The notes below the pieces were generated by a model. It had not been told where the DNA came from, made no database searches, and was given only the letters and a program-made list of their open reading frames with translations. This document shows positions 1-24,860 of a stretch of 24,860 nucleotides of DNA, piece by piece. The stretch lies in assembly GCA_964359185.1 (NCBI GenBank), contig CAYHSB010000005.1:1-24860 (forward strand), read 5' to 3'. This DNA comes from an uncultured Chitinophagales bacterium (GTDB taxonomy: Bacteria > Bacteroidota > Ignavibacteria > UBA10030 > JAHEZR01). The position numbers were made by a program, and so were the translations under genes. Position 1 is the stretch's first letter, and each line of letters starts with the position of its first letter.

Positions 1-1018
1 TCGCAAGCTCCGTCAGAATGATTCTCGATTTTCCCGTCGAGGCATCAACAAGCATCAACTCAAGTTTGTTCTGCTGCCTATTGAGACGCTGGACTGAGAG
101 GGTACTCGATTTCTGCGTCCATTGAATACGGGGAATGTAAGTATCCTGCGTCGAGTCAGGTGGCGCGCCGATGTCAGCCCACGTGGTTTTCTTGTTCTCA
201 AGACCTACGACACCGATCTTCACAATCGCATTTGGATCTCCCGCTTTCGGATATCGCATTCGAGTGACTTCCTGATGAAGCGGCAGGAAGTTATTGATCG
301 GAAATTCTGGCTCGCGGTTTTCATCAAGTTGCCAGTATGCGATATACTTTCCATCTGGGGACCACTGCCATCCGTCGATGATTCCGAATTCTTCCTCGTA
401 CACCCAATCAAAATGACCGTTGAGGAGATGCTCTGCTCCGTCGAAGGTGAGTTGTGTTTCTTTCCCGCTTCCTAAATCCAGAACAAAAATATTATTTGCT
501 CGTACGAAACCAATCATCTTGCCATCGGGTGAAAACTTCACGTTCATTTGCTCCTGCGAAACATCGGTGAGCTGTCTAAATTTTTCTGCCTTCATCTCGT
601 ACAAGAAAAAGTTGCCGCCGGTTTTCATCCCACGCGCAGGTAGGACTCCCGTGAACAAGATTTTGCTCTCATCAGGCGACCATGAGTAGCTTCGAATGCC
701 AAACGCCTTATCTCCCTCTTTCAATACCAACTTTGATGCATCGACAAATGTTGTTCTCTTTCCAGTCGCGACATCATATGTCCAGATATCGGTTTGCTTT
801 TTTGCGGTGTCCGTTTCAAGATAAGAAAACGCCTTTCCTCCATTGATCCACTGCAAGCCTCGAATGCTCTTTGGGAAAAACTTTCCCGAAGTATAAATAT
901 CATCAAGTGTAAATTCTTTAGCCTGCTGCTGAGCAGTTAACTGCTGTAGAAAAAGAAATGCGATGAAGAAGAGCAACGACGTTCGTTGGATGATAAAATG
1001 CAATCTTGAGTGCTTCAT
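1..1018 (-). CDS. S9B family dipeptidyl-peptidase IV-like protein, signal peptide plus N-terminal beta-propeller; partial, runs off the left edge
   Basis: Absent from the ORF track (no stop in window); translated by hand from ATG at 1018 with AAGGAG SD upstream: MKHSRLHFIIQRTSLLFFIAFLFLQQLTAQQQAKEFTLDDIY...SYSWSPDESKILF...KFSPDGKMIGFVRANNIFV...QLTFDG...NGHFDWVYEEEF...WSPDGKYIAYW...MRYPKAGDPN, typical DPPIV_N motifs. Confidence 0.9.
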   Translation of the reverse strand, partial: MKHSRLHFIIQRTSLLFFIAFLFLQQLTAQQQAKEFTLDDIYTSGKFFPKSIRGLQWINGGKAFSYLETDTAKKQTDIWTYDVATGKRTTFVDASKLVLKEGDKAFGIRSYSWSPDESKILFTGVLPARGMKTGGNFFLYEMKAEKFRQLTDVSQEQMNVKFSPDGKMIGFVRANNIFVLDLGSGKETQLTFDGAEHLLNGHFDWVYEEEFGIIDGWQWSPDGKYIAYWQLDENREPEFPINNFLPLHQEVTRMRYPKAGDPNAIVKIGVVGLENKKTTWADIGAPPDSTQDTYIPRIQWTQKSSTLSVQRLNRQQNKLELMLVDASTGKSRIILTELA

Positions 1019-1129
1019 GGCATTCTCCTTTCAAAAATGAACATGTTCGCGGTAATGGTTCGGTTTGTGATCCGGACATGCCCCATCAATTCAGTGACTG
1101 AATGAATTCCGAGCCACATGGCAATCCCC

Positions 1130-4100
1130 TCATTCCCAATTGAACTTGCCACGCTTCTTCGGATGATTACCGATTTCGTCCATTGTTGCGCCATCGTAGA
1201 GCCTACCGTTCTTCATGAGGTAACGGATGGATTCGCTGTTCCGAATCTCCTCTAGTGGATTTTTCTCCATGACGATGAGATCGGCGAGCTTCCCCGCCTC
1301 AAGCGAGCCGAGATCCTTCTCTAAGCCTATGTATTGTGCCCCATACAGAGTTGCACAACGTATAGCCTCAAGAGGGCTCATCCCACCCTGGACAAGCATC
1401 CATAACTCCCAGTGAGCACCGAGCCCTTGCAATTGACCATGTGCGCCGAGTTGTACCTTAGCGCCCGCGTCGAACACCTTTTTCGCTGCTTTCGCATTCT
1501 CAATGTAGTTGAAATCGTCTTCTTCTGCCATCATTCGACGACGAGAGCGAGCGTCGATGATCTCTCTCGGAGTAAATCTCAGGAGCCGCTCGTTATCCCA
1601 TACCTTCGTCTTCATGTACCAGTAATTCTCTCCCCATAGCCCGCCGTAGCTGACGATAAGCGTTGGTGTATATCCAGTTTTACTCATTGCGAGCAGAGTG
1701 TTTGCGTCTTTGTACATTGGAGAGACCGGTATTGAATGCTCGATGCCAGTATGTCCATCTAAGATCATGGACATGTTCCAGAAAAAGGTCGAACCCCCTT
1801 CGGGCACGACCATCATTTTGAGTGCCCGTGCCGCCTCAATGATCTGCTGTCGTTGATCTCGCCTTGGTTGGTTGTAGCTCTTCACCGTAAAGGCACCAAC
1901 AGCCTTGAGCCGACGGAGATGCGACATTGCATCTTCGAAGTTACTAATGACTGCTTTGATGGAACCCTCGGCACCGTACAGAATTGTTCCTGTCGAGTAA
2001 AGACGTGGGCCGGCCATCAGACCCGCCTTGATCAGCTCAGAGTTTGAGAAGACCATCTCTGTGCCTGACGAGGGGTCATGGGAAGTCGTCACACCGAACG
2101 CTAGGTTTGCATAGTATCCCCAATGCGTCTGAGGCGTGACGTTATTACTTCCGGTTCCGATGTGGGCATGTACATCGATCATCCCTGGCATGATAAATTT
2201 CCCCGAAACGTCGACGCGCTTCGCGTCAGGAGGAATCTCGATAGCTGTCGAGGGGCCAATTGCTTTGATGCGATTGCGCTCTATGAGTATCGTAGCTCCC
2301 GGGATAACTTGATCGCCTTGCATCGTTATCACTGTCGCACCAGTCAATGCTAAAGTTCCAGTCGGGTTGTCAGTGTCGGCTGTGAAGCCAACGTACAATC
2401 CCGTTGTATCAGGCTTCTCTTGAACGCTATCCTTTGCGCCATCAACAAACTTGAAAGTATTTGTGAGTTCTCGGGAGTACAACTCAGAACCCAATGACCA
2501 ATAAAGCTTTTTGCTGTCTGGCGACCAGTTCAGATACGTGCCGGCGTCGCGCGTAATCTTTTTGATTGGATAGTCAGCAGTAATCGGGCCAATATTTACA
2601 GCCTGTCCAGTTTCCGGGAAGACCGCAATGTAGGCGTTATATCGCTCCACCAATGCCACCCACTTTTCGTCTGGAGAAGGTACGATTTGCTGCGCGTTAT
2701 CCGAAAGAAGATGGACTCTCCGCTTTTCGCCGCTTAACCCGACGCTCGCGAGGGCAGTCTTTTCCCCTTCATTCGTGAGGAGAAAGATTCGCTCGCCAGT
2801 TCTGTTGAACATGGGTCGAGAACCTTCTTCCGTAATCAGCGTCGGTTTCCCACCTTCGGCCGGAATCCAATAGATACCTGTTTCTTTGCTGTACGTACGC
2901 CCACGAAGTCCATCACCTCCAGCTCTTCGAAAGACGATCTTCTTTCCGTCAGAAGAGAATTGAGGTTCAACATAATGCCCCATGCGGCTCGTCAGTTTTG
3001 TTTGGTTGCTTCCGCTCGGCTGAACTTTCCAGACGGCGCCTTTCTCCTCATCATTCCAAGTTGCGTATACAATCCACTTCCCGTCGGGAGAGAAAGAAGG
3101 ATAGTATTCAAAGTTCTCAGAATCCTTGGTGATGCGTTTCGGTGTGCCATCTGGAAGATCTCTGATGTAAAGTTTCCCGAGTGCGGTGTAGATAACGGAC
3201 CTCTGGTCGGGAGAGACGGTTACCCATCGCAGCATCTTCACATCGAACTTCTCTGGGGCTACCTCCTGTGGAAAACGCACTGCCTCCGTGATCGTCTGCT
3301 TCACATGAACTTTAAAAGGAATCTGAGCGGCCTCTCTCCCGCCCGAACCACCCAGCCCGACAGAGTCGGTCTGGCGGGCTTGGCGGGCGGGCGTTTGAAC
3401 ATCAACGCTCCAGATATGTCCCCTTGCGGAGATTACAATGCTCTTCCCATCCGGTGTCCAAGAAAACCCTGGATGCACGCCGAACATTGCCCACGTTTCT
3501 TGTGCATCGCGGTTGAGGTTGTCATAGATCGGGGATTCTCTCCCCCTCTCGATATCATAAAGATAGAGGACCGTTTTTAATCGGAAACGTCGAACGAAAG
3601 CGATAGTCTTTCCATCCGGTGAGACCTGAGGTCGGACTGAACCTCCCTCGCCGTTGATGAATTGTTCGGTCTTTCCGGTTTGAAGATCGAGACGTTGAAT
3701 AACGTAGATAACGCCATTCGGATCTTTGTTGTATTGGAATCCACCTCCCGGACTCACATCTTCACTGTAATAGAGGTATCGACCGTCTGGGGACAGACAT
3801 GGCTCGCCAGCATCTTGCTCCCAGTTGCGGCGCTTCGTGAGCTGGAGGCCGTCACCCCCGCCGATATGGTACAGCCACATCTCGCCCGCCCCAAGAGATC
3901 GGGTGTTGCGGTAATGTTTACGTGCAACAAGGTATTTACCATCCGGTGTCCAGATGGCGTTGTTCGTCTGCCGTTCTTTTTCCTTCGTGATTTGTTTCGA
4001 ATTCTTACCATCGACATCCATGACCCAGATATTGTCGCATCCGTCTCGATCACTGGTGATTGAAATCTTTCGCCCGTCCGGACTGAAGCGTGGTTGGACT

Positions 4101-4420
4101 TCGTACGCAGGTCCTCCAGCCAACAGGGTTGCACTTCCTCCACTGATGGGCATAATGTAAATATCACCGAGTATGTCGAAGACGATTTGCTTGCCATCCG
4201 GACTCACATCGACAGAAATCCACGTCCCCTCATCTGTGTCGAACTCAATATCAGTAGTAGGCCCGTGCTTGGCAGCAACATCCCATTTCGGTTCGGCCTT
4301 CTTTGTGGTATCCTTTGCTACGAGAGTGTCAGACTTGACTTGCTGGGCCAGGATGGACGAGGTTGGAATGCAGACTATGAGACCCAGGATCGCGGAAGCC
4401 AATTGAAGAGTATGTTTCAT
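1130..4420 (-). CDS. Secreted fusion protein: PD40/TolB-like beta-propeller repeats plus C-terminal amidohydrolase domain
   Basis: Likely start MKHTLQ at 4420 (signal peptide, GAAAGGG upstream), not 4489. Many SPDGK/WTPDGK PD40 repeats; amidohydrolase motifs PGMIDVHAH, GIEH, GSLEAGKLADLIV. Confidence 0.9.
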   Translation of the reverse strand: MKHTLQLASAILGLIVCIPTSSILAQQVKSDTLVAKDTTKKAEPKWDVAAKHGPTTDIEFDTDEGTWISVDVSPDGKQIVFDILGDIYIMPISGGSATLLAGGPAYEVQPRFSPDGRKISITSDRDGCDNIWVMDVDGKNSKQITKEKERQTNNAIWTPDGKYLVARKHYRNTRSLGAGEMWLYHIGGGDGLQLTKRRNWEQDAGEPCLSPDGRYLYYSEDVSPGGGFQYNKDPNGVIYVIQRLDLQTGKTEQFINGEGGSVRPQVSPDGKTIAFVRRFRLKTVLYLYDIERGRESPIYDNLNRDAQETWAMFGVHPGFSWTPDGKSIVISARGHIWSVDVQTPARQARQTDSVGLGGSGGREAAQIPFKVHVKQTITEAVRFPQEVAPEKFDVKMLRWVTVSPDQRSVIYTALGKLYIRDLPDGTPKRITKDSENFEYYPSFSPDGKWIVYATWNDEEKGAVWKVQPSGSNQTKLTSRMGHYVEPQFSSDGKKIVFRRAGGDGLRGRTYSKETGIYWIPAEGGKPTLITEEGSRPMFNRTGERIFLLTNEGEKTALASVGLSGEKRRVHLLSDNAQQIVPSPDEKWVALVERYNAYIAVFPETGQAVNIGPITADYPIKKITRDAGTYLNWSPDSKKLYWSLGSELYSRELTNTFKFVDGAKDSVQEKPDTTGLYVGFTADTDNPTGTLALTGATVITMQGDQVIPGATILIERNRIKAIGPSTAIEIPPDAKRVDVSGKFIMPGMIDVHAHIGTGSNNVTPQTHWGYYANLAFGVTTSHDPSSGTEMVFSNSELIKAGLMAGPRLYSTGTILYGAEGSIKAVISNFEDAMSHLRRLKAVGAFTVKSYNQPRRDQRQQIIEAARALKMMVVPEGGSTFFWNMSMILDGHTGIEHSIPVSPMYKDANTLLAMSKTGYTPTLIVSYGGLWGENYWYMKTKVWDNERLLRFTPREIIDARSRRRMMAEEDDFNYIENAKAAKKVFDAGAKVQLGAHGQLQGLGAHWELWMLVQGGMSPLEAIRCATLYGAQYIGLEKDLGSLEAGKLADLIVMEKNPLEEIRNSESIRYLMKNGRLYDGATMDEIGNHPKKRGKFNWE

Positions 4421-4509
4421 TGATCGGCCCTTTCTGCTCGAGGTGCGAAATCGAGATGGAACATGAGGACATGGAGGAATGGAAAGCAAGGTGAAGTATA
4501 CTGAAAACT

Positions 4510-5439
4510 TTAACTCGAAGCGATTGCTCTTTTCGACTCAGGCATTAGTTCGTGAAGCAAGACAGTCATCACTGAGCGAGGATCTTCGCCCGTGAATTTC
4601 AACTTCTCGTCAGCGCGTGCAAGAGAAGCAAAGCCTCTCTCTATTTCTGACTTGGAGTATGAACGCAATCGTTGTCCCCCCTCCGCGAGCTTGAGCATTC
4701 TCATAAAGTTCTTCGTGATCATTACAACCATGACTGGAGGATACTCCCCAAACTGCATCATTCGGTAGAATATCTCCAGTGATCGCTTGAGATCCCTGTT
4801 TCCGACAGCCTTGGAAAGTTCAAAGACATTGTACGTCTTTGAAAAGCCCACAACCGCATGCACATCGTCGGCGTCAATGGTTTTCTTGTCGCCGATGTAA
4901 GAAGAGATCTTCTCGAGTTCGCTGTCAAGGGCACGGAGGGAGTTGCCGACATAGGTAATGAGCACTTCGTACGCGTCCCGACTTATCTCCCTTCCGTATT
5001 TGCGCCCGCGCTCCTTAATCCAGAGCAGAAGTTCGGACTCTTTTGGGTGTCCAAATTCGATCGTCGCTGCTTTTCTCTGGAGTATACTGTCAGTCTTCTT
5101 GGAGATAATCACCATGACAGTCGATTGAGAAGCCTTCTCAACATGGGTGTAGAGGATCTTTTTTCCTTCGTCGTCGAGCCGCTCAAAATTCCTGAGAATA
5201 ACGACACGATGCTGTGTCATCATCGGGTAAGAATTTGCGTGCGCGACAACATCCTGAGCATCTACCTCATCACCGTACAAGACGTCAAGGTTGAAACTTT
5301 GGTCTTCGTCTCGGAGTACTGTAGCGATGAGCGTGCTGACAGCCTCATCAATGAGGAAATCTTCCTCTCCGAAGAAGAAATATACCTGCGCAAACTTCCG
5401 TTGCTTTAAAGCAGTATGAAATTCTTGCTGTGTCATCAT
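4510..5439 (-). CDS. holA: DNA polymerase III delta subunit
   Basis: VYFFFGEEDFLIDE, FNLDVLYG, ANSYPMM..HRVVIL, LDSELEKI, YNVFELSKAVG motifs. Start uncertain (5448 GTG, 5439 or 5436 ATG). Confidence 0.9.
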   Translation of the reverse strand: MMTQQEFHTALKQRKFAQVYFFFGEEDFLIDEAVSTLIATVLRDEDQSFNLDVLYGDEVDAQDVVAHANSYPMMTQHRVVILRNFERLDDEGKKILYTHVEKASQSTVMVIISKKTDSILQRKAATIEFGHPKESELLLWIKERGRKYGREISRDAYEVLITYVGNSLRALDSELEKISSYIGDKKTIDADDVHAVVGFSKTYNVFELSKAVGNRDLKRSLEIFYRMMQFGEYPPVMVVMITKNFMRMLKLAEGGQRLRSYSKSEIERGFASLARADEKLKFTGEDPRSVMTVLLHELMPESKRAIASS

Positions 5440-5451
5440 TTGACACACAGA

Positions 5452-6018
5452 TCATTTCGTTAGTTTCTTATTGTAGACTTTCTTCATGACCACTTTCTTA
5501 AGAGGATTGTCCCTTTGATCCCTCGGAACATTCACGATCTTATCGACCACATCCATTCCCTCTATGACTCGCCCAAACACGCTGTACTGTCCATCGAGGT
5601 GAGGTACGTCGGCAACGCAAATGAAGAACTGGCTCGTCGCGCTGTTAATGTCGTCTCCCCTGCGCGCCGCTGAGACGATGCCGCGCTTGTGGCTTGTCTT
5701 ACTGAATTCAGCTGGCACGGTGGGTTGTCCGGCCTGTCCCATGCCGTCGTTCGATCGATCTTCATCCTTTGAGTTCGGGTCGCCTCCCTGGATCATGAAC
5801 TTCGGAATAACACGATGGAAGGTTGTGCCATTGAAAAAGCCCGAGGAAGCAAGCTTCTTGAAATTCGCAACGTGTTTTGGGGCAACATCAGAAAAGAATT
5901 CGAAGATAATCTTTCCGAAGTCCGTTTCGATGACCGCCACTTCCTTTGAGGTCCTTCCCTGGTCGGATGTATCTAGCATCGCAAGAGCTAAGAAGGCGAG
6001 TCCGATTGTTGAAAGCAT
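5452..6018 (-). CDS. Cyclophilin-type peptidyl-prolyl cis-trans isomerase, probably exported
   Basis: FHRVIPKFMIQGGDP, SATSQFFI, LDGQYSVFGRVIEGMDVV motifs; short hydrophobic N-terminus. Confidence 0.95.
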   Translation of the reverse strand: MLSTIGLAFLALAMLDTSDQGRTSKEVAVIETDFGKIIFEFFSDVAPKHVANFKKLASSGFFNGTTFHRVIPKFMIQGGDPNSKDEDRSNDGMGQAGQPTVPAEFSKTSHKRGIVSAARRGDDINSATSQFFICVADVPHLDGQYSVFGRVIEGMDVVDKIVNVPRDQRDNPLKKVVMKKVYNKKLTK

Positions 6019-6054
6019 AATTTCTTCTCCTTTTGCAATAGAGTTACGAGCAAA

Positions 6055-6882
6055 CTAGGTAACCGGTGAAAGAATTCCAAGAAGCAGAAGGAGGAATATC
6101 ACCCCTCCAAGAAGAATCCTGTACCAGACAAAAACATACGTTGTGTGCGTACGTAGATAGCGTAAAAGGAACGCAATCGCAGCATAGCCGGTGACTGCCG
6201 AAAAAACAGTCGCGACAGTGAGATTGACTGCTACAACCGTGCTCAAACTGTGGCGGACCTCATACATCTCGAAGAGACCACTTGCAATCACGGCGGGAAT
6301 GCTAAGAAGAAACGAAAACCTCGCTGCAGCCTCGCGTGTCAAGCCAAGGAAGAGCCCTGCGGTGATGGTCGTACCTGAACGAGAGGAGCCGGGAACCAAC
6401 GCAAGTGCCTGCGCAAGACCAACAATCACACAGTCCATGAAAGCGATGGAACTCGTCCCACGTCGGAAAGTGGAGATGCGCTCAGCGAGGGCAAGGGCCA
6501 ACGCGAGGAGAATGAGACTTGATGCAATGAGGTAGAGTGATCGAGCAGACGTCACGATAGAATGCCTGAAGAGAAAGCCAAGGACAGCAACAGGGATCGT
6601 CCCGACACCAATATACCAGGCCATACGAGATTCAAACTCATCGAAGGGTTTGCCATTAGCAATCCCACGGAAGAAAGCTTTGGTAAGTTTCAGGAAGTCA
6701 CGGCGAAAGAATATGACCACCGAAGCCATTGTCCCGAGCTGAATAATGGCAGAAGCTGCCGCTCCGGGGTCTCCCCATCCAAAGAGAGCAGGCACGAGGC
6801 GGACGTGTGCGGTGCTACTGATGGGGAGGAACTCAGTCAACCCCTGGACTACTCCGAGAACAACTGCCTCAAGAAGGGTCAT
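6055..6882 (-). CDS. uppP: Undecaprenyl-diphosphate phosphatase (BacA)
   Basis: LGVVQGLTEFLPISSTAH and PGSSRSGTT catalytic motifs; AARFSFLLSIP. Confidence 0.97.
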   Translation of the reverse strand: MTLLEAVVLGVVQGLTEFLPISSTAHVRLVPALFGWGDPGAAASAIIQLGTMASVVIFFRRDFLKLTKAFFRGIANGKPFDEFESRMAWYIGVGTIPVAVLGFLFRHSIVTSARSLYLIASSLILLALALALAERISTFRRGTSSIAFMDCVIVGLAQALALVPGSSRSGTTITAGLFLGLTREAAARFSFLLSIPAVIASGLFEMYEVRHSLSTVVAVNLTVATVFSAVTGYAAIAFLLRYLRTHTTYVFVWYRILLGGVIFLLLLLGILSPVT

Positions 6883-6894
6883 AATGTCGTAGCG

Positions 6895-7593
6895 TCAAAA
6901 ATAATACACCAAGCCAAACTTAATTCCTACGCTCGCAAAACGAAGCCTTACAGGATCGATCGGACCGAATGCTCTTCGGATTTCAAGGCCCTTCCCATCA
7001 TTATCCTTCAACCTGCCAAGAAAATCCAGACGGACGTCGCCGCCAATGAGCCCATAGAGAGATTCGCTGAATGCTGTGTTCCCCATCGCTTCCAGTTTGA
7101 ATCCAATCCCACCGGTTGTGAATCGACTCTCGCTAGCTGAATTTGGAAACAATTGCGTGAACTTCCCAAAGTGGTATCCAGCACCGCCACCGAGCTTAAC
7201 ATAGAAACCCTCCCCCTCGAGAACATAGACCAACAGCACTGTGGGCATGTGAACAGCGTAGTCGAATGAAAAAAGGCCGGCGCCTTGTCCACTAACCGAG
7301 TAAGTTTTCAATAGATATGCGTACTCAAACTTGAGACTTATGTCCGCATTCAGAGAAATCTCGGGTGCAGCGAAGAATTCTACAGCTGACGCAAAATCAT
7401 CTAGTTTGTCGGGACTAATAACTTGATTCACATAATCCACAACGTCTGAAGCCCTGATATAGCTGACTCCCATCCCGGCTGAGAACGAAGCTCTCCTCCT
7501 TGCAGTTGCATCCTGAGCATAGAGAATTCCCGTAGTCACATGGAGGACAAGAAAGAAGAACAAGCAAAGTGGTCGGCGCAGATGGTCGGTCAT
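6895..7593 (-). CDS. Hypothetical outer-membrane beta-barrel protein
   Basis: Signal peptide ending ILYA/QD, alternating Gly/aromatic strands (KLGGGAGYHFG, GIGFKLEA), C-terminal GIKFGLVYYF beta-signal. Confidence 0.7.
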   Translation of the reverse strand: MTDHLRRPLCLFFFLVLHVTTGILYAQDATARRRASFSAGMGVSYIRASDVVDYVNQVISPDKLDDFASAVEFFAAPEISLNADISLKFEYAYLLKTYSVSGQGAGLFSFDYAVHMPTVLLVYVLEGEGFYVKLGGGAGYHFGKFTQLFPNSASESRFTTGGIGFKLEAMGNTAFSESLYGLIGGDVRLDFLGRLKDNDGKGLEIRRAFGPIDPVRLRFASVGIKFGLVYYF

Positions 7594-7729
7594 GTTGCTG
7601 CTCGAGGTTCCAATTCAGCTTGTGTGGTTGTAAAGGATAGGACAGCTATACAGAAACGCTCCCGCTGCGAGCCAAAAGCAGTGGAGTTGCCTCGACGCAC
7701 GCGGTCTTTGAGGGAAGCCCTGAACGAAA

Positions 7730-9028
7730 TCATCTACCAATCCCGTAGTATGTAAAACCTCTCGCGCGCACTTCTTTCGCGTCGTAGATGTTCCTGCCAT
7801 CGAATATGACGGGGGATTTCATGAGCCGCTTCATCCGGACAAAGTCTGGCTGACGGAACTCGTTCCATTCTGTCACGACGATGAGCGCATCGGCTCCCTT
7901 GAGAACATCATAGTTATTGTCAAAGAGATGGATCTTCTCACCAAGGATTTCTTTTGCCCTTTCATTAGCGACAGGATCATGGGCGTTCACTCTTGCTCCT
8001 GCCTCGAGAAGATGGGAAATGATGACGAGCGAGGGTGCATCACGGAGGTCATCCGTTCGAGGCTTGTACGCGAGTCCCCAGATAGCAACGAGCCGATCCT
8101 TCACCTTCCCCTTGAAATGCGCCTTGAATTTTTCCACCAAGAGAAGTTTTTGCTGCTCATTGACACCGTCAACTGCTTTCAAAATCTTTGACTCGTAGCC
8201 CTGTTCTTGCGATGTTTTTATTAGCGCCTTCACATCCTTTGGGAAACACGAACCGCCATAGCCCACCCCGGGGAACAGAAACTGAGGACCGATCCGCGAA
8301 TCTGACCCAATTCCGAGCCGAACCATATCGATATCAGCACCGACGCGTTCAGCGAGATTTGCAACCTCATTCATGAATGAGATCTTGGTGGCGAGGAGAG
8401 AATTTGCTGCGTACTTCGTCAATTCTGCGCTTCGCTCGTCCATTACTATGTAGTGGTCAGCCGTTCGCATGAAGGGAGCATAGAGGTCATGCAATATTTT
8501 CGCCGCTTCCTTGTTCCGGGTGCCGACGATGACACGCTCTGGATAGAGAAAATCGTTTACCGCAGCGCCTTCTTTGAGGAACTCAGGATTTGCAACGACT
8601 TCAAATTCAACCCTTGTTTCCCGCCGCATAATCGTTCGCAATCGGTCCACTGTTCCAACTGGGACGGTGCTTTTCGTGACGATGATCTTCGGCTTCTTCA
8701 TTCTCCGAGCGATCTTCCTCACTACATCCAAAACAACTCTCAAGTCTGCACCCCCGTCATGATCCGACGGAGTGGGGAGAGCAAGGAAGATAACTTTGGA
8801 GACATCGACAGTCTCCGAGAGCCTGGTTGTAAACCGAAGACGTTTTTCGTTAATATTACGCCGGACAAGCTCTTCAAGGCCTGGCTCATAGATCGGGACG
8901 ATTCCCCTCTTCAACTTTTGAATCTTTGTGCGGTCAATATCCATACAGATGACGTCGTTACCACTTTCTGCAAAGCATGTTCCAGCAACGAGGCCAACGT
9001 ATCCAGTTCCAATTACTCCGATGTTCAT
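7730..9028 (-). CDS. ugd: UDP-glucose/GDP-mannose family 6-dehydrogenase
   Basis: GTGYVG Rossmann motif, KSTVPVGT, NPEFLKEG, catalytic GGSCFPKD, GLAYKPRTDDLR. Confidence 0.95.
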   Translation of the reverse strand: MNIGVIGTGYVGLVAGTCFAESGNDVICMDIDRTKIQKLKRGIVPIYEPGLEELVRRNINEKRLRFTTRLSETVDVSKVIFLALPTPSDHDGGADLRVVLDVVRKIARRMKKPKIIVTKSTVPVGTVDRLRTIMRRETRVEFEVVANPEFLKEGAAVNDFLYPERVIVGTRNKEAAKILHDLYAPFMRTADHYIVMDERSAELTKYAANSLLATKISFMNEVANLAERVGADIDMVRLGIGSDSRIGPQFLFPGVGYGGSCFPKDVKALIKTSQEQGYESKILKAVDGVNEQQKLLLVEKFKAHFKGKVKDRLVAIWGLAYKPRTDDLRDAPSLVIISHLLEAGARVNAHDPVANERAKEILGEKIHLFDNNYDVLKGADALIVVTEWNEFRQPDFVRMKRLMKSPVIFDGRNIYDAKEVRARGFTYYGIGR

Positions 9029-9059
9029 AAGAAAAGTCTTTCAGGATTTGTGATTGTGA

Positions 9060-10118
9060 CTAACGTTTTTCCTCGGGCACGAGAGCAACTTCCGTTGTGC
9101 CGACCTCCGAGTCTCTAATTGCTTCAGAGAATTTCAAGTTATCACGAAGGAAATACAATAGACCGACAATTGTAACAGATACAAACCCCAAGAGGTGAGT
9201 CACCGTCGCGTAGCTCAATGCAACTTCAACATCGACCCCAAAAAGTCGGACAAGAGTCTCTCTGGCGATCCAATGATAACTTCCCGTTGCTCCGGGCGAT
9301 GGGATGATAAAGCCAATAGCAGAGATCACCATAGTTACTACGGCGGCTACAAAGTTGAGGGAGTATTGTTCATCCATCCTGAACGCAAAAAACGGGAGGT
9401 AGAGCATGAGGGCATACCAGAACCAGATGACGAAACTCAACAACACGATGATCAGGTATCGTCGGGGTTCTTTTATTATGAGGAAACCATCGAGAAAGGA
9501 ATGGAACAGGCGTTCAAGCTTTTCCCCAAACGCTGGTGAAAATCGCGCTGTCAACTTTCGCAACCAGCGGAAAGTCAGTTCTCGCCGAACAAGAAAGAAA
9601 GCGAAAAGTCCAAACACCGTGATTGTGGCGACCGCTGCAATAATGCTTGCGCTCTCAAGCCAGGGAAAAGCTTGCATCAAAGGAGCCCGGTAGAAGATGA
9701 AAATCACCGCGAGGAGAAAAAGGAAGGAAAGCATATCGATGATACGTTCGACGAGGACAGTCCCGAGAGCTGCGCTTTTCGAGATGTGCTCCAGCCGGCC
9801 GAGGTTGTAGGGCCGAACAACTTCACCGACCCGCGGGAGGGCATTATCCACCATATAGCCGATCATGAGTGACGAAAACAGATTTCTGAAAGAAATATCC
9901 TTCTTGATCGGATCAAGGAGATACTTCCATCGCCATGCCCGAAAGAGGTGGCTGATGAACAAAAAAGGAAGAACCGAGAGCACCCAGAAATAGTTGGCGT
10001 CTTTAAGCGATGACTTCAGTTTCTCGAAGTCGGCCCCCCTGAAGGCGAGATACAAAAAGAGGAGAGCGAATGCAATACTCAAACCAATACGTAGGAAAGA
10101 CTTCAAGCGATAATTCAT
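9060..10118 (-). CDS. Lysylphosphatidylglycerol synthase TM-domain (UPF0104) flippase-like membrane protein
   Basis: RAWRWKYLL, GYMVDNALP-RVGEVVR, TVLVERIID, IPSPGATGSYH motifs; multiple TM segments. Confidence 0.85.
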   Translation of the reverse strand: MNYRLKSFLRIGLSIAFALLFLYLAFRGADFEKLKSSLKDANYFWVLSVLPFLFISHLFRAWRWKYLLDPIKKDISFRNLFSSLMIGYMVDNALPRVGEVVRPYNLGRLEHISKSAALGTVLVERIIDMLSFLFLLAVIFIFYRAPLMQAFPWLESASIIAAVATITVFGLFAFFLVRRELTFRWLRKLTARFSPAFGEKLERLFHSFLDGFLIIKEPRRYLIIVLLSFVIWFWYALMLYLPFFAFRMDEQYSLNFVAAVVTMVISAIGFIIPSPGATGSYHWIARETLVRLFGVDVEVALSYATVTHLLGFVSVTIVGLLYFLRDNLKFSEAIRDSEVGTTEVALVPEEKR

Positions 10119-10151
10119 TCAGCACAGACCGTCGGCGGATAGAGAAATCAC

Positions 10152-10817
10152 CTAGCGGAGATCGACAACTTCCACACCGGGAGGTGCGACAAAGGCAAAT
10201 GTGGAATCGCTAAGCGTCGTGTTTAAACGAATGTCCAGGACAGTGTAGATTCTAACGTTTTTGTTCACATCAACAATTTCGGCTTTCCGAAGTAGCCATT
10301 CTTCCTCGTCTACCCAAAGCTTGAGAGATTTCATCGAGGATTTGTCATCCTTTGGAGTGAGTTTCAGCACCACGAGGGTTTGCCCCCGGGACTTTTCTCT
10401 GGCGAGAATGGCGGAATAGAAATCCTTCGGGACACTCAAGAGGAATTTCTCCGGAGAGAAGCTTCGAGGATCTTCTTTGTACGTATCAATGAGCACCTGT
10501 TTATTTTCTGGCGAGTACGACCAGACCGTCTTCCCATCTGTGACGAAGGTCCGATCCTCCATTTCAATCCGGTAGTGATTCGACTTCTTCATATAAAGCA
10601 TTCCGCTGGCGGAATACTCAGCCTTCGATAAGCCAAATTTCACTTTCTGTGAGAAGGAGAGGGTTGCATTGAACATCTCATCATACTTCTTCTGGACTTT
10701 TTCGAGGATCTCCCTGGCCGAATCGCCTGCTGAAAGACCAATGGACACCGCAATCAACAAAAACAGTGACCCAAAGAGAATCCTGACGTATGCAGAAAGG
10801 GCTCTCGACTTCCTCAT
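10152..10817 (-). CDS. lolA: Outer-membrane lipoprotein carrier protein LolA family
   Basis: FSQ, YRIE, FVTDGKTVWSYSPENKQV, F.F..PPGVEVVD motifs; 4-nt ATGA overlap with ftsK, the conserved ftsK-lolA arrangement. Confidence 0.85.
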   Translation of the reverse strand: MRKSRALSAYVRILFGSLFLLIAVSIGLSAGDSAREILEKVQKKYDEMFNATLSFSQKVKFGLSKAEYSASGMLYMKKSNHYRIEMEDRTFVTDGKTVWSYSPENKQVLIDTYKEDPRSFSPEKFLLSVPKDFYSAILAREKSRGQTLVVLKLTPKDDKSSMKSLKLWVDEEEWLLRKAEIVDVNKNVRIYTVLDIRLNTTLSDSTFAFVAPPGVEVVDLR

Positions 10818-13222
10818 CCCTCTTGCCTTAGAAGATTTTCCAGCTCTTCCTCCGTTTCGACCAGAACTTCCCTGGCTTTACTCCCGTCGTACGGACCCAC
10901 TATGCCTGCAGCTTCCAGCTGATCGATCAACTTTCCGGCGCGGGAGTATCCAATGGCAAGCCGCCGCTGAAGCAAGGATACAGATCCCTGCTGATGCCGG
11001 ACGACAAGCCGTGCTGCTTCGTAGAATAGCTCATCCTGCTCTCCAGAAACGGCTGCAGCACCCCTCTGCTTCTCCCGTACCGATGGCAACTCGAAGGGCT
11101 GGCTGTACCCGCGCTGGTTTGCGATGTAGTCCGTTACCCGTTCCACCTCCTGTGAGGAAACAAATGCATTCTGAATGCGGATCGGCTTTGGACTCCCTGC
11201 AGGCAGGTAAAGCATGTCACCGTTCCCGAGGAGTTGCTCGGCCCCATTCATATCAAGGATCGTCCGCGAGTCTGTTTTCGATGCGACTTGGTACGCGATA
11301 CGAGCAGAAAAGTTCGCCTTAATGACTCCGGTGATCACATCAACTGAGGGCCGCTGGGTTGCAAGGACGAGATGAACCCCAACCGCTCGAGCCAGCTGGG
11401 CCAGGCGCGCGATAGGCTCCTCGACTTCTCGGGAAGCTGTGAGCATAAGGTCAGCGAGCTCGTCGATAACCACGATGAGGTACGGAATCTTTCGGTGCTT
11501 GATCTCCGCGGAATCCTTCAGTCTCCCCTCCCGAACTTTCTCGTTATAATCAGCAACGTTCCTGACACCCGCAGCCGCAAGCCTGTCATATCGCTGTTCC
11601 ATCTCGTACTCAACGCTCTTCAAAGCGAGAACTGCGTTCTCTGGCGTCGTCACGATAAGCTCATGGATATCAGGGCAAACAGCAAGAAAGTGGTTCTTCA
11701 GCTTCGCGTATGTCGAGAGTTCGATTTTCTTTGGGTCGATGATGACAAACTTGATGTCCGAGGGATGTAGCCGATACAGAAGGCTCATTATGATCGTGTT
11801 GATCCCTATGCTCTTCCCCGACCCCGTTGCACCTGCCATAAGAAGATGGGGCATTCTCGCAAGGTCGTCTGTGTACACTTCGCCTGAAATCGTCTTCCCG
11901 ACCGCGATGGGCAGAACAGCCTTCGTCTCTCGGAACTTCGCTGAGTTAATGACACTCCGGATATGGACGATCGAAGGATTACGGTTTGGGATTTCTACTC
12001 CCACCGCGCTCTTGCCGGGAATTGGCGCAATGATGCGGATTCCCTTGGCCGCGAGAGCAAGCGCAAGGTCATCCGCGAGACTCACAATCCGGCTGATTTT
12101 TACACCCGAGGCCGGGACCAGCTCATACAACGTCACGACCGGTCCGGGAGTGACACTCACGCTTTCGATCTCAACACCAAAATTTGCGAGCTTGGCACGC
12201 AGGAGCTCTGCGTTTGCCTTAAGTTCATCTTCCTCGACATTTTCCTGCTGCTGAGGAGTATTAAGAAGGTCGATCGTTGGCAGAACGTAGTCGATCTCTT
12301 CCTCTAAGCTTTCGCCGTGACGCACCTTGACCTCTTCCTCTTCTCGCTCGAACAGAGGTTCTTCCTCCTCAGCGGGAAGCTCGGACTCGCGTTCTGGCTT
12401 TCTCGAAAGGAAACCTTTTTCTTCAGGCGTGGCAACGTCATGGGCAAGCTCCGCCCCCTCACGAATCCGTTCCTTTCCAGGAAAAAGTATCGGCGTCGGC
12501 TCTTCTTTCTCCGGCACTGCTACCTCAATATCCTCTCGGTCCTTCTTCTGAAACGTAAGCCACTCGGCACGCTTCGAAAACAGATTCTTTATACGGTCGA
12601 TGGAAGTTTTCAAGTCGAGGTCGACGGCGAGAACAACGGTGATGAACAAAGCAACGAGTAAGGCGATCGACGCCCCCACAGTGCCAAGCAGCTTCGCGAA
12701 AGCCGTCGCGATGAAGTCTCCGACCGCACCGCTCCACTCCATCGACATCAGCGGAGGGATACTGAACAAGCGGACCACTCCGAACAAGGCAGAGAGAAGA
12801 AAAGCCACGATGAGAACATAGTTCGCAAAGAGCGCGAGCTTGGCATAGTTGCCGTTCCGCAACAATGTCCACCCCCATGCGAAGAGAAGAATCGGGAAGA
12901 GGATAACACCGTACCCAAGAGTCAGGTTAATGAGAGCATTAGAGGTGATCGCGCCGAGAAGACCCAACCAATTCCGGGTACCTTCCGCTCTTGCCTTTAT
13001 CGCAGGATCATTGCTGAAGACTTTCCAGAGATCGGTGAAACGGATGTCACCGTTCGCCTGGTCACCAGGAGTGTAGGAAACGAGACTTAGCAGGATGAGC
13101 ACTGCCAAAGCCATCACGAGAAGGCCTATGATCTGACGTCTGCGCTCACCATGAACCCCCTTCCTTTCCTGTCGGTGACGGAAGGAATAGGTTGTTGAAG
13201 AATTTCGTTCTTTCGCAGGCAT
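10814..13222 (-). CDS. ftsK: DNA translocase FtsK
   Basis: N-terminal TM domain, GPVVTLYE, RIIAPIPGK, MPHLLMAGATGSGKS, VVIDELADLM, ATQRPSVDVITG, gamma domain SVSLLQRRLAIGYSRAGKLIDQLE. Confidence 0.98.
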   Translation of the reverse strand: MPAKERNSSTTYSFRHRQERKGVHGERRRQIIGLLVMALAVLILLSLVSYTPGDQANGDIRFTDLWKVFSNDPAIKARAEGTRNWLGLLGAITSNALINLTLGYGVILFPILLFAWGWTLLRNGNYAKLALFANYVLIVAFLLSALFGVVRLFSIPPLMSMEWSGAVGDFIATAFAKLLGTVGASIALLVALFITVVLAVDLDLKTSIDRIKNLFSKRAEWLTFQKKDREDIEVAVPEKEEPTPILFPGKERIREGAELAHDVATPEEKGFLSRKPERESELPAEEEEPLFEREEEEVKVRHGESLEEEIDYVLPTIDLLNTPQQQENVEEDELKANAELLRAKLANFGVEIESVSVTPGPVVTLYELVPASGVKISRIVSLADDLALALAAKGIRIIAPIPGKSAVGVEIPNRNPSIVHIRSVINSAKFRETKAVLPIAVGKTISGEVYTDDLARMPHLLMAGATGSGKSIGINTIIMSLLYRLHPSDIKFVIIDPKKIELSTYAKLKNHFLAVCPDIHELIVTTPENAVLALKSVEYEMEQRYDRLAAAGVRNVADYNEKVREGRLKDSAEIKHRKIPYLIVVIDELADLMLTASREVEEPIARLAQLARAVGVHLVLATQRPSVDVITGVIKANFSARIAYQVASKTDSRTILDMNGAEQLLGNGDMLYLPAGSPKPIRIQNAFVSSQEVERVTDYIANQRGYSQPFELPSVREKQRGAAAVSGEQDELFYEAARLVVRHQQGSVSLLQRRLAIGYSRAGKLIDQLEAAGIVGPYDGSKAREVLVETEEELENLLRQEG

Positions 13223-13246
13223 GTTTGATTGCCAGGATCTTCAAAA

Positions 13247-13999
13247 CTATTCGTTGTGCATGGCATCGTGCCCCAGTCTGATCACGTTGCCACGCAGCAC
13301 CGGAAGGACAGTGACTGAATCGACCGCGGCACAGGTTTTCAAATCATTGCCGAAGCCAATTTGTGAAAGGTATTTTCCGTCTTCGGAATCCTCCAACATT
13401 TTCGATAGGTTTCGCCCATAACTTCGGTGGAGAATAAGAGCGCTCGCTGCTGAATCGCTCAATTCTAACACCTTCGAACCAGTCTGCTTCAACCTGTGGA
13501 TAATCATTCCAGCACACACAGCGTCCTCGAGACAGAATCCGCCAACACGCTGCTGGTTACCTGCACAGATGAAAACGAAATCCTCCCCGACGTTCTTGAT
13601 GAAGTCCACAACTCTTCCAACGTTGACAAACGCTGCGATAGTCATTTGCTTTGCATATCGTCCCTTGACCATCGCGAGTGCACCATTCGTTGTCGTGAAG
13701 ACAATCGACATTCCTTTCACCACATTTTCAAGATACTCACTTGGGGAATTTCCGAGATGAAACCCCTCGATGATCTTCCCCCCTCGCTCACCGCCGAGCA
13801 GGACGACATCACCAAATAGACCGCCGGAGATTTTCACGGCCGCTTCAACGGTCTCCACAGGAATAATTTCTCTTGCACCGTTCGAAAGAGCGGTGGCGAT
13901 ACTTGTGCCTGCCCGTAGCACATCAATCACTACAACATTCTTGTCGCGAAGTTGGAGCTCATCAATCTGACCGGGTGTGAAGTAGAGATCGATTCTCAT
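13247..13999 (-). CDS. comB: 2-phosphosulfolactate phosphatase family protein
   Basis: VVVIDVLRAGTSI, LGGERGG, GNSPSE, TTTNGA, EDAVCAG motifs. Confidence 0.9.
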   Translation of the reverse strand: MRIDLYFTPGQIDELQLRDKNVVVIDVLRAGTSIATALSNGAREIIPVETVEAAVKISGGLFGDVVLLGGERGGKIIEGFHLGNSPSEYLENVVKGMSIVFTTTNGALAMVKGRYAKQMTIAAFVNVGRVVDFIKNVGEDFVFICAGNQQRVGGFCLEDAVCAGMIIHRLKQTGSKVLELSDSAASALILHRSYGRNLSKMLEDSEDGKYLSQIGFGNDLKTCAAVDSVTVLPVLRGNVIRLGHDAMHNE

Positions 14000-14025
14000 T
14001 AGCGTGTGGGTTGTTGTATTGAGTC

Positions 14026-15120
14026 CTAACGTTGAATAAAAGGAATCTTTACGACAGTCGCTCTTACCTCTTTGCTCCTGACAAGCACACTCACAACCGA
14101 CCCTACTGCTGCGTGTTGATCGGCAACATATCCCATCCCTATTCCCTTCTCGAGTGAGGGTGAGAATGTGCCGCTCGTGACGTGTCCAATCTTGGTTCCA
14201 TTGGAGCAGATCTCGTACCCGTGGCGGGGAAACGATTTCTCTTCAACTGTAAAGCCTACAAGCTTCCGTCTCAAGCCAGCCCTCTTCGCCTCGAGGAGGG
14301 CTGTTCTGCCGACGAATTCTCCCTTATCGAGTTTTGTAATCCAGCCGAGTCCTGCCTCCAGAGGATTTGTCGTCTCGTCAATGTCGTTTCCATAGAGGCA
14401 GTATCCCATCTCAAGTCTCAGGGTGTCACGCGCACCGAGACCCACTGGAATGATCTTAAATCCCCTTCCAGCTTCACAGATCGCATTCCAGATCTTGTCA
14501 CAGTCAGATGGCGAAGCGCGGAAGAACAGTTCGAAACCCAGTTCTCCGGTGTAGCCTGTGCGAGAGATTACCATCTCCACATCTGCGAGGCGACCTCTCC
14601 GGTAATGGTAGTATGGGATGGTTGATAGTTCAACAGAGGTGAGCTTTTGAAGTGTTTCTCCGGACTTTGGACCTTGCACTGCTAAGAGAGCGGTCTCGTC
14701 ACTGACGTCCCGCAGGTCGACGTTCCTGACCACATGTTCTCTGAGCCAAGAAAAATCTTTATTGATGTTTGCGGCATTCACGACAAGCATGTAATGGTCA
14801 CCAAGGTGATAGACGAGCAAATCATCGACGATGCCGCCGTGGTCATAACACATCGCGGAGTATTGGGCTTTTCCCTCTGTAAGCTTCGTGACATCGTTCA
14901 CCGTACTCCGTTGAACAAAGTCGGCGGCGCCTTCTCCCCACACTTCAAACTCACCCATGTGAGAAACGTCGAAAATCCCAACGGCATTGCGGACAGCGCG
15001 GTGCTCTTCGATAATTCCTCGATACTGAACCGGCATCTCGAACCCCCCGAACTCAACGATCTTTGCCCCAAGCTGTCGGTGGATGTCGTGAAACGGCGTG
15101 CGCTTCGAATCCGAGCTCAA
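14026..15120 (-). CDS. gcvT: Glycine cleavage system aminomethyltransferase T
   Basis: [47 protein letters not shown]; TTG start overlapping the upstream stop (TTGA). Confidence 0.97.
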
Positions 15121-15761
15121 CTTTTCCCTTTCCTCCAGTCTTCAAGGAAACGCTCCAGCCCGATGTCAGTCAGAGGATGCTTCACAAGCTGCTCGAATAC
15201 CTTGAAAGGCATCGATGAGATGTCCGCACCGAGCTTTGCCGCTTCAAGCACGTGGAGCGGGTGACGAATACTCGCAACGAGAACCTGCGTCTCGATGTCA
15301 TAATTGCGATATATCGTGACAATGTCCCGGATCAAATCCATCCCTGTGCTACTAATGTCATCGAGGCGACCAATAAAAGGGCTGATGAAATAGGCCCCCG
15401 CCTTTGCCGCAAGAAGCGCCTGTGTCGCTGAAAAACACAGCGTGACATTTGCACGGATTCCTTCGGCCTTCAAACATTTCACAGCTTTCAACCCTTCTTT
15501 AATCAGCGGAACCTTGACGACGATGTTCTCATCGATTTTCGCGAGTTGCCGCGCTTCCGTAAGGATTCCCTGAAGCTCGGTTGCAAGGACTTCCGCGCTC
15601 ACAGGCCCGCGAACAATCGAACAGATTTCTTTGAGAAGTTCATGAAAGTCTCTCCGCTCTTTTGCAACCAGGCTGGGATTCGTAGTCACCCCATCAAGAA
15701 TTCCGAGACTCGCAGCTTCCCGGATTTCCTCAATATTGGCGGTATCGACAAAGAGCTTCAT
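15117..15761 (-). CDS. tal: Transaldolase, small FSA/TalC-type
   Basis: [14 protein letters not shown], Schiff-base VVKVP, NVTLCFS. SAEV (Glu) and SPF (Phe) match transaldolase rather than the Gln/Tyr pair of true FSA. Confidence 0.9.
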
Positions 15762-15781
15762 GAACCTTCTCCTTTCTCCGT

Positions 15782-17434
15782 TCAGGACCTATAGAGATCG
15801 GTGATGTCTTTGTTTTGCTTTCTGGAGATGAACTTGAACTCATCGACAGCAAGGACCGAATCAGATTCTAGTTTTATAAGGACAAAATACTTTAGCATCA
15901 TTTTCCTGAGACGACTGAGGTTCCCTTCAATCAGGTGCGAGGCTATTGTGGGATGAACTCTCAGAAGGAGTCGGAACTCTCTCGACTCGGATTTGAACCG
16001 CCTGATCCACCGCTCGATGTGACTGATGATTGTCGATTTTGATTGTACGAGTCCAGTCCCTGCACACGTTGGACATGGCTCACTGAAGCTGTGGAGAACA
16101 CTCTGTCGAATACGCTGACGTGTGATCTGAGCGAGCCCGAACTCAGTCATCGGCAGGACGGTGACTTTCGCACGATCTTTTCGGAATTCCTTCCGAAGCT
16201 CGTCGAACACCTTCTTTTTGTTTCGCTCGTCATCGAGGTCGATGAAATCAATGACGATTAGGCCCCCGATGTCACGAAGACGTATTTGACGAACGATCTC
16301 CCGTGCGGACTCGAGGTTTGTCTGGAGAGAGTTGAGTTCCTGCTCCTTCTTCGCAGCGTAGCGCCCGCTGTTGACGTCGACAACAACCATCGCCTCTGTC
16401 TGTTCGATAATAATGTAGCCGCCGCTCTTGAGCCAAACTTTCCTCCTCATCGCTGTGGCGATTTCTTTCTCAACCCCAAACACGTCGAATATCGGCTCTT
16501 TCCCCCGATACAATTCAATCTTGTCAACAAGAGATGGCGAAGTCAATTTCACGTAGGCCCGGATATCACGATTCAGCCTCTTCGAATCGACGACGACACG
16601 CTCGACATCGTTCGAAAACAGATCACGGATTACGCTTGACGTCGTGGTCATATCCTTATAGATGAGTGAAGGGGCCTTTTCCGTTTTCACACTCGTTTCA
16701 ATCTCCCTCCAAGTGCTGATGAGCTGGTCAAGGTCGTTCTTCAGTGTCTGCTCGTCCTTCCCTTCAGCCACGGTACGGATGATAGCCCCGAAACCATCTG
16801 GGACAATTGTGCGCACCAGCTTTCGAAGGCGCCGCTTCTCTCTGAAATTTGCGATTCGCTTCGAGACCCCAACCTTTCCGTCGAACGGCAGGAGAACGAG
16901 GAACCGCCCGGGAAGGGAGACTTCTGATGTCACTCGAACCCCTTTCTTCCCGACAGGCTCCTTCGTAATCTGAACGATGATGTCTTGACCAGCCTGGAGA
17001 TGTTTCTCCGGATGTTCGAGCCTATCACGCCAATGACCATGATGTTCTCTCGCAGGTCGCTCGCGCGCCATGGTGGTGCTCGTCTCTCGCTGCTGGGGAG
17101 GTCCCCCGCCCGCAGGTGGAGCAGCCACAGGAACGAGTTCCTCGTCTTCCTCTTCCTGCGTATCGATCTCAGGTTCCTCACCAAGCAAATCTGAGTATTC
17201 ATCGAGAGAGCTTCCGATGTCTGAAAAATGGAGAAAGGCATCCTGCTTTAGCCCGATATCGATGAAAGCTGCTTTGATGCCAGGCATAACGCGTGCGACT
17301 TTCCCTAAATAAATATCGCCAACCAATCTCTCCTTTTCAGGAGCTTCGACGAAGAGTTCCGCGAGTTTACCATCCTCTGTGATGGCTATGCGGACTTGGT
17401 TAGCCGTCATATTCATAATAATTTCTCTTCTCAC
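15782..17434 (-). CDS. Rne/Rng family ribonuclease (RNase E/G)
   Basis: [18 protein letters not shown]1 domain, [44 protein letters not shown], Zn-link CPTCAGTG; GTG start with AAGGAA upstream. No long C-terminal scaffold. Confidence 0.95.
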
Positions 17435-17570
17435 ATCAAATTCCTTCCCCTTGCCAATTGTGAACCATTGACAAGCAAGCCTTGATTATCTCAAAAGATG
17501 CGCTTCTTTCTTTATAGAAAAGCTTACGTCACAGGGGGGAACAGGAGAGCACTCGTGGTGTCAGACGTAG

Positions 17571-17700
17571 ACAAAGAGGTCAAGCTGGTCCCGCAAAGCG
17601 AGACCGACTGTGTCACACGAAACGATTTGCCGACCGTTGCTTCCTTCCGGACCTGGCGGGGTTGAGCAACGTTCCGTTGCACAGGACTTGACCTCTTTGT
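17571..17700 (-). ncRNA. ffs: Signal recognition particle RNA (4.5S-type)
   Basis: Minus strand has the domain IV motif GCCAGGUCCGGAAGGAAGCAACGG, enclosed by a perfect 14-bp terminal helix ACAAAGAGGUCAAG/CUUGACCUCUUUGU. Ends approximate. Confidence 0.9.
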
Positions 17701-17791
17701 GTCGTCCACGTATTGCGAAATGAAAAGCTCTTTCGACAGAAAAACCCTTCTGCTACCACACTCACAGATGCTTCCCGACTTGTGACGGTTG

Positions 17792-17863
17792 TGGAGCTGA
17801 GGGGACTTGAACCCCCAACCTTTCGGATGCGAACCGAACGCTCTCCCATTGAGCTACAGCCCC
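17792..17863 (-). tRNA. tRNA-Ala(CGC); CCA not encoded
   Basis: Full cloverleaf: GGGGCTG/CAGCTCC acceptor with G3:U70, GCTC/GAGC D-stem, TTCGG-TT CGC AT-CCGAA anticodon arm, GGGGG-TTCAAGT-CCCCT T-arm, A73, then CAA. Confidence 0.97.
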
Positions 17864-17885
17864 TATGGACAACTCCAAGGTCAAT

Positions 17886-17986
17886 AGGGGATTGAACTTT
17901 TCTTCCCTATGTCCCAACCTTCCCCCTGCAAGCGGGATGCTCTCCCTACGAGTCCACGCCTCTTAGGCCATTGAGCTACCCTACGG
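17886..17986 (-). pseudogene. Degenerate tRNA-Ala(TGC)-like element with insertions
   Basis: Colinear blocks match the adjacent tRNA (GTAGCTCAATGG, GGGAGAGC, AAGGTTGGG, GTTCAA-TCCCCT) around TCCCG-CT TGC AG-GGGGA. It has D-loop and T-arm insertions and no acceptor stem. Confidence 0.6.
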
Positions 17987-18103
17987 GTCTTCTCTACGAG
18001 ACCGCAGGTCGACCCGAAGCGCCGTAGACAACCCCATCCATCCTCTATATTGAGGTATTGTTTGAAGATACACAAGACGGATATGGGACAAAAATCGTGT
18101 CGG

Positions 18104-18132
18104 AATATAGCAAGAAAAGCGGAGAGAGTCAA
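18104..18132 (-). promoter_or_regulatory. sigma70-type promoter for the tRNA/SRP transcript
   Basis: Minus strand TTGACT (18132-18127), 17-nt spacer, TGc-TATATT (18109-18104). Confidence 0.6.
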
Positions 18133-18173
18133 TGTCTCTCTCTGTGGTTAGATTGCTCAGAAGGAAAGATACC

Positions 18174-18202
18174 TTGACAAACAGATTGAAATGTGTTATT
18201 TT
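18174..18202 (+). promoter_or_regulatory. sigma70-type promoter for the hrcA operon
   Basis: TTGACA (18174-18179), 17-nt spacer, TGt-TATTTT (18197-18202), about 43 nt upstream of the hrcA ATG. Confidence 0.65.
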
Positions 18203-18245
18203 TATTGCGAAATAATCGACTTTCGTGAACAAGCGTTGATCCTCT

Positions 18246-19274
18246 ATGAGCGAACAACTCTCTGAAAGACAGAGGACAATTCTCCGGTACACAATCGGAG
18301 ACTATATTGCCTCAGCGACACCCGTTGGGTCACGCGCTATTTCGCGGCGACACCAGCTTGGATTGAGTCCGGCCACCATCCGCAATGTTATGGCAGACCT
18401 CGAGGAACTCGGCTACATTAACCAGCCTCACACTTCCGCCGGGAGGATGCCAACGGACAAAGGGTACCGATTCTTCGTCAATGAACTTCTTAAACTGGAA
18501 GAGGTATCAGACTCTGAGCGAAAAACGATAGTGAAGACGCTTGAGCACACACAAGAACCCGAAGAGCTCCTCAAGGAAGCGTCGAGGATCCTTGGCAAAA
18601 TCTCGCATCAGCTGAGCCTTGTCTCGACACCCCAGATTAGCAGCGCGAAATTCGAGCGACTCGAGTTGTTCAACGTGTCGAGCACCAAGATACTGGTGGT
18701 TCTCTCAGTCAAGTCTGGAATTGTAAAGACAATCATGATGGAAGTCTCCTCCGAGGTACACCGAGAGAAGCTCGACGAGGTAAGCCGCATTCTGAACGAG
18801 AGGCTAAGCGGCCTAAGCTTGCATCAAATCCGGGAGACCTTCGCAACCCGTGTTAAGGATGTGAAAGACGACGAGACTGGGATTATTCGTCTCCTGCTGA
18901 GCTCAAAGGATAGGCTTTTCGATGATGTCCTGAATTGGAGTCACGTGCACATCGGTGGCACGCCCGAAGCGATGCAGCAGCCGGAGTTCGAGGATCCCAA
19001 GAATTTTCGGGCGTTCCTTAGTCTCGTCGACGACGAGGAATTGATGGCCCAGGTTGTGGAAAAACGGGACTCAAAGCCTGGTGAAGCCACGGTGACGATC
19101 GGACAAGAGCACTGCGAAGAGAAATTGAGACACTACAGCATCGTGACTTCAGTCTACAAGGTCGGCGATGTTGTTGGAACTGTCGGTATCATTGGACCGA
19201 AGCGTATGGCCTACTCAAAAATAATTCCGCTGGTCGACCACATGGCTAGAACGATTGCATCACTGTTATCCTGA
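18246..19274 (+). CDS. hrcA: Heat-inducible transcription repressor HrcA
   Basis: L.ERQ..IL, PVGSR, LSPATIRNVMADLEELGYI.QPHTSAGRMPTDKGYRFFV, VGIIGPKRM.Y. Confidence 0.97.
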   Translation: MSEQLSERQRTILRYTIGDYIASATPVGSRAISRRHQLGLSPATIRNVMADLEELGYINQPHTSAGRMPTDKGYRFFVNELLKLEEVSDSERKTIVKTLEHTQEPEELLKEASRILGKISHQLSLVSTPQISSAKFERLELFNVSSTKILVVLSVKSGIVKTIMMEVSSEVHREKLDEVSRILNERLSGLSLHQIRETFATRVKDVKDDETGIIRLLLSSKDRLFDDVLNWSHVHIGGTPEAMQQPEFEDPKNFRAFLSLVDDEELMAQVVEKRDSKPGEATVTIGQEHCEEKLRHYSIVTSVYKVGDVVGTVGIIGPKRMAYSKIIPLVDHMARTIASLLS

Positions 19275-19299
19275 AAAGAGAGCACGGGGAAAGCAACCA

Positions 19300-19977
19300 A
19301 TGACAGAAGACAAAATCCCAAAAGACGAAGAGCCCGAGAGGGAAGAAAGCGAAGGACTTCCAAAGGGAGAAGTTCCAGAAGAAGCCCTGTTGACACCTGT
19401 ATCAGAGCCCCCTTCCGAACTAGAGACTTTGAGAGCAAAGGTGCCTGAACTAGAGAAATCTGTTGAACTTTACAAAGATCAGTTTCTCCGGAAAGCGGCC
19501 GAGTTTGAAAACTTCAAGAAGCGAATGGAGATCGACCACCTTAATGTCACTCGCTACGCAAACGAAGGACTCGTCTTTGAACTTCTCCCTGTTCTTGACG
19601 ACCTGACACGCTCCCTGAAGATCGGAAAAGGACGACGAGAGTTTGGTTCCTTCTATAAGGGTGTCGAACTTATTCATTCAAAGCTGCTGAAGACCCTCGA
19701 GGCTCAAGGCCTGAAGCCAATCGAAGCGCTCGGACAAGAATTCGATGTAGACTACCACGAGGCATTGATGCAGATGGCGAAGGAAAACGTACCACCTCAT
19801 ACCGTGATAGAAGAGATCGAGAAAGGGTACATGCTCTACGACAAAGTCATCCGTCACTCAAAAGTCATCGTGTCAGGGGATTCAATCGACAAAAGCGGTG
19901 GGATATCCAATGAGACTTCTGACAAGAAGGACGAAACGAAGAGAAGCGATGAGAACACTGGAAAAGAAACTCAATGA
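19300..19977 (+). CDS. grpE: Nucleotide exchange factor GrpE
   Basis: Likely start MTEDK at 19300; [47 protein letters not shown]. Confidence 0.96.
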
Positions 19978-21146
19978 GCAAACGAGACTACTACGAGATC
20001 TTAGGAGTGTCCCGCAATGCGTCGCGGGATGATATCAAAAAAGCATATCGCAAGTTCGCCCTCCAATATCATCCCGACAGGAATCCAGGAAACAAAGAGG
20101 CTGAGGAAAAGTTTAAAGAAGCGGCTGAAGCCTACGAGGTTCTCAACGACGATCAGAAGCGTCGGCGCTATGATCAATTCGGACACGAGGGAATGCGGCC
20201 TGGATACGACTATCGTGGCTTCACCGATATCAATGACATCTTTAACGCATTCGGCGATATCTTCAGCGGTGGATTCGGCGGGAGCATTTTCGACGAAGTC
20301 TTCACCACCGGGCGGACTCGGCCGCGGAGCGCCACAGGTGGAACACCGGGCTCTGACCTGAAAGTTCGACTGAGACTTACTCTCGAGGAAATCGCAAGCG
20401 GGGTCGAAAAAAAACTCAAGATCAAGAAAGCACGCAAGTGTGAAACCTGCGGTGGCAGCGGGGCGAGGCCTGGTACTGGCCGTACTGTTTGTCCGGCGTG
20501 CCAGGGATCCGGTGAGACTCGGCATGTTTCCCGCTCAGTCTTTGGACAATTTGTGAGCATCACAACTTGTTCGACCTGCGAGGGCGAGGGAAAGATCATC
20601 AAAGAGCAATGCTCTACCTGCAGAGGAGACGGGAGAGTCCAGGGCGAAACCACAATCAAAGTGAATGTCCCGGCTGGAGTCACTGAGGGGAACTACATCC
20701 CGTTGCGGGGGCAAGGAAATACCGGGCGCCACGGCGGACCAGCGGGTGACCTGATCGTCGTTATCGAGGAGGAGCCCCACGAGTATTTTACTCGAAACGG
20801 GGACGACATACTCTACACTCTTCTCATCAGTTATCCAGAGGCTGCCCTCGGTGCAGATGTGGAAGTTCCAACCCTCAACGGCCGCGCACGCTTGAAGATC
20901 GAACCCGGCACGCAGCCGGGACAGGTTCTAAGGATGCGCGAGAAAGGCATTGGACACCTCAACAGTTATGGCCGCGGTGATCAACTGGTCCAGATCGACG
21001 TCTGGATCCCAACGCGAGTGAGTAGCAAAATGAAGGAGCTCCTTAGGGAACTCTCCGCCGAAGAGACCGTCAAGCCGAGCGAGACCGAAAAGAAATCACA
21101 CTCCCGCAAGACCTTCTTTGACAAGGTAAAGGACACCTTTTCCTGA
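19974..21146 (+). CDS. dnaJ: Molecular chaperone DnaJ
   Basis: J domain with HPD, G/F-rich region, four CxxCxGxG zinc-finger repeats; ATGA overlap with grpE. Confidence 0.98.
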
Positions 21147-21149
21147 GTC

Positions 21150-21662
21150 ATGCGCCTCCTAACGAAATTCAACCAGTTTTTCGGTTTCACTCCGACCGAA
21201 AGTAAGGTCGTCTTCTTCCTCGTCATTACTTTCCTCGTCGGAGGCGGAGTGAAACTCTACAGAATCTACTTCCCTCAAAATCTATCTACCCGCTTCGATT
21301 ATTCGGAAGCGGACCAAGAATTCGCTCAACGATCAAAGAGGATAGATTCCCTTCAAACAACACCCGGCGGTCGTCAAATGTCGGATCAAGACAGAACGGC
21401 ATCATCCCGAGCGGCGAAACGTACATCATCCCCAACTGCAAAGACAACAAAGGGAATTCGGCCCGGAACAGTCATCAACCTTAACACCGCTTCGAAAGAA
21501 GAGCTGATGTGGCTACCCGGTATTGGAGAAGCCATGGCTGAGCGCATCCTGCTTCATCGAGAAGAAAATGGAAAATTCAAGAACGTAGCAGAGTTGAAAA
21601 GCATCAAGGGGATCGGTGAAAAGAAGTTTGAAAAGATCCGTCCGTTGGTAAAGGTCGAATAA
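21150..21662 (+). CDS. ComEA-family helix-hairpin-helix DNA-binding protein
   Basis: N-terminal TM anchor, flexible linker, INLNTASKEELMWLPGIGEAMAERI...LKSIKGIGEKKFEKI. Confidence 0.88.
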   Translation: MRLLTKFNQFFGFTPTESKVVFFLVITFLVGGGVKLYRIYFPQNLSTRFDYSEADQEFAQRSKRIDSLQTTPGGRQMSDQDRTASSRAAKRTSSPTAKTTKGIRPGTVINLNTASKEELMWLPGIGEAMAERILLHREENGKFKNVAELKSIKGIGEKKFEKIRPLVKVE

Positions 21663-21668
21663 GAACTC

Positions 21669-22592
21669 ATGAAACGGTCAAATAAGTACTCGGCCATCCA
21701 GTTCTACGGTAAGCGAATCGTAGCCGTCGAGATGATCCATCGAGAAACCGAATTCGAAATGGCGTCGATCGCTGAGCGAGAAGGTTCAGTGAACTGCTCT
21801 GAAATTTTCGCGTCTCTATCAAATGTCGATCCAGCTCTCGTTGGAACACTTGCGGATGAACTCAACTCGATCCGAAAGGCCGGGGGTATCGATGCACCGA
21901 ACGTTTCAATTTGTCTTGATAGCCGCTGGGTCTTCATCCATTCTTTTCCCCTGGACGAAAGCTTCTCTGAGTCCGAACGCACGAATCACATCGCGTGGGA
22001 ACTTTCAAACTACCTTGCTCCCTCGAAGTATGAGGACTATATTACGGGTACGGCGAGATTGGAGGAGCTTGGCGTTCCAGGCACTTCGCTCATACTCTCA
22101 GCTTCTGCAAGGCGAGATCTTATTTCTCTCTTTAGACAAGTCGTGTCAAGGCTCAACCTGCACCTTATTGTCATCGACGTTGACCACTTCGGGGCAGAGC
22201 ATGCCCTGCGGTGGAATTATCCTGAAATCGAACAAGAGACCATCGCTCTCTTTGGAATTAAACCGAGTCGAGTTGAAGCGACCCTATTTGAGAATGGCAG
22301 ATCAGTCCAGTACCAATGGAGAGAGGCCCATGATGAGGAGTTGGCACAGAACTTTCTTCAACATTTTCTCGCTCAAAGTTCAAATGGGAAACCCTCGCCG
22401 AAGAAGGTGTATGTTTACGGGGAGCAGGCTAACCCTTCAATCCTCTCGATGCTCGAGAAGGCTAATTCGCCCACGGTAGAATTCCTTGACCCGACCCGTC
22501 GAGTAATCCTACCCCGCCGCTTGCGGCGCATGGAACGATCCACCTTCCAACAATATGCGCCTGCTATCGGCATCGCAATGAGGGAACAGTAA
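21669..22592 (+). CDS. Hypothetical PilM/FtsA-like (actin-fold) protein
   Basis: By-eye similarity to PilM: IAWELSNYL, VIDVDHFGAEHAL, VYVYG, C-terminal YAPAIGIAMR; the DxG nucleotide motifs are not recognisable. Confidence 0.55.
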   Translation: MKRSNKYSAIQFYGKRIVAVEMIHRETEFEMASIAEREGSVNCSEIFASLSNVDPALVGTLADELNSIRKAGGIDAPNVSICLDSRWVFIHSFPLDESFSESERTNHIAWELSNYLAPSKYEDYITGTARLEELGVPGTSLILSASARRDLISLFRQVVSRLNLHLIVIDVDHFGAEHALRWNYPEIEQETIALFGIKPSRVEATLFENGRSVQYQWREAHDEELAQNFLQHFLAQSSNGKPSPKKVYVYGEQANPSILSMLEKANSPTVEFLDPTRRVILPRRLRRMERSTFQQYAPAIGIAMREQ

Positions 22593-22595
22593 ACG

Positions 22596-23174
22596 ATGCG
22601 CGTCATTTCGGGCACATACAAGGGGAGAATCTTGAGGTCTGTCCGAGATCCACGCGTTCGGCCTGCGACTGACCGCGTGAAGGAATCAATCTTCAACATT
22701 CTTCAGAACCGATTCGATATCCGCGGAGCTCGCGTCCTTGATCTGTTTGCAGGTAGCGGCAGTCTCGGATTTGAAGCCTTGAGTCGAGGTGCAGCCGAGG
22801 TCGTATTCGTCGATGAATGGCAGGGGGCGACAATGGCTATTGAAGAGAATATTAAGCTCTTGCTCTGTCAGGATCGATGCCAGGTGATTAAAGCGGACGT
22901 CTACAAGTTTCTTCGCCACGCTGATCGTCAGTACGACCTTGTCTTTGTCGATCCACCCTATCGATTAGAGAATGCGGTAGACCTACCACGCCGCATCTTT
23001 GATCGAAGCCTCGCAGCGCCGTCCGGATTTGTCATTATGGAGCATGCAGCTAGGGTAGGAGTCGAGCCGAGCGATGGCTTTGAACTTCTTCTCGAACGAA
23101 CTTTTGGGAATACGAAGGTTTCGTTTTTCATGGCCGCTCAGAGTACGGCGGCCCCACGCTCAACAACGCCTTGA
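22596..23174 (+). CDS. rsmD: 16S rRNA m2G966 methyltransferase
   Basis: MRVISG, RPATDRVKESIFNIL, VLDLFAGSGSLGFEALSRGA, DLVFVDPPY, FGNT. Confidence 0.96.
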   Translation: MRVISGTYKGRILRSVRDPRVRPATDRVKESIFNILQNRFDIRGARVLDLFAGSGSLGFEALSRGAAEVVFVDEWQGATMAIEENIKLLLCQDRCQVIKADVYKFLRHADRQYDLVFVDPPYRLENAVDLPRRIFDRSLAAPSGFVIMEHAARVGVEPSDGFELLLERTFGNTKVSFFMAAQSTAAPRSTTP

Positions 23175-23182
23175 GAACGAAA

Positions 23183-23677
23183 ATGAAAATCGCAATCTAT
23201 CCCGGGACTTTTGACCCTATTACGAATGGCCACATTGACGTCCTTGAACGGGCGATTGAAATTTTTGATAAAGTTATCGTTACCGTCGCCCGAAACTCCG
23301 CGAAGAACCCGATGTTCAGTGACGATGAACGGGTCGAAATAATTAAGAAGGTGGTGAAAAGGTACGGGAAGAAAGTAGAGGTTGACAGCTTCTCAGGACT
23401 TCTCGTTGACTATGCGAAGGCCAAGCATGCAGTCGCGATTGTCCGCGGCCTCAGAGCCATCTCCGATTTCGAATACGAATTTCAGATGGCCCTGATGAAT
23501 CGCAAGCTCTCGAAGGGGGTCTTCACTCTGTATCTCATGCCGCATGAGCGCTACACCTACCTAAACTCCAGCATCGTAAGAGAAATCGCCTCTTTGGGAG
23601 GAGACATCAGCAACTTTGTGCCCAAGTACGTAGCACGAAGACTCCTTCAGAAAACAGGCTCCAAAAAAGGAAAGTAA
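23183..23677 (+). CDS. coaD: Pantetheine-phosphate adenylyltransferase
   Basis: Likely start MKIAIYPGTFDPITNGH at 23183; VRGLRAISDFEYEFQMALMNR, SSIVREIA. Confidence 0.97.
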   Translation: MKIAIYPGTFDPITNGHIDVLERAIEIFDKVIVTVARNSAKNPMFSDDERVEIIKKVVKRYGKKVEVDSFSGLLVDYAKAKHAVAIVRGLRAISDFEYEFQMALMNRKLSKGVFTLYLMPHERYTYLNSSIVREIASLGGDISNFVPKYVARRLLQKTGSKKGK

Positions 23678-23756
23678 CCTGCGCCGTGCTGTAGCTATCG
23701 AAGAAGGTGGCTTCAGTCAGGAATCGAAGATGTTCCTGTCCAGGGAAATCGCTCGA

Positions 23757-23784
23757 TAGACGAGGTCTGGAGAGACCACGTCTA
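23757..23784. terminator. GC-rich hairpin between convergent coaD and pckA; possible terminator or 3' stabiliser
   Basis: TAGACG-A-GGTCT-GGAG-AGACC-A-CGTCTA, an 11-bp stem with one A:A mismatch, 5 nt past the pckA stop. No clear U-tract on either side. Confidence 0.45.
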
Positions 23785-23789
23785 CAGAT

Positions 23790-24860
23790 TCACAGCTTTG
23801 GTCCCGCTGCGATAGTCTCCTGCGGGCATCCAGCCTCATACTTCTTGAAGTTTTCAATGAACCTCGAAGCAAGCTGCCGGTATTTTTGCATGTAGGTTTC
23901 TTTACTTGGCCATGCTGCCGCAGGATTCAAAACGCTCGAGGGTATTTCATCGCAGGTCTCTGGCACCTCGAACCCGAAGACAGGGTCGACGCCGTATTTC
24001 ACCTTCAACAGTTTACCATCAAGCGCCGCATTCAACAGACCTCGAGTGTATTTGATGCTGATTCGCTTCCCCACGCCATAAGGTCCCCCAACCCAGCCCG
24101 TGTTAACCAACCAGCAGTTCACACCATACTTCAAGATTTTCCGCTTCAGCAGATCGGCATAAAAGTATGGGTGATGAACCATGAACGGTGCGCCGAAACA
24201 GGTGCTGAAGGTCATCTCGGGTTCTTTGCCAAGACCCACTTCTGTGCCGGCGATTTTCGAAGTGTAGCCCGAAATGAATTGGTAGAGAGTCTGGTCAGGA
24301 GTCAGCTTTGCTATCGGTGGCATGACTCCGGAGGCATCACAGGTCAGGAGGATGATATTCTTCGGGTGACCGCCAACTTTTTCTGGTACAGCATTCTCGA
24401 TGTAATCGAGCGGGTACGATGCGCGTGTATTCTCCGTGATTGACGGATCATCAAGATCAATCATTCGGGTGACGGGATCAAAGACAACATTCTCAAGGAT
24501 TGTCCCAAACTTCCTTGTACACGCGTAAATCTGTGGCTCCGCAGTCGGAGAGAGTTGGATCACCTTTGCGTAGCAGCCGCCCTCAAAGTTAAAGATTCCA
24601 TCATCGCTCCACCCGTGTTCGTCGTCACCGATCAGCCGACGCTGTGGATCGGCAGAAAGCGTTGTCTTTCCAGTTCCCGAAAGTCCAAAGAAGATTGCCG
24701 TATCCCCGTCTCTGCCAATGTTTGCCGAACAGTGCATCGGCATCACACCTTCGAGAGGAAGAAGGTAGTTCAGGATTGTGAAGAAGGACTTCTTGATCTC
24801 TCCGGCGTACGCAGTATTCCCAATGATGCACAACCTCTGCTCGAAGTTAAGCACGATAAA
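23790..24860 (-). CDS. pckA: Phosphoenolpyruvate carboxykinase (ATP); partial, 5' end beyond the right edge
   Basis: [69 protein letters not shown]; frame open to the window end. Confidence 0.98.

What the first reader, a model, noticed from the sequence alone, without database searches (positions are those of the whole stretch)
17886..17986. Insertion-bearing tRNA-Ala(TGC)-like copy just upstream of the real tRNA-Ala(CGC)
About 22 nt upstream of the tRNA, four blocks repeat it in order: GTAGCTCAATGG (17968-17979 vs 17846-17857), GGGAGAGC, AAGGTTGGG and GTTCAA(G)TCCCCT. The anticodon arm has the same length but reads CT-TGC-AG. There is a ~23-nt D-loop insert (CCTAAGAGGCGTGGACTCGTAGG, with its own GCCT/AGGC stem), a ~14-nt insert in the T-stem, and no acceptor stem. 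Plain decay rarely keeps motif blocks intact while adding two inserts, so it may be a repurposed tRNA mimic, a fusion of tRNA remnants, or an integration scar. Function is unproven.
Basis: partly seen in the sequence, partly recalled or inferred. Interest (0 to 1): 0.6.

Follow-up and report, generated by a model that had tools for sequence, protein, structure and literature searches.

The report
Hairpin-plugged dead tRNA-Ala copy
The odd tRNA-like stretch is a dead spare copy of the alanine tRNA gene, broken up by small DNA hairpin elements; it is most likely the gene-less leftover of a small selfish nuclease cassette that settles in tRNA genes of this bacterial group and that I found described in no paper.

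Summary
The four blocks shared with tRNA-Ala(CGC) score 38.25 in local alignment against 16.5±2.6 for shuffles.

The feature is larger than reported. Its 5' acceptor half, GGGGTTG (18029-18035), lies 50 nt further upstream, cut off by a palindromic element (17979-18028).

The 23-nt D-loop insert is a decayed copy of a hairpin "plug". In other Ignavibacteriales genomes this plug sits at the same D-loop site (TGG|GAGAGC) in spare tRNA copies.

Most of those spare copies lie next to a ~90-aa GIY-YIG nuclease gene, which in turn abuts the working tRNA. Some have no such gene, for example G031 at this same tRNA-Ala(CGC)–ffs operon.

Three relatives (G001, G002 and a metagenome contig) have the promoter, tRNA and ffs but no spare copy.

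My reading is a non-functional relic of such a cassette, nuclease gene lost, carried in the tRNA leader transcript. It is not a tRNA mimic.

This scan has noted the same class of cassette on other DNA many times. I found no published description; the closest known systems are Ssn/SRM nuclease-hairpin pairs, phage T4 SegB and REP elements.

The divergent anticodon arm (TGC) and the T-arm insert remain unexplained.

The parts
18104..18132 (-). Sigma-70-like promoter (TTGACT-17-TATATT) of the tRNA-Ala(CGC)–ffs operon
   Evidence: Promoter scan. The sequence is conserved in G001, G002 and the metagenome contig L065.
18029..18035 (-). 5' acceptor half of the dead tRNA copy (GGGGTTG)
   Evidence: Read from the sequence. 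It lies 68 nt after the -10 box, where the tRNA starts in relatives (72 nt). ARAGORN uses it as the acceptor after in-silico removal of the inserts.
17979..18028 (-). 50-nt composite palindromic element between tRNA positions 7 and 8: module B (GACCTGCGGTCTCGTAGAGAAGAC) nested in module A (TCTACG..GGGTCGA..AGACCCGTAGGG)
   Evidence: It is 88-92% identical to copies in G002, G038 (three copies) and G222. Module A exists without B. Module B alone is an 18-nt insertion in a LeuRS gene. This copy folds weakly (-8.6 kcal/mol, z = -0.64, against -14.6, z = -3.8 for the G002 copy), so it is decayed.
17968..17978 (-). Positions 8-19 of the dead copy (TAGCTCAATGG: D-stem 5' strand and D-loop)
   Evidence: Identical to the neighbouring tRNA.
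17945..17967 (-). 23-nt decayed hairpin plug in the D-loop (CCTAAGAGGCGTGGACTCGTAGG)
   Evidence: It sits at the same site (TGG|GAGAGC) as the 16-48-nt plugs in nine spare tRNA copies of other genomes and aligns with them. It shares GACTCGTAG exactly and about 75% overall with the 24-nt short form (alignment A2). BLAST alone finds no significant match.
17913..17944 (-). D-stem 3' strand, anticodon arm (anticodon TGC at 17928-17930), variable loop and start of the T-stem of the dead copy
   Evidence: The anticodon arm differs from the neighbour at 9 of 18 positions. No tRNA in 120 genomes of the order comes within 3 mismatches of it.
17898..17912 (-). 15-nt insert in the T-stem (ACATAGGGAAGAAAA), origin unknown
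   Evidence: No significant match anywhere. Plugs do occur at about this position in other spare copies (G002, G222, G058), but this sequence cannot be assigned to them.
17886..17897 (-). T-loop and T-stem 3' strand of the dead copy (GTTCAATCCCCT)
   Evidence: 12 of 13 positions match the neighbouring tRNA.
17864..17885 (-). Degenerate 3' acceptor region and spacer (22 nt); no nuclease gene
   Evidence: There is no open frame here. tblastn with two GIY-YIG proteins finds nothing in the window.
17791..17863 (-). Working tRNA-Ala(CGC)
   Evidence: ARAGORN; Rfam RF00005, 69.4 bits.
17594..17693 (-). 4.5S/SRP RNA gene (ffs) of the same operon
   Evidence: Rfam RF00169, 59.2 bits.

Best explanation
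The stretch 17886-18035 (minus strand) is a dead, nearly full-length spare copy of the neighbouring tRNA-Ala gene. It lies in the leader between the operon promoter and the working tRNA-Ala(CGC), and small palindromic DNA elements ('plugs') have been set into it.

It is most likely the leftover of a selfish cassette that is common in Ignavibacteriales. In complete copies, a ~90-aa single-domain GIY-YIG nuclease gene sits directly against a working tRNA gene (or ffs) on the same strand. On its far side lies a partial or whole duplicate of that RNA gene, with hairpin elements interrupting its loops. The RNA gene therefore stays functional, and in the 5' form the nuclease gene is read from the tRNA promoter.

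In this window the nuclease gene is gone and the plugs and the copy are decaying.

Shown:
- the anatomy;
- the plug family and its site;
- the link with GIY-YIG genes in other genomes;
- absence of the copy in close relatives;
- independent mobility of the 18-nt module.

Inferred:
- that a nuclease-bearing cassette made this copy;
- that the hairpins are the nuclease's recognition sites, by analogy with Ssn/SRM;
- that the relic is transcribed with the leader, cut away by RNase P and RNase E/G, and has no function.
For: (1) The tRNA-derived blocks are far beyond chance, and a cloverleaf reappears once the three inserts are removed.

(2) The D-loop insert lies at the same TGG|GAGAGC site and aligns with the plug TCTACGA(CTCTACGA)GTCGTAGACTCGTAGAG. 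That plug is found in spare copies of tRNA-Ala, tRNA-Gly, tRNA-Thr and others in G009, G117, G225, G074, G169, G142, G059, G239 and G031.

(3) The 50-nt element also sits in the anticodon loop of the spare tRNA-Ala(GGC) fragment beside a GIY-YIG ORF in G002.

(4) GIY-YIG ORFs occur in 207 of 277 genomes of the order. In 26 of 30 fetched loci they lie next to tRNA genes on the same strand, most abutting them. At least 14 of these loci have interrupted partial duplicates on the far side. The close homologues of the G009 ORF that have a called tRNA nearby all sit at tRNA-Ala(CGC) or tRNA-Ala(GGC).

(5) The same operon carries the complete form in G009, G124, G117 and G074. G031 carries a gene-less form very like this window: a plugged copy, about 30 nt of spacer, then tRNA-Ala(CGC) and ffs.

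(6) The window's own genome has a complete cassette of another plug type on contig C138.

(7) G001, G002 and L065 keep the promoter, a 72-nt leader, the tRNA and ffs, without the copy.

(8) The plugs here are degraded, and the leader shows no excess folding stability.
Against: - No trace of a GIY-YIG ORF remains in the window. A cassette origin therefore rests on analogy with other genomes.
- The own assembly (67% complete) holds no Ala-type GIY-YIG gene.
- The anticodon arm (TGC) differs from the neighbour at 9 of 18 positions while the other blocks are nearly identical. A simple local duplicate does not predict this.
- The T-arm insert cannot be tied to any plug.
- No genome of the same genus is available, so neither the gain nor conservation within the lineage can be dated.
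- A Y1 transposase whose gene is flanked by CCCCTACGGGG hairpins is also present and could move these palindromes instead.
Confidence: 0.72

Rival explanations
1. This is a plain tandem duplication of tRNA-Ala. The redundant upstream copy was later hit independently by mobile REP-like palindromes, moved by the IS200/RAYT-like Y1 transposase, with no GIY-YIG cassette ever present at this locus.
For: No ORF remnant is present. The own genome has a Y1 transposase gene (C112:99-569) flanked by CCCCTACGGGG and CCCTATCGGG hairpins, and the G167 copy is flanked by six such REPs. Module B moves on its own into a LeuRS gene. GTAG-tagged REPs are known to insert into palindromes and ORFs (PMC3733652).
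Against: The plug sits at exactly the D-loop site used in copies that adjoin GIY-YIG genes. Fragments beside these genes are plugged almost without exception although the plugs are rare in each genome (1-11 copies of module B). The Y1 protein fails NCBI's RAYT model (36.7 bits against a cut-off of 80) and passes the IS200 model.
Confidence: 0.15
2. The stretch is a functional tRNA-like RNA: a mimic, a decoy, a processing or regulatory element of the tRNA-ffs leader, or an immunity scar that protects the locus from re-invasion.
For: It is transcribed by position, lying between the promoter and the tRNA. The tRNA blocks are strikingly intact, and the anticodon arm keeps a 4-bp stem and a canonical 7-nt loop with two double (compensatory-looking) differences from the neighbour.
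Against: It is absent from G001, G002 and L065. There is no Rfam or ARAGORN signal. Fold z = -1.2. The acceptor stem is degenerate and lacks G3·U70, and the hairpins are decayed.
Confidence: 0.06
3. The arrangement is an assembly artefact of a metagenome bin: a chimeric join of repeated tRNA and palindrome sequences.
For: The genome is a fragmented MAG (185 contigs, 67% complete), and repeats invite misjoins.
Against: The same architecture recurs in independent assemblies from different studies and assemblers. Both flanks are syntenic with relatives. The plugs carry their own substitutions.
Confidence: 0.04
4. The stretch is a real tRNA-Ala(UGC) gene interrupted by three intervening sequences that are removed from the RNA.
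For: A cloverleaf with anticodon UGC appears after removing the inserts. No tRNA-Ala(UGC) is found in the incomplete assembly.
Against: No known bacterial mechanism splices such inserts. The acceptor stem is poor and lacks the G3·U70 alanine identity pair. The same plugs sit in plainly truncated fragments elsewhere. rRNA-operon tRNAs are often simply unassembled in MAGs.
Confidence: 0.02

Closest known systems
Ssn nucleases with their NTS/SRM hairpin repeats (Chenal et al. 2025, PMC11893778)
   Same: Both involve small single-domain GIY-YIG proteins whose genes are flanked by 20-50-nt hairpin repeats. The repeats are also scattered through the genome, and the gene-plus-hairpin layout resembles a mobile element.
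   Different: That paper never mentions tRNA (0 occurrences). Here the hairpins sit inside duplicated pieces of tRNA or ffs genes, and the gene abuts a working tRNA. The hairpin sequences differ (CTACG/CGTAG against CGTCATTCCCGCG...). Copy numbers are low. Membership of the Ignavibacteriales proteins in cd10448 was not testable; their closest solved relatives are UPF0213 proteins. The window itself has no nuclease gene.
Phage T4 SegB, a free-standing GIY-YIG homing endonuclease in a tRNA gene cluster (PMC2330249)
   Same: A GIY-YIG nuclease gene lodged among tRNA genes, inherited together with the flanking tRNA sequence.
   Different: SegB is a larger phage protein, with no hairpin plugs and no duplicated, interrupted tRNA fragment. 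Homing is not shown for the cassettes here.
GTAG-tagged REP elements and REPINs with RAYT transposases (PMC3733652, PMC3116915)
   Same: Both are short palindromes carrying CTAC/GTAG. Both nest inside other palindromes and can sit in frame inside genes, including aminoacyl-tRNA synthetase genes. A Y1 transposase gene flanked by similar hairpins is present.
   Different: Copy number is low, with no REP arrays at this locus. The elements show a specific D-loop site in tRNA copies and a link to GIY-YIG genes. The Y1 protein scores as IS200, not RAYT.
tRNA gene fragments left by integrated elements (van der Gulik et al. 2023, PMC9897764)
   Same: Both are non-canonical partial tRNA copies lying next to an intact tRNA as by-products of mobile DNA.
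   Different: Those are att-type direct repeats of integrase-bearing elements or CRISPR-related fragments. Here there is no integrase, the copy is nearly full length, and it is interrupted by hairpins.
Rickettsia palindromic elements (RPE; Ogata et al. 2000, cited from my own knowledge and via PMC3733652)
   Same: Both are palindromic elements able to sit in frame inside essential protein genes and within RNA genes.
   Different: RPEs are 100-150 bp and unrelated in sequence. They are not tied to tRNA duplicates or to nuclease genes.

Membership tests
tRNA (Rfam RF00005) | Covariance-model score at or above the 29-bit gathering score, or an ARAGORN call | tested here: not met
   No match at 17864-18040 even at E up to 10, and no ARAGORN call. 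There is only a relaxed-threshold call after three inserts are removed in silico.
tRNA-Ala | G3·U70 pair in an intact acceptor stem | tested here: not met
   In ARAGORN's relaxed fold, G3 pairs with C, and the stem has 4 G·U pairs of 7.
tRNA-embedded GIY-YIG/hairpin cassette (class seen in this scan; I found no paper on it) | Small GIY-YIG ORF between the spare copy and the working tRNA | tested here: not met
   Only 22 nt separate the two. tblastn finds no GIY-YIG remnant in the window. Gene-less examples exist elsewhere: G031, G142, G059.
tRNA-embedded GIY-YIG/hairpin cassette | Working tRNA with a duplicate of itself on the same strand close by | tested here: met
tRNA-embedded GIY-YIG/hairpin cassette | Family-specific hairpin plug set into a loop of the duplicate | tested here: met
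   The D-loop plug is at the same site and aligns with nine others. The 50-nt element is shared with the G002 cassette.
tRNA-embedded GIY-YIG/hairpin cassette | Present or absent among relatives at the same locus | tested here: met
   Absent in G001, G002 and L065. Present in other families: G009, G117, G074, G031.
Ssn/SRM (Chenal 2025) | Nuclease belongs to CDD cd10448 and cuts single-stranded DNA at its hairpin | not testable with these tools
   No CDD search or assay is available. Pfam gives PF01541. The closest solved structures are UPF0213 proteins 1zg2 and 1ywl.
REP/RAYT (REPtron) | Palindromes flank a RAYT-type Y1 transposase gene | tested here: inconclusive
   Y1 transposase genes flanked by CCCCTACGGGG-type hairpins are present. 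However, NCBIfam's RAYT model gives 36.7 bits against a cut-off of 80, and the IS200 model gives 73.7 against 55. The plug sequence is related only through CTACGG.
REP/RAYT (REPtron) | High copy number of extragenic repeats | tested here: not met
   The own 1.57 Mb assembly has 18 loci with CTACG..CGTAG pairs, against 6-7 pairs for the control motifs. Module B has 1-11 copies per genome.
Integrase att-site tRNA fragment | Integrase-bearing island between the intact tRNA and its repeat | tested here: not met
   Only 22 nt lie between the copy and the tRNA. The neighbours are hrcA-grpE-dnaJ and RNase G.

The most novel reading that the evidence does not exclude
The hairpin plugs may be the recognition sites of tRNA-gene-specific GIY-YIG nucleases. 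On that reading, cassette, plug and spare copy form an undescribed class of selfish element that parasitises tRNA and SRP-RNA genes and their promoters. The gene-less plugged copy kept in this leader would then not be inert: it would act as a target-site immunity scar or decoy that shields the adjacent working tRNA gene from renewed cutting or invasion.
Probability: 0.1. Interest if true: 0.7.

Novelty: new variant of a known kind. Interest (0 to 1): 0.45.

Why it matters
The stretch itself is probably junk, but it marks a widespread and, as far as I could find, unpublished way in which tiny nuclease-plus-hairpin elements live inside essential RNA genes without killing them.

- **Annotation.** Such plugged copies confuse tRNA annotation and inflate or distort tRNA gene sets.
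- **Gene expression.** They sit in the leaders of highly expressed operons.
- **A tool lead.** The plug family here is lineage-specific (Ignavibacteriales), modular, and able to enter protein genes in frame. It offers natural site-specific hairpin/nuclease pairs of the kind now sought as single-strand DNA tools.

Tried and rejected
- **Rfam.** Gathering and E ≤ 10 scans found no family for the stretch.
- **rRNA-spacer origin.** I first suspected the upstream element came from an rRNA spacer or tmRNA. I rejected this once its copies proved dispersed and unrelated to any Rfam family.
- **Source of the TGC anticodon arm.** No tRNA within 3 mismatches in 120 genomes of the order. The G002 tRNA-Ala(UGC) has a different arm. 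No exact match in IMG/VR.
- **BLAST of the inserts.** The D-loop and T-arm inserts gave only chance-level hits against the own genome and all loci. The D-loop insert was placed only by its site and by alignment with known plugs.
- **Interrupted working tRNAs.** Excising every CTACG/CGTAG cluster in the held sequences restored no complete tRNA, so I found no interrupted functional tRNA.
- **Sequencing adapter.** I considered an adapter or artefact origin for the near-invariant 22-mer. I rejected it because the 22-mer occurs only in Ignavibacteria-type MAGs from many studies, among 185,579 species.
- Only one close metagenomic relative could therefore be fetched.
- **Literature.** Searches found no description of the cassette.

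Full report
**Setting.** The window comes from an Ignavibacteria-type member of Bacteroidota (HrcA relatives; record titles). The assembly has 185 contigs and is 67% complete.

On the minus strand lie, in order:
- a sigma-70-like promoter, TTGACT-17-TATATT (18132-18104);
- a leader of about 230 nt;
- tRNA-Ala(CGC) (17863-17791);
- the 4.5S/SRP RNA gene (17693-17594);
- RNase G and transaldolase genes.

hrcA-grpE-dnaJ run the other way.

**The observation.** A local alignment of the leader against the real tRNA scores 38.25. 1000 dinucleotide shuffles gave 16.5±2.6 (maximum 29), and 2000 random windows of the same genome reached at most 32. Neither ARAGORN nor Rfam, even at E = 10, sees a tRNA there.

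One point needs correction. The 5' acceptor half is not missing. GGGGTTG (the real tRNA has GGGGCTG) lies at 18035-18029, and a 50-nt palindromic element (18028-17979) separates it from position 8. GGGGTTG starts 68 nt after the -10 box. In the relatives G002, G001 and the metagenome contig L065 (HrcA 76% identical), the tRNA itself starts 72 nt after the conserved -10 box, and there is no extra copy. The dead copy therefore occupies the ancestral tRNA slot and is specific to this lineage.

When the three inserts are removed in silico, ARAGORN at a relaxed threshold draws a tRNA-Ala(TGC) cloverleaf. Its D-arm is perfect, its anticodon stem has 4 bp and its T-arm is usable. Its acceptor stem is poor: 3 Watson-Crick and 4 G·U pairs, with no G3·U70.

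**The 50-nt element.** Copies 88-92% identical occur in G002, G038 (three) and G222. The element is modular.
- Module A (TCTACGACCCTATCGGGTCGA..AGACCCGTAGGG) exists alone in G267, G117 and G183.
- Module B (GACCTACGGTCTCGTAGAGAAG) is nested in A.
- With up to 3 mismatches, B occurs in 26 of 277 genomes of the order, at 1-11 copies each. A reversed-pattern control gave none.
- The exact 22-mer occurs in 31 stretches among 185,579 species, all from Ignavibacteria-type MAGs of many studies. It is therefore biological and lineage-specific, not an adapter.
- B moves on its own. The LeuRS gene of G058 carries a clean 18-nt in-frame insertion (GACCTACGGTCTCGTAGA) that is absent from congeners G057 and G056 and from G048. 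It also lies in frame in other long ORFs.

The own genome holds 18 loci with CTACG..CGTAG palindromic pairs, against 6-7 pairs for the control motifs. The window's copy is decayed. It folds at -8.6 kcal/mol (z = -0.64), against -14.6 (z = -3.8) for the G002 copy.

**Link to tRNA copies and a nuclease gene.**
- In G002 the element sits in the anticodon loop of a displaced 3' fragment of tRNA-Ala(GGC). The fragment follows the intact tRNA and a ~90-aa GIY-YIG ORF (PF01541), and a second palindrome sits in its T-loop.
- In G009 the same operon as in the window reads: 5' fragment of tRNA-Ala(CGC), positions 1-31, with a 32-nt palindrome (TCTACGACTCTACGAGTCGTAGACTCGTAGAG) in the D-loop; then the GIY-YIG ORF; then the intact tRNA; then ffs.
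- A homologue search found such ORFs in 207 of 277 genomes, up to 17 per genome, some in tandem arrays.
- In 26 of 30 fetched loci the ORF lies next to a tRNA gene on the same strand, in most cases abutting it. Where a tRNA is called beside a close homologue of the G009 ORF, it is always tRNA-Ala(CGC) or tRNA-Ala(GGC).
- In at least 14 loci the far side of the ORF carries a partial duplicate of that tRNA. It is split by inserts of 15-70 nt at loop positions: D-loop 16-19, anticodon 35, T-loop 50-56.
- The SRP RNA gene is a target too (G267).
- The window's own genome has a complete cassette, with another plug type, on contig C138.

**The D-loop insert.** By BLAST it matches nothing. It does lie at exactly the site used by the plug, TGG|GAGAGC. 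When aligned with nine plugged copies, it shares GACTCGTAG exactly and about three quarters of the 24-nt short form.

The pattern GTAGCTCAnnTGG|TCTACGA occurs with at most one mismatch in 11 genomes, on Ala, Gly, Thr and other tRNA copies. Several of these have no nuclease gene.

G031 is the closest analogue to the window. It has a plugged, T-loop-truncated tRNA-Ala(CGC) copy, about 30 nt of spacer, then the intact tRNA-Ala(CGC) and ffs. G074 has a full-length plugged copy beside the ORF.

**Interpretation.** The window holds a gene-less, decaying example of this cassette's plugged spare tRNA. It is transcribed by position with the leader and, I infer, removed during processing of the tRNA and 4.5S RNA. 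The leader has no excess folding stability (z = -1.2).

The mechanism of the parent element is inferred from two precedents:
- Ssn proteins are single-domain GIY-YIG nucleases that cut single-stranded DNA at hairpin repeats flanking their genes (PMC11893778).
- T4 SegB is a GIY-YIG homing endonuclease inside a tRNA cluster (PMC2330249).

That the plugs are the nuclease's sites is not shown. A Y1 transposase whose gene is flanked by CCCCTACGGGG hairpins is also present and could move them. It scores as IS200, not RAYT. GTAG-tagged REPs are known to nest in palindromes and to enter ORFs (PMC3733652).

**Unexplained.**
- The anticodon arm (TCCCG CUUGCAG GGGGA) differs from the neighbour at 9 of 18 positions, including two double changes that keep pairing, while the other blocks are nearly identical.
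- No tRNA in 120 genomes of the order comes within 3 mismatches of it. The family's tRNA-Ala(UGC) arm is different, and IMG/VR has no exact match.
- The 15-nt T-arm insert has no relative.

**Earlier notes and literature.** After I had reached this pattern, the scan's notes showed that the same class had been reported on many other genomes, including gene-less relics in tRNA leaders of Bacteroidota. One of those notes gave me the lead to the Ssn paper.

Noticed in passing
window 3338-3391: A 54-bp GC-rich palindrome that another first-reader note says is in frame in an amidohydrolase gene. Its sequence is unrelated to the CTACG family. I only read the sequence.
   Followed up: partly
own genome contig C138:1-400 (minus strand): A complete cassette: a tRNA 5' fragment (GGAGCGTGGCGCAG|60-nt double hairpin|CCCGGTAGCGCACTT), a GIY-YIG ORF (C138:43-270), and the start of the intact tRNA at the contig end. 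The plug is of the type seen at tRNA-Pro genes elsewhere.
   Followed up: partly
L162 1500-2051 (G267:C92): The SRP RNA gene (ffs) is followed by a GIY-YIG ORF and then a duplicate of the ffs 3' end interrupted by module A. These cassettes therefore also target ffs.
   Followed up: partly
L047 1500-1520 (G058:C43): An 18-nt module B inserted in frame in the leucyl-tRNA synthetase gene (reads TTYGLVEK), with empty sites in three relatives. Similar in-frame copies lie in an 806-aa ORF (L036) and a 406-aa ORF (L043).
   Followed up: yes
L227 1200-2100 (G167:C11); L224 1-700 (own genome C112): IS200/RAYT-like Y1 transposase genes flanked by small hairpins AGGTCGnCCCTACGGGnC, six copies around the G167 gene. 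This is a REPtron-like layout in Ignavibacteriales.
   Followed up: partly
G186:C11:166339-168626; G207:C8:377848-378778; G187:C11/C12: Tandem arrays of three to six GIY-YIG ORFs with a period of about 350-410 nt, presumably repeated tRNA-plus-nuclease units.
   Followed up: no
L053-L060, L064 (several genomes): Module B often sits inside another palindromic repeat, GTCATTGCGAGG...AGCAATC...CTCGCAATGAC. This suggests nesting of one palindromic element in another.
   Followed up: no
L273 1250-1460 (G031) and L261 1580-1700 (G074): A second plug type, TGCGCCARAGGCGCA, follows GGTTC (T-loop) in tRNA-Ala fragments both upstream and downstream of the intact tRNA.
   Followed up: no
L236 970-1290 (G232:C20): Three tandem repeats of a plugged tRNA-Ala(CGC) 5' fragment (1-17|21-nt hairpin|17-33 plus a second hairpin) precede the intact tRNA, with the GIY-YIG ORF downstream of it.
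   Followed up: no
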